DNA from: Bacteroidales bacterium UBA5235
GTDB lineage: Bacteria; Bacteroidota; Bacteroidia; Bacteroidales; VadinHA17
DNA length: 64,000 nt
Reading direction: 5' to 3'
Assembly: GCA_002409145.1 (NCBI GenBank)
Contig: DHUL01000044.1
Coordinates: forward strand, 29,400-93,399
Part shown: in pieces, positions 1-64,000 of the stretch
Layout: every line of letters starts with the position of its first letter
Numbering within the stretch: position 1 is the stretch's first letter
The notes under the pieces: model-generated
Told to the model about the DNA's origin: nothing
Database searches by the model: none
What the model saw: only the letters and a program-made list of their open reading frames with translations
Translations under genes and position numbers: made by a program

Positions 1-687
1 CTGCAGGTTGAGGCCCTTCTCTTCGGGACTGCGGGCTTGCTTGACGAGGCTCTCTTCAGGGAAGCCGTGAGCGACAATTATTATCTCCTGTTGTCTAGGG
101 AGTATCGTGTGCTCCGCACCAAGTACTCACTTCAACCCGTTGATGGATGGCTCTGGAAGTTTCACAGATTGCGGCCCGCCAATTTTCCGACTGTCAGGCT
201 CTCACAGCTGGCGGCACTGCTCGCCCACAGTGACGGGCTTTTCTCGAGGGTGCTGGGCTTCAGTGACCGGGAGAGCCTCAGGTACCTGCTGAGCGTCAGT
301 GCCTCGCCCTACTGGAACAGCCACTACCAGTTCGGACGTGAGGCACCTTCAGTGGCGGGCCGTGCCGGAAAACAGTCTGCAGATCTGCTCATCATAAACG
401 CCATAGTACCCATGCTCTTTGTCTACGGCAGGGTCAGACAACAGCAGGAATGGTGTGACAGGGCAGTGGAGATCCTTGACTCACTGCCTCCCGAGGAGAA
501 CAGTGTGGTTACCGACTTCGCACAGGCTGGACTGAAGCCGGAGTCGGCTTTCGCCTCACAGGCACTGCTTGAACTCAGGAACCTGAGATGCAGGTACCAC
601 CGGTGCCTCGACTGTTCAATAGGGTCATCACTCATCTCCATGGGCCATAAGATCAGGCGGTCAGACTCACTTTTCCTTGAACCGTGA
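1..687 (+). CDS. DUF2851-family protein, C-terminal part (5' end upstream of window)
   Basis: Frame 1 is open from base 1 (LQVEALLFGTAGLLDEALF...), so the Met at 37 is internal. WKFHRLRPANFPTVRLSQLAALL and the C-terminal CRYHRCLDC recalled as DUF2851-like. Stop at 685-687. Confidence 0.55.
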   Translation: MQVEALLFGTAGLLDEALFREAVSDNYYLLLSREYRVLRTKYSLQPVDGWLWKFHRLRPANFPTVRLSQLAALLAHSDGLFSRVLGFSDRESLRYLLSVSASPYWNSHYQFGREAPSVAGRAGKQSADLLIINAIVPMLFVYGRVRQQQEWCDRAVEILDSLPPEENSVVTDFAQAGLKPESAFASQALLELRNLRCRYHRCLDCSIGSSLISMGHKIRRSDSLFLEP

Positions 688-883
688 CATTTCACCACCA
701 TTCAGCGTACCCTGGTTTTCAACATTGAAAAAAATTTTTCAGCGCGCGCAACTCCCGGCATCATAATTACGTCTTTTCTATAGAAGCCTCTGAGTGCTGC
801 ACTCCCCCGCACACCGGTGAGGCTGTCCGGCGTTAAATGCAAAAAATTATTCAAATTGTTTGAATTATTACAAAATAGAGTTG

Positions 884-891
884 TATCTTTG
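884..891 (+). promoter_or_regulatory. Bacteroidota sigma-A -7 box (TATCTTTG) for rpsO, with TTTG at 859-862
   Basis: Matches the TAnnTTTG consensus 46 nt upstream of ATG 937. TTTG lies 21 nt upstream. Confidence 0.5.
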
Positions 892-936
892 CGTTCCAAA
901 ATTGGAGAAATTATTAACAATCTATTGGATAAGGAT

Positions 937-1206
937 ATGTATTTGACTACGGAGAAGAAACAGGAATTTTTCAAGACATTCGGATCATCAGAGTTGGACA
1001 CAGGCAGTGCTGAGGGTCAGATTGCTCTTTTCTCCTACAGGATTTCGCACCTCACCGAGCATCTGAAGAAGAACAAGAAGGATTTCAGCACGCAGAGGGC
1101 GCTAACCACTCTGGTCGGAAAAAGAAGACATTTGCTGGATTACCTAAAGGTCAAGGATATCAGCAGGTATCGTGAGATCATCAAAGCACTGAACCTGAGA
1201 AAGTAA
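937..1206 (+). CDS. rpsO: 30S ribosomal protein S15
   Basis: 89-aa product MYLTTEKKQEFFKTFG...HLKKNKKDFSTQRAL...RYREIIKALNLRK. ATG 937 preferred over track start 817 (S15 length, promoter box at 884). rpsO-pnp linkage. Confidence 0.95.
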   Translation: MYLTTEKKQEFFKTFGSSELDTGSAEGQIALFSYRISHLTEHLKKNKKDFSTQRALTTLVGKRRHLLDYLKVKDISRYREIIKALNLRK

Positions 1207-1207
1207 G

Positions 1208-1237
1208 AAAAAAAGGCAATTTCAGATTGCCTTTTTT
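1208..1237 (+). terminator. Rho-independent terminator after rpsO
   Basis: AAAAGGCAAT-TTCAG-ATTGCCTTTTTT hairpin with T-run. Confidence 0.7.
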
Positions 1238-1296
1238 AATTCCCGGAGAGGTCTGAGCCTTAATTATCATTTATCCCGTAATAATCAGTAATTCAG

Positions 1297-3534
1297 ATGT
1301 ATAAGTTAATTGAAAAAAGTATTGATCTTGGCGATGGCCGGTCAATAATAATTGAAACGGGCAAGCTGGCCAAGCAGGCTGACGGCGCTGTGGTTGTAAG
1401 GATGGGTAAGACCATGCTTCTGGCAACCGTCGTTGCTGCGAAGGATGCAAAGGAAGACACCGATTTTATGCCGCTGTCCGTTGAGTACAAGGAAAAGTAT
1501 GCGGCATCGGGCCGCTTTCCCGGAGGCTTCCTCAAGAGAGAGGCAAGACCCGGTGACAATGAGATTCTGATCTCACGACTGGTTGACAGGGCACTGCGTC
1601 CGCTGTTCCCTGACGACTATCATGCGGAAGTGTTCGTAACCATCAACCTCATCTCGGCCGAGAAGGATATCATGCCGGATGCACTTGCCGGACTTGCAGC
1701 TTCAGCGGCGCTGGCAGTATCTGACATACCTTTCCATGGTCCGATATCAGAGGTAAGGGTGTCAAGGGTTAACGGTGAGTTCATCGTCAATCCCACTTTT
1801 GACCAGGTGGAGACTGCTGATCTTGACATAATAGTCGGAGCAACATATGAAAATATCATGATGGTTGAGGGCGAAATGAAAGAGGTGTCAGAGGATGTCA
1901 TGCTCGAGGCGCTTCGTATCGCCCATGAGGCAATCAAACCTCAGTGCATTGCACAGAAGGAACTCTCTGAAATGGTTGGTAAAACGGTGAAGAGGGAGTA
2001 CTGTCATGAGAGGAATGATGAGGAACTCCGCAAGAAGATATGGGCTGAGACCTATGACAAGTGTTATGCGCTGGCTGCCAGCGGATCTGATAAGAAGACC
2101 CGCACTGACGGCTTTGATGCCATAAAGGCTGAATTCCTTGCTCAGTTTCCTGAAGAGGCACCGGCTGATGAGATGCTGGTGAACAGGTACTTCCATGATG
2201 TTGAGAAGGAAGCTGCCCGCCGCCTTGTGCTTGATGAGCACAAACGTCTTGACGGCCGCAAGCTTGATGAGATCCGTCCCATCTGGTGCGAGATTGACCC
2301 GCTGCCTGCAGCCCATGGCTCAGCCATCTTCACCCGTGGCGAGACACAGTCACTCACTACTGTCACCCTCGGTACCAAACTCGATGAGAAGATGATTGAT
2401 GAGGTACTCAAGCAGGGTTCTGAAAAATTCACCCTTCACTATAACTTCCCGCCCTTCGCCACCGGCGAAGCCAAAGCGGCACGCGGAACGAGCCGTAGGG
2501 AAATAGGTCATGGAAACCTGGCACACAGGGCTTTAAAGAACATGATGCCACCCGAGGAGACCAACCCGTATGCAATACGCGTGGTATCAGATATCCTTGA
2601 GTCTAACGGCTCATCATCGATGGCAACTGTTTGTGCCGGAACTCTGGCACTGATGGATGCAGGTATAAAGATCGCCAAGCCTGTCTCAGGCATTGCCATG
2701 GGACTGATTACCGACAAGGATGGTAAAAAGTTTGCAGTACTTTCTGATATCCTTGGCGACGAAGATCATCTTGGTGACATGGACTTCAAGGTAACGGGCA
2801 CACGTGACGGCATCACCGCCACTCAGATGGACATCAAGGTTGACGGCCTCTCTTTCGAGGTTCTTAAGCAGGCGCTTGAACAGGCGCACCGTGGCAGAAT
2901 GCACATCCTTGACATAATGGAACAGACCATTGCCGAGCCCAGGCCCGAGCTTAAGCCTCATGCACCGAGAATCGAGAAGATTTACATACCCAAGGAGATG
3001 ATCGGTGCTGTGATAGGCCCCGGCGGAAAGATAATCCAGGATATACAGGCCACCACAGGAGCAACGATAGTTATCGAGGAGATCAACGGCCAGGGAATGG
3101 TCGATGTCTTCGGCGAGAACTACGAAGTCATCAGGGCGGCCCTCGACCGTATCAATGCAATATGTGCCGTGCCGGAAGTAGGAAAGGTGTATACCGGCAA
3201 GGTGAAAACTATCACCCAGTTCGGTGCTTTTGTTGAGATCCTCCCAAATAAGGACGGTCTCCTGCACATCTCAGAGATGGACTGGAAGAAGGTCGGCACT
3301 GTTGAGGAGCTCTTCAAGGAGGGTGACATTGTTGAGGTGCAGCTCATTGAGGTTGACCAGAAGACCGGCAAACTCAGGCTCTCACGCAAACCCCTCATCC
3401 CGAAGCCGGAAGGCTGGGTTGAGCCGCCCAGGCGTGAGCATACCGAAAGAAAGGAACATCAGGGATCACGTGACGGGAACCGCGGGAACCGTGAGCATCG
3501 CTCGCATGACCGCCGTCGCGACAACAACCGGTAA
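1297..3534 (+). CDS. pnp: Polyribonucleotide nucleotidyltransferase (PNPase)
   Basis: 745 aa. Two RNase PH regions ([18 protein letters not shown]), KH ([11 protein letters not shown]) and S1 ([20 protein letters not shown]). Basic R/H/N-rich C-terminal tail. Confidence 0.97.
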
Positions 3535-3570
3535 ACAATATCGGGTTAATCATCCAGGATCGTTATTCAG

Positions 3571-3604
3571 GAGGGGCGCGGAATCGCGCCTCTTCGTTTT
3601 ATTT
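3571..3604 (+). terminator. Rho-independent terminator after pnp
   Basis: GAGGGGCGCG-GAAT-CGCGCCTCTTC hairpin followed by GTTTTATTT. Confidence 0.65.
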
Positions 3605-3624
3605 GCATTGTGAAGGCTAAATGC

Positions 3625-3632
3625 TAATTTTG
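3625..3632 (+). promoter_or_regulatory. -7 box TAATTTTG
   Basis: TAnnTTTG match 27 nt upstream of ATG 3659. Confidence 0.45.
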
Positions 3633-3658
3633 GTATCCGGTGCAAAGCGGTAAAAAGG

Positions 3659-4303
3659 ATGGAGAACATTAAATACAACTACATTGTTATTGAAGGGAAT
3701 ATTGGTGCGGGCAAGACTACACTGGCATCAATGATTGCAAGGGACTGCAATGCAAAACTGATCCTCGAACGGTTTGCCGACAATCCATTCCTCCCTAAAT
3801 TCTACAATGACCCCTCACGTTACTCCTTCCCCCTGGAACTCTCTTTCCTGGCCGACCGTTACAGGCAGCTCAAGGAGGAGCTGGTGGAACCGGACCTTTT
3901 CAAGAGCTTCACTGTAGCCGATTACTACTTCATGAAGTCGCTCGTCTTCTCCTCCAAAACCCTGGAAAAGGAAGAGTTCAATCTCTATCGCCAGATATTT
4001 TATATTATCTATAGCTCTCTTCCCAAGCCTGACCTCTATGTTTACCTTCACGTACCCCCGGAAAGGCTTCTAAAAAACATAGCCATGAGGGGCAGGGAGT
4101 ACGAACAGTCAATAACTGCTGATTATCTCTCAGGAATACAGGAAAGCTATTTCAATTTCTTCAGACAGAATCCGGAAAACCGTTACCTGGTACTCGATGT
4201 ATCAAATATCGACTTTGTTGCAAGCCACGATGACTACCTGAAAGTGAAGGAAACGATCTTCACCTTGCCTGTCACTCAGGGAATCAACCTCCGGAATTTC
4301 TGA
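3659..4303 (+). CDS. Deoxynucleoside kinase family protein
   Basis: 214 aa. P-loop IVIEGNIGAGKTTL, ERFADNPFLPKFY and the ...DRY... pattern typical of dAK/dGK-type kinases. Confidence 0.85.
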   Translation: MENIKYNYIVIEGNIGAGKTTLASMIARDCNAKLILERFADNPFLPKFYNDPSRYSFPLELSFLADRYRQLKEELVEPDLFKSFTVADYYFMKSLVFSSKTLEKEEFNLYRQIFYIIYSSLPKPDLYVYLHVPPERLLKNIAMRGREYEQSITADYLSGIQESYFNFFRQNPENRYLVLDVSNIDFVASHDDYLKVKETIFTLPVTQGINLRNF

Positions 4304-4345
4304 ATTTTTCATACAGGGATTGCAGTTATTGACTAAAAATTATCT

Positions 4346-4353
4346 TAAATTTG
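4346..4353 (+). promoter_or_regulatory. -7 box TAAATTTG
   Basis: TAnnTTTG match upstream of ATG 4427. Confidence 0.4.
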
Positions 4354-4426
4354 CAGACAAGTCAGAAATATCGTATAATTGCTTTGATTAAACAGAAACT
4401 GATCGCAACTAATTAAAAAACAAATT

Positions 4427-6133
4427 ATGAAAAATTTCACCAGACTTTTTGTCATTCTGCTTGCAGCTGTTCTTATGTCAGGTTGCAGCAGTCTTGACAA
4501 GATGAAGAAAAATGCCAATCTCGTCAAGTATGAAATCACTCCCAAAGTGCTTGAGACCCATGCAGGCATTGTTGCCGCACAGGTAAAAGTCACCTATCCG
4601 GAGAAGTACTTTGACAAGAATACCACGCTGAAGATCACCCCTGTCCTTTCATACGAAGGCGGTGAGACGGCATTTGATGAACTGCTCTTCACACAGGGAG
4701 AGAAAGTTCTGGCCAATAACAAGTCGGTTGCATGGACTGGCGGAACCGTAAACTGGTCAGGTGATGTGAATTATATACCTGAGATGAAAGTGTCTGAGTT
4801 CCTTCTTCGCGTAGATGCTGAAAGAAAGGGCAAGACTCTCTCATTTGATCCCATCAAACTGGCTGACGGTGTAATTGCCACTTCAACTCTTGTAGAAGAT
4901 CACGCAATGCCAATCTCGCTGAAAGACAACTACCAGCGCATTGTCCCGGAACAGAAGATTGCTGATATTCTCTACAACATCAACCAGTCAAATATCAGGC
5001 CTTCAGAACTCAAGTCCGCCGATATCCAGGCTCTCAAGGATTACATTGCACTTGTGGTGCAGAATGAAAGAATGGAAGTTAAAGGTGTGACTAACAGTTC
5101 ATATGCTTCACCTGACGGGCCTCTGTCACTTAACGAGAAACTCTCGGAAGCCAGGGGTAAGGCTGCTGATAAGTATCTGCAGAAAGAATATGGTAAGATG
5201 CCCGAACTTGCTCAGCTGTTCTCCAAACAGACCACTGCTGAAGACTGGGAAGGTTTCAAGGCTCTCGTACAGGAGTCGTCAATCGCTGACAAAGAGCTCA
5301 TCCTGAGGGTTCTCTCGATGTACCAGGATCCGGTCGTCCGTGAGAAGGAGATCAAGAATATGGCGACCGCATACGAAGCTCTCGCCGAGGAGATTCTTCC
5401 ACTGCTGAGAAGGTCAAAACTGATCGTTGACGTAAACCTGGTTGGTCTCAACGATGAGGAGATCCTCACAGCTATAAAGAGCGATCCGTCAGTCCTCAGC
5501 CACGAGCAGATGCTATACGCTGCCACCCTGACCAGTGATCCCAAGGAGATGCTGAAGTACTACCAGATAGCTGCCGAGAACGATCCCAAGTCCTACAGGG
5601 CATGGAACAACATCGGCTGGGCTTATCTTCAGATGGGCAATGCTGATGACGCTATAGTTGCTCTCGAGAAAGCCAAGGCTCTCAAGAATGATGACAATGT
5701 GAAGAACAACCTCGGTTTTGCCGCTCTTCTCAAGGGTGACATCAAGGGTGCTGCCGAATACTTCAATTCAATGTCAGCAGCCACACCCGAGTCAAAATTC
5801 GGACTCGGAACAATTGCAATTCATGAAGGCAAGTATGACCAGGCAGTCAATATGCTCAGTGACACGCCTACAATGAACCTTGCACTGGCACAGCTCCTCA
5901 AGGGTGACCTCAACAAGGCCAAGACAACCATGGATGCAGTCAAACCGTGCAAATGCGGTGCTCCCTCATACCTGAAGGCAGTCATAGCAGCACGCCTTGA
6001 CAACAAGGACGGTGTCATCAGCGGCCTCCGCGAAGCTATCGGCTACAACAGCGACTGGAAGAACTACGCAATGACAGACCTCGAGTTTGCCAAATACTTC
6101 ACTGACGATGCATTCATCGCAGTAACGAAGTAG
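4427..6133 (+). CDS. Lipoprotein with degenerate OmpA-like segment and C-terminal TPR repeats
   Basis: 568 aa. Lipobox LMSGC. SPDGPLSLNEKLSEARGKAADKYL resembles the OmpA-C motif. C-terminal AWNNIGWAYLQMGNADDAIVALEKA-type TPR units. Confidence 0.6.
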   Translation: MKNFTRLFVILLAAVLMSGCSSLDKMKKNANLVKYEITPKVLETHAGIVAAQVKVTYPEKYFDKNTTLKITPVLSYEGGETAFDELLFTQGEKVLANNKSVAWTGGTVNWSGDVNYIPEMKVSEFLLRVDAERKGKTLSFDPIKLADGVIATSTLVEDHAMPISLKDNYQRIVPEQKIADILYNINQSNIRPSELKSADIQALKDYIALVVQNERMEVKGVTNSSYASPDGPLSLNEKLSEARGKAADKYLQKEYGKMPELAQLFSKQTTAEDWEGFKALVQESSIADKELILRVLSMYQDPVVREKEIKNMATAYEALAEEILPLLRRSKLIVDVNLVGLNDEEILTAIKSDPSVLSHEQMLYAATLTSDPKEMLKYYQIAAENDPKSYRAWNNIGWAYLQMGNADDAIVALEKAKALKNDDNVKNNLGFAALLKGDIKGAAEYFNSMSAATPESKFGLGTIAIHEGKYDQAVNMLSDTPTMNLALAQLLKGDLNKAKTTMDAVKPCKCGAPSYLKAVIAARLDNKDGVISGLREAIGYNSDWKNYAMTDLEFAKYFTDDAFIAVTK

Positions 6134-6155
6134 CTTTAAAACTGATAATGAGAAA

Positions 6156-6187
6156 CCTCGTCCGCCGACTGGCGAACGGGGTTTTTT
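6156..6187 (+). terminator. Rho-independent terminator between convergent genes
   Basis: CCTCGTCCGCC-GACT-GGCGAACGGGG hairpin plus T6. Confidence 0.7.
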
Positions 6188-6193
6188 GATGTT

Positions 6194-6724
6194 TTACCTT
6201 TTGGTGTGTCCTGCCAGCTCCCACAAGACTATCCCCGCACTGACAGCCACATTGAATGAGTGTTTGGTGCCATACTGGGGTATCTCAATGCAAGCGTCTG
6301 ACAGATTCACCACCTCTTCACTCACACCTCTGATCTCATGACCGAATACCAGCGCATACCTCCTGCCAGGCTCCGCTGTAAAACGGTCAGGTGAGACAGC
6401 CCCTTCAGCCTGCTCCACCGAGACAATGAGGTAACCCTTTTCCTTAAGCAGCCTGGCTGCCTCCACGGAACTCTCAAAGTACTTCCATTCAACTGATTCA
6501 GTGGCCCCAAGTGCAGTCTTGTGTATCTCCCTGTGCGGAGGGGTGGCGGTGATACCACACAGCCATACCGCCTCCACAAGAAAAGCGTCTGCCGTCCTGA
6601 AGATTGATCCCACATTGTTGAGGCTTCGCACGTTGTCAAGGACCAGAAGAAAGGGCGACTTCTCCGAAGCCCTGAATTCCTTCACACTCTTCCGGTTCAG
6701 TTCATCGTTTGTAAGCTTCCTCAT
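6194..6724 (-). CDS. TrmH/SpoU-family RNA 2'-O-methyltransferase
   Basis: 176 aa. LVLDNVRSLNNVGSIFRTADAF, LVFGHEIRGVS and IPQYGTKHSFNVAVSAGIVLWE are SpoU methylase motifs. Confidence 0.85.
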   Translation of the reverse strand: MRKLTNDELNRKSVKEFRASEKSPFLLVLDNVRSLNNVGSIFRTADAFLVEAVWLCGITATPPHREIHKTALGATESVEWKYFESSVEAARLLKEKGYLIVSVEQAEGAVSPDRFTAEPGRRYALVFGHEIRGVSEEVVNLSDACIEIPQYGTKHSFNVAVSAGIVLWELAGHTKR

Positions 6725-6825
6725 GAATAAAAATTTTAGCTAAAATAATTATAAAAAAAGAGTAAATTACATACCTCTTTTACTCATGATGCCCCGATAA
6801 CCTGTATTATTAACCTTGAAATATC

Positions 6826-8016
6826 ATGAATATCCACGAATACCAGGGAAAATCCATTTTGCAGGCACATGGTGTTGCCGTGCAGGAGGGATTCATCGCC
6901 ATGACGGCCGGGCAGGCCGTAATGGTAGCCAAAGAGCTGAGCGGTAAATTCGGCACCGGGATTTTCGTCATCAAGGCGCAGATCCATGCCGGTGGACGTG
7001 GCAAGGGAGGGGGAGTCAGGATAGCACATTCACCGCAGGAGGCAGGGGAGGTGGCTTCGCATATGCTGGGGATGACCCTGGTGACACCACAGACAGGGCC
7101 TGCAGGCAAGAAGGTGCACAAGGTGCTCGTTGCTCGCGATGTCTATTACAAGGGAGAATCGGAGATAAAGGAGTTTTACCTGTCTCTGCTTCTTGACCGC
7201 AGGAAATCAGCGTACGTGGTTGCCTATTCACCTGAGGGAGGGATGGACATCGAAGAGGTGGCTGCACGCAATCCTGAAGCGCTCTTCACTGAGACGGTTG
7301 ATGCAACCTGTTGCCTGCATGAGTTTCAGATGAGGACAATTGCCTCCAACCTTGGCCTCCATGGAAAGGCTTACCGCGAAATGGTAATATTCATGAAAGG
7401 GCTCTGGGAAGCTTTCGTCAATTCTGACGCCACACTGATGGAGATCAACCCGCTCCTGAAGACCAGTGATGACAGGGTACTTGCGGTAGACTGCAAGGTG
7501 ACTCTTGACGACAATGCGCTGTACCGTCATCCCGAGCTTGAGGCAATGCGTGACCTGAACGAGGAAGATCCCACCGAGGTGGAAGCTTCAGCCAGTAACC
7601 TCAATTATGTAAAACTCGACGGTGATGTTGGATGTATGGTCAATGGAGCCGGTCTGGCCATGGCCACCATGGACCTGATAGGACTCTCCGGCGGCAAACC
7701 GGCCAATTTCCTCGATGTGGGAGGTGGCGCGAACCCCCAAACGGTAGAGGCCGGATTCAGGATCATCCTCAAGGATCCGAATGTGAGAGCTGTCCTCGTA
7801 AATATTTTTGGCGGAATAGTAAGGTGTGACCGCGTTGCCGCTGGTATCATAGAGGCATACAAGAGCATAGGTGATATAAAAGTACCCGTCATAGTGAGGC
7901 TCCAGGGAACCAATGCAGAAGAGGCAAGGGCCCTGATAGACAGCTCCGGGCTGAAGGTCATAGCCGCCTCTACATTCACCGATGCTGCTGAAAGGGTAAG
8001 GGCTGCCCTGAGCTGA
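6826..8016 (+). CDS. sucC: Succinate-CoA ligase (ADP-forming) beta subunit
   Basis: 396 aa. MNIHEYQGKSIL, KAQIHAGGRGKGGGV, MEINPL and NIFGGIVRCD. Confidence 0.95.
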   Translation: MNIHEYQGKSILQAHGVAVQEGFIAMTAGQAVMVAKELSGKFGTGIFVIKAQIHAGGRGKGGGVRIAHSPQEAGEVASHMLGMTLVTPQTGPAGKKVHKVLVARDVYYKGESEIKEFYLSLLLDRRKSAYVVAYSPEGGMDIEEVAARNPEALFTETVDATCCLHEFQMRTIASNLGLHGKAYREMVIFMKGLWEAFVNSDATLMEINPLLKTSDDRVLAVDCKVTLDDNALYRHPELEAMRDLNEEDPTEVEASASNLNYVKLDGDVGCMVNGAGLAMATMDLIGLSGGKPANFLDVGGGANPQTVEAGFRIILKDPNVRAVLVNIFGGIVRCDRVAAGIIEAYKSIGDIKVPVIVRLQGTNAEEARALIDSSGLKVIAASTFTDAAERVRAALS

Positions 8017-8103
8017 TTCATTCATTGCCGCAGCGTTCATAAATTAAGGCAGCAGACAAGGCCTTTGTTGGTGTTTATTCTTAATTTGCCGCCGTTTTAA
8101 CCA

Positions 8104-10116
8104 ATGAGCAGACAGTTCGCAGATATCATCATTCCTGTTGCCGTGCCCGGCTCGTTTACCTATGAAATTCCGGAGGTACTTCAGGGTATTGTTCAACGTG
8201 GCAGCCTTGTGAATGTCCCCTTCGGGCAGAGCAGAAATGTTGCCGGGCTGGTGGTCAGGGTTCATGACAGGCTGCCTGCAGAAGTCTCTCTCAGGGAGAT
8301 AGACAGCCTCCTCCCCGGCGGATTTTCTGTCAATGATCGCCTCACAGACTTCCTTCTGTGGATATCTGATTATTACATGGCCTATCCTGGCGAGGTGATG
8401 AAAGCAGCGATACCCTCGCCTGATGATCTGCCAGGACACCCTGTGAAGCGAAAGCAGAAGGAGACTCCTGATGTGCCGGAGACCGGGATGGTCATTCCGG
8501 CAGAGCTGAACAAAGTGCAAAAAGAGGCATATGATTCTATCAAACAGCTGTTTGCTGACCGTGAGACGGTACTGTTGCACGGCGTCACTTCCAGCGGTAA
8601 GACGGAGATTTATATCCACCTGATGCGTGAGCAGCTTGATCATGGGAAGCAGGTCCTGTATATGCTTCCTGAGATAGCACTTACAACCCAGATAATAGAG
8701 AGGCTCAGGAGACATTTCGGTAGTGCCATCGGGGTGTTTCACTCGCGTTTAACACCTGCGGCACGCAGGAAAGTTTGGAAGAAGGTCAGTGACGGAAGCC
8801 TCAGGGCTGTTCTGGGGGTTCGGTCATCACTCTTCCTTCCGTTCAGTGACCTGGGGCTGATCATTGTGGATGAGGAGCATGACTCATCTTATAAGCAGAA
8901 TGACCCGGCACCGCGATATCATGCCCGTGATGCGGCAATAATGCTCACCCGCATACACGGCGGAAGGGCTCTGCTCGGTTCAGCCACACCATCGCTTGAG
9001 AGCTACCACAATGCACTTTCCGGAAGGTACGGCTTTGTTGAGCTGATGACACGCTACGGTGATGTAATGATGCCTGAGATGGTCATAGCTGACACACGCC
9101 GGGCTGGCAGGAAGAAGAGCCCGTCATCCCATTTCACTCCCCGTCTGCTTGAGGCGGTGGAGGAGGCGCTGAAGCGCGGGGAACAGGTCATCCTCTTCCA
9201 GAACAGGAGAGGCTTTTCTCCGTTCCTGATGTGCTCTGACTGCGGTCATGTGCCTGCCTGCACAAACTGCTCGGTGAGCTATACCTATCATAAGAGCATC
9301 AACAGGCTGGTGTGCCACTATTGCGGCAAGAGCGTGAGACTGCCCTCAGAGTGCCCTGATTGCGGATCAGTGAACATATCCACCATAGGCTTCGGCACAG
9401 AGAAGATAGAAGAGGAAATAAGATTGATGTTCCCATCAGCGAGGGTGGCGCGAATGGATCAGGACACCGTCAGGAACAGAAACGCTGCATCTGATATACT
9501 TGGCAGCTTCGCCGCCGGCGATACCGATATCCTTATCGGGACACAGATGATTTCCAAGGGACTCGACTTCGAGAGACTGACAGTGGTGGGTATCCTCGAT
9601 GCCGATAATATGATGCATTTCCCTGATTTCCGGGCTTACGAGCGAAGCTTCCAGCTGATGGAACAGGTGAGCGGGAGAGCCGGGAGGAGAACACGCAGGG
9701 GGAAAGTGATCATCCAGACCGCTGACCCTGCAAACATGATACTCAGGCAGGTGCTGAAGCATGATTACAGGTCGATGAGCTCGGCACAGCTTGAGGAGAG
9801 GGCTCTCTTCGGTTATCCTCCCTTTACGAGGATTATAAGAATTGCACTGAAGCACCGTGACCTCGACGAACTCACTGCATCGGCCGCACGACTGGCTGAT
9901 ACCCTGCGCAGGCATCTCGGCAAACACGTTCTGGGCCCGGAGTTTCCCATGGTAATGCAGGTTCAGAAGTGGTATATCAAAACGGTGATGATAAAAATCG
10001 ATACCACACTTTCACCTTCAAAAGTCAAGGAGCTGGTGCGGCGTGCCATGGAGACTGAACTGAAATCACCCAGAAGAGGTCTGCTGCGTATACATGCCGA
10101 TGTCGATCCCCAGTGA
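8104..10116 (+). CDS. priA: Primosomal protein N' (replication restart helicase PriA)
   Basis: 670 aa. Walker A GVTSSGKTEIY, DEEHD, a Cys-rich zinc region (CSDCGHVPACTNCSVSYTYH...CHYCG...CPDCGS) and a C-terminal helicase lobe. Confidence 0.93.
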   Translation: MSRQFADIIIPVAVPGSFTYEIPEVLQGIVQRGSLVNVPFGQSRNVAGLVVRVHDRLPAEVSLREIDSLLPGGFSVNDRLTDFLLWISDYYMAYPGEVMKAAIPSPDDLPGHPVKRKQKETPDVPETGMVIPAELNKVQKEAYDSIKQLFADRETVLLHGVTSSGKTEIYIHLMREQLDHGKQVLYMLPEIALTTQIIERLRRHFGSAIGVFHSRLTPAARRKVWKKVSDGSLRAVLGVRSSLFLPFSDLGLIIVDEEHDSSYKQNDPAPRYHARDAAIMLTRIHGGRALLGSATPSLESYHNALSGRYGFVELMTRYGDVMMPEMVIADTRRAGRKKSPSSHFTPRLLEAVEEALKRGEQVILFQNRRGFSPFLMCSDCGHVPACTNCSVSYTYHKSINRLVCHYCGKSVRLPSECPDCGSVNISTIGFGTEKIEEEIRLMFPSARVARMDQDTVRNRNAASDILGSFAAGDTDILIGTQMISKGLDFERLTVVGILDADNMMHFPDFRAYERSFQLMEQVSGRAGRRTRRGKVIIQTADPANMILRQVLKHDYRSMSSAQLEERALFGYPPFTRIIRIALKHRDLDELTASAARLADTLRRHLGKHVLGPEFPMVMQVQKWYIKTVMIKIDTTLSPSKVKELVRRAMETELKSPRRGLLRIHADVDPQ

Positions 10117-10172
10117 CCCGGGTTGCCCTTTAATATTAAAAGGTTATTTTTACGGATTCAAAGCTGTTTTTC

Positions 10173-10544
10173 ATGAAAATAGAGGTTTCAAACGGAGAGA
10201 TTGCGGATAAGCTGACAATTATTGAACTTAAGCTGGAGCGGATAAGTGACCCTGATAAACTGATAAACCTGAGAAAAGAACATGCCATTCTTGATGAGGC
10301 GCTCGCAGGTTTCATGAAGAAGGATGATCCTCTTTACCTGGAGCTCTACAGGGTCAATGCCGGATTGTGGGAGATTGAAGACCGAATAAGGGATCTTGAA
10401 AGAAACAAGGATTTCGGGGTAGAATTCATAGAGACTGCCAGGTCAGTGTACTTTACAAATGACATCCGTTCCGAGATCAAGCGGAAGATAAACATGATTA
10501 CCGGCTCGGGCCTAGTGGAGGAAAAGTCGTACGAAAAATACTGA
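10173..10544 (+). CDS. Small conserved hypothetical protein (possibly DUF4254-like), coupled to the GT9 gene
   Basis: 123 aa, helical and charged, NAGLWEIEDRIRDLE motif. Stop 10542-10544 lies 1 nt before the next ATG. Family name from memory only. Confidence 0.4.
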   Translation: MKIEVSNGEIADKLTIIELKLERISDPDKLINLRKEHAILDEALAGFMKKDDPLYLELYRVNAGLWEIEDRIRDLERNKDFGVEFIETARSVYFTNDIRSEIKRKINMITGSGLVEEKSYEKY

Positions 10545-10545
10545 G

Positions 10546-11571
10546 ATGAGCCTTCTTGTGATACGCACATCATCGATGGGTGATGTGATAATGACCCTGC
10601 CCGTGATCAGGTCGTTTGCCGCTGCATACCCTGGCGAAGAGCTGGTCTTTGTCACAAAGAAGCCTTTTGATCAGTTTGTTGCCGGCATTCCCGGGGTGAA
10701 GGTTTTCCTTACTGATCATCATGGCAGGCACAGGGGTATTACTGGCCTGCTGAGGATCTGGATGGATCTTCGTGCAAAGTACAACATCACCGCGGTTGCT
10801 GACCTGCATGACGTTATCAGGTCGAAGGTGGTGCGCCTGCTGTTTCGCTTTGACGGCTGCCACGTGGCTTCAATAGACAAGGAGCGTATACGCCGGCGCA
10901 AGCTGGTTCGTGGCAGGCTCACCGGCTCGCTGACCCACACCGTTGAGCGTTACCGTGCCGTATTCGCACGTACCGGGTACCCTCTGGAACTGGTCCCCGG
11001 CCCCTGGATGATCCCGTCCGCAGAAGGAGCAGCCGTGGCAGCCTCACGTACTGACGGCATGAAAAGACCTTTCCTGGGAGTGGCGCCGTTGGCGAGGCAC
11101 CGTCTCAAGACATGGCCCGCAGAGAAGATGGAGGCCATGCTACGCCTGTTGGTATCGCGGAAGGAATGCACACTCTTTCTTTTTGGATCTCCTGATGAAT
11201 CAGCTGAAGTGGATGAGATAGCTGCCCGTGTGCCGGGTGCAATATCCATGGCGGGGAAGATCAGCCTTGAAGGCGAAATTGCACTTATCGCAGACCTTGA
11301 CCTGATGCTTGCCATGGACTCATCAAACATGCACCTGTCTGCCATACTGGGTATTGATACACTGTCAATATGGGGTGCCACCCATCCCCGTGCCGGATTC
11401 AGCGCCTGGGGTATGCCGGCTGAAAACCAAATCCAGATACCGGATACCGAACTTACATGCCGCCCCTGCTCCATCTACGGTAAAGGGACCTGCAGACGCG
11501 GTGACCTTGCCTGCCTGGAGTGGCTGACACCGGAGATGGTTCTTCAAAAAATCCTGAACAGACTTAAGTGA
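10546..11571 (+). CDS. Glycosyltransferase family 9 (LPS heptosyltransferase-like)
   Basis: 341 aa. N-terminal LVIRTSSMGDVIMTLPV, central GVAPLARHRLKTWP and C-terminal DSSNMHLSAILG are GT9 hallmarks. Confidence 0.85.
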   Translation: MSLLVIRTSSMGDVIMTLPVIRSFAAAYPGEELVFVTKKPFDQFVAGIPGVKVFLTDHHGRHRGITGLLRIWMDLRAKYNITAVADLHDVIRSKVVRLLFRFDGCHVASIDKERIRRRKLVRGRLTGSLTHTVERYRAVFARTGYPLELVPGPWMIPSAEGAAVAASRTDGMKRPFLGVAPLARHRLKTWPAEKMEAMLRLLVSRKECTLFLFGSPDESAEVDEIAARVPGAISMAGKISLEGEIALIADLDLMLAMDSSNMHLSAILGIDTLSIWGATHPRAGFSAWGMPAENQIQIPDTELTCRPCSIYGKGTCRRGDLACLEWLTPEMVLQKILNRLK

Positions 11572-11574
11572 CAT

Positions 11575-13896
11575 ATGAATTTCACAGGAACCAACTATCT
11601 GATCATTGCTTTAGCTGTTCTGACACTTGCAGGCACCGGGTGCAGCCGGCAGGCCGGAGGTACTGCAGAACGGATTTCTGCAGTACCGGGTGACCTTGTA
11701 AGCACATTAATGGGTACAGACTCCGAGTACCTGCTATCCCACGGCAACACATACCCGGCAGTGGCTCTGCCTTTCGGAATGAACTTCTGGACCCCGCAGA
11801 CGCGCGAGAATGGCAATGGCTGGGGATACACCTATGATGATCATAAGATAGTCGGCATCAGGCAGACACATCAGCCAAGCCCATGGATCAATGACTACGC
11901 CGCCTTCTCCCTGATGGCTGTCACTGGTGGAAACCGTCTGTCAGAGCTGGCGCGCGCATCATGGTTTTCGCACAAGGCCGAGGTGGCAAAGCCCTGGTAT
12001 TACAGCGTTTACCTTGCCGACTATGACATCACCGCAGAGGTCACACCAACGGAGAGGGCAGCTCTCTTCAGGTTCACCTTTCCGGAGAGTGACTCATCCG
12101 CGGTGGTTATTGATGCTTTCGCCGGAGGATCAATGACAAGGGTAGTTCCCGGGACCAGAAGGGTTGTGGGTTACTGCCGCAACAACCACGGGGGGGTGCC
12201 TGAAAACTTCCATAATTATTTCGTCATTGAGTTTGACCAGCCGTTTGACTTCTGGTCAGTGGCCCTTGACGACAGTTTCCGGTCCGGCGTCACGGAGACT
12301 GAAGGCGACCACGCCCAGGCAGTCATAGGATTCCGGACAAAAAGAGGCCAGCAGGTCACCGCTAGGGTGGCTTCATCATTCATCTCCCCGGAGCAGGCCA
12401 TTCTCAACCTTGAACGCGAGACGGGTGGGCGCAGATTTGACGACGTCCGTGATGCCGGGCATGACCTCTGGAACGCCGGACTGGGCCGCATACGGATAGA
12501 AGGCGGCACTGACGACCAGCAGCGTACCTTCTATTCAACACTCTATCGTACCATGCTCTTCCCCCGCATTTTTTACGAGACTGACAGCGCTGAAAATATA
12601 GTTCATTACAGTCCCTACAACGGTAAAGTTCTTCCTGGCAGACTCTTTACCGACAATGGATTCTGGGATACCTTCCGTGCCGCAATGCCGCTAATTACAC
12701 TCCTGTACCCCGGGATGAGCTCACATATCATGGAGGGACTGGTCAATGCATACATGGAGAGCGGCTGGCTGCCTGAGTGGGCCAGTCCAGGCCATCGTAA
12801 CTGCATGATTGGAAGCAACTCCGCTTCACTGATAGCTGATGCCTACCTGAAGGGAATAAGAGGATACGATATTGACACCCTCTGGAGTGCATTGGTGAAG
12901 AACACCCTCGGTCACGGCCCTGTTCATTCCGTAGGCAGGTACGGAGCAGAATACTACAACAGCCTGGGATATGTTCCATACGATGTCGGTATAAATGAGA
13001 ACGTGGCGCGCACCCTGGAATACGCATATGCTGACTGGTGCCTGTGGAAGCTGGCGCAGGAGCTTGACCGGCCACAGGAAGAGATTGACCTTTACGGAGC
13101 CCGGGCACAGAACTACAGAAACGTATTTGACAATGAGAGAAAGCTGATGAGAGGTAAAAACCTCGACGGCAGGTTCCAATCGCCATTCAGCCCCTATAAA
13201 TGGGGCGATGCCTTCACCGAAGGAAACAGCTGGCATTACACATGGAGCGTCTTTCAGGACGTGGCAGGACTGGCAGAGCTTATGGGTGGTGACAGTGAGA
13301 TGGCACGTATGCTCGATTCCGTTTTTGTTGTGCCGCCATTGTTTGATGACTCCTATTATGGTTTCCCCATTCATGAGATACGTGAGATGCAGATTATGAA
13401 CATGGGTAACTATGCCCACGGCAACCAGCCGGTTCAGCATATGATTTATCTTTATAACTACACACCTGAGCCCTGGAAGGCTCAGATGAGGGTACGCGAG
13501 GTTATGGACAAGCTCTATAACTACACTCCTGATGGTTACTGTGGAGATGAAGATAACGGGCAGACATCAGCCTGGTACGTTTTCAGTGCACTGGGTTTCT
13601 ACCCTGTGACGCCCGGAACAGGCGAATATGTGCTTGGCTCACCGCTGTTTACCAGGGCCACTGTCACACTCACTGATGGTAAAAAACTGGTAATCAGTGC
13701 TCCCGGGAACAACCGGGAGAATTTATTTGTAAGAGATGTAACCCTTAATGGTAAAAAACTGAATCTCAATTATGTGACTCATGAACAGCTGACTGCGGGA
13801 GGCACCCTGGAGTTTGCCATGAGTAGTGAACCTGACAAGGAGAGAGGTGCGACACCTTCAGCCAGGCCATACTCGATGAGCACACATAGCAGATAA
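11575..13896 (+). CDS. Glycoside hydrolase family 92 (alpha-mannosidase-like) lipoprotein
   Basis: 773 aa. Lipobox LAGTGC. GNTYPAVALPFGMNFWTPQT, GYVPYD and CGDEDNGQTSAWYVFSALGFYPV are typical of GH92. Confidence 0.9.
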   Translation: MNFTGTNYLIIALAVLTLAGTGCSRQAGGTAERISAVPGDLVSTLMGTDSEYLLSHGNTYPAVALPFGMNFWTPQTRENGNGWGYTYDDHKIVGIRQTHQPSPWINDYAAFSLMAVTGGNRLSELARASWFSHKAEVAKPWYYSVYLADYDITAEVTPTERAALFRFTFPESDSSAVVIDAFAGGSMTRVVPGTRRVVGYCRNNHGGVPENFHNYFVIEFDQPFDFWSVALDDSFRSGVTETEGDHAQAVIGFRTKRGQQVTARVASSFISPEQAILNLERETGGRRFDDVRDAGHDLWNAGLGRIRIEGGTDDQQRTFYSTLYRTMLFPRIFYETDSAENIVHYSPYNGKVLPGRLFTDNGFWDTFRAAMPLITLLYPGMSSHIMEGLVNAYMESGWLPEWASPGHRNCMIGSNSASLIADAYLKGIRGYDIDTLWSALVKNTLGHGPVHSVGRYGAEYYNSLGYVPYDVGINENVARTLEYAYADWCLWKLAQELDRPQEEIDLYGARAQNYRNVFDNERKLMRGKNLDGRFQSPFSPYKWGDAFTEGNSWHYTWSVFQDVAGLAELMGGDSEMARMLDSVFVVPPLFDDSYYGFPIHEIREMQIMNMGNYAHGNQPVQHMIYLYNYTPEPWKAQMRVREVMDKLYNYTPDGYCGDEDNGQTSAWYVFSALGFYPVTPGTGEYVLGSPLFTRATVTLTDGKKLVISAPGNNRENLFVRDVTLNGKKLNLNYVTHEQLTAGGTLEFAMSSEPDKERGATPSARPYSMSTHSR

Positions 13897-13919
13897 TCCT
13901 GATTTTCAAATTAATCATT

Positions 13920-14309
13920 ATGGCTTCACTCAATTTAAGAGGTATTTTCCCGCCACTTCCGACATCATTTGACAGCGCCGGGTTTCTGTTGCCGGCTCTG
14001 GCCACGTGTGCTGCAGGAGGTATACTGGCAAGCGCCAATATCGCTCCGGCACACTGCCTGAGTATCTTCAGCGCTTTCGCCGAAGGCGACATGACCCTCG
14101 CGAGGGAGTTGCAGCACAGCATCATTCCTCTAAACACGGCAGTGACAGCTCGCTGGGGTGTGCCCGCGCTGAAGGCTGCAATGGACCATCTGGGCCTCTA
14201 TGGCGGACATGTACGCAGGCCGCTGCTGCCGCTCAGGGAAGAGATCAGAAAACAATTACTGCAACTGATGGAAGACGAGGAACTGAATCTTTATAATGAG
14301 AAGAACTAG
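13920..14309 (+). pseudogene. DapA/NanA (class I aldolase) family remnant with in-frame internal deletion
   Basis: 129 aa. The N-terminal LRGIFPPLPTSF matches the family start, then the sequence jumps to the C-terminal third (GGILASANIAP...GDMTLARELQ...VRRPLLPLRE). The roughly 165-aa catalytic core is absent. Confidence 0.6.
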
Positions 14310-14401
14310 AAGGGAACGTAAGGCAGAAAACTATTGATGATAGCCGTCAGCGAGGAGGTTAGCGTCATTACTCTCCCGGCCTGCGGCTCCAGGAAATAGC
14401 G

Positions 14402-14409
14402 TAAATTTG
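14402..14409 (+). promoter_or_regulatory. -7 box TAAATTTG
   Basis: TAnnTTTG match 36 nt upstream of ATG 14445. Confidence 0.45.
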
Positions 14410-14444
14410 TAACATTCACACAATTTAAAATACCTATCAGCAAC

Positions 14445-14894
14445 ATGTCACTCACAGAAAAAATTGCCAAGGACCTGATGGCAGCCATGAAGGCGCAGGA
14501 CAAGGGGGTGCTTGAAGCCCTGAGAGCGGCCAAGACCGCGTTTATCCTTGCCAGGTCAGAGAGAGGACAGGATACAGTTCTCACAGAAGAAGAGGAAGTA
14601 AAGATCATCCGTAAGCTGGTGAAGCAGAGGAAGGAATCGGCAGACATTTACCGTGAGCAGAAGAGACCGGACCTCTGTGAGAAGGAGGAGAACGAAGCGG
14701 CGGTACTGGAAAGATATCTTCCTGCAGCAATGACAGAGCAACAGCTGGAGGCAGCCCTGAAAGAGATCATCAGCCGCGTGGGGGCTAAGGGCCCGTCAGA
14801 CATGGGTCGTGTCATGGGTGTTGCCACGAAGGAACTGGCAGGCAAGGCTGACGGTCGCGAGATTTCTGCAAAGGTGAAGCAACTGCTGGGTTGA
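14445..14894 (+). CDS. GatB/YqeY domain-containing protein
   Basis: 149 aa. MSLTEKIAKDLMAAMKAQDK...LRAAKTAF...ERYLP...GPSDMGRVMG is the typical YqeY pattern. Confidence 0.85.
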   Translation: MSLTEKIAKDLMAAMKAQDKGVLEALRAAKTAFILARSERGQDTVLTEEEEVKIIRKLVKQRKESADIYREQKRPDLCEKEENEAAVLERYLPAAMTEQQLEAALKEIISRVGAKGPSDMGRVMGVATKELAGKADGREISAKVKQLLG

Positions 14895-14925
14895 GGTGGC
14901 TTACCGGATGAAGCTGGCCTGCAGC

Positions 14926-15507
14926 TTATGATCCGGGCTCTGCATCCTCACTTTTGTCACTCTCAAGAAAGCGCAGGATGCGGCGACGTTTTGCAACCAG
15001 GTCAGTTAACTCGATGAACATATCGGTGTTGACCCTGCTGGCCATCGGTATGACGTACTTTTCCGTCTGGTCGAGATAGTCTGAGATCTTTTGTTCCGGC
15101 TGTGTATCGCGGTGCAGATCGGTCAGGTTGCTGATCCGGTCAGCACATTTGAGCAGCATGGCATTGCGCGACCCGTGTTCAAGAAGGCGCTGCAGATACT
15201 GCTCCTTAGACTCATCCTTTCTCTTGGTAACCTCCAGCACAAGCTGAACAACATCAGCACCGTCACTGTCAATCCACCTTATTTCATCAACCTGGGTCTC
15301 AGGAAGGTCTTCAATCAGGTCATGCAGAAGTGAGGCTTTGAGCAAAACGCTGTCAGTGTAGAACTTGTAGTCAAGTAGTATACCGAGCGTCGAAAAACAG
15401 TGCCTGAACTGGTTGCCGCCCACCTCCCTCTGTACGCTGATAAGAGCAGTAGCCTTAAGAATATACGGCGCCAGAACAAGGTTTTTCAGTGTCTCAAGAG
15501 CAGTCAT
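14926..15507 (-). CDS. HD-domain phosphohydrolase (SpoT/Mesh1-like small hydrolase)
   Basis: 193 aa. RHCFSTLGIL...ASLLHDLIEDLPET gives an H...HD...D metal-binding pattern. Confidence 0.6.
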   Translation of the reverse strand: MTALETLKNLVLAPYILKATALISVQREVGGNQFRHCFSTLGILLDYKFYTDSVLLKASLLHDLIEDLPETQVDEIRWIDSDGADVVQLVLEVTKRKDESKEQYLQRLLEHGSRNAMLLKCADRISNLTDLHRDTQPEQKISDYLDQTEKYVIPMASRVNTDMFIELTDLVAKRRRILRFLESDKSEDAEPGS

Positions 15508-15660
15508 GATATAAGTTGCAAAACCATAAAATTAATAATTCCGGCAATCGGCCCCGGTTATGATGTCATACTAATTATAAACAGCATCTGAACAATATTA
15601 ACACCTGTGAGGAATAGATTGTTAACACTTAATGAGATGACAGTGGCGAACATTATCACC

Positions 15661-15668
15661 TATATTTG
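15661..15668 (+). promoter_or_regulatory. -7 box TATATTTG
   Basis: TAnnTTTG match 27 nt upstream of ATG 15695. Confidence 0.45.
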
Positions 15669-15694
15669 CATTTCTGTTGAGTAAGGAGTGAAAG

Positions 15695-17461
15695 ATGTCA
15701 GATAAACCAGCAAGACCTGCAGGATCAGGGTTGAAGCAGATGGCAAGGCTTTACAGGTTTCTGAAGCCTTACAGGGGCAGGTTTGCTCTTGGCCTTGTTT
15801 TTCTTCTTCTCTCCACAGCAGCCAGTCTTATGTTCCCCCGCCTTCTCGGCGAGATGGTTGACCAGGCCAACAGTGGTGGACTGACACGCGGGATCACCCG
15901 CACCGGACTCCTCCTCCTGGTAATACTACTGGCCCAGTCTCTTTTTGCATACACCCGCACCCGGCTCTTTGTGGTGGTAACTGAAAAGACTCTGGCAGCA
16001 ATACGTCAGCATATCTATAACCACCTGATCAGACTTCCCATGTCTTTCTTCTCATCAAGGAGGGTGGGAGAGCTCAACAGCAGGATATCATCAGACATAT
16101 CATTGCTGCAGGACAGCCTGACGAGTACCCTGGCAGACCTCCTTTCCCAGCTGCTTGTGATCACCGGGGGTATTACCCTTATGATGATCAGCTCATTCAG
16201 GCTGACGGTATTTACTCTGGCAATTGTGCCGGCAATATCGCTGATGGCTTTTTATTCCGGGAGGGCCATCAGGCGATATTCAAAGAAGGCACAGGCTTTC
16301 GTGGCGGAGTCAAACACCATTGTGGAGGAGACCCTGCAGGGGATACAGAACGTTAAAGCTTTCACCAATGAGTCATTTGAGAGCCGCCGTTACCGTGAGA
16401 AGACCGAGCAGGTGGCCAGGGCAGGCATCACCGGTGGCAAATACCAGGCTGCCGTCTCATTCATAGTACTCGGATTCTTTGTATCCATGGCGGCTGTCAT
16501 CTGGCAGGGTGCCACAATGATTGCAAAGGGTCAGATGGAAGCCGGACAGCTTTTCACCTTTGTAATCTATTCCGGATTCATTGGCGGCAATATCGCGGGC
16601 ATGGCAGGTGTCTATGCGAGGCTGCAGAAAACCATAGGCGCTTCTGAGAATCTTTTGCAACTGCTTGATGAAAAGACGGAAGTAATTGACCCTTCATACG
16701 TGCCTGAAGAAGCCCACCAGCTGCATGGTGAGATAACCTTTAAGGATGTCGGGTTCAGGTATCCGTCACGTGAGGAGGTTGTGGTTCTGAAAAATGTCAG
16801 CTTCGGGATTGCGCCTGGCAGGCAGGTGGCACTGGTGGGGCCCAGCGGTGCCGGTAAATCTACCATAGCATCACTTCTTCTGAGGCTATATGACCCCACG
16901 GAGGGAAGTATACTTTTCGACGGCCGTGACAGTATAAGCTTCCCTCTGACAGCTCTCCGGTCACAGATGGCTGTTGTGATGCAGGATGTATTCCTCTTTG
17001 GCGGAACCATCAGGGAAAATATTGCGTATGGGAAGCCGGGAGCTACTGAAAATGAGGTTATTGATGCTGCGAAACAGGCCAATGCATGGGACTTCATCAG
17101 AACATTTCCCGGTCAGCTGGATACAGTTGTGGGAGAAAGGGGAGTACAGCTCTCGGGCGGACAGAGGCAGAGGATCGCCATCGCCCGTGCAGTGCTGAAG
17201 AACCCGCGGATATTGATCCTTGATGAGGCAACTTCATCACTCGATTCTGAATCAGAACGGCAGGTGCAGGAGGCGCTGGAAAAGCTGATGAAGGGCCGTA
17301 CCTCCCTGGTTATTGCCCACAGGTTGTCCACAGTACGCAACTCTGATTACATCATCGTACTGAATGATGGCAGGATTGTTGAGCAGGGGACGCACAACGA
17401 CCTGATTTCCAACGATAACGGGCTTTACAAAACACTTACTGAACTGCAGTTCAGCCTGTAG
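15695..17461 (+). CDS. ABC transporter, fused permease/ATPase (MsbA-like exporter)
   Basis: 588 aa. Six-TM N-terminal half, Walker A GPSGAGKST, signature LSGGQRQR, Walker B ILILDEATS. Confidence 0.9.
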   Translation: MSDKPARPAGSGLKQMARLYRFLKPYRGRFALGLVFLLLSTAASLMFPRLLGEMVDQANSGGLTRGITRTGLLLLVILLAQSLFAYTRTRLFVVVTEKTLAAIRQHIYNHLIRLPMSFFSSRRVGELNSRISSDISLLQDSLTSTLADLLSQLLVITGGITLMMISSFRLTVFTLAIVPAISLMAFYSGRAIRRYSKKAQAFVAESNTIVEETLQGIQNVKAFTNESFESRRYREKTEQVARAGITGGKYQAAVSFIVLGFFVSMAAVIWQGATMIAKGQMEAGQLFTFVIYSGFIGGNIAGMAGVYARLQKTIGASENLLQLLDEKTEVIDPSYVPEEAHQLHGEITFKDVGFRYPSREEVVVLKNVSFGIAPGRQVALVGPSGAGKSTIASLLLRLYDPTEGSILFDGRDSISFPLTALRSQMAVVMQDVFLFGGTIRENIAYGKPGATENEVIDAAKQANAWDFIRTFPGQLDTVVGERGVQLSGGQRQRIAIARAVLKNPRILILDEATSSLDSESERQVQEALEKLMKGRTSLVIAHRLSTVRNSDYIIVLNDGRIVEQGTHNDLISNDNGLYKTLTELQFSL

Positions 17462-17547
17462 GGTGACCTGCCAGGCATGACAGTGTTATTGCAGTAATCG
17501 CCTTCCGGCCGGGAGGGATTCCACTCAGTAACCAATGCCCCCGGTGA

Positions 17548-18204
17548 TCAGGGATAGAGAAGCCTGATTGTCCAGCCTTCCCTGTCGCTGTTCTTTGTGT
17601 ATACCAGACGGTCATGCAGGCGGTGTTCCCTTCCCTGCCAGAATTCAATGTAGTCAGGATCAAGACAGTATCCGCCCCAGTCATCTGGTCGTGGTATGGG
17701 CCTGTCTTTGTACCTTTCCTCTATCTCCATGGCAGTTCTGTCAAGCAGTTCCCTGCTCTCCAGGTGCCGGCTCTGATGAGATGCCATAGTGCTTATCTGG
17801 CTCTCGCGCGGACGGCTGCGAAAGTAGGCATCTGATTCCTCCGGTGGCAACTTTGACACTTTTCCGCTTATCCGTACCTGACGGTACATCTCATTCCAGA
17901 AAAATGTCATGGCAGCATAACTGTTGTTTCTCAGCTCATCCCCCTTGCGGCTCCCGTAGTTTGTGAAGAAGGTAAATCCTTTCGGGCTGAAGTCCCTGAG
18001 CAGCACGATCCTTCCTGATGGTCTTCCTGCAGCATCGGCCGTGGCCAGGTGCAGTGCATTGGGATCCATCACATTATGTGAGAGGGCATCTTCCATCCAT
18101 CGCCCGAACTGGACCAGCGGGTCATGTGAGAAGTCGGCGAGGTTCAACCCCTCGCCATGATACTCATTCCTGAGAAGGGTGGTTATTCTGCGGATCGAAT
18201 TCAT
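17548..18204 (-). CDS. pdxH: Pyridoxamine 5'-phosphate oxidase
   Basis: 218 aa from the Met at 18204 (MNSIRRITTLLRNEY...). RIVLLRDF, FFTNYGSRKG, IEFWQGREHRLHDR. The track start 18282 adds a non-conserved extension. Confidence 0.9.
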   Translation of the reverse strand: MNSIRRITTLLRNEYHGEGLNLADFSHDPLVQFGRWMEDALSHNVMDPNALHLATADAAGRPSGRIVLLRDFSPKGFTFFTNYGSRKGDELRNNSYAAMTFFWNEMYRQVRISGKVSKLPPEESDAYFRSRPRESQISTMASHQSRHLESRELLDRTAMEIEERYKDRPIPRPDDWGGYCLDPDYIEFWQGREHRLHDRLVYTKNSDREGWTIRLLYP

Positions 18205-18296
18205 GGGAACAGTTTTTTCTTCGTTTAAGACAAATAAAACAACCGGCCGGTGTATATGTTTAGTTTTTCCGGCAGTTCTCAATCTAACGAAAATGT

Positions 18297-18304
18297 TAAC
18301 TTTG
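18297..18304 (+). promoter_or_regulatory. -7 box TAACTTTG
   Basis: TAnnTTTG match 21 nt upstream of ATG 18325. Confidence 0.45.
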
Positions 18305-18324
18305 TTCGTGAAAACTAAAAAAGT

Positions 18325-19443
18325 ATGTCTTTGACACGCATTCTGCCAACAATTGCACTGATCGTAACCCTGGCTGCTACCACAGTCGTCAGTGCGCAGG
18401 TACCTGTGGAGGTGTCAACTGAGAAAGTGGTCTCCGGTGGAAGGGTTTATTACATGCATGAGGTTCAGAAGAACCAGACTCTTTATTCCATTGCGAAGGC
18501 TTACAGGGTGTCGGTAGATGCCCTCGCCCGCGAGAATGTCATCCCTCCCAACGGGATTCAGACAGGGCAGGTGTTGAGGGTACCCTCGCCGGATCAGCAG
18601 GCATCCGCTGCTTCCCGACCCGTTCCTGCGGCTCAGCAGGCTGCTGCTGTTACACAACCCCGTCAGGCAACGCAGCCTTCGCGCCCTGCGCTTGCCAGTG
18701 GTGTCCCCGGTATAGATATATCAGGTGAAAAGATCATATCAGGGGGAAAGACTTTATATATGCATGAGGTACAGAAGGGTCAGACTCTTTATTCGATAGC
18801 AAAAGCCTACAGGGTTACCATCCTGGATATTGACCGTGAGAACTCCATCCCTCCTGGAGGCATACAGGCTGGCCAGGTTCTGAAGATACCGGCATCATCA
18901 GCTCTTAAGGTGATTGATGAGCAAACACCCCCTGCTGAAACTGCAGCCACTCCCGACAAGAGCATGATGGCTGTAGCAACTGCACCCAGCGGTAATACGG
19001 AGTCAGGCACAAATGTGTCCAGGCAGGAGACACCCCGCCAGGAGACCCAAATGCCCAGGCAGGAGACTGCCCGCCAGGAGACCCAGATGCCCCGTCAGGA
19101 ACAGCCTGCTGCCAAACCGGCATCGGACGGCGGCGTGACAGCCAAAACCACTGAAGTGAAAGAGAATGCCGAAGTAAACACCCGGACCGCAACAAAGACA
19201 CAGCCTGATGCAGACACACAGCAGGCTCAGCAAAAGGCACCCTCAGCCGGCAAAAGCAATGACAAACCAAAACCCGTCCAGCCCGAGAAGAAAAAGATTC
19301 ATAAGGTCCAGAAGGGAGAGTCTCTTTCAGATATAGCAAAGAAGTACGATATAACCGTGCAGGAGCTTAAACAGGCGAATAAGGGGGTCATATTCGCCAT
19401 GCCTGACATGAGGCTGGTAATCCCGGTGAAGGAGCAAGAGTAA
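18325..19443 (+). CDS. Secreted protein with three LysM domains and a P/Q/T/E-rich linker
   Basis: 372 aa with signal peptide. Two roughly 60-aa near-duplicate modules (SGGRVYYMHEVQKNQTLYSIAKAYRVS... and SGGKTLYMHEVQKGQTLYSIAKAYRVT...) plus a C-terminal LysM (HKVQKGESLSDIAKKYDITVQELKQAN). Confidence 0.85.
   Translation: MSLTRILPTIALIVTLAATTVVSAQVPVEVSTEKVVSGGRVYYMHEVQKNQTLYSIAKAYRVSVDALARENVIPPNGIQTGQVLRVPSPDQQASAASRPVPAAQQAAAVTQPRQATQPSRPALASGVPGIDISGEKIISGGKTLYMHEVQKGQTLYSIAKAYRVTILDIDRENSIPPGGIQAGQVLKIPASSALKVIDEQTPPAETAATPDKSMMAVATAPSGNTESGTNVSRQETPRQETQMPRQETARQETQMPRQEQPAAKPASDGGVTAKTTEVKENAEVNTRTATKTQPDADTQQAQQKAPSAGKSNDKPKPVQPEKKKIHKVQKGESLSDIAKKYDITVQELKQANKGVIFAMPDMRLVIPVKEQE
19029..19112 (+). 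repeat. 36-nt in-frame tandem repeat, about 2.3 copies (RQETxRQETQMP)
   Basis: 19029-19064 and 19065-19100 differ at 4 of 36 positions. A partial third unit follows. Confidence 0.8.
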
Positions 19444-19481
19444 TACTTCCCGTTTTCACTTCGTTTCTTTATTCTGGATAA

Positions 19482-20600
19482 TCATAAGGGGATGGTTACG
19501 GTAAACCTGCTGCCTTTCCCCGGTGAGCTTTCCAGCTGAACGGATCCTCCGTAAAGGTCAATAATCTTCCTTGCAATTGAGAGACCGAGTCCGCTTCCTG
19601 ATATGTTCTTCGTCTCGCTGGTCCTTATCCTCACAAAGTCCTGGAACAGCTTCTCCTGATCTTCGGTACTGATGCCGATCCCCGTATCTTCAACAACAAT
19701 TGAACAGGAATTTTTGGATCTGGAGATGTCAATAAAAACCTCACCTTCATCATGATTATATTTCACTGCATTTGAGACAAGATTACTTATGATGATCTCC
19801 ATCTCATTGCGGTCAGCCCTGATGAAACAGTTTTCAGGAATGTCGGCATGAATCTTTACCTTCTTTTGTTTCGCGAGAGGCTCGATGGTGTCTGTCACGC
19901 TTTTGGCCACCTCATGGAGGTCAACATTGGTAATGTGGCGGTTTTTCTTCCCTGCCTCTATTTTTGTAAGGTCTATGAGATCGGTAATAAGGGCCCTCAT
20001 TCCCCTGAGGCGCTCCTTGCATCTCTCCAGCATCACCACGTAATCATCAACTGAGTCGCCAACCTGTTTTTCGAGGATAATGTTGAGGTATCCCTCTACG
20101 GCGTTGATAGGTGATTTCAGTTCATGGGACAGCACCGAAAGGAACTGGAACTGGCTCTGCCTGCCCTCCTCAGTCATCTGCGTGGTCATCCGGCTCAGGA
20201 AGAGGTTTTTTGTAATGGCTTCCACTGCCGTTCTCAGCTCCTGGGGAGTAAAGGGCTTGGGCATGAAACTGTGTGCTCCCATGGTGGTGGCTTTGACGGC
20301 CAGGTCAAGTGAAGCGTATGATGTTATCATCATTACTGCAATGTCATACTTTTCCTCCCGGATATACTCCAGCACTTCGATACCATCCATCCCGGGCAGC
20401 TTGTTGTCCAGGAGCAGTATATCGATGGGTACGCTGTCAATTATCCGGAGAGCCTCTTCACCGCTCTCGGCTGTCATTATCTCATATGTGAAGTCTTCAT
20501 CGAGGAAGGGGTAAGTTACCCGGAAGTTCCTCATAGCCCTCTCGGTGCCTGATCTGATGCCGGGTTCGTCATCAACAACCAGTAGTTTCAGTTCGCTCAT
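19482..20600 (-). CDS. Hybrid two-component protein: N-terminal receiver plus HisKA/HATPase_c histidine kinase, no TM segment
   Basis: 372 aa. LLVVDDEPGIR...LLDNKLPGMDG (REC), FLSVLSHELKSPIN (H-box), N/G boxes (SNAVKYN, DTGIGI, GSGLGLSIA). Confidence 0.9.
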   Translation of the reverse strand: MSELKLLVVDDEPGIRSGTERAMRNFRVTYPFLDEDFTYEIMTAESGEEALRIIDSVPIDILLLDNKLPGMDGIEVLEYIREEKYDIAVMMITSYASLDLAVKATTMGAHSFMPKPFTPQELRTAVEAITKNLFLSRMTTQMTEEGRQSQFQFLSVLSHELKSPINAVEGYLNIILEKQVGDSVDDYVVMLERCKERLRGMRALITDLIDLTKIEAGKKNRHITNVDLHEVAKSVTDTIEPLAKQKKVKIHADIPENCFIRADRNEMEIIISNLVSNAVKYNHDEGEVFIDISRSKNSCSIVVEDTGIGISTEDQEKLFQDFVRIRTSETKNISGSGLGLSIARKIIDLYGGSVQLESSPGKGSRFTVTIPL

Positions 20601-20669
20601 GATCAGAAAACGATTAACAGGAGTTCCTGAATGTACAAAACAAAAACCGGAAACAAAAATCAGGTGAAG

Positions 20670-21140
20670 TCAGTTTCCGGATTTCCTCATCCTGTTACGC
20701 TCCTGCCGCCGGAGTATCAGGTATGTAATCAGTCCGGCAACAGATGACACGATCAGTGCCAGGATAAGACTGCCTGTGACGAACTGCAGCATCCCTTCAG
20801 TGACATCTCTGAAGTCGGTGATACTGTTTAATTCAGGATCTATGGCTCCGCTGCCCAATATTATTCCTCCGAACAGGTAGCTTCCATAGATAATAAAAGG
20901 GATCAGTGGTGGCAGGCTTATGGCGCTGGAACCGATTGTCAGTATCTTGTTAAGCCTGAAAAGATAACTTGCTGCAATTGCAGTCACCGTCTGAAATCCC
21001 CATATGGGTGACAGGCCTATGAATACACCTGTTGCAACAGACAGGGTCTTGCACCTTTTTGTGCCAGAGGTTGATAATAACTCTGCTATAACATTCGCGA
21101 GGTTTTCCTTCAGGCTGCTCCTGTTTTCCTTTTCATTCAT
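20670..21140 (-). CDS. DUF2062-domain membrane protein
   Basis: 156 aa. GVFIGLSPIWGFQTVTAIAASYLFRLNK...SLPPLIPFI recalled as the DUF2062 pattern. Three or four TM helices. Confidence 0.6.
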   Translation of the reverse strand: MNEKENRSSLKENLANVIAELLSTSGTKRCKTLSVATGVFIGLSPIWGFQTVTAIAASYLFRLNKILTIGSSAISLPPLIPFIIYGSYLFGGIILGSGAIDPELNSITDFRDVTEGMLQFVTGSLILALIVSSVAGLITYLILRRQERNRMRKSGN

Positions 21141-21210
21141 GCATCGGGAATTGTCAGTGCTTCACCTGGACATCGCGGAGGCGTTAATGTGATCCTTCTC
21201 AAGAGGCTTT

Positions 21211-21534
21211 TTATGGATTAAAGTTAATTCTCTTTGCAATTGTCCTGTCCCTCCAAATAAGGTTGTTGTACAAATATAGATCAATTTGCAGGTTCAGGCA
21301 ATCACCTTTCTGGTAACGGTTTCTGCATTCCAGCCACAGAACGAGGTACCTGCCATTATCATTAACGAAAGTACCGGAGAGGCTGCAGATGACAGTGCGC
21401 GGACTTTCAGGCAGTCCCTTCAGACTTCCTTGGGTCCGCGCCTGGCTTCCCTGACAGGGTAACAGTATGCCGGTTTCTGATGACAATGCCAACAGAATAA
21501 CTGCTCCGGCAACGGTGATTACAATCTTGTTCAC
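21211..21534 (-). CDS. Hypothetical small secreted protein
   Basis: 107 aa with an N-terminal hydrophobic signal and four Cys. No recognisable family. Confidence 0.4.
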   Translation of the reverse strand: MNKIVITVAGAVILLALSSETGILLPCQGSQARTQGSLKGLPESPRTVICSLSGTFVNDNGRYLVLWLECRNRYQKGDCLNLQIDLYLYNNLIWRDRTIAKRINFNP

Positions 21535-21546
21535 AGTTGGTGGATT

Positions 21547-22014
21547 CTATCGGTAACCGTTGACAACAAACTCGCATTTATTGCTTTCCCACAGGGTTGA
21601 TTCGACAATAAGAGAGTATCCTCCATCAAGACTTTCAACCTGTGCTCTGACGGGATTGATACAGTAGATGTTGCAGGGTCTGGGCAGGTTCATCTTCTTC
21701 GCGATGGCGCAGAGGAGGCATGTCTGGCCCGTGGCTGTGAGCTTCTCTTCTCCCTCTTCAATATCCCAGGAGATGCAACCAAACACCTCTGAGAAGGTAT
21801 TAAAGACTCCTGCCGGGGTGGTGATCTGCAGCTGTGCCAGCTGGCCTTTGGCCGCCATCCTCTGTTCCTTTTCCTTTTGAGCTTCAACGTCGGCAAGGAT
21901 ACCGGCTTCAGAGTAGCGTCTGACTGAATCTGCAAGTACTGCCGCGTAGAATAGCTGCAGCATTTTTAATCTTTTTTCCGTTTCCATTATTTTATGGTTA
22001 AGTTTGTTATGCAA
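21547..22014 (-). CDS. Hypothetical Cys-rich protein (possibly ATC-hydrolase-like fold)
   Basis: 155 aa. The CLLCAIAKK...PCNIYCINP...KCEFVV cysteine spacing resembles my recollection of PF14196. Weak. Confidence 0.35.
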   Translation of the reverse strand: MHNKLNHKIMETEKRLKMLQLFYAAVLADSVRRYSEAGILADVEAQKEKEQRMAAKGQLAQLQITTPAGVFNTFSEVFGCISWDIEEGEEKLTATGQTCLLCAIAKKMNLPRPCNIYCINPVRAQVESLDGGYSLIVESTLWESNKCEFVVNGYR

Positions 22015-22063
22015 AGTTGGGGCGGCCCGGAATGCCGCTCAATAGTGATCAATCATCATTTTC

Positions 22064-22831
22064 ATGGACATTCAGTCACTGCAGAAGAGGATGACCAGGC
22101 TTCTCGACAGCCAGAGACCTTCACCCGAACACACTGATTATTCCATTCTGAACTACCATATGCGGCTGCTTGAGCAGATAGCCCTGATGGAAAACAGTTC
22201 AATGACGATATACGATCTCCTTCAGAAGAAGTACGTCTTTGTCCGTAACCGGTTCCGTGAGCTGATTGATTATGATGAGGAGGCTGCTGCCGAGCAGGGT
22301 TATGCCTTTTTTTTCCGTTTGATGCACCCTGACGACATCTCTTTTGTGCTTGACACGACTATAAGAGCCATTGAACATATTACCGGGCTGCCTCCCGCAG
22401 GACGAAAGGATTACAAGACCATCTTCGAGTTCAGGTTGAGAAACCGCGAAGGAAGGTATATCAGGTTTATCCAGCAACTGGTAAATCTCGAACTGGATCT
22501 GCAGGGGAATATGTGGCTGGTACTTATCGTGATGGATATTAATCCGAATCAGCAGGGAGGGAAGCAGATGCTGCGCAGCACGGTGAACATGAAGACAGGG
22601 AAGGTAGTGCCGTTCACCGAAGAAATTGAGGAGAAGCAGTCGCAGCTCACAAAAAGGGAGATAGAGATCCTCGGGTTGCTTGCCAGGGGTATGGTAAGCA
22701 AGGAGATTGCCGAAGAACTTTTTATCAGTGTCAACACGGTGAATAATCATCGCCAGAGGATCATAGAAAAAATGGATGTGGCCAATACCTCGGAAGCCCT
22801 TAACTATGCAATGAGAATAGGAATAATATAA
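22064..22831 (+). CDS. LuxR-family transcriptional regulator with PAS-like sensor domain
   Basis: 255 aa. C-terminal LTKREIEILGLLARGMVSKEIAEELFISVNTVNNHRQRIIEKM is a LuxR/GerE HTH. The N-terminal roughly 170 aa are PAS-like. Confidence 0.85.
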   Translation: MDIQSLQKRMTRLLDSQRPSPEHTDYSILNYHMRLLEQIALMENSSMTIYDLLQKKYVFVRNRFRELIDYDEEAAAEQGYAFFFRLMHPDDISFVLDTTIRAIEHITGLPPAGRKDYKTIFEFRLRNREGRYIRFIQQLVNLELDLQGNMWLVLIVMDINPNQQGGKQMLRSTVNMKTGKVVPFTEEIEEKQSQLTKREIEILGLLARGMVSKEIAEELFISVNTVNNHRQRIIEKMDVANTSEALNYAMRIGII

Positions 22832-22844
22832 AGTGAGATTTGAG

Positions 22845-23183
22845 ATGAGTGATTTTCAGATGCTGATTGATGAGCTTGTTAAATTTCGCGATGCCAGGCA
22901 GTGGGAACAGTTTCACAACACCAAGGATCTTGCGCTTGCGCTGTCAATAGAGGCTGCCGAGCTGAACGAGCTCTTCTTATGGAAGCCGGTTGCCGAGTGT
23001 GAGAATGTTGACAGGGCCAGGCTAAGGGAGGAGCTTGCCGATGTATTTGCCTACGGCCTGTTGCTTGCCGGCAAGCACGGCCTTGACGTCAGGGAGATAG
23101 TCCTTGAAAAGATCAGGAAGAACAACGAGAAGTACCCGGTTGACAAGTCAAAGGGTTCGGCAAGGAAGTACAATGAGCTGTGA
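22845..23183 (+). CDS. MazG-like nucleotide pyrophosphohydrolase
   Basis: 112 aa from ATG 22845 (track gives GTG 22833). FRDARQWEQFHNTKDLALALSIEAAELNELFLWK and ELADVFAY are typical of the small MazG family. Confidence 0.8.
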   Translation: MSDFQMLIDELVKFRDARQWEQFHNTKDLALALSIEAAELNELFLWKPVAECENVDRARLREELADVFAYGLLLAGKHGLDVREIVLEKIRKNNEKYPVDKSKGSARKYNEL

Positions 23184-23228
23184 TTGCTTTCAGGAGGGTG
23201 GCGAACCTCAGTAACCTTATAAGATTGA

Positions 23229-23741
23229 ATGATGATAAAACTGTTGTCTGGCGATATTACGAAGATCGCAGTTGATGCGATAGTCAACGCAGCAAATTCC
23301 ACCCTGCTCGGAGGGGGCGGGGTTGACGGAGCAATTCACAGGGCTGGAGGCAAGAGTGTCCTGGACGAATGCATGAGGATAGTTGAAAGGCAGGGAGGCT
23401 GCCCGCCGGGAGAGGCAGTGATAACGATGGCCGGGAAGTTACCGGCCAGGCATGTCATCCATACAGTAGGACCGGTATGGCACGGTGGCATGAACAATGA
23501 AGATCAGCTGCTCACAAACGCATATAACAACTCGTTGAGGCTTGCGGTGGAGAACGGAGCAAAAACCGTTGCATTTCCCAATATCAGCACCGGAGTATAT
23601 TGCTTTCCGAAAGAGAGGGCGGCAAGGATCGCAATCGAAGCAGTCCGGAAGTTTCTAAAATCCGACAAAACCCTGAATGAAGTGGTTTTCGTTTGTTTTG
23701 ACCGGGAGAATTATGAAATATATGAGCGACTGTTGAAGTAA
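23229..23741 (+). CDS. Macro-domain protein (O-acetyl-ADP-ribose deacetylase, YmdB-like)
   Basis: 170 aa. [34 protein letters not shown] and [10 protein letters not shown]. Confidence 0.9.
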
Positions 23742-23789
23742 GAAGTTAGATTATTTCCACATTTGTGCTATAATTTAAACCTGATAGCC

Positions 23790-24428
23790 ATGCAAAGTGC
23801 AGAAAGCCTGAAAAAGAGAATAGAAATGGAACAGAGAAATGATTCCAAAAGAGAAGCTCCTTCCGGCACAGCGACAATTAAACTGGGTGATGATTCAGGT
23901 TCAGGTGAAATTCTTGTTTTTACGTCCCTTTGTAATGTTTATAAGGTTCAGAAGAAGGAGATCCTGGACAAGGTACAGGCATTGCAGAAGATTGACCTCG
24001 AACCGGGAGAGAGACCGATTTATCTTACCGGAGAAAAGAGATACAAGGGCTTCCTGATCGTGGCATTTGAAAATGGGAAAATAGGGAAGATTTCCATGGG
24101 AAGCTATCAGACCGAGTATGCCAGGAAAAAACTGAAGAGTGCCTTCAACAGCGAATCACGGCTGATCTTCATTGAACTGATTGAGCAAGACATTGACCTT
24201 GTAAGCATGAGCAGCATTAAAAAGGTAGTTGTATTCAACACATCCCTGATCAATGCAGTGGAGAGCAGGACAACGAAGGGTGTACAGCTGATGAAACCGA
24301 AGGACGGCAGCGTCATGATAAAGGTCAGCAGGCTGGAAAACACAAAACTGGCTGATCCTGAATACTACCGTAAGAGTGACTCGCTCAATGCAATCGGATT
24401 TTACCTGAAGCCGGGGGATGAAGTCTGA
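23790..24428 (+). CDS. Orphan GyrA/ParC C-terminal-domain-like (beta-pinwheel) protein or gene remnant
   Basis: 212 aa from ATG 23790. Blade-like repeats (ILVFTSLCNVYKV, IVAFENGKIGKISMGSY, VVVFNTSLINAVESRTTKGVQLMKPKDGSVMI). No topoisomerase catalytic domain upstream. Confidence 0.35.
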   Translation: MQSAESLKKRIEMEQRNDSKREAPSGTATIKLGDDSGSGEILVFTSLCNVYKVQKKEILDKVQALQKIDLEPGERPIYLTGEKRYKGFLIVAFENGKIGKISMGSYQTEYARKKLKSAFNSESRLIFIELIEQDIDLVSMSSIKKVVVFNTSLINAVESRTTKGVQLMKPKDGSVMIKVSRLENTKLADPEYYRKSDSLNAIGFYLKPGDEV

Positions 24429-24792
24429 TTCTCTGCATGGATCAGTCCCATTCCGGATTCATGGCCCCTTCACATTTTTACTGACATCATAAACATAAAT
24501 GCAGCAACAATCCTGAGCAATCCATGCATGTAAGGCGACCAGGAGATCCATTTGTCTGTCAGATTTTTCATTTTACATCATTTTATGTCTTCGATTTGAA
24601 ATTTCCGGTAGTTATCTGGTAAAAAACAAACCCCGCACCAGGAAAGTTTCACTTTCTTCGGTAATACAAAACATAGTACACTGAAAAAGATGCTAATGAG
24701 ATAAATACCAAGCTGAGGATATTGAAAATGTTCAACCGACTGTTTTATTGGCCTGTCGCTTTCAACCGCCAGAGGCTGACGCGGTGGGCAAT

Positions 24793-24828
24793 AAAAAAAC
24801 CACCGCAGGACTCCCTGCGGTGGTTTTT
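24793..24828. terminator. Bidirectional rho-independent terminator
   Basis: A7-CCACCGCAGG-ACTC-CCTGCGGTGG-T6: a perfect 10-bp stem abutting the 3' end of tRNA-Pro. Confidence 0.85.
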
Positions 24829-24904
24829 TGGTCGGGGTGAGAAGACTCGAACTTCCGGCCCCTACGTCCCGAACGTAGTACGCTACCAACTGCGCTACAC
24901 CCCG
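24829..24904 (-). tRNA. tRNA-Pro (anticodon CGG), CCA encoded
   Basis: Reverse complement CGGGGTG-TA-GCGC-AGTTGGTA-GCGT-A-CTACG-TTCGGGA-CGTAG-GGGCC-GGAAG-TTCGAGT-CTTCT-CACCCCG-A-CCA. 76 nt with a perfect cloverleaf. Confidence 0.93.
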
Positions 24905-24990
24905 ATACGTCTTCCGGATCCGTCAGCCGGCGGAAGCAGAGGACTACCCGAATAAAATTCAGGTTCGCAAAAATAATAAAATTTTTGTCC

Positions 24991-25012
24991 TGAAGGAACT
25001 TTTTGACTATTT
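24991..25012. repeat. Direct repeat copy A (TGAAGGAACTTTTTGACTATTT)
   Basis: 21 of 23 identical to copy B at 26092-26114. Related to copy C. Confidence 0.7.
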
Positions 25013-25032
25013 CTCAATTAACACTATGTTTC

Positions 25033-25051
25033 TGAAAATCTTTTGACTATT
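25033..25051. repeat. Direct repeat copy C (TGAAAATCTTTTGACTATT), includes the CDF stop codon
   Basis: Shares the CTTTTGACTATT core. CTA at 25047-25049 is the complement of the CDF TAG stop. Confidence 0.6.
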
Positions 25052-25955
25052 GATGATCAATGCCGATATCAAGCATCGATTCAGGATCTTCAACCGGTTC
25101 GATGTGTGTGAAAACTGTCGTTGGCGAATCAGGAAACAGCATCCGGACATCCTTTTCTACTTTCTCGGCAAGCATGTGTCCCTGGTGAAGATTCCACTTT
25201 CCAGGCATCTGCAGGTGCACTGAAATGAATTTCCTCTGTCCTGACTGTCTGGTCAGCAGGGAGTGGAATGTTAAATTCTGTTGCCCGTAGCCTTCAAGAA
25301 TACCGGTAATTTTCCGTATCTCATTTTGCGGCAGCGAAGTATCGAGCAAGCCCATTGCTGACTTTCTCATGAGCTGATAACCTGTCCAGACAATATTCAG
25401 GGCAACTCCAATAGCAACAATGGCATCAAGAATCATCCATCCGGTCAGTTTGACAAGTGCAATTCCAAGGAGGACGCCTGCAGAAGTCATGACATCTGTC
25501 CTTAAGTGTTTGCCATCAGCTTCCAGGGTTATTGAGTTGTGTTTTTGCCCGTTTCTGATCAGGATGATTGAGACGACGAGGTTAATCAATGAGGCGCTTA
25601 AAGCAATTATCAGCCCTATTCCTAATTTTTCAAGAGGCTGCGGATCAATGATCCTTGGTACGGCTGACCAGATAATGGTGCCAGCCGCAAGGACGATCAG
25701 ACCGCCCTCAATTGCGCTGGAAAAATATTCAGCCTTATTATGTCCGAATTCATGCCTCTCGTCAGGCGGCTTTTCTGCAAGGTTCAGCATGAACAGAGCA
25801 ACAAGAGCGGCAGCGAGGTTAACGCATGACTCCAGGCCGTCAGAAAGAAGTCCTACTGAATTTGTAAGAAAATATGCTGTAAGCTTTATGGATATTGTAG
25901 CAACTGCAGCAGCAATTGAGAGATAAATGAATTTTCTGAGTGATGAAGAGGCCAT
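25047..25955 (-). CDS. Cation diffusion facilitator (CDF) family metal efflux transporter
   Basis: 302 aa, six TM helices. LLSDGLESCVNLAAALVAL and HLRTDVMTSAGVLLG (HxxxD), plus a C-terminal cytoplasmic domain. Confidence 0.9.
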   Translation of the reverse strand: MASSSLRKFIYLSIAAAVATISIKLTAYFLTNSVGLLSDGLESCVNLAAALVALFMLNLAEKPPDERHEFGHNKAEYFSSAIEGGLIVLAAGTIIWSAVPRIIDPQPLEKLGIGLIIALSASLINLVVSIILIRNGQKHNSITLEADGKHLRTDVMTSAGVLLGIALVKLTGWMILDAIVAIGVALNIVWTGYQLMRKSAMGLLDTSLPQNEIRKITGILEGYGQQNLTFHSLLTRQSGQRKFISVHLQMPGKWNLHQGHMLAEKVEKDVRMLFPDSPTTVFTHIEPVEDPESMLDIGIDHQ

Positions 25956-26091
25956 TAAATCTGTCCCGGTTTGTTCAGTAAATTTAGGATTTCTGCAGGA
26001 CCTTCAGCATTTCCGGTATTTCATTGTGAATTCAATTATCTGAGCGGAAAAGCAATAGTCTGAAGTGAATTTTTTAATTGCTGGTGTGTTG

Positions 26092-26114
26092 TGAAAGGAG
26101 CTTTTTGACTATTT
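26092..26114. repeat. Direct repeat copy B (TGAAAGGAGCTTTTTGACTATTT), includes the response-regulator stop codon
   Basis: CTA at 26109-26111 is the complement of the TAG stop of the 26109-26498 gene. Confidence 0.7.
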
Positions 26115-26498
26115 ATGAGTAAGCTCGGCGATCTTGTGATGCAAATCGTTACTGCTCACCGGCTTGGGCAGGTAATCAGTACAGCCTGCCTCCAGTGCCC
26201 GCTTCCGGTCATCGGGGAAAGCATATGCCGTGACAGCTACAATCGGCAGCATGCCATAACCATCCTCGGCACGCAGTCTGCGCGTCAGCGAGAGCCCGTC
26301 CTCATCACCTTTAAGAGAGATGTCCATCAACACAAGATCAAACTTCCGGTCATGAAGCTGATCCCATGCTTCTGCGGCGGATTCGGCCACAGCAGTGTCA
26401 TACAGGCCTGACAGCAGCTTTGTGAAATAAAGCTGACTATGCGGGTCATCCTCAACAATAAGTATGGTCATGCGCTTTGATGATGACGGGTCCTTCAT
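26109..26498 (-). CDS. Single-domain response regulator (CheY-like receiver)
   Basis: 129 aa. ILIVEDDP...DLVLMDISLKGDEDG...PIVAVTAYA...DYLPKP. No output domain. Confidence 0.9.
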   Translation of the reverse strand: MKDPSSSKRMTILIVEDDPHSQLYFTKLLSGLYDTAVAESAAEAWDQLHDRKFDLVLMDISLKGDEDGLSLTRRLRAEDGYGMLPIVAVTAYAFPDDRKRALEAGCTDYLPKPVSSNDLHHKIAELTHK

Positions 26499-27610
26499 AT
26501 CTTAATCAGTTTGTATGATAAAGATCCAAGTTTAATCTTTTCCCCGTGAAGGAGTCCCGTTTTCCAGTCGGTGCTGCCATGCACCAGCCGGAATTTATCC
26601 TCTCCGCGGAGATCATTGCCGTTTTCCTTCTCCCGCAAATGCCGTGCCGCAGGTGCATTCATCACCATATCGACACTGGCCTTGTCAAGGGCCACAGGGT
26701 CAGTTGAAGCTGCAATTCCTATATCCTCCACCAGCGGTCTGTCGTTATGCCCCCAGCAGTCGCAATCGGGCGATACATCCATGATGAAGTTCACATGCAG
26801 TGCCGGTTTATCCCTGACCACAGCATAGGCATATTCGGCAATCTTTCTGTTCAGTGCGTCACTCTCGGAGTTCCCCTGCACCCTCGCAGCATCAAACTGG
26901 CAGACAGCCACGCACTGGCCGCAGCCTGTGCATCTGTCATAATCGATATAAGCCTTTCTGTCATCACCCAGGTGAACGGCATCATGGGCACAATTGTTTA
27001 CGCATATTTTGCAGCCGGTACAGTTCTTCTGGTAAATGAAGGGAGGATTCCCGGAGTGCAGGAAAAGCTTTCCTCCAACCGAGGCACAGCCCATCCCGAG
27101 GTTCTTCAGGGCACCACCGAAACCGGTCTGCTCATGCCCCTTGAAGTGGCTCATTGAAATAATTATATCTGCATCGGAAATTGCTGTACCGATCATTGCC
27201 TTTCGCGTATAATCAAGGTTGACTTCTATCTCACGGTAGTCAGTTCCCTTTATTCCGTCGGCTATTACCACATGGCACCCGGCACTCAGGGGGTTGTAAC
27301 CGTTGGAGAACGCGGCATTAAGGTGGTCGGGGGCATTGTTCCTCTCCCCTGAATAAAGCGTGTTGCAATCTGTCAGATAAGGCTTGCCGCCCCTCTCCCT
27401 TACCATGGAAGCCACCTTTGCTGCAAAGTTGGGTCTTAGATATGCAAGATTGCCCGGCTCGCCAAAATGGATCTTTATGGCAGTCATCTTACGGTTGAAA
27501 TCCATTTTTTCAAAACCGGCAGCCTTCACCAGCCTCTCCAGCTTCTTAAGCAGGTTCAGTGATGATGTGCAGTGCATATCTGTAAAAAATACCTCTGAAG
27601 TTTCCATCAT
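26495..27610 (-). CDS. DUF362-domain protein with two [4Fe-4S] ferredoxin motifs
   Basis: 371 aa. CTGCKICVNNC and CTGCGQCVAVC motifs inside a DUF362-like scaffold (IKIHFGEPGN..., SHFKGHEQTGFGGALKNLGMG). 4-nt ATGA overlap with the downstream receiver gene. Confidence 0.75.
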   Translation of the reverse strand: MMETSEVFFTDMHCTSSLNLLKKLERLVKAAGFEKMDFNRKMTAIKIHFGEPGNLAYLRPNFAAKVASMVRERGGKPYLTDCNTLYSGERNNAPDHLNAAFSNGYNPLSAGCHVVIADGIKGTDYREIEVNLDYTRKAMIGTAISDADIIISMSHFKGHEQTGFGGALKNLGMGCASVGGKLFLHSGNPPFIYQKNCTGCKICVNNCAHDAVHLGDDRKAYIDYDRCTGCGQCVAVCQFDAARVQGNSESDALNRKIAEYAYAVVRDKPALHVNFIMDVSPDCDCWGHNDRPLVEDIGIAASTDPVALDKASVDMVMNAPAARHLREKENGNDLRGEDKFRLVHGSTDWKTGLLHGEKIKLGSLSYKLIKI

Positions 27611-27628
27611 ATAGTAAAAGGTGTGGGC

Positions 27629-28609
27629 TTAAACATTAAGTACATCAATTATGTCGACAAGCTGCTGGTTCAGCCCCTTGTGCAGTTTCACGGCTTTCCT
27701 GAACGGGACCAGCACTATTTCGTCATTCTGAAGTCCTACCATGACGCTTTGCTGCCCGTCAAGGAGTGCCTCTACGGCTGCATTACCCAACCTGCTGGCG
27801 TTTACGCGGTCAAGCGCTGACGGCGACCCGCCGCGCTGCAGGTGTCCCAGTACAGCCACCCTCACCTCATAGCCCTTCAGCTGTGGTTTGAGTTTCTCGG
27901 CAATGGCAATTGCACCTCCTTCTTCATCTCCTTCTGCCACAATGATGATGTTGCTTGATTTTTTTCTCCTGTTGCCTGTCTCAATCATCTTGCTGATGTC
28001 ACGCGCATCACCCTTTAGTTCAGGCATGATGATAGCTTCAGCTCCGCAAGCGATTCCGCTGTAAAGGGCAATATGGCCTGCCTCGGCTCCCATTACCTCA
28101 ACAAAGAACATCCTGTTGAGAGCGCTGGCAGTGTCACGGATCTTGTCAACAGCCTCCACCACAGTGTTAAGTGCGGTATCATAGCCTATGGTGTAGTCAG
28201 TACCGTAAATATCATTGTCTATAGTGCCGGGCACCCCCACAAACGGAATGTTGTACTCTTCGTTAAAAAGGCTGGCTCCCTTGAATGAGCCGTCACCACC
28301 TATCACAACAACTCCGTCAATACCGGCAGCCTTCAGGTTGTCATATGCAACCTTCCTCCCCTCGGGAGTCCGGAATGCGTCGCACCTGGCTGTCTTGAGT
28401 ATTGTACCCCCCCGCTGAATGGTGTCTGAAACTGAGTGTGCGTATAGTGGTTTGAAATTGGCATTTATCATTCCAAGGTAACCGTTCCTGATACCGACTA
28501 CCTCCAGCTTGTTATAGATTGCGGTTCGCGTCACAGCACGTATGGCTGCATTCATTCCGGGAGCGTCTCCACCCGATGTGAGAACGCCTATCTTTTTAAT
28601 TTTCCCCAT
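27629..28609 (-). CDS. pfkA: ATP-dependent 6-phosphofructokinase
   Basis: 326 aa. IGVLTSGGDAPGMNAAIRAV, VVIGGDGS, PGTIDNDI, MGAEAGHIAL, LGHLQRGG. Confidence 0.95.
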   Translation of the reverse strand: MGKIKKIGVLTSGGDAPGMNAAIRAVTRTAIYNKLEVVGIRNGYLGMINANFKPLYAHSVSDTIQRGGTILKTARCDAFRTPEGRKVAYDNLKAAGIDGVVVIGGDGSFKGASLFNEEYNIPFVGVPGTIDNDIYGTDYTIGYDTALNTVVEAVDKIRDTASALNRMFFVEVMGAEAGHIALYSGIACGAEAIIMPELKGDARDISKMIETGNRRKKSSNIIIVAEGDEEGGAIAIAEKLKPQLKGYEVRVAVLGHLQRGGSPSALDRVNASRLGNAAVEALLDGQQSVMVGLQNDEIVLVPFRKAVKLHKGLNQQLVDIIDVLNV

Positions 28610-28679
28610 TGTAAGAAATATTTATTGACGGTGCGAAATTACTACAATTTCATGCATTTTCAATTCAGAAATAACGATG

Positions 28680-29555
28680 TCAAATTGCAGCAACAAGCTC
28701 TGCAACTTCCTGTATAAGCCACCTCGGGGTGGAAGTGGCGCCGCAGACACCTGCGTTGGATGCTCCACAAAACCATTCTTTGTTCAGCTCATCTGGTGAG
28801 GAGATGAAGTGGGAGCGGGAATTCACCTTCAGACACACTTCGAAGAGCATGCGGCCGTTGGAGCTGTTCCTTCCGCTGACGAAGATGATCACATCATGCC
28901 TGGTTGCGAATTCCCTCAGCTTTGGCTCACGCCCTGACACCTGCCCGCAGATGGTGTTATGGACCTTCAGGAGGGTGGAAGAATGGTCAGGTGAAACCTT
29001 TTCCATATTGAGTCTTATGATCTCAGCCACAACCTCATACTGCTCCTTGCTCTTGGTTGTCTGCGAGAAGAGAAAGACCGGCCTGGTGTAGTCTATCCTG
29101 TGAAGGTCACCCCTGCCAGTGACCAGTATCCCCCTGGGTCCGGCGGCACCTATCAGCCCTATGACCTCAGCATGACCTTCTTTTCCGTAGATGACTATCT
29201 GTCCATTTTCTTCACGCGACAGTTCGGCCACCTTTTGTATCTTCTTCTGCATTGAATGTACTATCGGGCATGTGGCGTCGATAATTGTTATGTTATTCTC
29301 CCTTGCCCTGGCATATGTCGAAGGAGGCTCGCCGTGTGCCCTTATCAGCACCTTGCAGTCATGCAGGTTTTCGAACTCTTCATATGTGATTGGTCTCAGC
29401 CCGAGGCCGGTCAGCCGTGCCACCTCGATGTCATTGTGCACTATCTCTCCAAGGCAATATATGGTCTCTCCCTCGCGGAGGGCATCCTCAGCGATGGCAA
29501 CGGCATTCTCCACTCCGAAACAGAATCCTGAACTCTGTTCTATGTCAACTTTCAT
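28680..29555 (-). CDS. ispH: 4-hydroxy-3-methylbut-2-enyl diphosphate reductase
   Basis: 291 aa. GFCFGVENAV, IVHN, DATCPIVH, SSNGRML. Overlaps cmk by 11 nt. Confidence 0.93.
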   Translation of the reverse strand: MKVDIEQSSGFCFGVENAVAIAEDALREGETIYCLGEIVHNDIEVARLTGLGLRPITYEEFENLHDCKVLIRAHGEPPSTYARARENNITIIDATCPIVHSMQKKIQKVAELSREENGQIVIYGKEGHAEVIGLIGAAGPRGILVTGRGDLHRIDYTRPVFLFSQTTKSKEQYEVVAEIIRLNMEKVSPDHSSTLLKVHNTICGQVSGREPKLREFATRHDVIIFVSGRNSSNGRMLFEVCLKVNSRSHFISSPDELNKEWFCGASNAGVCGATSTPRWLIQEVAELVAAI

Positions 29556-30258
29556 TTATCCTTTTTTTGTAAAGCTCCCTGAACCAGACCATCTGTTCTT
29601 CGGGAGTCATGTCACTGTTGTCAAGCACAATCGCATCATCAGCCTGCCGGAGAGGGCTCACTTCTCGCGATGAGTCTATCCTGTCACGTTCGCTTATGTT
29701 TTTCATCACGGCATCAAAGTCGGCCGGCAGTCCTTTGCTCACCAGCTCGAGGAAGCGTCTCCGGGCCCTCACCTCAGGCCTGGCTGTCATGAAGATCTTT
29801 AGCCGTGCGTCAGGGAATACAACCGTACCTATATCCCGGCCGTCCATCACCACACCCCCTCCGGCGCCCAGTGACCGCTGCAACTCCACCAGCCTGGTCC
29901 TGACACCGGCAATAGTGCTGACAGGACTGACGTTATCCGAAACGTCACGGTCACGTATCTCCCTCTCCACCTTCTCGCCATTTAGGTAAGTGGCTGAGAA
30001 TCCTGTCTCACGGTCAGGCATAAAGGTTATAATAATTTCCGGAAGCGCATTCATTATCCCGGGCTCGTCAGCAATGCCGTTACCAACCAGTCCGCGCCTC
30101 AGCGCGAAGAGAGTGACAGCCCTGTACATGGCTCCCGAATCAATATAGATATAGTCCAGCTCCTCAGCAATCGCTTTCGCGAAGGTGCTTTTACCACACG
30201 ACGAGTATCCGTCAACTGTTATGATTATTTTTTCTTTATTCTTTGCCATTGTTTCCAT
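29545..30258 (-). CDS. cmk: Cytidylate kinase
   Basis: 237 aa. IIITVDGYSSCGKSTFAK, DSGAMYRAVT, MDGRDIGTVVFPDA. The start could instead be the Met at 30249. Confidence 0.92.
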   Translation of the reverse strand: METMAKNKEKIIITVDGYSSCGKSTFAKAIAEELDYIYIDSGAMYRAVTLFALRRGLVGNGIADEPGIMNALPEIIITFMPDRETGFSATYLNGEKVEREIRDRDVSDNVSPVSTIAGVRTRLVELQRSLGAGGGVVMDGRDIGTVVFPDARLKIFMTARPEVRARRRFLELVSKGLPADFDAVMKNISERDRIDSSREVSPLRQADDAIVLDNSDMTPEEQMVWFRELYKKRINES

Positions 30259-30281
30259 CAGATTAAAACGAAAGGGTGCAG

Positions 30282-31385
30282 CTAAGGTTCAGCCCGTTCT
30301 GTTTTTTTGAATATAAATTCAGGTCTCAGTGTAACGGTTATGTGGTTTGATCCGCCGGCAGGGTGGAAAGCGCCATGGGCAAAGGCCAGTTCGAAGGCTC
30401 TTGTACGGATTCCAAACCCTGCCGTAAAGCCTGCCATGCCTGTACGCTGCCCGGTCCGCATCTCAGCCCTGCGCTGGTAGTCAAGGCCGGCACCGATCCA
30501 GAATGCATCTGACGGAAGGACTTCGACGCCCAGCACAATGTGCCTGAGAATGTCTTCACCAACCCCCCCCGGGCCGGCATCATCTTCAGGATTATAATCG
30601 AAGGTCAGATCAGGTTTCTCGAGATGCCTGATTGTCAGGGAGAAGCTGAATGGAGCGTGGGCGAGCCTCTTGGCGGCTCCGGCAATGATCTCAAACGGAA
30701 GCGGTTCTCCTCCGCTGCCGGTATAACCCACGAGCTGTAGTCCCGAGTTGCGGATGACCAGTCCTGCATCAAGCAACAACCTCTCATTGTGGTATGAAGC
30801 ACCGATATCGGCACAGAGTCCTGCAGAGAAGTACCGCTCGAGGTGTGAGATGACAGGCTTGAGATTCATCCCTATGGAGAAGGAAGAGTCAATCTGCCAT
30901 GACCAAATTATATTAAATGCGTATTCGGCAGCGGTAAAACTGCCTGTAATATTGCCAGCTTCGTCGGCCTCAGTGAAGGTGCCATAGCTTATAAAGCTTA
31001 TTCCCCCGGCAAAGTTACCTGAAGTGGCGGTGGTACGTGCCCAGGAGGCATAGCCATACCTGATTCCTGCAAACCAGGACGAAAAGCTGAGTGAGATATC
31101 ATTGTCAGTTGAGACATTGAGCAACGCAGGATTGAAGTACGGCAGGGTTAGATCGCTTCGCCGTGAGGCGACATTAATTCCACCGGTGGCATTTGCAAAG
31201 GCTGAATGGCTGAGGTTAAGGAACTCATAGGTGTTGTCACCGCCGGTCTGGCCTTTAAGTGCCGTACCACTTACACCCATGAGAAACAAAAGAGTGACGA
31301 CCCACTGTCGCTGAACAGCAATGCCGGGAAGCAGATTGGGAGCCCTGTGCCTCATCCTCAGAATCATTGAAGACAAAGATAACAT
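30282..31385 (-). CDS. porQ: Type IX secretion system outer-membrane protein PorQ-like
   Basis: 367 aa with signal peptide and a beta-rich alternating pattern. YEFLNLSHSAFANATGG...NPALL motif. The ispH-cmk-porQ order matches my recollection of Porphyromonas. The true start may be an internal Met (31367 or 31355). Confidence 0.5.
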   Translation of the reverse strand: MLSLSSMILRMRHRAPNLLPGIAVQRQWVVTLLFLMGVSGTALKGQTGGDNTYEFLNLSHSAFANATGGINVASRRSDLTLPYFNPALLNVSTDNDISLSFSSWFAGIRYGYASWARTTATSGNFAGGISFISYGTFTEADEAGNITGSFTAAEYAFNIIWSWQIDSSFSIGMNLKPVISHLERYFSAGLCADIGASYHNERLLLDAGLVIRNSGLQLVGYTGSGGEPLPFEIIAGAAKRLAHAPFSFSLTIRHLEKPDLTFDYNPEDDAGPGGVGEDILRHIVLGVEVLPSDAFWIGAGLDYQRRAEMRTGQRTGMAGFTAGFGIRTRAFELAFAHGAFHPAGGSNHITVTLRPEFIFKKTERAEP

Positions 31386-31427
31386 TCCCGGCAGAATGGG
31401 ACGATCAAAGCTGTTATTTGAGGGTTA

Positions 31428-32342
31428 TCAGGCACTTCTCCCTGCGAAGTCAGTATCGACCGCTGCCTTCCTGTTCTTTCTGGCCTGTGAGAGAAAGAGG
31501 CCGGCAATCACTACCGCCATTCCCAACCCGTTACGAGCCGTCAGCCTGTCACCCACTATGAAGAATGCGAAGATTGCCGTAAACACCGGAATCAGATTGC
31601 TGAATATGTTGGCGCGGGCAATTCCCACATATCTGACTGAATAGGCAAAGAGTACAAACGCACCGCATGAAGCGAAGATGGCCAGAAGAATTATTGAGCC
31701 AAAGCTCTTCGCAATAATGCCTGTGGCAAGAAGATCCTTCAGATCGAAAACCAGGAAGAGCGGAAGGAATAGTATTGCACCTATTATATTCTGAATGTTG
31801 ACAATGGTGACCGGATCATATTCATAAGCCAGGCGGTGAAGAACCATATTGTACCCGACGGCTGACACCACCGCAAGGAACATCAGCACCAGTCCCCTGG
31901 GATTCATTGTGATGTTACCCGTGCTGTTGGTGATGAAGATAAGAACTCCGATGAATGATAGAATCACACCTATGTAATTAATCAGTTTCAGCCGTTCACG
32001 ATAGATGACCCATGCGAAAATGACCGCAAAGACCGGAATGGTTGAGATTATTACAGAGCCCACTGTCGATGAGACATAGGTCAGGCCGAAGCTTTCACCA
32101 AGGAAGTAGAGGAATGGCTCAAACAGCGCCAGGAGAAAGAAATACTTCCGGTCTCCCTTTTTTATGGCGGTAAAACGTTTGGTGACCCACAGGAAGCCTG
32201 TGAGAAAGAGTATTGCAATGCACAGCCTTATGAAGACAATGGTTATGGGATTATAGTCAACGTTGGCCACCTTGAACCAGACAAATGAGAACGACCAGAA
32301 AATCATTGAAAGAACAAGGGCAGCATAGGGTCTTCCTTTCAT
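31428..32342 (-). CDS. DMT-superfamily (EamA) transporter
   Basis: 304 aa, ten TM helices, two EamA-like halves. Confidence 0.8.
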   Translation of the reverse strand: MKGRPYAALVLSMIFWSFSFVWFKVANVDYNPITIVFIRLCIAILFLTGFLWVTKRFTAIKKGDRKYFFLLALFEPFLYFLGESFGLTYVSSTVGSVIISTIPVFAVIFAWVIYRERLKLINYIGVILSFIGVLIFITNSTGNITMNPRGLVLMFLAVVSAVGYNMVLHRLAYEYDPVTIVNIQNIIGAILFLPLFLVFDLKDLLATGIIAKSFGSIILLAIFASCGAFVLFAYSVRYVGIARANIFSNLIPVFTAIFAFFIVGDRLTARNGLGMAVVIAGLFLSQARKNRKAAVDTDFAGRSA

Positions 32343-32567
32343 CGGAGAGTAAATAAAATTGGTGATTTTGTCGGCGGCGAAATTAACTGATTTTTTTATA
32401 CCCGTGGCAGTGAAGGGAGTAAAGAAGTTTTAAGTTTCGAACGTATTCAATAATGGTTCGGCGAGAATATCATAATAATATAATATACAGTGTAATGCGT
32501 ACTATTCATCTTTCGACCGGTGTTCATGAAAATCATTTTCAGCCGATTTGCGGTATTGTTTTATTGT

Positions 32568-32575
32568 TATATTTG
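32568..32575 (+). promoter_or_regulatory. -7 box TATATTTG with TTTG at 32547-32550
   Basis: TAnnTTTG lies inside the track ORF 32520-33461 and 23 nt upstream of ATG 32598, which supports the shorter etfB start. Confidence 0.55.
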
Positions 32576-32597
32576 CCACTTCAAAAGCGAGAATGAG

Positions 32598-33461
32598 ATG
32601 AACGGAATCAAGATCGTTGTACTTGCCAAGCAGGTTCCGGATACGCGTAATGTTGGTCCCGATGCCATGAAAGCAGACGGGACGGTCAACAGGAGTGTTC
32701 TGCCTGCCATTTTCAATCCGGAGGACCTGAATGCGCTGGAGCAGGCCCTGAGGATAAAGGAGTGTTATGAAGGGGTGACAGTGACCCTGCTCACGATGGG
32801 TCCGGTCAGGGCTGCGGAGATTATCCGTGAAGGACTGTACCGCGGAGCAGATGACGGGGTACTGCTTACTGACAGGGCTTTTGCAGGTTCTGACACCCTG
32901 GCCACATCATATGCTCTTGCACTGGCAGTGCGCAGGCTGGCGCCCGACCTGGTATTAGGAGGGAGGCAGGCCATTGACGGTGACACCGCACAGGTTGGGC
33001 CGCAGGTCGCAGAAAAGCTGGGATGGCCGCAGGTGACCTATGCCGAAGCGATGCAATTTGAAGGCGAAAAACTAATCATTCGCCGAAGGCTTGAGAGGGG
33101 AGTGGAGACAATAGCAGCCCGGCTGCCACTGGTGGTTACAGTGAACGGAACAGCCCCGGCATGCCGTTACCGTAACGCCAGGCTGGTAATGAAGTACAAG
33201 TATGCGCGTACTGACACTGAACTGCAGGCTGAAAGCTCTGACTACATAGCAGCAAGCCGGCCATTCATCAGGATAACCGAGTGGGGCGTTGACGCCATCG
33301 GAGCCGATCCGGAACATCTCGGGCTCTCAGGGTCACCCACAAAGGTGAAGGAGATAGAAAACGTCATCCTCCAGGCAAAGGAATCGAAGCACCTTACCTC
33401 ATCAAATGCAGACATTGAGTCATTAGTCAGGGAGTTGCTTGAGAATCATACAATTGGTTAA
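32598..33461 (+). CDS. etfB: Electron transfer flavoprotein beta subunit
   Basis: 287 aa from MNGIKIVVLAKQVPD... TMGP, GADDGVLL, DTAQVGPQVAEKLGWPQVTY. Confidence 0.93.
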   Translation: MNGIKIVVLAKQVPDTRNVGPDAMKADGTVNRSVLPAIFNPEDLNALEQALRIKECYEGVTVTLLTMGPVRAAEIIREGLYRGADDGVLLTDRAFAGSDTLATSYALALAVRRLAPDLVLGGRQAIDGDTAQVGPQVAEKLGWPQVTYAEAMQFEGEKLIIRRRLERGVETIAARLPLVVTVNGTAPACRYRNARLVMKYKYARTDTELQAESSDYIAASRPFIRITEWGVDAIGADPEHLGLSGSPTKVKEIENVILQAKESKHLTSSNADIESLVRELLENHTIG

Positions 33462-33484
33462 AAAACGGATAAAACATAGTTACA

Positions 33485-34504
33485 GTGAACAATCTATTCG
33501 TCTTTTGCGAGCTCGATGAAGGCAGGCCTGCCGAAGTCAGCCTCGAGCTGCTCACCAGAGGCAGGTCACTGGCCAATACCCTTGGCTGCCGCCTCGAGGC
33601 AGTGGTCCTCGGCAGCGGGCTCGAAGGCATCGAAAACGAGCTCTTCCCGTACGGCGCAGATGTGGTGCATGTGGCTGATGATCCGGTGCTGGAACACTAC
33701 CGCACCATGCCCTACACCTCAGTGATTACCGGTCTTTTCAGGCAGGAACAGCCCCAGGTGGCATTGATGGGAGCCACATCCACCGGCCGTGACCTCGGAC
33801 CAAGAGTCTCATCGGCAATGCACAGCGGACTGACAGCCGACTGCACCAGCCTCGAGATCGGAGATCACTATGTAAAGAAAACAGATACCACCTATAAAAA
33901 CCTGCTCTACCAGATCAGGCCCGCTTTCGGCGGCAACATAATTGCCACCATAATCAACCCTGACCACAGGCCGCAGATGGCCACCGTCCGCGAAGGGGTG
34001 ATGAAGCGCGAGATCGTAAACAGGAACCACAGGGGAGAACTTAAGAAAATAGATGTAGCAGCCTTCATCAGACCCGAAGATCTTGTCGTCGAAATCATCG
34101 AGCGGCATATGGAGGCGAGGAAGGTGGATATCAAGTCAGCCCAGATCATTGTTTCAGGCGGATACGGAATGGGATCGAAGGAAAATTTTGCCCTCCTCTA
34201 CGAACTTGCCTCTGTGCTTGGCGGTGAGGTGGCGGCTTCAAGAGCTGCAGTTGATGCCGGCTATGCCGGGCATGAACGACAGGTGGGGCAGACCGGGGTG
34301 ACCGTGAGGCCAAAGCTTTATATAGCATGCGGTATTTCAGGGCAGATACAGCATACCGCCGGGATGAACCAGAGCGGGAAAATCATTGCCATTAACAATG
34401 ACCCGATGGCGCCAATCAACAGTATTGCCGACTATGTCATCAACGGAGATGTGGCTGACGTCATTCCGAAGCTAATCAAATACTACAAGGCAAACGCCAG
34501 GTAA
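33485..34504 (+). CDS. etfA: Electron transfer flavoprotein alpha subunit
   Basis: 339 aa (GTG start). ASRAAVDAGY...QVGQTGVTVRPKLYIACGISGQIQHTAGM is the FAD-binding signature. Confidence 0.93.
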   Translation: MNNLFVFCELDEGRPAEVSLELLTRGRSLANTLGCRLEAVVLGSGLEGIENELFPYGADVVHVADDPVLEHYRTMPYTSVITGLFRQEQPQVALMGATSTGRDLGPRVSSAMHSGLTADCTSLEIGDHYVKKTDTTYKNLLYQIRPAFGGNIIATIINPDHRPQMATVREGVMKREIVNRNHRGELKKIDVAAFIRPEDLVVEIIERHMEARKVDIKSAQIIVSGGYGMGSKENFALLYELASVLGGEVAASRAAVDAGYAGHERQVGQTGVTVRPKLYIACGISGQIQHTAGMNQSGKIIAINNDPMAPINSIADYVINGDVADVIPKLIKYYKANAR

Positions 34505-34538
34505 ACCAACAGCAGTCTGAACCTAAAAAGAAACACCA

Positions 34539-36245
34539 ATGGCAAATTTCTATACTGACAATAAGGACCTCAGGTTCCACCTGACACATCCTGTAATGGA
34601 AAAGATCGTCAGGCTGAAGGAGATGGATTACAGGGACAGGGAGCAATTTGACTATGCCCCGCATGACTTCGAGGATGCCATGGACAACTTTGACAGGGTG
34701 CTGGAGATCATTGGAGCCATTTGCGCCGAAGTCATTGGACCGAATGCCGAGGATGTTGACCATGAGGGACCGACGGTCTCTGACGGTCATGTCACCTATG
34801 CCCGTGGCACACGTGAGAACCACGAGGCACTGACCAGGGCAGGGGTGATAGGGATGAATTTCCCGCGAAAGTATGATGGACTGAACTTCCCGATGGTGCC
34901 ATACGTCATGGCTGCCGAACTGGTTTCAAGAGCTGATGCCGGGTTTGCAAACATCTGGGGTTTGCAGGACTGCGGTGAGACTATTCTCGAGTTTGCCACT
35001 GATGAGATAAGGCAGCAATTCCTTCCGAGATTCAACAAGGGTGCAACAGCAGCCATGGATCTTACAGAACCTGATGCCGGTTCTGACTTACAGGCAGTAC
35101 AGCTCAAGGCTCACTTTGACGAATCAAGGGGCACCTGGATGCTTAACGGGGTGAAGCGTTTCATCACCAATGGCGATGCCGAGATAGCTCTCGTCCTTGC
35201 CCGCTCTGAAGAAGGGACGACTGATGGCAGGGGGCTGTCACTCTTCGTTTATGACAGGAATGACGGTGGCGTCATCGTCAGACGGATAGAGAACAAGATG
35301 GGCATAAAAGGTTCGCCCACCTGCGAACTTGTCTTCCGCAATGCCCCTGTAAAACTGGTAGGTGAGCGGAGAATGGGCCTTATCAAGTATGTAATGTCAC
35401 TGATGAACGGAGCACGTCTCGGGGTAGGTGCGCAGTCAGTGGGGATTGCGCAGGCTGCTTACGAAGAAGCCAGAAAATATGCATCAGAGAGGAAACAGTT
35501 TGGAAAGACAATAGACCAGTTCCCGGCTGTCTTTGAGATGCTCACCCTGATGAGGATACGGATTGAGGCAATGCGTACCCTTCTTTATGAAACGGCCCGC
35601 TTTGTTGACACCTACAAGGCATGGTCATTTATTGCAGCAGAGCGGCCTCTGACAAAAGAGGAACGTGAGGACCTGAAAAACAATACCAGGCTGGCAGACA
35701 TCTATACTCCGATGGTAAAGCTGATAAGCAGTGAGTGGTGCAACCGGATAGCATATGACGCGGTCCAGATCCACGGCGGTGCAGGCTTCATAAAGGATTT
35801 CCCTGTTGAGAGGCTTTACCGTGACGCCCGCATTACCTCAATATATGAAGGCACGTCTCAGCTTCAGGTTGTAGCTGCTGTCAGAGGCGTAACAACAGGA
35901 GGATACCTGGCGCAGATCCGTGAATATGAGAAGAATGAAATCAGGCCGGAACTCGATCACCTGAGGAAGGAGCTTATCACCCTGACCGGTGATTTTGAGA
36001 AGAGGGTGGCTCAGGTAACATCTGCAGGCAACAATGAGCTGACAGACTTCCACGCACGCCGCCTGGTGGAGATGGCTGCCAATATTATCATGGGTTACCT
36101 CCTCCTGCATGATGCCCAGCGTGATGCTGTCTATACCGCCTCGGCAGAGCTTTTCATTTCCCATGCTGTATCGGAAAACCTTGTGAGGTCAGAGTATATT
36201 GGCGCTTTCGAAGAAAAAACACTAGGCCTCTATAAGGTGAGCTGA
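34539..36245 (+). CDS. Long-form acyl-CoA dehydrogenase
   Basis: 568 aa. TEPDAGSDL, KRFITNGD, IHGGAGF, IYEGTSQLQ, plus a C-terminal extension. Sits in an etfBA-acd operon. Confidence 0.9.
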   Translation: MANFYTDNKDLRFHLTHPVMEKIVRLKEMDYRDREQFDYAPHDFEDAMDNFDRVLEIIGAICAEVIGPNAEDVDHEGPTVSDGHVTYARGTRENHEALTRAGVIGMNFPRKYDGLNFPMVPYVMAAELVSRADAGFANIWGLQDCGETILEFATDEIRQQFLPRFNKGATAAMDLTEPDAGSDLQAVQLKAHFDESRGTWMLNGVKRFITNGDAEIALVLARSEEGTTDGRGLSLFVYDRNDGGVIVRRIENKMGIKGSPTCELVFRNAPVKLVGERRMGLIKYVMSLMNGARLGVGAQSVGIAQAAYEEARKYASERKQFGKTIDQFPAVFEMLTLMRIRIEAMRTLLYETARFVDTYKAWSFIAAERPLTKEEREDLKNNTRLADIYTPMVKLISSEWCNRIAYDAVQIHGGAGFIKDFPVERLYRDARITSIYEGTSQLQVVAAVRGVTTGGYLAQIREYEKNEIRPELDHLRKELITLTGDFEKRVAQVTSAGNNELTDFHARRLVEMAANIIMGYLLLHDAQRDAVYTASAELFISHAVSENLVRSEYIGAFEEKTLGLYKVS

Positions 36246-36311
36246 TTTGAGCTCTTCCTGCTCTCCCGGTACTCCATTAATGATGCAGGAAAGCATTTAA
36301 CAGTCTGCCGG

Positions 36312-36325
36312 ATGACAAATATCAA
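36312..36325. promoter_or_regulatory. FNR/CRP-type palindrome ATGACAAATATCAA
   Basis: 12 of 14 identical to TTGACAAAGATCAA at 40998-41011. Fits the TTGAT-N4-ATCAA architecture. Lies upstream of the cytochrome operon promoter box. Confidence 0.45.
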
Positions 36326-36402
36326 TTTCCGGGTTGACAAGAAACACCTGTATATCAGTCCAAATATGCTCTGACCCGGGAAGGGGTGTATTCATATTAC
36401 GG

Positions 36403-36410
36403 TATCTTTG
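36403..36410 (+). promoter_or_regulatory. -7 box TATCTTTG for the cytochrome operon
   Basis: TAnnTTTG lies 24 nt upstream of ATG 36434 and inside the track ORF start region, which supports the shorter start. Confidence 0.5.
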
Positions 36411-36433
36411 TGAAATATATAACAGAAAGCAAG

Positions 36434-36799
36434 ATGATGCGAAAAGCATGGCTTACAAGATTGCTGCCTGCTGCACTGATTGTGGCGGGCGGGCTTTCAA
36501 TATCGTCGTGTGAACAGTATTCCTGGGCTAAGCAGGAAGTACCCCAGGACCTGACGGTGAGCTTCTCGGAAACAGTCCAGCCATTCTGCCAGGGCTGTCA
36601 CTCGGCGTGGACCGTTGACCGTACTTACGACAAACTCTCGGCAAATGTTGACACGGTAACACCCGGATCAAGCAGGGTGCTGTCAATACATTCTTCAATA
36701 ACGGCGTTCGGGTCGCAGATGCTGCAGATTGACACGCTCCTGATCCCGGCAACAGATGTCATAAAACTGTGGGCCTCACAGGGAGCAGAAAAAAATTAG
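36434..36799 (+). CDS. Small monohaem c-type cytochrome lipoprotein
   Basis: 121 aa from MMRKAWLTRLLPAALIVAGGLSISSC (lipobox). A single CXXCH in VQPFCQGCHS. Confidence 0.6.
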   Translation: MMRKAWLTRLLPAALIVAGGLSISSCEQYSWAKQEVPQDLTVSFSETVQPFCQGCHSAWTVDRTYDKLSANVDTVTPGSSRVLSIHSSITAFGSQMLQIDTLLIPATDVIKLWASQGAEKN

Positions 36800-36827
36800 A
36801 ATCCAGGAAACCTTAATAAAGTTAACC

Positions 36828-37664
36828 ATGAAGAAAATTGCCATATCCGTCATTCTGGTCCTGATAACATTTCCAGCATTCTGCCAGGATAACGATGATT
36901 ACCCTGTCAGGGTTTTTGAGACCAGTATATTAATTGACAATCAGACAGTAGCAACACCTTTCAAGGGTTTGCTCGAGTTTGAGATTCATCACCGTTTCGG
37001 AACGCTGAACAATGGTATTGATGACCTCTTCGGGATATGGGCCCCTGCCAACATTCGCCTGGGGCTCAATTACGGAATTACTGACAGGCTGATGATCGGT
37101 ATCGGTACAGCCAAGAACTACAAGGCCCAGGATCTGGCCGTGAAGTTTGCCATACTACAGCAGACGTCGTCTGGATCGGTTCCCGTCTCACTCAGCTACT
37201 ACGGAAATATAGGGATTAACCTGTTAAATCAGAATACATTCGGCCCGGCCCATGACTGGCGTGAGATACACCGTCTCTCATATTTCAACCAGATTCTGGT
37301 GGCACGCCAGTTCGGAACGAAGCTTTCACTTCAGCTTGCTCCCACATTTATCTGGCTCAATGCCGTTGAGGTGGACTACAGGAATGCTCATTACGGCATC
37401 TCAGCCGGTGCAAGGTACAATGTGACCGGCTCACACAGCATTATAGCCGAATATGATCAGCTCTTCAGCAGCCAGAAAGACGAATCGCTGAATGCCAAAC
37501 CGCAGCTGGCACTGGGATGGGAGATAGGAACTGCTACGCATGCATTTCAGATTTTCTTTGCAAATTACAAGGATATCCTCGGACAGTATAACTTTGTATA
37601 CAACCAGAACAGTATCAGTGAAGGAGAGTTCCTGATAGGACTGAATGTTACAGTGCGGTTCTGA
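36828..37664 (+). CDS. Outer-membrane beta-barrel protein (uncharacterised; possibly DUF5777-like)
   Basis: 278 aa. Signal peptide, alternating hydrophobic/polar strands and G/N/D turns throughout. C-terminal ...GLNVTVRF ends in Phe, as in OMP sorting signals. Confidence 0.6.
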   Translation: MKKIAISVILVLITFPAFCQDNDDYPVRVFETSILIDNQTVATPFKGLLEFEIHHRFGTLNNGIDDLFGIWAPANIRLGLNYGITDRLMIGIGTAKNYKAQDLAVKFAILQQTSSGSVPVSLSYYGNIGINLLNQNTFGPAHDWREIHRLSYFNQILVARQFGTKLSLQLAPTFIWLNAVEVDYRNAHYGISAGARYNVTGSHSIIAEYDQLFSSQKDESLNAKPQLALGWEIGTATHAFQIFFANYKDILGQYNFVYNQNSISEGEFLIGLNVTVRF

Positions 37665-37672
37665 CAGATAAA

Positions 37673-38683
37673 ATGATTATGGCCATCAGAAAGCTTCTGC
37701 TTCTACTTTTTATTTTGTCTCTCCTGGCAACACCGGAGGCAACAGGCCAGGAGCCTGACACGGTAAAATCGGTCCGCGGAGCCTCAAACAGCCTTTACGC
37801 AGAGGACAATGAGAACAACTGCCTGGTATGCCATGGCAGGCTTGTCTACTCCCTTACCGACACCACTACGGGAACCACAAGAAAACAGCTCATGTCTGAG
37901 CATAACCTGGTTGTTCCTGACATGTTCTACAATTCTGTCCACTGGAGCTTCAGCTGCCTTGACTGTCATTCCGAAGGATTCAAGACATTTCCCCATCCCC
38001 TGGAAACCCGGTTTGAGAGCTCCTGGGGGTGCATAGACTGTCATGGCTATGACCCGAACTACGCCCGGTACAAGTTTGAGGAGATAGATGCCGAGTATCA
38101 GCGCAGCATACATTACACTGCAACTGAAGGACTGATATCATGCTGGAAATGCCATGACCCTCACTATTACAATCCGCTTGCCAGGCAGGCCAGGGGTGGA
38201 CGGGAATATATCATCCGCTCAAATGAGATGTGTCTCCGTTGCCACGGTAACTCTGACGTGATGGGTCTGATAAATGACGAGAATGTCAGTATCGTATTGC
38301 CGAAGCATGAATGGCTTCCCGATGTGGACCGTCACATGGAGGCTGTCAGGTGCATAGACTGCCATACAAGGATGAATGACAGTGTCCTCGTGGCTCATGA
38401 GGTGATGCCGGCTGACAGTGCTGTCAGGGGATGTGCCGAATGTCACAGTCAGAACTCGATACTGATGGGCACACTTTATAAATATGTTTCTCAGGAAACC
38501 CGTGTTGAGAAGGGTTTTCTCAACGGAGTGATCCTGCGAAATGAATCGTATGTGATTGGTGCCAACCGCAGCAAATTCATCTCCTTCACAGGTATGTTCC
38601 TTATTGGCATGACAATTGCAATAGCCATGGTACACACACTTTTCAGGATCATTATCAAAAGGAAGCAGGTAGTTCATGAGTAA
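37673..38683 (+). CDS. Heptahaem c-type cytochrome with C-terminal membrane anchor
   Basis: 336 aa with signal peptide. Seven CXXCH (CLVCH, CLDCH, CIDCH, CWKCH, CLRCH, CIDCH, CAECH). C-terminal TM helix FISFTGMFLIGMTIAIAMVHTLF. Confidence 0.85.
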   Translation: MIMAIRKLLLLLFILSLLATPEATGQEPDTVKSVRGASNSLYAEDNENNCLVCHGRLVYSLTDTTTGTTRKQLMSEHNLVVPDMFYNSVHWSFSCLDCHSEGFKTFPHPLETRFESSWGCIDCHGYDPNYARYKFEEIDAEYQRSIHYTATEGLISCWKCHDPHYYNPLARQARGGREYIIRSNEMCLRCHGNSDVMGLINDENVSIVLPKHEWLPDVDRHMEAVRCIDCHTRMNDSVLVAHEVMPADSAVRGCAECHSQNSILMGTLYKYVSQETRVEKGFLNGVILRNESYVIGANRSKFISFTGMFLIGMTIAIAMVHTLFRIIIKRKQVVHE

Positions 38684-39296
38684 GAATTTTTACCATTATC
38701 CGGTCTGGGTCAGGCTGTGGCATCTAACCAATGCCATCCTGTGCCTTTTCCTTATAGTGACAGGATTCAGCATGCTTTATTCTGATCCTGATCGTGCCCT
38801 CGTTGTGAAATTTCAGCGGGCAGTCTCCATTCACAATGTGTGCGGAGTGCTGCTTACAATAAGCTATACCGCTTTCCTGATCGGTAATATTTTTACCGAA
38901 AACGGCAGGCATTACCTTGTTGCCGTCAAGGGCATGGCTGAGAGGCTCTGGAAGCAGGCCCGCTATTATGGATTCGGTTATTTCAAAGGTGAGGAGGCTC
39001 CTTTTCCCGTCACAGGCACCCGTAAATTCAATCCGTTGCAGCAGGTCTCATATGTGGGAGTGATGTATTTTATCCTGCCAATGCTGTTCGTTACGGGATG
39101 GGCCCTGATGTTCCCGGAGTTCATTCTGAAGAGATTCCTGGGATTCAGCGGCGTATTCCTTACAGACCAGTTCCATGTCATCCTTGGATTCCTGGTTGTT
39201 GTTTTTCTGTGTATTCACCTCTATGTCAGCACAATGGGCAAATCACCCCTGAGCAATTTCAGAAGCATCATCACCGGCTGGCAGGAGAGTCATTAA
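38676..39296 (+). CDS. Dihaem b-type cytochrome membrane subunit (HydC/PhsC/FdnI-like, PF01292-type)
   Basis: 206 aa, four TM helices with conserved His (RLWHL, SIHNV, QFHVI, CIHLY). 8-nt overlap with the heptahaem gene. Confidence 0.75.
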   Translation: MSKNFYHYPVWVRLWHLTNAILCLFLIVTGFSMLYSDPDRALVVKFQRAVSIHNVCGVLLTISYTAFLIGNIFTENGRHYLVAVKGMAERLWKQARYYGFGYFKGEEAPFPVTGTRKFNPLQQVSYVGVMYFILPMLFVTGWALMFPEFILKRFLGFSGVFLTDQFHVILGFLVVVFLCIHLYVSTMGKSPLSNFRSIITGWQESH

Positions 39297-39325
39297 TAAT
39301 TTGAGTATAATTAAAATCAAGGTTT

Positions 39326-39742
39326 ATGAAGAGAACAATTAAAACAATTTCCGTTGTGCTGGCAACAGCCCTGTTCGCCTTTGTTTCGGTAACGGCAAGT
39401 GCCCAGCAGAAGAAGGGAGAACCGTGGGTTATCCCTGCAGAGTACAAGAAGATGGCCAATCCCGTCGCCAAGGACGATGCAACAGTCAAGGCCGGGCAGG
39501 TCTCCTATACCAGGAACTGTGCTTCATGCCATGGCAAGACAGGTCTGGGTGACGGCCCGAAGGGCAGGATGTGCAAGACATTCCCGGGCGACTTCTCAGG
39601 CGCTGCCTTCCAGGGATTCACTGATGGAGAAATGTTTTACCAGACAAAGATGGGAAGAGGCGAGATGCCGGCATATGACAAGAAGGTTCCTGACAATGAG
39701 ATCTGGAGTATAGTCAACTACATGAGAACGCTGAAAAAGTAG
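39326..39742 (+). CDS. Class I monohaem cytochrome c
   Basis: 138 aa with signal peptide. NCASCHGKTGLGDGP plus a distal GEMPAY Met ligand region. Confidence 0.85.
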   Translation: MKRTIKTISVVLATALFAFVSVTASAQQKKGEPWVIPAEYKKMANPVAKDDATVKAGQVSYTRNCASCHGKTGLGDGPKGRMCKTFPGDFSGAAFQGFTDGEMFYQTKMGRGEMPAYDKKVPDNEIWSIVNYMRTLKK

Positions 39743-39756
39743 ATTTCAATAGTAAA

Positions 39757-39795
39757 TAAAAAAAGCTGTCCGCGTTGGCGGGCAGCTTTTTTTTT
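39757..39795. terminator. Bidirectional rho-independent terminator between convergent cytochrome genes
   Basis: A6-AGCTGTCCGC-GTTG-GCGGGCAGCT-T9. Confidence 0.85.
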
Positions 39796-39810
39796 GTGCT
39801 TTTGTAATCA

Positions 39811-40884
39811 CTATTTTGCCGGATCAGCGAATCCCAGGGTCTCCATTGTTGCAATTGAGTTGTCAAGCAGAGTCCTGATGTAACCGGGGTTGTGAAGGCC
39901 GTTGCTGCGGTCTTCCTTTACGGTGTTGTAGTTCAGGTAAGCCAGGACGGCGTTGGCCTTGAAGGTGCCTGCCTTCGCCAGGCCTGTTGCAGGATTGTAT
40001 ACGCCTGCTTCTGTCAGCTGTGCTTCCAGTCGTCCCATTTTGTCTTCGATGTCAGCTGTCAGGGCGTTGACCTTACCGTCGATTTCCGTTGCGTTCGTAT
40101 GGCATGTTGTGCATCCTGTTTTAAGCAGCGTCTCTGTTCCGTGGCTGTCATACATTAATCCCATGTTGTGTCCGCCTGCCAGGTATCCGTAAGGGGTTGA
40201 CATGTGGCAGGTGACGCATCCGTTGGCAGTTGAGTGAGGATTATTTGTGGGATGAGCCTCTCCCGGGAGTTCAAACGGGGTCTTGCCGAGGATGAGGTTG
40301 GTGTTCGGTCCGTGATGCGGTCCGATACGGGTTCCGTTGGAGGCAATTGTAAAATCAGCTCCGTTAACCGTTGGTGCCGGATTGACAGACCGTGACTGAT
40401 GACAGAAGGCACACTGGTTGCTGCTTCCTTTATCCCAGATGACATCTGCTCCGGCGTACTTGACCTCCAGTGTCTGAGCGCCCGGATTGGTCAGGGCCCA
40501 GTCAGCATCTGAGTAGGTGTCGTGAATATTGTGGCATGTGGCGCAGTTGATCTGCATCGGGTTCGAGGGAACAGAGATGTTGGCTGTTGAACCTTCAGCC
40601 AGATACTCGAGGAATCCCTGGCTGGTGTGACACTGCACACATCCGGCCCTGTTGGCATAGGCTGCATTACCCCCCCTGGCATGAGTTGACTCACTCCATT
40701 GTGCAGAGAATGCTGACATAGGGCTGCTGGAATTGTGGCATTCGGCACAACCGAGTGTTGTTCCGGGATCACCCTTGTCGCCCTTGGGGCCATCCTCACC
40801 TACCGGACCCATAGGGCCTTCACAGGAGGCCATTATAAGACCTGCTGATACAACAAGTGCAGCAAATTTCAGATTTTTTTTCAT
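39811..40884 (-). CDS. Hexahaem c-type cytochrome lipoprotein with collagen-like Gly-X-Y linker
   Basis: 358 aa from MKKNLKFAALVVSAGLIMASC (ATG 40884). Seven GXY triplets follow the lipobox Cys. Six CXXCH (CAECH, CVQCH, CATCH, CAFCH, CVTCH, CTTCH). C-terminal EDRSNGLHNPGYIRTLL helix as in NrfA/HAO-superfamily proteins. Confidence 0.85.
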   Translation of the reverse strand: MKKNLKFAALVVSAGLIMASCEGPMGPVGEDGPKGDKGDPGTTLGCAECHNSSSPMSAFSAQWSESTHARGGNAAYANRAGCVQCHTSQGFLEYLAEGSTANISVPSNPMQINCATCHNIHDTYSDADWALTNPGAQTLEVKYAGADVIWDKGSSNQCAFCHQSRSVNPAPTVNGADFTIASNGTRIGPHHGPNTNLILGKTPFELPGEAHPTNNPHSTANGCVTCHMSTPYGYLAGGHNMGLMYDSHGTETLLKTGCTTCHTNATEIDGKVNALTADIEDKMGRLEAQLTEAGVYNPATGLAKAGTFKANAVLAYLNYNTVKEDRSNGLHNPGYIRTLLDNSIATMETLGFADPAK

Positions 40885-40997
40885 ATAGGTTTTTATTTCG
40901 AATTTTTCCGATGAAAGGTAACAAGACCGTTGATTGGTCAGTACGCCGGGGCGTTGATATTTCAATCACAATGGATTGATATGTGCAGTCAGTCAGA

Positions 40998-41011
40998 TTG
41001 ACAAAGATCAA
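40998..41011. promoter_or_regulatory. FNR/CRP-type palindrome TTGACAAAGATCAA in the divergent intergenic region
   Basis: One mismatch to TTGAT-N4-ATCAA. Lies between the hexahaem gene (-) and crp/fnr (+). Extra TTGAT half-sites at 40930, 40953 and 40975, and TCAATC-N6-GATTGA at 40962-40979. Confidence 0.55.
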
Positions 41012-41087
41012 ATGCCGCTATGATATATGTCATAATTGCCTGACCCTAAAGAAATGACCAGGTAAATTTACATCAAAATCTAACCGG

Positions 41088-41783
41088 ATGTATACAGATA
41101 ACAAGATAATCAGTTGTGAATTCTGTTCCAGGTGCTGGTCGAACTTCAAAACCCTCTCTGCAGAGGAATTTGAACTCATCAACAAAAACAGGTATGAAGC
41201 CAGCTTCAAGCCTTCTGAGATAATCATCAAGCAGGGCTCGCCCTCTTCAAATGCAATATTCCTCCTTTCAGGACTGGCCAAGGTATATATGGAAGGGTAT
41301 GCCGGGAAGAATCTCATTCTCAACCTGGCAGGACCAAAAACGCTGCTTGCGGGACCGGGAGTTCATGTGAACTCAAGATATTGTTATTCCGTGGCGGCCA
41401 TTACCCATGTGCAGGCCTGCTTCATCAATTTTGACATCATCAGGAATGTGATATCAGCCAATCCCGGCTTCGCGGAAGGCTTTATCGAGGACCTCAGCGA
41501 AAAAGCACTGAAAATTCAGCAGAAGATGCTTAACCTGACCCAGAAAAAGATGCACGGAAGGCTCGCCGAAGCATTGCTTTATTTTTCAGACTCCGTCTTC
41601 CAATCTGATGAATTTGAGATGGTGCTCTCACGCCAGGAACTTGGTGAGATGACCAATATGGCCAAGGAGAGCGTTGTCAGAATTATTGGTGAGTTTGAAA
41701 ACGAGAATATTATTCATGCCACTCCCAGATCTGTCAGGATACTCAATAGAGAAAAACTGCTGGTAATTTCCGAAAAGGGATAG
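41088..41783 (+). CDS. Crp/Fnr-family transcriptional regulator with N-terminal Cys cluster
   Basis: 231 aa. N-terminal C-x2-C-x2-C (SCEFCSRCW), a cNMP-binding-like barrel and a C-terminal HTH (RQELGEMTNMAKESVVRIIGEFE). Confidence 0.85.
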   Translation: MYTDNKIISCEFCSRCWSNFKTLSAEEFELINKNRYEASFKPSEIIIKQGSPSSNAIFLLSGLAKVYMEGYAGKNLILNLAGPKTLLAGPGVHVNSRYCYSVAAITHVQACFINFDIIRNVISANPGFAEGFIEDLSEKALKIQQKMLNLTQKKMHGRLAEALLYFSDSVFQSDEFEMVLSRQELGEMTNMAKESVVRIIGEFENENIIHATPRSVRILNREKLLVISEKG

Positions 41784-41803
41784 ATTTGTATTAAATTGAT
41801 TTC

Positions 41804-44800
41804 ATGAAAGCATTACGGTTCCTCATTTCCCCTGCAATGATGGGTATACTCTTCATTGCTCTTGCAGCATCAATGGCTGCAGCGACATTCATTGAGAACG
41901 ATTTCGGCCAGGAGGCTTCCCGGGCGGCAGTTTACAACACCTGGTGGTTTGAGATGCTCTTTCTGGTGCTGGCCCTGAACCTGGTTGGCCAGATTGTCAC
42001 CTTCAGGCTGTGGCGCAGGGGAAAGCTTACTGTTCTCCTGTTTCATGCTGCATTTATCATCATGGTGGCTGGCGCTGCAATAACCAGGTACACAGGCTAT
42101 GACGGTATGCTGCACATCAGGGAGGGCAGCTCATCTGATGTCACATTCTCCTCAGGCAACACAATTACATTCGAGCTCACAGGGAGTGACGGCACCCTTC
42201 TGAACAGTCACTCAGCACCACTGAACATTTCAGGAGGCCGCCACGGGAAATACAGGAAGAGTCTTGAAACCGACGACGGAAAAGCCACCCTTACCTTCGA
42301 ACGGTATCTTGCCGGCGCTGTGAAAACGGTAGAGGAGACTCAGGGAGGCAGGCCGATGATATCACTGCTCTTCACACCTGATATGGTCACCAGCGAAACC
42401 GTAGTCCTGGCTCCGGGAGAGTCGGCAATGATAGGCGATATGACCGCCGGCTTCGAAACCCCGGCTGACATTTCTGTTACAACTGACGGGATCTCATTCT
42501 TTATCAGGTCATCAGTAGGACTGAGATCAACCGTAATGAAGGAGATGAAGTCGGAAGAATATCCCGCTGACACCCTGGTGCCGCTGATGAAAGGAACTGT
42601 TTACACCGCAGGCAGCTACAGGATAATGCCACAGATGATGACCATGAGCGGCACAATGGTGCCATCCGTGACTTCGGCAGGACAGAGATCCGGAGGTGCG
42701 CTTGAGTTCACGCTGAAGGGTGATGGCTATCAGGAAAAAATCTGGCTGTGGGATGACGGTGATGAAGAGAGGTCAGTATGGAAGGGTGATGCCGGCAGGC
42801 TGACTGCCAGGGTGAGTTACGGTGCCAGTGGAAAGCAACTCCCTTTCAGCCTGAGACTTGACGACTTTGTCGTGGAGCGGTACCCGGGTTCCAACAGCCC
42901 GTCGGGATTCAGGAGCAGGGTAACTCTCATCGATCCGGGACACGGTATCGAAATGCCTTATGATATTTACATGAACCATATCCTGAAATACCGCGGGTAC
43001 CGGTTCTACCAGTCGTCATATGATAATGACGAGCTTGGTACTGTTTTGTCTGTCAACCATGACCCGGCGGGGATGTACACCACCTATACCGGGTATGGGT
43101 TGCTGTTCCTGTTTATAATACTCTCACTTCTTAACAGGAAATCATTCTTCCGCACTGTAGCTCCCGGGCACTGGAGCTCGAATTACCGCAAACCTGTTGC
43201 TGCCATAGCATTGCTCCTGATGACTTCCCTGTCACCTCTGAAGAGCCAGGAACTGGTAATAGAGCGAAAAGCAGCAGATAGTTTTGGTGCAGTGCTGGCA
43301 CAGGATCAGAAAGGGCGGACGAAACCGCTTTATACCATCAGCAGTGACATCCTCCGGAAGGTGTCAAGGGAAAATAGTTTTGAGGGACTGTCACCAATGC
43401 AGGTATTCCTTGGCTGTTCGCTTGATTTCTACCACTGGCAGAACGTACCGCTCATAAAGGTTTCAAATGAGGAACTCCGCCGCGAGCTCAACCTGAAGGG
43501 CGAGAAGGCTGCCTTTTCGGAAATCGTAAAGATGGGCGAAGGTGGCGGTTACCTGCTTGGCTCCATGGTTGACAAAGCCTATGCAAAGAGTGTGACTGAC
43601 CGTACGAAGTTTGACAAGGAGGTAATTAAGGTCGACGAGCGGGTCAACATATGCTATATGATGTCAAGAGGAGATTTCATGAGGATATTTCCCCTTCGGG
43701 ACAGCACTGATCACTGGGGCAGTGCGGAGGATGCTGCAAGGCACGGCATAGGAAAGGAGGATTCCCTCTTTGTGGTGAGCGTGGTTCCGATGTGGGCTCA
43801 GTCTGTGACATTAGTGGGGGGCTCATCGGCACCTCCGGCAGACTATATCACCGCACTCACCAACTACCAGCACCGTTATGCCGGGTATGAACTGCCTGCA
43901 GAGAGCAAGGTAAAGGCTGAACTCTTCTATTATCGGGCAAGGATATTTGAAAGGCTTTTCCCGTGGTATGCTACCGTAGGACTTATAATGATAATTACAA
44001 TCATTACCATGATTATCAGGGGCAGGGAGCTCAGGGGACCAGTCCTCCGGGTGCTTGCCGGCCTGGTTGCTGCCGGATTCCTGTTCCATACCCTCGGTCT
44101 TGGCATCAGATGGTATATCTCGGGCCATTCGCCCATGAGCAACGGTTATGAATCAATGCTCTTCATCTCGTGGGTGACATTGCTTGCCGGGCTGATCTTC
44201 AGCAGGAGGTCGCTTCTTACCCTTGCAGCCACCTCTGTCCTTGGCGGACTGACACTTATGGTGGCGCACCTGAGCTTCATGGACCCGGAGATCACCAACC
44301 TGGTTCCCGTATTGCGTTCTTACTGGCTCACCCTGCATGTTTCCGTTATCACCGGCAGCTACGGTTTCCTGGGGCTGGGTGCCATCCTGGGGATTGTCGT
44401 CCTTGTGATGATGCTTTTCATCCATGAGGGTAACAGGGAGAGGATCAGTGCCGTAATTGATGAACTTACGGTAATCAATTACAGAACATTGACCCTGGGG
44501 CTTTATTTTCTGACCATTGGCACTTTCCTCGGGGCCATCTGGGCTAATGAGTCGTGGGGCCGTTACTGGGGCTGGGACCCGAAAGAGACCTGGTCACTTA
44601 TTACCATAATTGTATACACCCTGGTGACTCATTCCAGAATGATGCCGGGAATGAAAGATACGTACACTTTCAACCTGCTTTCACTTTTTGCATTTTCATC
44701 TGTGCTGATGACCTATTTCGGTGTTAACTATTACCTGTCAGGGCTGCACTCTTATGCCGCTGGCGATGCAGTGCCGGTGCCGGCATTTGTATATGTGGCT

Positions 44801-44869
44801 GCAGGAGTGCTCATCAGCCTGGCAGTTGCAGCAGGATTTGCATACCGGAAAGCGTTGAAGCGGCAGTAG
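41804..44869 (+). CDS. ccsBA: Fused cytochrome c biogenesis protein CcsBA (System II, ResB-like plus CcsA)
   Basis: 1021 aa. N-terminal ResB-like half with a large periplasmic loop. C-terminal CcsA half with the WWD motif WGRYWGWDPKETW and conserved His. Starts 20 nt after crp/fnr. Confidence 0.9.
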   Translation: MKALRFLISPAMMGILFIALAASMAAATFIENDFGQEASRAAVYNTWWFEMLFLVLALNLVGQIVTFRLWRRGKLTVLLFHAAFIIMVAGAAITRYTGYDGMLHIREGSSSDVTFSSGNTITFELTGSDGTLLNSHSAPLNISGGRHGKYRKSLETDDGKATLTFERYLAGAVKTVEETQGGRPMISLLFTPDMVTSETVVLAPGESAMIGDMTAGFETPADISVTTDGISFFIRSSVGLRSTVMKEMKSEEYPADTLVPLMKGTVYTAGSYRIMPQMMTMSGTMVPSVTSAGQRSGGALEFTLKGDGYQEKIWLWDDGDEERSVWKGDAGRLTARVSYGASGKQLPFSLRLDDFVVERYPGSNSPSGFRSRVTLIDPGHGIEMPYDIYMNHILKYRGYRFYQSSYDNDELGTVLSVNHDPAGMYTTYTGYGLLFLFIILSLLNRKSFFRTVAPGHWSSNYRKPVAAIALLLMTSLSPLKSQELVIERKAADSFGAVLAQDQKGRTKPLYTISSDILRKVSRENSFEGLSPMQVFLGCSLDFYHWQNVPLIKVSNEELRRELNLKGEKAAFSEIVKMGEGGGYLLGSMVDKAYAKSVTDRTKFDKEVIKVDERVNICYMMSRGDFMRIFPLRDSTDHWGSAEDAARHGIGKEDSLFVVSVVPMWAQSVTLVGGSSAPPADYITALTNYQHRYAGYELPAESKVKAELFYYRARIFERLFPWYATVGLIMIITIITMIIRGRELRGPVLRVLAGLVAAGFLFHTLGLGIRWYISGHSPMSNGYESMLFISWVTLLAGLIFSRRSLLTLAATSVLGGLTLMVAHLSFMDPEITNLVPVLRSYWLTLHVSVITGSYGFLGLGAILGIVVLVMMLFIHEGNRERISAVIDELTVINYRTLTLGLYFLTIGTFLGAIWANESWGRYWGWDPKETWSLITIIVYTLVTHSRMMPGMKDTYTFNLLSLFAFSSVLMTYFGVNYYLSGLHSYAAGDAVPVPAFVYVAAGVLISLAVAAGFAYRKALKRQ

Positions 44870-44876
44870 GCTGTTT

Positions 44877-44916
44877 AAAAAAAAGCTGCCCCGGGTATAA
44901 ACCAGGGGCAGCTTTT
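44877..44916. terminator. Bidirectional rho-independent terminator
   Basis: A8-GCTGCCCC...GGGGCAGC-TTTT: a 9-bp GC-rich stem between ccsBA (+) and tRNA-His (-). Confidence 0.8.
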
Positions 44917-44925
44917 CATTATCAG

Positions 44926-45000
44926 GGTGGAAGACCGGGTTCGAACCGGCGACCTCCAGATCCACAATCTGGCGCTCTAACCAACTGAGCTACAACCACC
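44926..45000 (-). tRNA. tRNA-His (anticodon GTG) with encoded G-1, no encoded CCA
   Basis: Reverse complement G-GTGGTTG-TA-GCTC-AGTTGGTTA-GAGC-G-CCAGA-TTGTGGA-TCTGG-AGGTC-GCCGG-TTCGAAC-CCGGT-CTTCCAC-C. D, anticodon and T arms are regular. The acceptor stem has U5-U68 and U6-U67 mismatches. Confidence 0.85.
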
Positions 45001-45156
45001 GTTTTACGGAGTGCAAAGAAACAGCAAAAATCCCATTTTACAAACAGTTATTTTTATTTTGTTATCAATTCATTCAAATAGTAACTTAGCCGTTTCAAAA
45101 ACAGTATGGTATAATTATTGCGGCATCAGGGTTTTTCAATTACATAACGTGACAAT

Positions 45157-46503
45157 TTGAGCAGGCTGAAGATCATAGATAATATCTCGGGACTGCAGGC
45201 CGTGCAGCTGCTTAGATTCCTCACCTTTCTCATTATCAGCATCGTATTTACCAAGAGTCACCTCTCCAGGGCGCAGATAGGTAACTGGGAACTGTTCCTC
45301 TTCATCTCCAGCCTGCTGAGCTTCTTCTGGGTCACCGGCATCATACAGTCGCTCCTCACCCTCTATGAGCGCAACCGTACTTTCAGGGATGATGGAGCAA
45401 AGGAGGGAAGAAAATCACCTGAGATCTTCAATGCTTTTCTCCTGATCTCATTTTTCAGCCTCATGGTGTTCATCCTTGGCATACCAATCAGGTTCGTACT
45501 GGAATCATCACAGGCAGACCCTGACATACCTTATCCCAGCCTGCTGCTCCTTTATATCCTGCTGAGCAACCCCGTGGCGCTTATTGAATACATCTACCTC
45601 CTGAACAACCGTCCTCACAGAATACTCCAGTATGGCATTTACACCTATTCTGCACAGTTACTGCTTGTTCTGGCCCCGGTGGTCGCCGGGTATGATGAGA
45701 AGAGTGCCATCCTGGGGCTCTTCGCAATCACAGCCGTGCGGTGGATATGGCTCATCATAATTCTGCGCAGGTACACTCTTCTCAAGGTGTCACCCGGTTT
45801 CATCAGGGAGCACCTGAGGGTGGGGATGCCGCTCATCCTTACTTTTCTGATAAGCGGTTCTGCTCAGTATGTTGATGGAATAATTATCTCAGCACGGTAT
45901 TCCGACCCCGGGGTTTTTGCAATGTACCGTTACGGCGCCAAGGAGTTTCCGCTGGTACTGCTCCTTGCCAACGGACTGAGCAACGCCCTGCTGCCTCAGT
46001 TCAGTACCAGGGAAGGGATGCGGGAAGCCCTTGTGACGCTCAGAAAGCGGTCTGACAGACTTATCCGATACCTGTTCCCCCTCTCAATGATCACCATGCT
46101 CGTGGCCAGATGGGTCTACCCGCGCCTGTTCACCCCCGAATTCACAAGGAGTGCAGACGTGTTCATGATCTACCTGCTTCTGATCATTCCACGGCTGGTA
46201 TTCCCGCAGACAATCGTTATAGGAAGACGGAAGACCAATGTGACGCTCTATACCGCTGCCATTGAGCTGGCAGTGAACATCCCCCTGAGCCTCATGCTTA
46301 TAAAACCATATGGCGTGGTGGGCGTGGCACTGGCCACCTTCATTGTCTATTTCCTCGAGAAAATATTCCTTATGTATTACGTGTGGAAAAAAATGAAGAT
46401 CAGGCCCGCAGAATACATACCCCTGACCAGGTGGATCATATTTTCCACCTTGCTCATCCTGCTCTTCGTATTGATTGACCATCGCATCATAGACATCTAC
46501 TGA
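45157..46503 (+). CDS. Polysaccharide biosynthesis/oligosaccharide flippase (MOP/Wzx-like) membrane protein
   Basis: 448 aa, about 12-14 TM helices, with the PLVLLLANGLSNALLPQFS pattern. Apparent TTG start; no nearby in-frame ATG. Confidence 0.65.
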   Translation: MSRLKIIDNISGLQAVQLLRFLTFLIISIVFTKSHLSRAQIGNWELFLFISSLLSFFWVTGIIQSLLTLYERNRTFRDDGAKEGRKSPEIFNAFLLISFFSLMVFILGIPIRFVLESSQADPDIPYPSLLLLYILLSNPVALIEYIYLLNNRPHRILQYGIYTYSAQLLLVLAPVVAGYDEKSAILGLFAITAVRWIWLIIILRRYTLLKVSPGFIREHLRVGMPLILTFLISGSAQYVDGIIISARYSDPGVFAMYRYGAKEFPLVLLLANGLSNALLPQFSTREGMREALVTLRKRSDRLIRYLFPLSMITMLVARWVYPRLFTPEFTRSADVFMIYLLLIIPRLVFPQTIVIGRRKTNVTLYTAAIELAVNIPLSLMLIKPYGVVGVALATFIVYFLEKIFLMYYVWKKMKIRPAEYIPLTRWIIFSTLLILLFVLIDHRIIDIY

Positions 46504-46594
46504 CCGCGTATCAGAAACGGCGGAAGAGCACCCGTCTCTTTCGTAAGTACAAAAAGAATTATATTTGGGACATATATACAATGCCTGAAAAAGT

Positions 46595-48082
46595 ATGGCT
46601 TTTCACGACACCACCCTGGAGGATTATTTCGGCAAATTCAGGAGAAATATAGTAGGGATTGACCAGGATTACACCTCTCCTTATGGTCAGAAGAAGATCA
46701 TTTACTGTGACTGGATAGCCAGCGGAAGGCTATACGGGCCGATAGAAGATAAAATGAGCCATCTGTTCGGCCCGTTCGTCGGCAATACACATACCGAAAC
46801 CTCCGAGACAGGATCGATGATGACATGGGCATACCATCATGCCCAGGAGATAATCAAGAAGCATGTGAACGCCGGGCCTGACGATGTGCTTATAGCCGCA
46901 GGAGCCGGCATGACGGCAGTCATCAATAAGTTCCAGAGAATACTGGGGCTCAAGGGTTGCAGCTACCCCAGGACAGCACGCTGCCTGAATGAAACAGAAC
47001 GTCCGGTGGTATTCATCACCCATATTGAACACCATTCAAACCAGACCTCATGGTACGAGACACTTGCTGATGTGGTTATCATTGAACCGGGAAGTGACCT
47101 CACTGTTGACCCTGAAAACCTGAAAAAAGCACTTTTAAAGTATAGTGACAGAAAATTCAAGATAGGATCATTCTCTGCCTGCTCAAATGTCACAGGGGTG
47201 TTCACTCCATATCACACCCTTGCACGCATAATGCATGAACACGGCGGACTCTGTTTCGTTGATTTCGCCGCCTCAGCCCCCTATGTTGAGATGAACATGC
47301 ATCCGGCAGATCCCATGGAAAAGCTGGACGCCATATTCTTCTCACCGCATAAGTTCCTGGGCGGACCCGGATCTTCAGGCATCATGTTGTTTGATAAGTC
47401 ATTATATAAATCTTCAGCCCCTGACCAGCCGGGAGGAGGGACGGTTGACTGGACCAATCCCTGGGGTGAGTACAAGTATGTTGACAACATCGAGTCGAGG
47501 GAAGATGGTGGTACCCCGGCTTTCCTGCAGATGATAAGGGCCGCCCTGGCCATCAGGCTGAAGGAGCAGATGGGCACCGAAAAGATAAGAGCCCGTGAGG
47601 AGGAGCTCCTGGAGAGGACTTTCTGCGGGTTGTCAGCCATACAGGGGCTGCACATCCTTGCACCAAACGTCAGGCACCGGCTGGGTGCAGTCTCCTTTTA
47701 TATTGACGGACTGCACTATAACCTCGTGGTCAAGCTGCTTAGTGACAGGTATGGTATCCAGGTCAGGGGCGGTTGTGCATGCGCAGGCACTTACGGCCAT
47801 TACCTGCTCGACGTGACCTATGACCACAGCCACCACATCACTGAGATGATCAACCGGGGTGACCTGTCAGAAAAACCCGGATGGGTCAGGCTGTCAATCC
47901 ATCCCACCATGACCGGTGAAGAACTTGAAACTGTTATTGCTGCTCTCGGGGAGATAAGAAACCATTCTGGTGACTGGTGCAATGATTATATCTACTGCAG
48001 GCGGACCAATGAATTTAACCACCCCGCTGACACAGGAGATGGCATGGAGAGAGTCCGCTCATGGTTTAACCTTAAGACGTGA
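46595..48082 (+). CDS. Class V aminotransferase-fold PLP enzyme (cysteine desulfurase/SufS-like family)
   Basis: 495 aa. FITHIEHHSN, SACSNVTG and the PLP-lysine context FFSPHKFLGGPGSSG. Confidence 0.8.
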   Translation: MAFHDTTLEDYFGKFRRNIVGIDQDYTSPYGQKKIIYCDWIASGRLYGPIEDKMSHLFGPFVGNTHTETSETGSMMTWAYHHAQEIIKKHVNAGPDDVLIAAGAGMTAVINKFQRILGLKGCSYPRTARCLNETERPVVFITHIEHHSNQTSWYETLADVVIIEPGSDLTVDPENLKKALLKYSDRKFKIGSFSACSNVTGVFTPYHTLARIMHEHGGLCFVDFAASAPYVEMNMHPADPMEKLDAIFFSPHKFLGGPGSSGIMLFDKSLYKSSAPDQPGGGTVDWTNPWGEYKYVDNIESREDGGTPAFLQMIRAALAIRLKEQMGTEKIRAREEELLERTFCGLSAIQGLHILAPNVRHRLGAVSFYIDGLHYNLVVKLLSDRYGIQVRGGCACAGTYGHYLLDVTYDHSHHITEMINRGDLSEKPGWVRLSIHPTMTGEELETVIAALGEIRNHSGDWCNDYIYCRRTNEFNHPADTGDGMERVRSWFNLKT

Positions 48083-48087
48083 ATACG

Positions 48088-49296
48088 ATGAAAATCACCG
48101 AAGTCACTTCAGAATCCCTCAGGAAGGAATTCATTGAGTTCCCGAAAAGGCTGTACAAGGGAGACCCCGGCTGGGTCTGTCCCCTTGACAGTGAGACGGA
48201 GGCTGTCTTTGACCGCGAACGTAATGCTGCCTTCAGGAACGGCGAGGCAGTACGGTGGATACTCTCCGACGGTGATGGTACGACAATAGGCAGGGTGGCG
48301 GCATTCATCGATGAGATTCGCTCAAAAGCAAACAGGCAGCCAACGGGAGGACTTGGTTTCTTCGAGGTCATCGAGTCGCGTGAGGCTGCTTTCATCCTCT
48401 TTGATACCGCCCGGCAGTGGCTGGCGGAGAGAGGGATGAAAGCAATGGACGGTCCGATAAATTTCGGTGAGAATGACAACTACTGGGGTCTGCTGGTGGA
48501 AGGATTCACGCAGCCCGGTTTCGGAATGCCCTACAACAAACCCTATTACTGGCAGTATTTCACTGATTATGGTTTCCGGACCTATTTCGAACAGTACAGT
48601 TACCATAAGGATGTGGCTGCTGTGGAGGTCTTCCCGGAACGGTTCAGGAAGATAGCCGAGTGGATCTCTAAGAAACCCGGATATTCCTACCGTCACTTCA
48701 GCTTTTCGGAGCGTGACAAATTTGCCGCCGACATGGTGGAGATATATAATGCCACCTGGGCAGTGTTCAAGGAGGACTTCACCCCGCTTGATCCTGCCCG
48801 GATAGAGAACACCCTGCGCCAGGCCAGTGCCTTTATTGATCCCGAGCTGATCTGGTTTGCATATCATAATGACAGGCCTGTTGCATTCTTCATTATTTTC
48901 CCTGACCTGAACCAGATAATCAGGCACTTCAACGGCCGCATGACACCACTGAACAAGGTCCGGTTCCTATGGTACAGGATGACTCATGAGATGACCCGGG
49001 CCAGAGCCCTTGTTGCCGGAGTACACCCCTCTTACCAGAACACCGGCATCGAATCAGCCATCTTCCTGGAGCTGTTCCGTGTCTTCAGGAAGAAGAGGTT
49101 TTACAGGGAGCTTGAGCTCTCCTGGGTGGGAGATTTCAATCCGAAGATGATCTCGATTTACGAAGCTATTGGAGCCACCAGGGCGAAGACCCACCTCACC
49201 CTGAGGTATATGATGGATGAGAATCTCCCTTTTAAGATGTACAAGGACGAGATGGAGGAAAACAGGGCTGCAAGACAGGCCAGACAGAAGGAATGA
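48088..49296 (+). CDS. Large GNAT-like acyltransferase-fold protein (uncharacterised family)
   Basis: 402 aa from ATG 48088 (track GTG 48079 overlaps the upstream stop). The C-terminal VAGVHPSYQNTGIESAIFLELF resembles a GNAT acyl-CoA-binding motif. Confidence 0.5.
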   Translation: MKITEVTSESLRKEFIEFPKRLYKGDPGWVCPLDSETEAVFDRERNAAFRNGEAVRWILSDGDGTTIGRVAAFIDEIRSKANRQPTGGLGFFEVIESREAAFILFDTARQWLAERGMKAMDGPINFGENDNYWGLLVEGFTQPGFGMPYNKPYYWQYFTDYGFRTYFEQYSYHKDVAAVEVFPERFRKIAEWISKKPGYSYRHFSFSERDKFAADMVEIYNATWAVFKEDFTPLDPARIENTLRQASAFIDPELIWFAYHNDRPVAFFIIFPDLNQIIRHFNGRMTPLNKVRFLWYRMTHEMTRARALVAGVHPSYQNTGIESAIFLELFRVFRKKRFYRELELSWVGDFNPKMISIYEAIGATRAKTHLTLRYMMDENLPFKMYKDEMEENRAARQARQKE

Positions 49297-49337
49297 AATT
49301 TTTTTGATACTCTTTTTGCATTTTCTTTATTGTTCAT

Positions 49338-49345
49338 TATCTTTG
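49338..49345 (+). promoter_or_regulatory. -7 box TATCTTTG for rpmE2, with TTG at 49316-49318
   Basis: TAnnTTTG match 49 nt upstream of ATG 49394. Confidence 0.5.
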
Positions 49346-49393
49346 CACTCCCTTGAAAAAGGGATTTTTGAACAGTAATAAATTATATCAGAG

Positions 49394-49660
49394 ATGAAAG
49401 AAGGTATACATCCGAACAATTACAGGCTGGTTGTATTTCAGGATATGTCAAACGGATTCACCTTTATGACGCGTTCAACGGCCGGATCACGAGATACCAT
49501 CAAGTGGGAGGACGGCAAGGAGTATCCGCTCATCAAGCTTGAGATTTCAAACACATCACATCCTTTCTACACAGGTAAGATGAAGCTTGTTGACACAGCC
49601 GGAAGGGTAGACAAGTTCATGAACCGTTACAAGGATCATCTTGCGAAGAAGGCGAAGTAA
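49394..49660 (+). CDS. rpmE2: 50S ribosomal protein L31, type B (no zinc ribbon)
   Basis: 88 aa. [19 protein letters not shown]...HPFYTGK...VDKFMNRY. Lacks the CxxC pairs. Confidence 0.92.
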
Positions 49661-49678
49661 CTGATAGTCACATGATAT

Positions 49679-49710
49679 AAGGCTGCCTTAAACAAGGCGG
49701 CTTTTTTTTT
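49679..49710 (+). terminator. Rho-independent terminator after rpmE2
   Basis: AAGGCTGCCTT-AAAC-AAGGCGGCTT hairpin plus T9. Confidence 0.8.
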
Positions 49711-49773
49711 GTTTGACTATGGCAAATGCCGCAAGGATACAACAGTTGCCGGCACAGGCAGAGTAATATTAAG

Positions 49774-49781
49774 TAAATTTG
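49774..49781 (+). promoter_or_regulatory. -7 box TAAATTTG for lon
   Basis: TAnnTTTG match 17 nt upstream of ATG 49798. Confidence 0.4.
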
Positions 49782-49797
49782 CATACTTTTACTTCAT

Positions 49798-52260
49798 ATG
49801 GAAAAGAAGGTTTACGGAAAGTGGGACAGAATCGGTTTGCATGAGCTGATAGATGAGGGAAGAGAGATAATTCCTATCCTTTCGGATGGTGATGACCAGG
49901 AGTTGGAGGAGGTGCAGATACCCGGGAGCGTTCCCCTGTTGCCGCTGCGGAACACCGTTCTGTTTCCCGGGGTTGTGATACCAATTGCCGTAGGACGTTC
50001 CAAATCGGTGCAGCTGGTGCGGGACGCCTACCGGGGTGATAAGCTGGTTGCCGCAGTGGCACAGCTCGATGCCGAAGTGGATGACCCTGGTGTGCGTGAC
50101 CTGAACGTAGTTGGCACTCTCGGCCATGTTGTAAAGCTCCTGGAGATGCCTGACGGCACTACCACCGCCATAATCCAGGGCAGGAAAAGAGTTGCAATTG
50201 ACAACATAATCCAGACCACACCCTATATGACTGCACAGGTGAGGGCCATGCCCGAACCAAGGGGAGTGGAGGATGAGAAGGATTTCGAAGTGATAATCGG
50301 CTCACTGAAGGATCTCTCCGTCAAGATCGTCAAGCTGAATCCGAACATCAGTCCGGAAGCCACCTTCGCTGTGAGGAATATAGAGAACAGCACTTACCTG
50401 ATAAATTATATATGTGCCAACACCGAAATCAACGTCACTGACAAGCAGAAGCTTCTCGAAGCAAATTCGATCAGGGAGCGCGGACTGAGGCTGCTTGAGC
50501 ACCTTGTACGTGAGATACAGCTGCTTGAGCTTAAGAATGAACTGCAGTCGAAGGTAAAGTACGAGATTGACCAGCAGCAACGTGAGTTCCTGCTTCATCA
50601 GCAGATGAAGACCATCCAGAATGAGCTGGGTGGCAATCCCATAGAGAAGGAGGTTGAGGAGTTTCGCGCCAGGGGCGCGAATAAAACCTGGGGTGAGGAT
50701 GTGTCAAAGGTCTTCAGCCGGGAGCTTGATAAGCTGTCACGTCTCAATCCGGCTGCTGCCGAATACTCTGTGCAGGTTAATTACATTCAGACTTTACTTG
50801 AGCTGCCATGGAATGAGTATACCACTGATAATCTTGATCTTAAGAATGCCCAGAGCGTACTCGACGAAGATCACTACGGGCTTGAGGAGGTCAAGGAGAG
50901 GATACTCGAGCACCTTGCTGTGCTGAAGCTTAAGGGCGACCTGAAATCTCCCATCCTCTGTCTTTACGGCCCGCCGGGAGTGGGCAAAACCTCACTGGGC
51001 AAGTCAGTTGCCCGTGCATTGGGGCGTAAATATGCACGCATGTCACTCGGCGGATTGCATGACGAGGCTGAGATCAGGGGACACCGCAAGACTTACATCG
51101 GAGCAATGCCTGGCAGGGTGGTGCAGAACATAAGGAGGGCAGGCTCTTCAAACCCCGTCTTTATCCTTGACGAGATAGACAAGGTGGGACAGGACTTCAG
51201 GGGAGACCCCTCGTCAGCCCTCCTGGAGGTGCTTGACCCGGAGCAGAACACACATTTCTATGATAACTTCCTGGAGCTGGAATTTGACCTCTCTAAAGTA
51301 CTGTTCATTGCCACAGCCAACACGCTCTCGACGGTGAGCCCGGCACTGCGTGACAGGATGGAGCTTATTGAGATATCAGGATATCTTGTGGAGGAAAAGC
51401 GCGAGATAGCCATCAGGCATCTTATTCCCAAGCAGCTGGAAGCGCACGGAGTGACACGGGAACAGTTCATTCTCAGCCGTGAGGTTATTGAGGAGATGAT
51501 TCAGAAATATACCCGCGAATCAGGTGTCAGGGAGCTTGACAAGAGGATAGCCAAGCTGATCAGGTTCAGGGCCCGTGAGATAGCCTTTGAAAACAAGCCG
51601 GAGGCTGAGGTCACCTCTGCCATGGTGGAAGAGATACTTGGTCCCCCGAAATACCTGAAAGACATTTATGACGGCAATGATCAGGCTGGCGTTGTCACCG
51701 GCCTGGCATGGACCGCCACCGGAGGCGAGATACTCTTTGTGGAGACCAGCCTCAGCCGTGGCAAGGGTAACCTGACACTTACCGGCAACCTGGGTGAGGT
51801 GATGAAGGAGTCAGCCGTGATCGCCCTTGAGTACCTGAAGGCACATGCCTCACTTCTCGGACTCCCCGAGACATTTGCCGAGAAATGGAATATTCACATA
51901 CACGTACCCGAGGGGGCTATCCCCAAGGACGGTCCTTCAGCCGGTATAACCATGGCCGTATCAGTGGCTTCGGGATTCACCCAGAGAAAGGTGAAGAAAT
52001 ATGTGGCCATGACCGGCGAGATCACCCTGAGGGGAAAGGTGCTTCCTGTTGGTGGTATTAAAGAAAAGATCCTGGCAGCCAAACGTGCCGGAATAAAGGA
52101 GATAGTGCTCTCGGAACAAAACAGGAAGGATGTGGAGGAGATCAATGAGAAGTATGTCAGGGGGTTGAAATTCAAGTATGTAAGTACGATCATGGATGTG
52201 CTTGACCATGTGCTGCTTCAGCAGAAGGTGGCAAATCCGAGGGTAATTGAATTTGAATAA
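49798..52260 (+). CDS. lon: ATP-dependent Lon protease (endopeptidase La)
   Basis: 820 aa. LON N-domain [16 protein letters not shown], Walker [12 protein letters not shown], Walker B FILDEIDK, catalytic DGPSAGITM...GGIKEK. Confidence 0.96.
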
Positions 52261-52275
52261 CAGCAGAATCAGGTC

Positions 52276-52752
52276 ATGGATAAAGTTGCTCTTTTCCCGG
52301 GTTCGTTTGATCCCTTTACAGTCGGGCATGAGTCACTGGTAAGAAGAGGCCTCCAGCTCTTTGACAGGATTGTCATTGCAGTAGGGGAGAATGCCGACAA
52401 GAAAAACCTCTTTACTATACAAATGCGTATGAAGATGATCTCAAAGGTCTTCGAGGGTGAGAGCAGGATTGAGGTTACCCGCTACAGCGGCCTTACGGTG
52501 GAGTTCTGCCGCAGTTGCGGGGCACGATATATCCTGAGGGGGCTCCGGACCGCAGTCGATTTCGAATACGAAAGGGCTATGGGTCACATGAACTGGAAGA
52601 TGGCCCCGGAGATAGATACCGTCTTCCTCCTTACAAGCACCGAGCATACCCCGATAAACTCCACAATTGTCCGCGACATAATCAGGAACGGCGGCGATGT
52701 TTCCATGTTCGTCCCGGCTGTGATCAACATCTCAGACTACCTGGAGAACTAG
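52276..52752 (+). CDS. coaD: Phosphopantetheine adenylyltransferase
   Basis: 158 aa. ALFPGSFDPFTVGHESLV, RGLR, SSTIVR-like INSTIVRDI. Confidence 0.93.
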   Translation: MDKVALFPGSFDPFTVGHESLVRRGLQLFDRIVIAVGENADKKNLFTIQMRMKMISKVFEGESRIEVTRYSGLTVEFCRSCGARYILRGLRTAVDFEYERAMGHMNWKMAPEIDTVFLLTSTEHTPINSTIVRDIIRNGGDVSMFVPAVINISDYLEN

Positions 52753-52876
52753 ACCCTTCCGGACAGGCGTGCCAGGAAACAGGTCCGCCAGAAAACAGAC
52801 CCGCCCGGAATATTCGATCATAAATCGGTTCTGATCTGACCGTTCTGCAAAGGCCAGCCGGTATGGAACAGTGTGA

Positions 52877-53494
52877 TTACTTTACCCTGAGTGTATAATT
52901 CAACAGATCAAGAAGCGACTGGAAGGTGTTTGACTTGATTCTTGCTATCTCGTCAGGGGCAAGCCATTCTGCGTGTGTGATTCCCTCTGATGCCTGTGGG
53001 TCAGTGATCATATCTCCCCTGTAGCTCATCCTGAACCACCATGTCTTCTTCATGTAGGGCTTATTTTCAAACAGGTAGGTGTGGTAGCTTGGCGGAAGCG
53101 GACTCTCGATGATGTGGCCCCGGATGTTGCACTCTTCCGTTACCTCCCTGATGGCGCACTCTTCAGGCGTCTCATTCTCCTCCATATGACCTTTCGGAAG
53201 ATCCCACCGGCCATATCTCATAATGAAGAGATAGCGGCCCGAGGGATGCCCCACCAGGCCTCCGGCAGCATTTATAACCACAAACCATGACGAAAAAACC
53301 TTCCAGAGGTTGTTGATATCCAATGAATAAATATTCAGGGAGGGGATTTCATTATTGACTGCAAACTGTGATATTTGGGTGAAGAGTTCCTCCGGTTGGT
53401 TGTATTTATGATAAAGGGTGTATTTTTGCACCCTGTCAGGTTCGGGGGAGAGAGTGATGACCCTGTTGTCAAAATATACCTTATACTTCACCAT
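52877..53494 (-). CDS. NUDIX hydrolase with N-terminal extension
   Basis: 205 aa. Nudix box GHMEENETPEECAIREVTEECNI. Confidence 0.85.
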   Translation of the reverse strand: MVKYKVYFDNRVITLSPEPDRVQKYTLYHKYNQPEELFTQISQFAVNNEIPSLNIYSLDINNLWKVFSSWFVVINAAGGLVGHPSGRYLFIMRYGRWDLPKGHMEENETPEECAIREVTEECNIRGHIIESPLPPSYHTYLFENKPYMKKTWWFRMSYRGDMITDPQASEGITHAEWLAPDEIARIKSNTFQSLLDLLNYTLRVK

Positions 53495-54136
53495 ATGGAC
53501 GAAACAGCAAGAAAAACCGCAGAATACCTACTGCAAATTAAAGCAATAAAATTACAACCGGCAAAACCTTTTACGTGGGCTTCCGGATGGAAGTCGCCCA
53601 TCTACTGTGACAATCGCATGACTCTTTCCTTTCCTGAGGTTCGCGGGTTCATACGTGACTCTTTTGCCGCGAAGGTGAGGGAGCTCTATCCGGATGCCGG
53701 CCTGATAGCCGGGGTGGCAACGGGTGCCATTGCTCACGGTGCCCTGGCAGCTGACGCTCTCGGAATGCCCTTTGTATATGTCAGGTCAGGCGCCAAGGAT
53801 CACGGTCTTGGAAACCAGATTGAAGGGAGGTATGAAAAAGGGCAGAAAGTGGTTGTGATAGAAGACCTGATTTCGACCGGAGGAAGCAGTCTGGGTGCTG
53901 TCAGGGCTCTCCGCGAAGCGGGATGTGAGGTGCTGGGGATGATTGCCATTTTTACCTATGGCTTTGCAAAGGCAGTTGACGCCTTTCAGGCAGAGGGATG
54001 CAAACTAGATACTCTCAGCAATTACAACGTACTGGTAGATCTGGCTGATGCATCAGGCTATATTTCCCACGGCGATGTGGAAACACTGAAGGAGTGGCGC
54101 AAAGACCCGTCCTCATGGGGAACAGGAAAGGAGTAA
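53495..54136 (+). CDS. pyrE: Orotate phosphoribosyltransferase
   Basis: 213 aa from MDETARKTAEYLLQIKAIKL... FTWASGWKSPIYCDNR and the PRPP motif VVVIEDLISTGGSS. The track start 53375 is an antisense-overlap artefact. Confidence 0.93.
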   Translation: MDETARKTAEYLLQIKAIKLQPAKPFTWASGWKSPIYCDNRMTLSFPEVRGFIRDSFAAKVRELYPDAGLIAGVATGAIAHGALAADALGMPFVYVRSGAKDHGLGNQIEGRYEKGQKVVVIEDLISTGGSSLGAVRALREAGCEVLGMIAIFTYGFAKAVDAFQAEGCKLDTLSNYNVLVDLADASGYISHGDVETLKEWRKDPSSWGTGKE

Positions 54137-54184
54137 CAGCAGGGACAGATTATTGATTATGAAGAAAGACAGAAAGACCGGGAT

Positions 54185-54631
54185 ATGAGCCCGATGACTA
54201 CATATACCAGCAGGAGGGGAGAGGTCCCGTGCGGGGACAAAGACCTATACGCATTCCTGACAGACATGAGGAATTTCCGGTCGGTCATGCCGGCGGATTC
54301 GGTTGCAGACTGGGAGGCAACGGAAGACAGTTGCAGTTTCAAAACTGACGGGGCTGGTCGCATCACCGTGGCTCTGTCGGAAGCAATGCCTCATTCGGAG
54401 ATAACATATGACGCGGAGTCTTTCCTCACAGGGAAAGTCAGGGTGAGGCTCTATATAGAGTTCATCAGTGGTATGAGGTCAGCGGTTCGCATTGATACCG
54501 GGCTGAACATGAATCCACTCCTGCGGATGCTGATTGGTGATTCGGCGGGCAGATACATCGATATGCTGATGGATATGATCGAGTCATACGACGGGTATGA
54601 CAGGGTCAGAGGATGTAATCAATCTCCCTGA
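54185..54631 (+). CDS. Hypothetical protein (SRPBCC-like fold suspected)
   Basis: 148 aa, mixed beta then long C-terminal helix pattern. Its 3' end overlaps the birA 3' end by 26 nt (convergent). Confidence 0.35.
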   Translation: MSPMTTYTSRRGEVPCGDKDLYAFLTDMRNFRSVMPADSVADWEATEDSCSFKTDGAGRITVALSEAMPHSEITYDAESFLTGKVRVRLYIEFISGMRSAVRIDTGLNMNPLLRMLIGDSAGRYIDMLMDMIESYDGYDRVRGCNQSP

Positions 54632-55346
54632 ACGCATAAAGGCGGCTGGTACCGTCTCTTCTCCTGACTGAGAGCATGCCGTCAGACATCACCCCCCCGA
54701 TCATCCCTTCAAACTCGCCGCTGTCATCTGAATAGCGGTGCCATTTCCCGGCCCGGTAGAGAACCTGGTGGTACTCACTCTCCAGTGCAGCTGTCTCCCC
54801 ATTGATGACCATGGCGTACCGCCTGTCAAGGGCAGCTATCAGCTCCTCTTTCACAGCCTTGAGATAATGGGTTGTGCCTGTAACCTGTTTCAGCGAAACA
54901 GGATTTGGCGCCCCGCTCCGGAAGACCACCTGGTTTACATTGAGCCCGATACCCGATATGCTGCTGCCCAGGGTCTCGCCTATGATGCTGTTTTCGATCA
55001 GGATACCCGCAATTTTGTCATTGCCCACATAGATGTCATTGGGCCACTTGATGCTCGCATTCCGTGTATGCCTCGATACCAGGTCATAAACTGCCAGCGA
55101 AACCATCCTTGAAATAATGAATTGATCGGCTGGCCGGACCATGACCGGATAAAGTATTACACTCATAATCAGATTCTTGCCGGGCTCGCTCTCCCAGCTG
55201 TTCCCGGGCTGCCCCTTGCCGCTTTCCTGGTATGAAGCCGTTATTACCGTACCTTCAGCAGGAGCCTGCTCATTCAACATGGCAGCTGCCACAGTGTTTG
55301 TTGATGACACTTTTTCGAAGTGCCTGACATATGTACCTACTATCAT
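54606..55346 (-). CDS. birA: Biotin-[acetyl-CoA-carboxylase] ligase
   Basis: 246 aa from MIVGTYVRHFEKVSSTN... QESGKGQPGNSWESEPGKNL, KWPNDIY, KIAGILIE. Confidence 0.88.
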   Translation of the reverse strand: MIVGTYVRHFEKVSSTNTVAAAMLNEQAPAEGTVITASYQESGKGQPGNSWESEPGKNLIMSVILYPVMVRPADQFIISRMVSLAVYDLVSRHTRNASIKWPNDIYVGNDKIAGILIENSIIGETLGSSISGIGLNVNQVVFRSGAPNPVSLKQVTGTTHYLKAVKEELIAALDRRYAMVINGETAALESEYHQVLYRAGKWHRYSDDSGEFEGMIGGVMSDGMLSVRRRDGTSRLYAFREIDYIL

Positions 55347-55468
55347 GACAATCACCTGACAAAGGGACGCTTCTCTGGCGGAGAACGGCAGTAATAACCG
55401 TTCTGAACAAATTGGCACCCAAATTGTAAAAAGAGCTTAGACCGGACTAAAATACGGATAAATGTTCG

Positions 55469-55476
55469 TAATTTTG
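55469..55476 (+). promoter_or_regulatory. -7 box TAATTTTG for rsfS-ftsH
   Basis: TAnnTTTG match 41 nt upstream of ATG 55517. Confidence 0.45.
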
Positions 55477-55516
55477 CGACTACTTACAGAACTGTTTATA
55501 ACTGAAAAGATTATTG

Positions 55517-55900
55517 ATGAGAAAAGGCACAAAGGAGGCCACCGGGGTGACTGACAGTATTGTCAGGGGTCTGCTGGAGAAAAAGGGTGAGAAGGTGGCC
55601 CTGATTGATCTGAGGAATATTGATAGCAGGATTTGTGACTGGTTTGTTATCAGTCATGCCGCATCCACCAGACAGGTTGATTCACTGGCATGGTCAGTAG
55701 AGGATGTGGTCAGAAGGGAGACAGGCGTTAAACCATACCACATCGAGGGAAGGGAGAATTGCATATGGGTACTGCTAGACTACGGCGATATTCTCGTACA
55801 TATATTCCAAAAGCCTTACAGGGAATTTTACGATCTGGAGTCGTTATGGGCCGACGGCCGTATAACGTACCTCGGTGACAACTTGGAAAAGAAAGGTTAA
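55517..55900 (+). CDS. rsfS: Ribosome silencing factor RsfS (iojap)
   Basis: 127 aa. DWFVISHAASTRQVDSLA...EGRENCIWVLLDYGDILVHIF...YDLESLW. Confidence 0.9.
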   Translation: MRKGTKEATGVTDSIVRGLLEKKGEKVALIDLRNIDSRICDWFVISHAASTRQVDSLAWSVEDVVRRETGVKPYHIEGRENCIWVLLDYGDILVHIFQKPYREFYDLESLWADGRITYLGDNLEKKG

Positions 55901-55908
55901 CTAATATT

Positions 55909-57987
55909 ATGGCAGAGAGCAAAGAGACTCTGAAGTCAAACAAGAATGAAAAGAATAACGGCAAGTCGTGGTTCAATTCCAGCTGGCTGTTCGCGATACT
56001 GTTGCTGACATTCATCGTTTTCCAGGTCCTCACCTCCGGTAAATATACCCAGAAGGCGGGACAGCGGGAGATAGAGGAAATGGTCATGCACCATGACATT
56101 GAAAAGGTTATCATCGTCAACGAGGAGCAGGCGGAGATATATCTCATCCCTGACTCGCTTAAGAGCGGTCGTTACCCTGATTTTGCCGAGCAGCGCAGCT
56201 TCGGCCTTCAGCCGCCCAAACCTCAATTCTATCACACCTTCGGAACTGTCGAACTCTTCCAGAAGTTTTTCGAAGAGGCTCAGGACAAAGCCGGCTATAC
56301 CGAGGAGCAGCGCATCTATCTCGACTACCAGAAACGGAAGGACTACCTGGGTACGTTTCTGGGGGTCATACTCCCGTTCATACTGATAGCTGCACTGTGG
56401 ATTTATTTCATGCGGCGCATGTCTGCCGGTGCGGGAGGCGGTGCCGGAAACATCTTCAGCGTAGGTAAGTCGAAGGCCCAGATTTTTGACAAGGATACCC
56501 ACATAAAGATCAACTTCAATGATGTGGCGGGCCTTGAGGAGGCCAAGACCGAGGTGATGGAGATAGTTGACTTTCTCAAGAATCCGAAGAAATATACCTC
56601 CCTGGGTGGCAAGATACCCAAGGGAGCATTGCTGGTAGGCCCTCCCGGGACGGGCAAGACACTGCTGGCCAAGGCTGTTGCCGGTGAGGCCAACGTGCCA
56701 TTCTTCTCCATCTCCGGATCTGACTTCGTGGAGATGTTTGTAGGAGTGGGCGCCTCGAGGGTCAGGGACCTCTTCAAGCAGGCCAAGGAGAAGGCACCGT
56801 GCATTGTCTTTATTGATGAGATTGACGCGGTGGGCCGGGCCCGTGGCCGCAATCCGAATTTCGGCGCCAATGATGAGCGGGAAAATACTCTTAACCAGCT
56901 CCTCACCGAGATGGACGGGTTCGGCACAAACAGTGGTGTTATCATCCTTGCAGCCACCAACAGGGCCGATATTCTTGACAAGGCGTTGCTCAGGGCCGGC
57001 CGTTTTGACCGCCAGATACACGTGGAGCTTCCTGACCTCAAGGAGCGCGAAGCAATTTTCAGGGTGCACCTCCGCCCTATCAAGCTGGAGGGGGGATTTG
57101 ATATCTCGTTCCTGGCCAAGCAGACTCCGGGTTTCTCCGGCGCTGATATAGCCAATGTGTGCAATGAAGCTGCACTTATCGCCGCAAGGCGGAACAAGAC
57201 AGTGGTGGAGAAACAGGATTTCCTTGATGCAATTGACCGTATCATAGGAGGGTTGGAGAAGAAAAACAAGATCATCTCCATGGAGGAGAAGAGGACCATT
57301 GCCTACCACGAGGCCGGTCATGCCACTGTCAGCTGGCTCCTCGAACATGCCAGCCCGCTGCTCAAGGTGACAATCATACCCAGGGGAAAAGCTCTGGGTG
57401 CAGCATGGTACCTGCCTGAGGAGAGGTCAATCTCAACACGTGAGCACATACTTGACGAACTGGCTTATGCCCTTGGCGGGAGAGCGGCCGAGGAGCTGGT
57501 CATTGGAAAGATATCTACCGGCGCACTGAGTGACCTGGAGAAGGTAACCAAGCAGGCATACGCCATGGTGGCTTACTTCGGCATGTCTGACGAGGTAGGT
57601 AACATGAGCTATTATGACTCATCAGGCCAGAGTGAGTATGGCTTCACCAAGCCATACAGTGAGAAGACAGCCGAACTGATTGACCATGAGGCGAAGAAAA
57701 TTGTTGAGGAGTCCTATCTGAAGGCCAAGGAGGTCATCTCGTCGAATATAGCCGGGTTGACACAGCTTGCCGAGCAGTTGCTTGAGAAGGAGGTCATCTT
57801 CAGTGAGGACCTTGAGCGTATCTTCGGCAAGCGCCGGGGTGAAAAGCATACCGAGGCTGCAGCCCCGGAGGCTGCTGCTGCAGGTTCATCTGAGGGTGAG
57901 AGCGGTGCTGCCGGTAAGCCGGCCGTGGAGCCTGAAGCCCCTGCTGTTCCTTCCAGTGAAACTTCTGACACCGGTAATGGAGAATGA
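55909..57987 (+). CDS. ftsH: ATP-dependent zinc metalloprotease FtsH
   Basis: 692 aa. Walker [14 protein letters not shown], Walker [13 protein letters not shown], zinc site HEAGHA. Acidic, Ala/Pro-rich C-terminal tail. Confidence 0.97.
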
Positions 57988-58174
57988 GTGGGTCGCAATA
58001 GCCGGCTTCACCGATGATGTAAGAAGCCAGATCGCTGTTGAAAGGTTGCTGACGAACGGGGTCGATGCGGTAGCTGTAGACAAGCGTGACAGCATATACA
58101 AGATAGGTGAGATCGAGATTTTTGTCCATCGTGACAATGTGCTTATAGCTAAGGAAATAATCAAGGATCTGTAG
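57977..58174 (+). CDS. Small DUF2007-like (putative signal-transducing) protein
   Basis: 65 aa from [38 protein letters not shown]... ATG 57977 overlaps the ftsH 3' end by 11 nt. The track ORF 57767 start lies inside ftsH. Confidence 0.55.
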   Translation: MENEWVAIAGFTDDVRSQIAVERLLTNGVDAVAVDKRDSIYKIGEIEIFVHRDNVLIAKEIIKDL

Positions 58175-58175
58175 G

Positions 58176-59018
58176 GTGACAAATTTTTTCAGGCGCACCG
58201 TCACGGGTGCCTTCATAGTGATATTCGTTCTCGGGGGACTCTGGCTCCACCCTGTATCATTTTTCCTGGTGGGAGCGGTGATGATCGCCGGCACACAGCG
58301 GGAGTATTATATCATGGTAAGAGGCACCGGAGTAAGGCCACAGGTGATCACGGGAATAATCAGCGGATTCCTCCTTTATGTCATCTCCACCACGGTGGCG
58401 CTGGGATGGCTCCCGAGGCGATGGTTCCTTGCAATGATCCCGATGATATCCATTGTAATGGTGATCGAGCTGTTCCGCAATGTTGAAAGGCCTTTTGATT
58501 CCCTGGCGCATACATTTTTCTCAATCCTGTACACTGCAGTACCGTTTTCAATGTTTCCATTCTCGGCTTTTAACCAGGCAGGACTGAGTCCGCTTATACC
58601 GATGGAAGGCATTGCCTTCTCACCCGGAATCATGGTTGGCTTTTTCCTGCTGCTATGGACAAATGATACCGGTGCCTATCTTGTCGGTTCTACACTGGGC
58701 CGGCACCGGCTCTTCGAACGCATCTCACCAAAGAAATCATGGGAAGGCTTCTTCGGCGGGCTGCTGCTGACATTGCTGGTGGCAGGACTTTTTTCCGGAT
58801 GGCTAGGCGTGGCTGATACTAAAGGGTGGATGGTCATTGCACTGATCATTTCCGTTGGAGGGACGTTTGGTGACCTGCTTGAGTCGATGCTCAAGCGCAG
58901 TCTCGGGTTGAAAGACTCCGGAACGATTATGCCGGGACACGGCGGGTTCCTGGACAGGTTTGACAGCGTGGTGGTGGCATTCCCCCTGGTTTATCTTTAC
59001 ATAGCAACGATGCTTTGA
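58176..59018 (+). CDS. cdsA: Phosphatidate cytidylyltransferase
   Basis: 280 aa (GTG start), multi-TM. SPKKSWEG...GDLLESMLKRSLGLKDSGTIMPGHGGFLDRFDS signature. Confidence 0.9.
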   Translation: MTNFFRRTVTGAFIVIFVLGGLWLHPVSFFLVGAVMIAGTQREYYIMVRGTGVRPQVITGIISGFLLYVISTTVALGWLPRRWFLAMIPMISIVMVIELFRNVERPFDSLAHTFFSILYTAVPFSMFPFSAFNQAGLSPLIPMEGIAFSPGIMVGFFLLLWTNDTGAYLVGSTLGRHRLFERISPKKSWEGFFGGLLLTLLVAGLFSGWLGVADTKGWMVIALIISVGGTFGDLLESMLKRSLGLKDSGTIMPGHGGFLDRFDSVVVAFPLVYLYIATML

Positions 59019-59019
59019 C

Positions 59020-59694
59020 ATGACTATCGGAAAATTCAGGATACACAAGGAGGGTTATAAGATAATTGCGGCGGTGCTGATTGCACTGTCCTCTCTGAAC
59101 ATTTCCGGATGGGTGGTATGGCCGGGCCCGACGCTCTATCATTGGCTTGCCCTTGGTGCGTCACTCATCCTGTTCATCTTCATAGTGATGTTCTTCAGGG
59201 CACCGGCCAGGCCGCTGGAACCCGATCCTCTTCTCATTTATGCACCGGCTGACGGTAAGATTGTGGTCATAGAGGATACATATGAAAAGGAGTATTTCAG
59301 GGATACCCGTCTGCAAATCTCCATCTTCATGTCGCCTTTCAACATGCACAGCAACAGGTATCCTATCTCAGGGACTGTTACCTGGACTCACTACCAGCCA
59401 GGCAAGAAATTCCATGCGCGAAGCCCCAAATCTTCAGAGCTGAACGAAAGGAGCAGCGTGGTTGTTTCAAGTGAGAGCGGCACTGAAATACTTGTCAGGC
59501 AGGTAGCCGGGGCCGTGGCCCGCCGTATAGTTACTTACTCGAAGAAGGGGGATAAGGTGCACCAGGGAGATGAACTGGGATTCATCAAGTTTGGCTCACG
59601 AGTGGATATTTTCCTTCCCACCGGAACAGCGGTCGACGTCGGAATGTTCGAACAGGTAAGGGCCAGCAGAACAATTCTTGCAAGAGTTATTTAA
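59020..59694 (+). CDS. psd: Phosphatidylserine decarboxylase proenzyme (short form)
   Basis: 224 aa. SPFNMHSNRYPISG and the cleavage-site motif KFGSRVD (G-S). Confidence 0.9.
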   Translation: MTIGKFRIHKEGYKIIAAVLIALSSLNISGWVVWPGPTLYHWLALGASLILFIFIVMFFRAPARPLEPDPLLIYAPADGKIVVIEDTYEKEYFRDTRLQISIFMSPFNMHSNRYPISGTVTWTHYQPGKKFHARSPKSSELNERSSVVVSSESGTEILVRQVAGAVARRIVTYSKKGDKVHQGDELGFIKFGSRVDIFLPTGTAVDVGMFEQVRASRTILARVI

Positions 59695-59705
59695 TTGATA
59701 ATAAA

Positions 59706-60923
59706 ATGAAAGCTGACAACCGTATAATTGATCTTACTCCTGATGTGAAATGGATCGGAGTGCTTGATTATGACATCAGGACTTTTGACATCGTGATGCA
59801 TACAGGGCACGGTACAACCTATAACTCCTATTTCATCAATGCCGGCAAGAAGACCATCATAGAGACCGCCAAGGAAAAGTTCAGCGATGTTTTTCTCAAT
59901 AAGCTTCGGAGGGTCACCGATCCTGCTGAGCTGTCATACATAGTTCTTGATCATACAGAGCCCGACCATTCAGGTGCCATGCGTCAGTTGCTTGATCTTG
60001 CTCCCGATGCAGTGGTGGTGGGAAGCGGCAACGCAATAAGGTATCTCGGTGATATAGTCAACAGACCTTTTAAATCACTGATAGTAAAAGACGGTGACAC
60101 ACTCGACCTGGGCAACAAGACACTGAAATTCATCTCTGCTCCGAACCTTCACTGGCCTGACAGTATTTACACATACCTTGTTGAGGATAAGATCCTTTTT
60201 ACCTGTGATTCATTCGGGGCACATTACTGCCACGAAGACTTGTTTGACGACCTGACGGGTGATTATCATGATGATTTCAAGTATTATTTCGATGTGATCC
60301 TGAAGCCTTACAGCAAGTTCATGGTCAAGGCCATAGAAAAGATCCGCCCCCTTGACATCTCAATGATTGCTACCGGACATGGCCCCGTCCTCAGGAAAAA
60401 CTGGAAGAAGATCGTCGATGAAACACACCATCTGTCCGAAGAGTATGTTGCCCTTACAGAGCGGTCAGGCATGAAGAGGCTTCTGATAACCTATGTCTCG
60501 GCATACGGATACACTGCAGAGATGGCCAGGCTGATAGCAGCAGGAGCCTCGAAGGCAGACAACCTGGAGGTTGAGTTGATGGACATTGAGACGGCTGATA
60601 TCGGGGAGATAGACTCGAAACTCACTATAGCCGACGGGATTATTGTCGGATCACCGACCATTAACCAGAATACCCTGCTGCCGGTCTACAGGCTCATGGC
60701 CGTTATCAGCCCGTTGCGTGACAGGGGAAAGCTTGCAGGGTCGTTCGGATCATACGGGTGGAGCGGTGAGGCACCGTCTCTTATTGCGGAGATGCTGAAG
60801 AACCTTAAACTGAAGTATTTCGAAGAACCTGCTGCCTACAAGTTTGTACCCGAAGAGAACAAGGAGAAAACGCTTATTGAATATGGTGAGCGGTTTGCGA
60901 AGGCGTTGACCACACCTGCTTAA
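59706..60923 (+). CDS. FprA-family A-type flavodiiron protein (O2/NO reductase)
   Basis: 405 aa. Metallo-beta-lactamase-like LDHTEPDHSGA followed by a flavodoxin domain (LITYVSAYGYTAEMA...VGSPTINQN...YGWSGEA). Confidence 0.88.
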   Translation: MKADNRIIDLTPDVKWIGVLDYDIRTFDIVMHTGHGTTYNSYFINAGKKTIIETAKEKFSDVFLNKLRRVTDPAELSYIVLDHTEPDHSGAMRQLLDLAPDAVVVGSGNAIRYLGDIVNRPFKSLIVKDGDTLDLGNKTLKFISAPNLHWPDSIYTYLVEDKILFTCDSFGAHYCHEDLFDDLTGDYHDDFKYYFDVILKPYSKFMVKAIEKIRPLDISMIATGHGPVLRKNWKKIVDETHHLSEEYVALTERSGMKRLLITYVSAYGYTAEMARLIAAGASKADNLEVELMDIETADIGEIDSKLTIADGIIVGSPTINQNTLLPVYRLMAVISPLRDRGKLAGSFGSYGWSGEAPSLIAEMLKNLKLKYFEEPAAYKFVPEENKEKTLIEYGERFAKALTTPA

Positions 60924-60951
60924 TATGATGTTTGGAATATATATACGGGAA

Positions 60952-61032
60952 CGCCGGGTCTGAGACCTGGCGCAACGTGGATGTATGAAAGTTATCCGGT
61001 TATAATGGTAGCGCCAGGTCTCAGACCCGGCG
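60952..61032. repeat. Perfect 22-bp inverted repeat (CGCCGGGTCTGAGACCTGGCGC / GCGCCAGGTCTCAGACCCGGCG) with 37-nt spacer
   Basis: Arms at 60952-60973 and 61011-61032 are exact reverse complements. Each arm is also an imperfect palindrome. Lies between convergent fprA and hsp20. Confidence 0.85.
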
Positions 61033-61060
61033 CTACATTTATTCATTCATGATCCTGCAT

Positions 61061-61489
61061 TTACGAGATTGAGATCGTGCGGATCTTTTCCTTTTTCTTC
61101 TCTTCCTCCAGCTTTGGTATCTCAACGTTCAGAATGCCATCCCTGTATGTGGCACCTATCGTTTCACCGTTGACATCCTCCGGCAGGTAGAAGCTGCGGC
61201 AGAATGAGCTGTAACTGAACTCCCTGCGCCTGTATCCGTTGAGATCCTCCTGCTTCTCATCCTTCTGCTCGGCAGAGATGGTAAGGACCTCATCCTTCAC
61301 TTCAATCTTCAGGTTCTTCTTGTCCATGCCCGGAACGGCAAGCTCAAGATAGAACGCCTTCTCGTCTTCCCTGATATTCACTGCAGGCAGACTGGTTGAC
61401 GACCTGGTAAATGTGGGGAAGAAATCTTCATTGAGGAAATCCGATAACGTAACCGGTTTGTAATTCCTTCTGGTAATCATTGGTAACAT
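61061..61489 (-). CDS. Hsp20/alpha-crystallin small heat-shock protein
   Basis: 142 aa from MLPMITRRNYKP... PAVNIREDEKAFYLELAVPGMDKKNLKIEV...GILNVEIPK. Confidence 0.9.
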   Translation of the reverse strand: MLPMITRRNYKPVTLSDFLNEDFFPTFTRSSTSLPAVNIREDEKAFYLELAVPGMDKKNLKIEVKDEVLTISAEQKDEKQEDLNGYRRREFSYSSFCRSFYLPEDVNGETIGATYRDGILNVEIPKLEEEKKKEKIRTISIS

Positions 61490-61653
61490 AGCAACCTCCT
61501 TTTTTATATTGTTAAACTTTATATGCATTTACACCCCTGTTATTTCAATTTATATGCCGACAATAAAATGATGACATAATGGCATAAAAGTAAATTGCGA
61601 ACATGCCATAATGACATTTTATTAAGTCCGGTTGTTTAACCGGGAATTATTTC

Positions 61654-61661
61654 TAAATTTG
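61654..61661 (+). promoter_or_regulatory. -7 box TAAATTTG
   Basis: TAnnTTTG match 62 nt upstream of ATG 61723. Confidence 0.4.
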
Positions 61662-61722
61662 AAATTGTTGTGTTCTGATCGTGCATGAGGCACGGGAATA
61701 TTTACAAGATCATTACTGACTG

Positions 61723-62859
61723 ATGAATACTACCCTGCGTAACATACTTATTATTATTGGGCTGGCATTGCTGGTATACCTGTTCTGGTATTTCCGGAAC
61801 ATCATTGCCTACGTGCTTGCAGCCGGGGTGATCTCGCTCATAGGCAGGCCGGTGGTAGACTTGTTGAACGGCATCCGCATCTGGAAGTTCAGGTTCCCCA
61901 AGGCACTAAGTTCACTTCTTACCCTTCTGGTTCTCTACGGCTTGCTGGCACTTTTCTTCATGATATTCATCCCGCTGGTCAGCAGGCAGATTGATGCTCT
62001 GTCAGGCTTTGACGCCGGTTCAATTGTACAGGGATTGCGTGACCAGCTTGACAAGGCTGATACGGCATTGAGGAAGGTATACCGTGATATGCCGGCCGAC
62101 AAAACCCTGTATGACATAGCGGTCACCACGATAACGAACATTCTGAATCCGGCCTCGATTACCGATTTTGCAGGAAATATTGTAACCGTATTGCGCAAGC
62201 TCATTGTCGCCTTTGTGGCAATCACCTTCCTCGCATTCTTCTTCCTGAAGGATGAAGGGCTGTTCAAGGAGACGATCATGGTGATGGTTCCTGACCAATA
62301 TGAAAAGCGGATCAGAAATGTGCTTCATTCCATCAAGAAACTGCTGATCAGGTATTTTATAGGGATCATCCTTCAGAGTACTGTTGTGCTGATCAACATC
62401 ACCATCGGGATGACCATTGTTGGTTTTCCGTTCCACCAGGCTCTGGTGATGGGGCTTTTGATAGGGATCTTCAACATTATTCCCTATGTCGGCCCCTGGC
62501 TCGGAGGTTCCGTGGCAGTTCTAATGGGTGTGGCCACCGCGGTGACAACAACAGGCTATCCCGTGATCTGGCTGCTGATAATCTATATGGTTATCGTCAT
62601 CGCCTGTACACAGATCATTGACAACAACCTTATCCAGCCAATGATTTATTCGCGAAGCGTCAATGCCCACCCGATTGAAATCTTCCTTGTCATCTTCGCT
62701 GTTGGCAGCTTCGCAGGCATCATCGGAATGATACTGGCAGTGCCGGCTTACACTGCTCTCAGGGTCTTCGCCCGAGAGTTCTTTTACAACTTCGGGCCGG
62801 TACGGAAAATAACCTCAGGACTGGGAAAAGAGAACAGGGAAACAGAGCCGGAGGGGTAA
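61723..62859 (+). CDS. AI-2E family (PerM-like) transporter
   Basis: 378 aa, about eight TM helices. NIIPYVGPWLGG motif. Confidence 0.85.
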   Translation: MNTTLRNILIIIGLALLVYLFWYFRNIIAYVLAAGVISLIGRPVVDLLNGIRIWKFRFPKALSSLLTLLVLYGLLALFFMIFIPLVSRQIDALSGFDAGSIVQGLRDQLDKADTALRKVYRDMPADKTLYDIAVTTITNILNPASITDFAGNIVTVLRKLIVAFVAITFLAFFFLKDEGLFKETIMVMVPDQYEKRIRNVLHSIKKLLIRYFIGIILQSTVVLINITIGMTIVGFPFHQALVMGLLIGIFNIIPYVGPWLGGSVAVLMGVATAVTTTGYPVIWLLIIYMVIVIACTQIIDNNLIQPMIYSRSVNAHPIEIFLVIFAVGSFAGIIGMILAVPAYTALRVFAREFFYNFGPVRKITSGLGKENRETEPEG

Positions 62860-63086
62860 TGGGCAGTGCAGGCAAAACAATCAACAGGATATTCAGATTC
62901 TATTATGACGGTTTCCGTACCATGTCATGGTGGGGGAACAGGGTCTGGATCATCATTCTGATCAAGCTCTTCATCATGTTTTTGATACTGAGGTTATTCT
63001 TCTTTCCCGATTTTCTGAAAGTCAATTTCAGCAATGACAGGGAGAGGAGCGATTATGTGCTGGAACAATTAACCGGAAATAACTGA
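62859..63086 (+). CDS. DUF4492-domain small membrane protein (cyd-operon leader gene in Bacteroidota)
   Basis: 75 aa. RFYYDGFRTMSWWGNRVWIIILIKLF. ATG overlaps the upstream stop (TAATG) and the gene directly precedes cydA. Confidence 0.65.
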   Translation: MGSAGKTINRIFRFYYDGFRTMSWWGNRVWIIILIKLFIMFLILRLFFFPDFLKVNFSNDRERSDYVLEQLTGNN

Positions 63087-63090
63087 CAAT

Positions 63091-64000
63091 ATGATTGAAA
63101 ACTTTGACCTGTCACTTGTAAACTGGTCGAGGGCACAGTTTGCGCTGACTGCTATCTATCACTGGCTCTTCGTGCCCCTGACTCTTGGCCTTTCATTCAT
63201 CCTTGCCTTCATGGAGACACTCTATGTGCGAACGGGCGATGAGATGTGGAAGAAGATAACCAAGTTCTGGATGACCCTTTTTGGTATCAACTTCGCCATC
63301 GGAGTGGCCACCGGGATCATCCTCGAATTCGAATTCGGCACCAACTGGTCGAATTATTCCTGGTTTGTTGGCGACATCTTCGGGGCACCGCTGGCTGTAG
63401 AAGGTATACTGGCATTCTTCCTGGAATCGACCTTTGTGGCGGTGATGTTCTTCGGATGGAACAAGGTGAGCAAGAGATTCCACCTGGCCTCTACCTGGCT
63501 CGTCGCCATAGGTGCAAACCTATCAGCCCTCTGGATTCTGATCGCCAACGCCTGGATGGAAAATCCCGTGGGTATGGTATTCAATCCTGATACCGCCCGC
63601 AATGAGATGAACAGCTTCCGTGAGGTGGTTTTCAACCCTGTTGCAGTAGACAAGTTCCTCCATACAGTGACATCAGGGTTTGTCCTTGCATCGGTCTTTG
63701 TAGTGGGAATAAGCGCGTGGTTCCTTATCAGGAAGAGAGAGGAAGTACTGGCACGAAAGAGTATACTTATTGCCGGAATATTCGGTCTGGTGTCAGGCCT
63801 TGCAGTGGCTCTGACGGGAGACTCTTCGGCAAGAACGTTGGCACAGGTGCAGCCTGTTAAATTTGCCGCTATGGAGGCTCTGTATGAGGGAAAGGCCAAT
63901 GCAGGCCTGACGGTGATTGGCGCACTGGCTGACAGCGGTGAACGGATAGGCGAAAAGAAGGTACATGACGTGAAGCTGAAGATTGCGATTCCCAAACTGC
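63091..64000 (+). CDS. cydA: Cytochrome bd ubiquinol/menaquinol oxidase subunit I (5' part; runs off the window)
   Basis: Not in the ORF track because no stop is reached. My translation from ATG 63091: MIENFDLSLVNWSRAQFALTAIYHWLFVPLTLG...GINFAIGVATGIILEFEFGTNWSNYS...GAPLAVEGILAFFLESTF...WILIANAWMENPVG. Classic CydA. Confidence 0.9.
   Translation, partial: MIENFDLSLVNWSRAQFALTAIYHWLFVPLTLGLSFILAFMETLYVRTGDEMWKKITKFWMTLFGINFAIGVATGIILEFEFGTNWSNYSWFVGDIFGAPLAVEGILAFFLESTFVAVMFFGWNKVSKRFHLASTWLVAIGANLSALWILIANAWMENPVGMVFNPDTARNEMNSFREVVFNPVAVDKFLHTVTSGFVLASVFVVGISAWFLIRKREEVLARKSILIAGIFGLVSGLAVALTGDSSARTLAQVQPVKFAAMEALYEGKANAGLTVIGALADSGERIGEKKVHDVKLKIAIPKL

Follow-up and report, generated by a model that had tools for sequence, protein, structure and literature searches.

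In Geobacter sulfurreducens, CbcBA (Cbc5; GSU0594/GSU0593) is a menaquinol oxidoreductase that is required near -0.21 V. Clusters of cbcBA occur in Bacteroidetes, and cbcBA has been proposed as a marker for extracellular electron transfer (Joshi et al.). In MtrCAB, PioAB and Geobacter Pcc, a barrel is combined with a periplasmic cytochrome and a lipoprotein multihaem cytochrome, a concept that the locus described here shares. PccH is linked to electron uptake and needed for cathodic uptake, FoxE is the Fe(II) oxidase linked to Fe(II) oxidation, and OcwA is a surface terminal reductase.

The window analyzed is a stretch of 64,000 nucleotides from Bacteroidales bacterium UBA5235, in which an initial annotation had singled out a candidate, uncharacterised quinone-to-outer-membrane electron conduit. 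We read the locus (genes A to H, Table 1) as an FNR-type-regulated "cytochrome island" that forms a link between menaquinone pool and outer membrane, and we give this reading about an even chance of being correct. The unit, its inner-membrane module, the barrel and the cytochromes of the earlier proposal stand; the quinol part is, however, CbcBA-like rather than uncharacterised, and the barrel is not of the MtrB/Pcc type. Of the part classes claimed for such a path, the locus has a predicted inner-membrane quinol module, a barrel of outer-membrane type, a class I cytochrome c and two lipoproteins that are cytochromes.

Table 1. Features of the cytochrome locus and its surroundings (positions in the window; locations and families as predicted).
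Feature	Position	Strand	Details
etfB-etfA and long acyl-CoA dehydrogenase (acd)	32598..36245	+	upstream; synteny conserved
FNR-box-like palindrome ATGACAAATATCAA	36312..36325	.	~122 nt upstream of gene A
A, monohaem lipoprotein	36434..36799	+	121 aa; lipobox ISSC; CQGCH
B, DUF5777 outer-membrane beta-barrel	36828..37664	+	278 aa; signal peptide; PF19089
C, CbcA-like heptahaem cytochrome c	37673..38683	+	336 aa; seven CXXCH; C-terminal TM anchor
D, CbcB-like PhsC-type dihaem cytochrome b	38676..39296	+	206 aa; four TM
E, periplasmic class I monohaem cytochrome c (His/Met)	39326..39742	+	138 aa; CASCH
Bidirectional intrinsic terminator	39758..39793	.	between convergent genes E and F
F, hexahaem lipoprotein	39811..40884	-	357 aa; six CXXCH; lipobox MASC
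FNR-box palindrome TTGACAAAGATCAA	40998..41011	.	divergent F-G promoter region
G, Crp/Fnr-family regulator	41088..41783	+	PF00027 and PF13545
H, fused ResB-CcsB/CcsA (CcsBA) system II cytochrome c synthase	41804..44869	+	1021 aa

When open reading frames, coordinates and motifs were recomputed, the eight genes, the 15 CXXCH motifs, the gaps from A to E (28, 8, -8 and 29 nt) and the terminator (a hairpin whose 16-bp stem contains 7 GC pairs and lies between an A-run and a T-run) agreed with the initial annotation, save that F had been given one residue too many (358 aa). No gene begins at 36312, where the locus had been said to start; what lies there is an FNR-box-like palindrome that is conserved. 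In 64 of 78 related loci a comparable site occupies this offset with at most two mismatches to TTGAT-N4-ATCAA, versus 20% of random windows, and the second palindrome is kept with at most one mismatch in 45 of 50 (2.4% of random windows). Conserved palindromes before both transcription units thus join the locus in a single regulon. The putative regulator, G, carries an FNR-like cysteine cluster whose conservation among 59 homologues is 57 for C10, 57 for C13, 40 for C16 and 59 for C111. The genes etfB-etfA-acd do lie directly upstream of A-E, as had been stated. They are probably a separate transcription unit: since the A-E operon has its own FNR box between acd and A, their adjacency may reflect synteny rather than co-transcription.

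Gene H, which begins 20 nt after G, matches TIGR03144 (197.6 bits; cut-off 187.6), PF05140 and PF01578, and its translation contains the W-rich motif WGRYWGWDPKETW. The fused CcsBA announced earlier is therefore present, but it need not be "dedicated" to this locus, as it may be the only cytochrome c maturation system of the organism.

The unit recurs in 80 Bacteroidales genomes, each from a different species, in which A-B-C-D(-E) are contiguous; B, C and D are neighbours in every locus except those cut by a contig end, and A lies directly upstream of the barrel gene in 79. Such an arrangement is far beyond chance. Conservation of the neighbourhood in relatives, which the initial annotation had named as a check on its proposal, was hence found, and synteny together with the conserved FNR boxes marks the genes as one conserved, co-regulated unit.

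Inasmuch as CbcBA can be matched by description, C and D agree with it feature by feature and would form an inner-membrane module of an already known kind, with the architecture of a quinol:cytochrome c oxidoreductase. Both systems have a heptahaem c subunit with a C-terminal transmembrane helix bearing a conserved His (His321 of C, present in 71 of 72 homologues), a separate four-TM, PhsC-like dihaem b subunit, and the gene order cbcA, cbcB, terminator. C has seven further conserved His besides its seven CXXCH motifs. D, which overlaps C by 8 nt, matches PF01292 (83 bits), while its score against the NCBIfam PhsC model (179 bits) falls under the cut-off of 204. Differences were also seen: His16, His53, His167 and His181 in the membrane segments of D are each kept in 75 of 75 homologues, whereas three His are described for CbcB; control is of the Crp/Fnr type instead of sigma-54/BccR; and, unlike Geobacter CbcBA, C and D have the genes of a DUF5777 barrel and of two monohaem cytochromes in their operon. 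Against the DmsE/MtrA family, C scores 33.9 bits, far under the cut-off of 192.

In 30 of the 80 related loci, NrfC/NrfD-like genes have been added, reminiscent of the quinone modules NrfCD, PsrBC and alternative complex III. The insert of this long variant lies between D and E and encodes a Tat-signal 4Fe-4S protein, an NrfD-like membrane protein and an unknown protein of ~300 aa. Such genes are absent from the window, and there is no molybdopterin-like subunit.

Gene B matches DUF5777 (E value 1.5e-71), a family of which a literature search found no mention. The protein has 258 mature residues, ends in VTVRF and thus in a C-terminal Phe, and has near-invariant residues that include H55, R56, R77, D102, K106, R149, N178, E232 and H238. 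Its Foldseek neighbours are generic outer-membrane barrels only. Of two AF2 models made, both poor (pLDDT 55 and 52), that of B at pLDDT 55 has 12 strands, a size and topology that are tentative at this low confidence. A sheath of the MtrB/Pcc type was rejected, as a barrel of ~12 predicted strands would be too small to enclose a multihaem protein. The barrel-plus-cytochrome idea survives in part, with an outer-membrane-type barrel accompanied by cytochromes, but the barrel is a small DUF5777 protein and not an MtrB/Pcc porin. With regard to MtrCAB, PioAB and Pcc, both C (39 bits) and F (34.8 bits) exceed the cut-off of 30 for the Pfam MtrC/MtrF domain II/IV; however, B is far too small for a decahaem cytochrome, an MtrB-like porin is absent, and C is predicted to be anchored in the inner membrane.

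Family A meets the Pfam threshold of no model and has no Pfam match of its own. Its profile matches the haem domain of hydrazine synthase alpha (1.4e-9), PccH (6.6e-6) and FoxE (9.8e-6). With PccH (Geobacter GSU3274), FoxE (Rhodobacter ferrooxidans) and the C-terminal, PSCyt1-like haem domain of hydrazine synthase alpha it shares the pattern (V/I)SF..D(I/V).P(I/F)F...C..CH ... W(I).(Q/E)GA. It differs from them in being a lipoprotein always paired with a barrel, and its Bacteroidales members have His where they have the distal Met; this His is probably the distal haem ligand of A in Bacteroidales. E, in turn, matches PF13442 and PF00034, its Met114 is invariant in homologues, and it is 29-43% identical to cytochromes located beside, or fused to, DUF5777 barrels of distant Bacteroidota. 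In these distant loci an A-like lipoprotein is adjacent in 7 of 7, and the gene of an E-like cytochrome abuts the barrel gene in 3 and is fused to it in 3. The cytochrome c-DUF5777 fusion comprises at least 68 protein clusters at 90% identity. A, B and E are thus a trio that Bacteroidota conserve well beyond this locus, and this trio is new here; its recurrence and the fusion of E to the barrel in relatives had been overlooked in the initial annotation. The best argument for cooperation between barrel and cytochromes comes from the trio and the fusions.

The trio also invites comparison with Cyc2 of Fe(II) oxidisers, which likewise pairs a single-haem cytochrome with a barrel of the outer membrane and has a class I cytochrome in the periplasm as relay. 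Relatives of the locus carry a literal cytochrome-barrel fusion, but the parts are split into separate genes in the window, the domain fused in relatives is a full class I cytochrome of ~110 aa and not a short N-terminal haem peptide, and B would have ~12 strands versus ~16 for Cyc2. The likeness is one of architecture, with no sequence relationship shown.

The data show which genes and families are present, how they are conserved and fused, and which operator sites they share; from these we infer cellular locations, order and direction of electron transfer, and substrate. D, with two b haems, and C, with seven bis-His c haems, would form a CbcBA-type menaquinol:cytochrome c oxidoreductase of the inner membrane, C being held beside D by its His-carrying helix. 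Electrons would pass from C to soluble E, which would dock on the periplasmic mouth of B; acting with the PccH/FoxE-like lipoprotein A, the barrel would complete one outer-membrane redox module. F, which has a collagen-like stalk and belongs to the same FNR regulon, would be the multihaem end of the chain, H would mature all five c-type cytochromes, and G would turn the gene set on, probably under anoxia. Most likely the net effect is to relieve menaquinol of electrons, which would go to an acceptor that is outside the cell or can cross the outer membrane, for instance a partner cell, humic-type quinones, or Fe(III) as chelate or oxide.

Several difficulties count against this conduit. E is probably high-potential because of its His/Met ligation, and so is not an easy fit for a chain that serves Fe(III) oxides at low potential; F could be catalytic, given its NrfA-superfamily features and two spare conserved His. 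In addition, a ~12-strand barrel would have no room for a folded cytochrome, and monohaem proteins on its opposite faces would be too distant for direct tunnelling. A barrel this narrow makes a threaded cytochrome unlikely and suggests that a substrate or bound cofactor probably bridges the outer membrane.

The features of F open the way to a different explanation, conventional periplasmic respiration. The absence of an evident terminal reductase or oxidase, stated in the initial annotation, was borne out: profile searches found no classical catalytic subunit, and no molybdopterin, copper, sirohaem or Rieske domain, in the locus, and a motif scan found no CXXCK, F included. Yet the part of the F-family profile that spans the last two haems and C-terminal helices matches octahaem nitrite reductase (ONR; 3.5e-5) and NrfA (4.6e-5), and Foldseek matches, all weak, are to ONR, OcwA and NrfA, hence to NrfA-family neighbours only. 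The C-terminal half of F appears to belong to the NrfA/ONR superfamily, with the same arrangement of the last two haems and long C-terminal helices, so that a catalytic role is possible. F might then be a non-canonical enzyme reducing a small soluble substrate (for instance nitrite, hydroxylamine, NO, peroxide or a sulfur oxyanion), with CbcBA, plus NrfCD in long variants, feeding E and A, and with B only as the substrate's outer-membrane channel. The narrow modelled barrel would suit solute passage, and the NrfC/NrfD-like additions recall E. coli NrfABCD. One F homologue exceeds the Pfam Cytochrom_C552 threshold (31.3 vs 24.1 bits), but F of the window does not (16.4 bits). The eight conserved non-motif His are more than six haems require, but they also suffice for six bis-His haems, and F has neither CXXCK nor another recognisable active-site signature. 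F is moreover much shorter than NrfA, ONR or OcwA, and is a lipoprotein in which SCEGP is followed by collagen-like G-X-Y repeats, a stalk that periplasmic respiration leaves unexplained, as it does the class I cytochrome-barrel fusion in many taxa that lack F. We regard this explanation as unlikely.

The same hardware might also run inward, and this we hold to be slightly less likely still. In the manner of Cyc2, FoxE or PccH, A/B/E would oxidise Fe(II), a different external reductant or a partner cell, and CbcBA, reversed, would reduce menaquinone, with fumarate reductase or another sink downstream; reverse operation of CbcBA has been proposed in Seep-SRB2. The kinship of A with FoxE and PccH and the Cyc2-like fusions agree with inward flow, and A-like proteins of presumably aerobic Bacteroidota (e.g., Lutibacter, Saprospiraceae) have Met at the distal position, which fits donation towards oxidases. 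However, menaquinone reduction from Fe(II) via a His/Met cytochrome is uphill, His at that position in Bacteroidales suggests lower potentials, as for an outlet, and FNR-type control next to ETF/acyl-CoA dehydrogenase genes better fits electron disposal.

In some loci (L061, L075 and L080), HmuY-like and TonB-dependent receptor genes separate E from F, and in L086 a TonB-dependent receptor gene is upstream of a fused barrel. Together with the adjacent CcsBA, they would accord with a non-respiratory A and B that, for example as a ferric reductase or haem channel, acquire iron or haem for a haem auxotroph and merely stand beside the cytochromes that they help supply. Such genes occur in a minority of loci only, while B-C-D adjacency is invariant, C and D overlap, and many clusters have the barrel joined in one protein with an electron-transfer cytochrome c; we consider acquisition very improbable.

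That the genes are neighbours through phylogenetic inertia alone, with no joint action, has a negligible chance and is in effect already refuted by the fusions and the regulon: all 80 loci are from one order and etfBA-acd, probably a separate operon, is likewise syntenic, but synteny holds down to 54% barrel identity though flanking genes differ, the genes overlap or are closely spaced, both units have conserved FNR boxes, and the trio recurs, also fused, in unrelated contexts.

Read as an oxygen-sensor-regulated link between the menaquinone pool and the outer membrane, the locus is a strong candidate for how uncultured Bacteroidales fermenters exchange electrons with their surroundings.

Recomputation of the open reading frames placed the eight genes of the locus at the positions reported in the initial annotation (see table below). 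The gaps of 28, 8, −8 and 29 nt between consecutive genes from A to E were reproduced (the cytochrome b gene D overlaps C by 8 nt), as was the 20-nt gap between G and H, while the hexahaem lipoprotein F turned out to be one residue shorter than the 358 amino acids first reported. The terminator proposed between E and F corresponds to a 16-bp hairpin with an A-run and a T-run on its flanks. Family models and motif searches detected no molybdopterin, copper, sirohaem, Rieske or CXXCK feature at the locus, in agreement with the first reading. An Rfam scan of the window found two tRNA genes, at 44926-44999 (−) and 24832-24904 (−), and nothing else; the former lies directly after ccsBA, beside a small terminator-like hairpin (44889-44907). 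The same locus is found, identical, in several metagenome assemblies, and its source is an uncultured member of the Bacteroidales. We have high confidence that the locus is a real unit, and moderate confidence in its function.

Features of the locus, with coordinates counted within the window
Feature	Coordinates	Strand	Description
FNR-box palindrome, ~122 nt 5' of A	36312-36325		at most 2 mismatches in 64/78 loci vs 20% of random windows
A, monohaem lipoprotein	36434-36799	+	121 aa, lipobox ISSC, one CQGCH
B, DUF5777 barrel	36828-37664	+	278 aa, signal peptide, C-terminal Phe
C, heptahaem cytochrome c	37673-38683	+	336 aa, seven CXXCH, C-terminal TM helix
D, cytochrome b	38676-39296	+	206 aa, four TM segments
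E, class I cytochrome c	39326-39742	+	138 aa, CASCH
F, hexahaem lipoprotein	39811-40884	−	357 aa, six CXXCH, lipobox MASC
FNR-box palindrome TTGAT-N4-ATCAA, F-G intergenic	40998-41011		at most 1 mismatch in 45/50 loci vs 2.4% of random windows
G, regulator	41088-41783	+	Crp/Fnr
H, CcsBA	41804-44869	+	1021 aa

A scan with the barrel profile, limited to one genome per species, yielded 80 loci, all of them in Bacteroidales, Rikenellaceae or Marinilabiliaceae MAGs, with barrel identities from 94% down to 54%. In all loci that are not truncated, B, C and D are neighbours; a monohaem lipoprotein gene lies directly 5' of B in 79 of the 80, and E, the convergent F, G and H usually come next. Gene neighbourhood is conserved across the 80 species-level loci. 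The window represents a short form: in 30 of the 80 loci, D and E are separated by three additional genes (e.g., L013:10538-13708 and L068:10506-13677), which encode a Tat-signal 4Fe-4S protein resembling NrfC, an NrfD-like membrane protein and an unknown protein of ~300 amino acids with a C-terminal TM helix. Together, these would make up a second quinone module.

Other insertions are confined to certain relatives. Between E and F, L061 (11128-16094), L075 and L080 harbor a gene for a TonB-dependent receptor together with HmuY-like genes, of which one encodes a T9SS tail; a haem-uptake set inside the cluster fits a haem-auxotrophic host. In L044 (3529-5613) and others of the L043-L050 type, a 694-aa protein absent from the window is encoded between etfBA-like genes and the acyl-CoA dehydrogenase gene, just 5' of the cytochrome locus. 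With its membrane part similar to Nitrate_red_gam, its two CCG domains and its 4Fe-4S domain, this protein is reminiscent of ETF:menaquinone oxidoreductase, and it may be an electron input to the quinone pool.

The inner-membrane part of the locus has a known counterpart. In Geobacter, CbcBA comprises a seven-haem cytochrome whose C-terminal TM anchor donates a His and a separate, four-TM, dihaem b subunit usually annotated as 'thiosulfate reductase-like', in the gene order cbcA, cbcB, terminator (Joshi, Chan and Bond). The same authors described homologous clusters in Bacteroidetes (Prolixibacter, Marinilabiliales and Labilibaculum) and put cbcBA forward as an indicator of extracellular electron transfer. 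C resembles CbcA in having seven haems and a single C-terminal TM helix (~302-328) with a conserved His, His321, found in 71 of 72 homologues. Its seven CXXCH motifs are invariant in the same 72 proteins, and seven further conserved His are enough for bis-His ligation of each haem. D is, like CbcB, a separate four-TM cytochrome b of the PhsC kind encoded beside its partner; it matches PF01292, and His16, 53, 167 and 181 are present in 75 of 75 homologues. By comparison with the published description of GSU0594/GSU0593, a literature-based homology, C and D can be regarded as a CbcBA-like module. The conduit had been presented as uncharacterised: this does not hold for the quinol module, which is CbcBA-like and in the literature, and it does hold for the DUF5777/cytochrome part, for which no paper was found. 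The Geobacter operon includes two further genes, GSU0597 and GSU3489, that papers call just 'hypothetical', and its control is of the sigma-54/BccR type, whereas here an adjacent Crp/Fnr regulator and conserved FNR boxes are found.

Other assignments of C and D were discarded. The closest NCBIfam model to D is thiosulfate reductase PhsC, at 179.4 bits against a cut-off of 204, and a PhsABC enzyme is rejected because of this sub-threshold score and because neither a PhsA molybdopterin subunit nor a PhsB FeS subunit is encoded at the locus. C obtains only generic multihaem matches among family models; a DmsE/MtrA-type cytochrome is excluded by its score (33.9 bits vs a DmsE cut-off of 192) and by its anchoring in the inner membrane. 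Sequence and profile searches of the PDB gave a sole match for C, 28pb_A (278 aa, E 6e-7), named only 'Cytochrome c', which shares with C a WLP..DLH..C..CHT stretch. The same searches returned no match for D, and this type of b-cytochrome has no solved structure.

B belongs along its full length to the Pfam family DUF5777 (PF19089), a 'membrane bound beta barrel' (241 bits vs a cut-off of 23.1). The AF2 model, built on a 15-sequence alignment with pLDDT 55, has 12 strands, and the strand count is the only usable part of it; short turns are modeled on one side and long loops on the other, and DUF5777 insertions map to one predicted long loop. Foldseek neighbours are ordinary outer-membrane barrels, including the 12-14-strand KdgM, OMPLA and OmpG, all of them weak (E>0.006), and sequence and profile searches of the PDB gave no match. 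The initial annotation had compared the locus with barrel-plus-cytochrome units such as MtrCAB, Pcc and Cyc2. Membership in an outer-membrane beta-barrel family stands; a conduit of the Mtr/Pcc type does not, because a 278-aa barrel is too small to sheath a multihaem cytochrome (Pcc/Mtr porins have 20-28 strands). Cyc2 differs in joining CXXCH and barrel in one polypeptide, while A and B are separate genes in the window. The Cyc2 barrel has ~16 strands and is wide enough for a haem domain; for B, the pLDDT-55 model suggests 12.

A set of residues is 85-99% conserved in 252 diverse DUF5777 members: H55, R56, F57, G58, N75, R77, D102, K106, Q112, R149, Y152, N178, E232, H238, F240 and Q241. Such conservation is more in keeping with a site for binding or for a cofactor than with a passive pore. 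Gln20 (window 36885-36887) is the first residue past the predicted cleavage of the signal peptide, and 90% of the 252 proteins have Gln at this position. Secreted Bacteroidota proteins often begin with Gln, cyclised to pyroglutamate.

The lipoprotein A has no Pfam or NCBIfam family match, and the matches of its relatives to Pfam PccH and PSCyt1 are sub-threshold. Among solved structures, the A-family profile matches the C-terminal haem domain of hydrazine synthase alpha (5c2v, 1.4e-9), Geobacter PccH (4rlr, 6.6e-6) and the Fe(II) oxidase FoxE (5mab, 9.8e-6). A-like lipoproteins share a lipobox, followed by (V/I)SF..D(I/V)QP(I/F)F...C..CH and a C-terminal W(I).(Q/E)GA.NN. The presumed distal Met (SNMP) of the distant A-like proteins is replaced by His in those of Bacteroidales, which hints at a shift to lower potential.

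The main new result is that A, B and E form a trio conserved well beyond this locus. DUF5777 comprises 1,690 representatives at 50% identity, and one subfamily, with a length of ~400 aa, has a class I cytochrome c joined to the N-terminus of the barrel. The fusion is found in at least 68 clusters at 90% identity, one member being a Lutibacter MAG protein, with identities to the query P0345 down to 40%. The fused domain is a class I cytochrome, not an A-like domain, a further difference from Cyc2. In the seven distant loci inspected, all seven have one or two A-like lipoproteins after the barrel, and in the three that combine an unfused barrel with a cytochrome gene (L088-L090), the latter is E-like and directly adjoins or overlaps the gene for the barrel. 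Identities are 29-43% between E, itself a class I cytochrome c by family models, and the cytochromes next to or fused with distant barrels, and 26-34% between B and those barrels. Gene fusion and recurrent adjacency in otherwise unrelated neighbourhoods argue strongly for a physical partnership between the barrel and c-type cytochromes.

Distant loci show additional peculiarities. Duplicated A-like lipoproteins are found, some with CxxxCH (CVQACH, CVQGCH) for CxxCH (L089:6882-7340; L090:6912-7379). T9SS-secreted copper oxidases repeatedly flank the trio in distant Bacteroidota (L087:9567-13656; L088:6631-10347; L089:3670-5382): two of these loci encode a lysyl-oxidase-like protein together with a Fer4_5/TPR protein, and the third encodes a multicopper oxidase.

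In the F family, the SCEGP lipobox region is invariant, the number of collagen-like G-X-Y triplets ranges from 3 to 9, and eight His are conserved besides those of the six CXXCH motifs. This architecture implies a trimeric stalk carrying a hexahaem head. In the window, residues 21-41 contain six triplets straight after the lipid-modified Cys, and some homologues are named 'collagen-like protein' by NCBI. F is, like MtrC and OmcA, a multihaem lipoprotein cytochrome, and it matches PF22113 (34.8 bits, cut-off 30); surface exposure is a feature of the MtrC/OmcA type. A rival explanation is that F might be a non-canonical enzyme of the NrfA family, with B as its substrate channel. Profile comparison matches F to octahaem nitrite reductase and NrfA in the C-terminal half only, along the helices there and the last two haems, and the Foldseek neighbours of F are just ONR, OcwA, NrfA and MccA, all weak (E>0.015), in an AF2 model (18 sequences, pLDDT 52) of which the C-terminal helices alone are usable. 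A canonical NrfA is rejected, as F lacks CXXCK and scores 16.4 bits with Pfam Cytochrom_C552, below the threshold of 24.1.

Expression and maturation appear to be served by G and H. G matches PF00027 and PF13545, and has an FNR-like set of cysteines made of C10, C13 and C16 (N-terminal cluster) and C111 (central). By fold, cysteine set and operators, G can be assigned to the FNR-type regulators, with predicted cluster binding. FNR-box matches across the whole window are at chance level (41 vs 42), and it is their positional conservation among loci that is meaningful; a sigma-70 promoter scan was uninformative (15 found vs 10.5 expected). Because FNR boxes are conserved at both sites and G has the FNR-like cysteine set, a single FNR-type regulon appears to take in the A-E operon, F and G. 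The upstream etfBA-acd genes, though syntenic, are probably transcribed separately, since an FNR box lies between acd and A. H is a ResB domain fused to CcsB/CcsA (TIGR03144, 197.6 bits, cut-off 187.6; PF05140; PF01578), and its translation contains the W-rich motif WGRYWGWDPKETW; these attributes place H with the system II cytochrome c synthases of the CcsBA type.

The best-supported path would run from menaquinol to D, C, E and the outer-membrane module made of A and B, with F, on its stalk, as the multihaem end; the genes would be expressed anaerobically, and H would provide maturation. A narrow barrel leaves two options: either a redox-active solute passes to cytochromes at the barrel mouth, or a bound cofactor bridges the barrel. 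We favor outward flow, to an acceptor that may be outside the cell or able to permeate the outer membrane, because of what CbcBA is known to do, because control is of the FNR type and A of the His type, and because genes for ETF and acyl-CoA dehydrogenase lie nearby, where some relatives also have an ETF:quinone-type FeS oxidoreductase. By analogy with Cyc2, FoxE or PccH, electrons might instead travel inward with CbcBA reversed, as has been proposed for Seep-SRB2. Another rival explanation, that A and B might serve in iron or haem acquisition, has to face the strong evidence for a partnership between the barrel and c-type cytochromes.

We consider the locus a variant of the porin-cytochrome conduits that carry electrons through the cell envelope, with moderate confidence in this function. 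A tentative speculation, which we deem possible and not probable, is that the trio, with its cytochrome separate or fused, is an unrecognised minimal class of outer-membrane redox conduit, widespread in Bacteroidota, unrelated in sequence to Cyc2, MtrB and Pcc porins, with near-invariant His and Arg perhaps binding a bridging haem or metal, and wired to CbcBA in anaerobic Bacteroidales. CbcBA in Bacteroidetes was already known. Literature searches found no paper on DUF5777, on the trio, its fusions or its coupling to CbcBA, nor on a stalked NrfA-like hexahaem lipoprotein or the FNR regulon, and gave nothing specific on the genetics of extracellular electron transfer in Bacteroidales, Prolixibacter or Rikenellaceae.

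Bacteroidales, usually regarded as fermenters, abound in sediments, digesters and guts. The locus is a concrete set of genes, both conserved and open to testing, in which a marker of low-potential extracellular respiration, CbcBA, is found together with an undescribed cytochrome-barrel module, and it bears on how some Bacteroidales might deal with iron minerals, electrodes and syntrophic partners. If the function of the module were shown, a family of >1,600 clusters without literature, DUF5777, would be annotated, and the module could be a third, independently evolved way for electrons across the outer membrane, beside Mtr/Pcc and Cyc2. Should a conduit wired to CbcBA be confirmed, 'fermentative' bacteria of the Rikenellaceae and Marinilabiliaceae types would gain true extracellular respiration.
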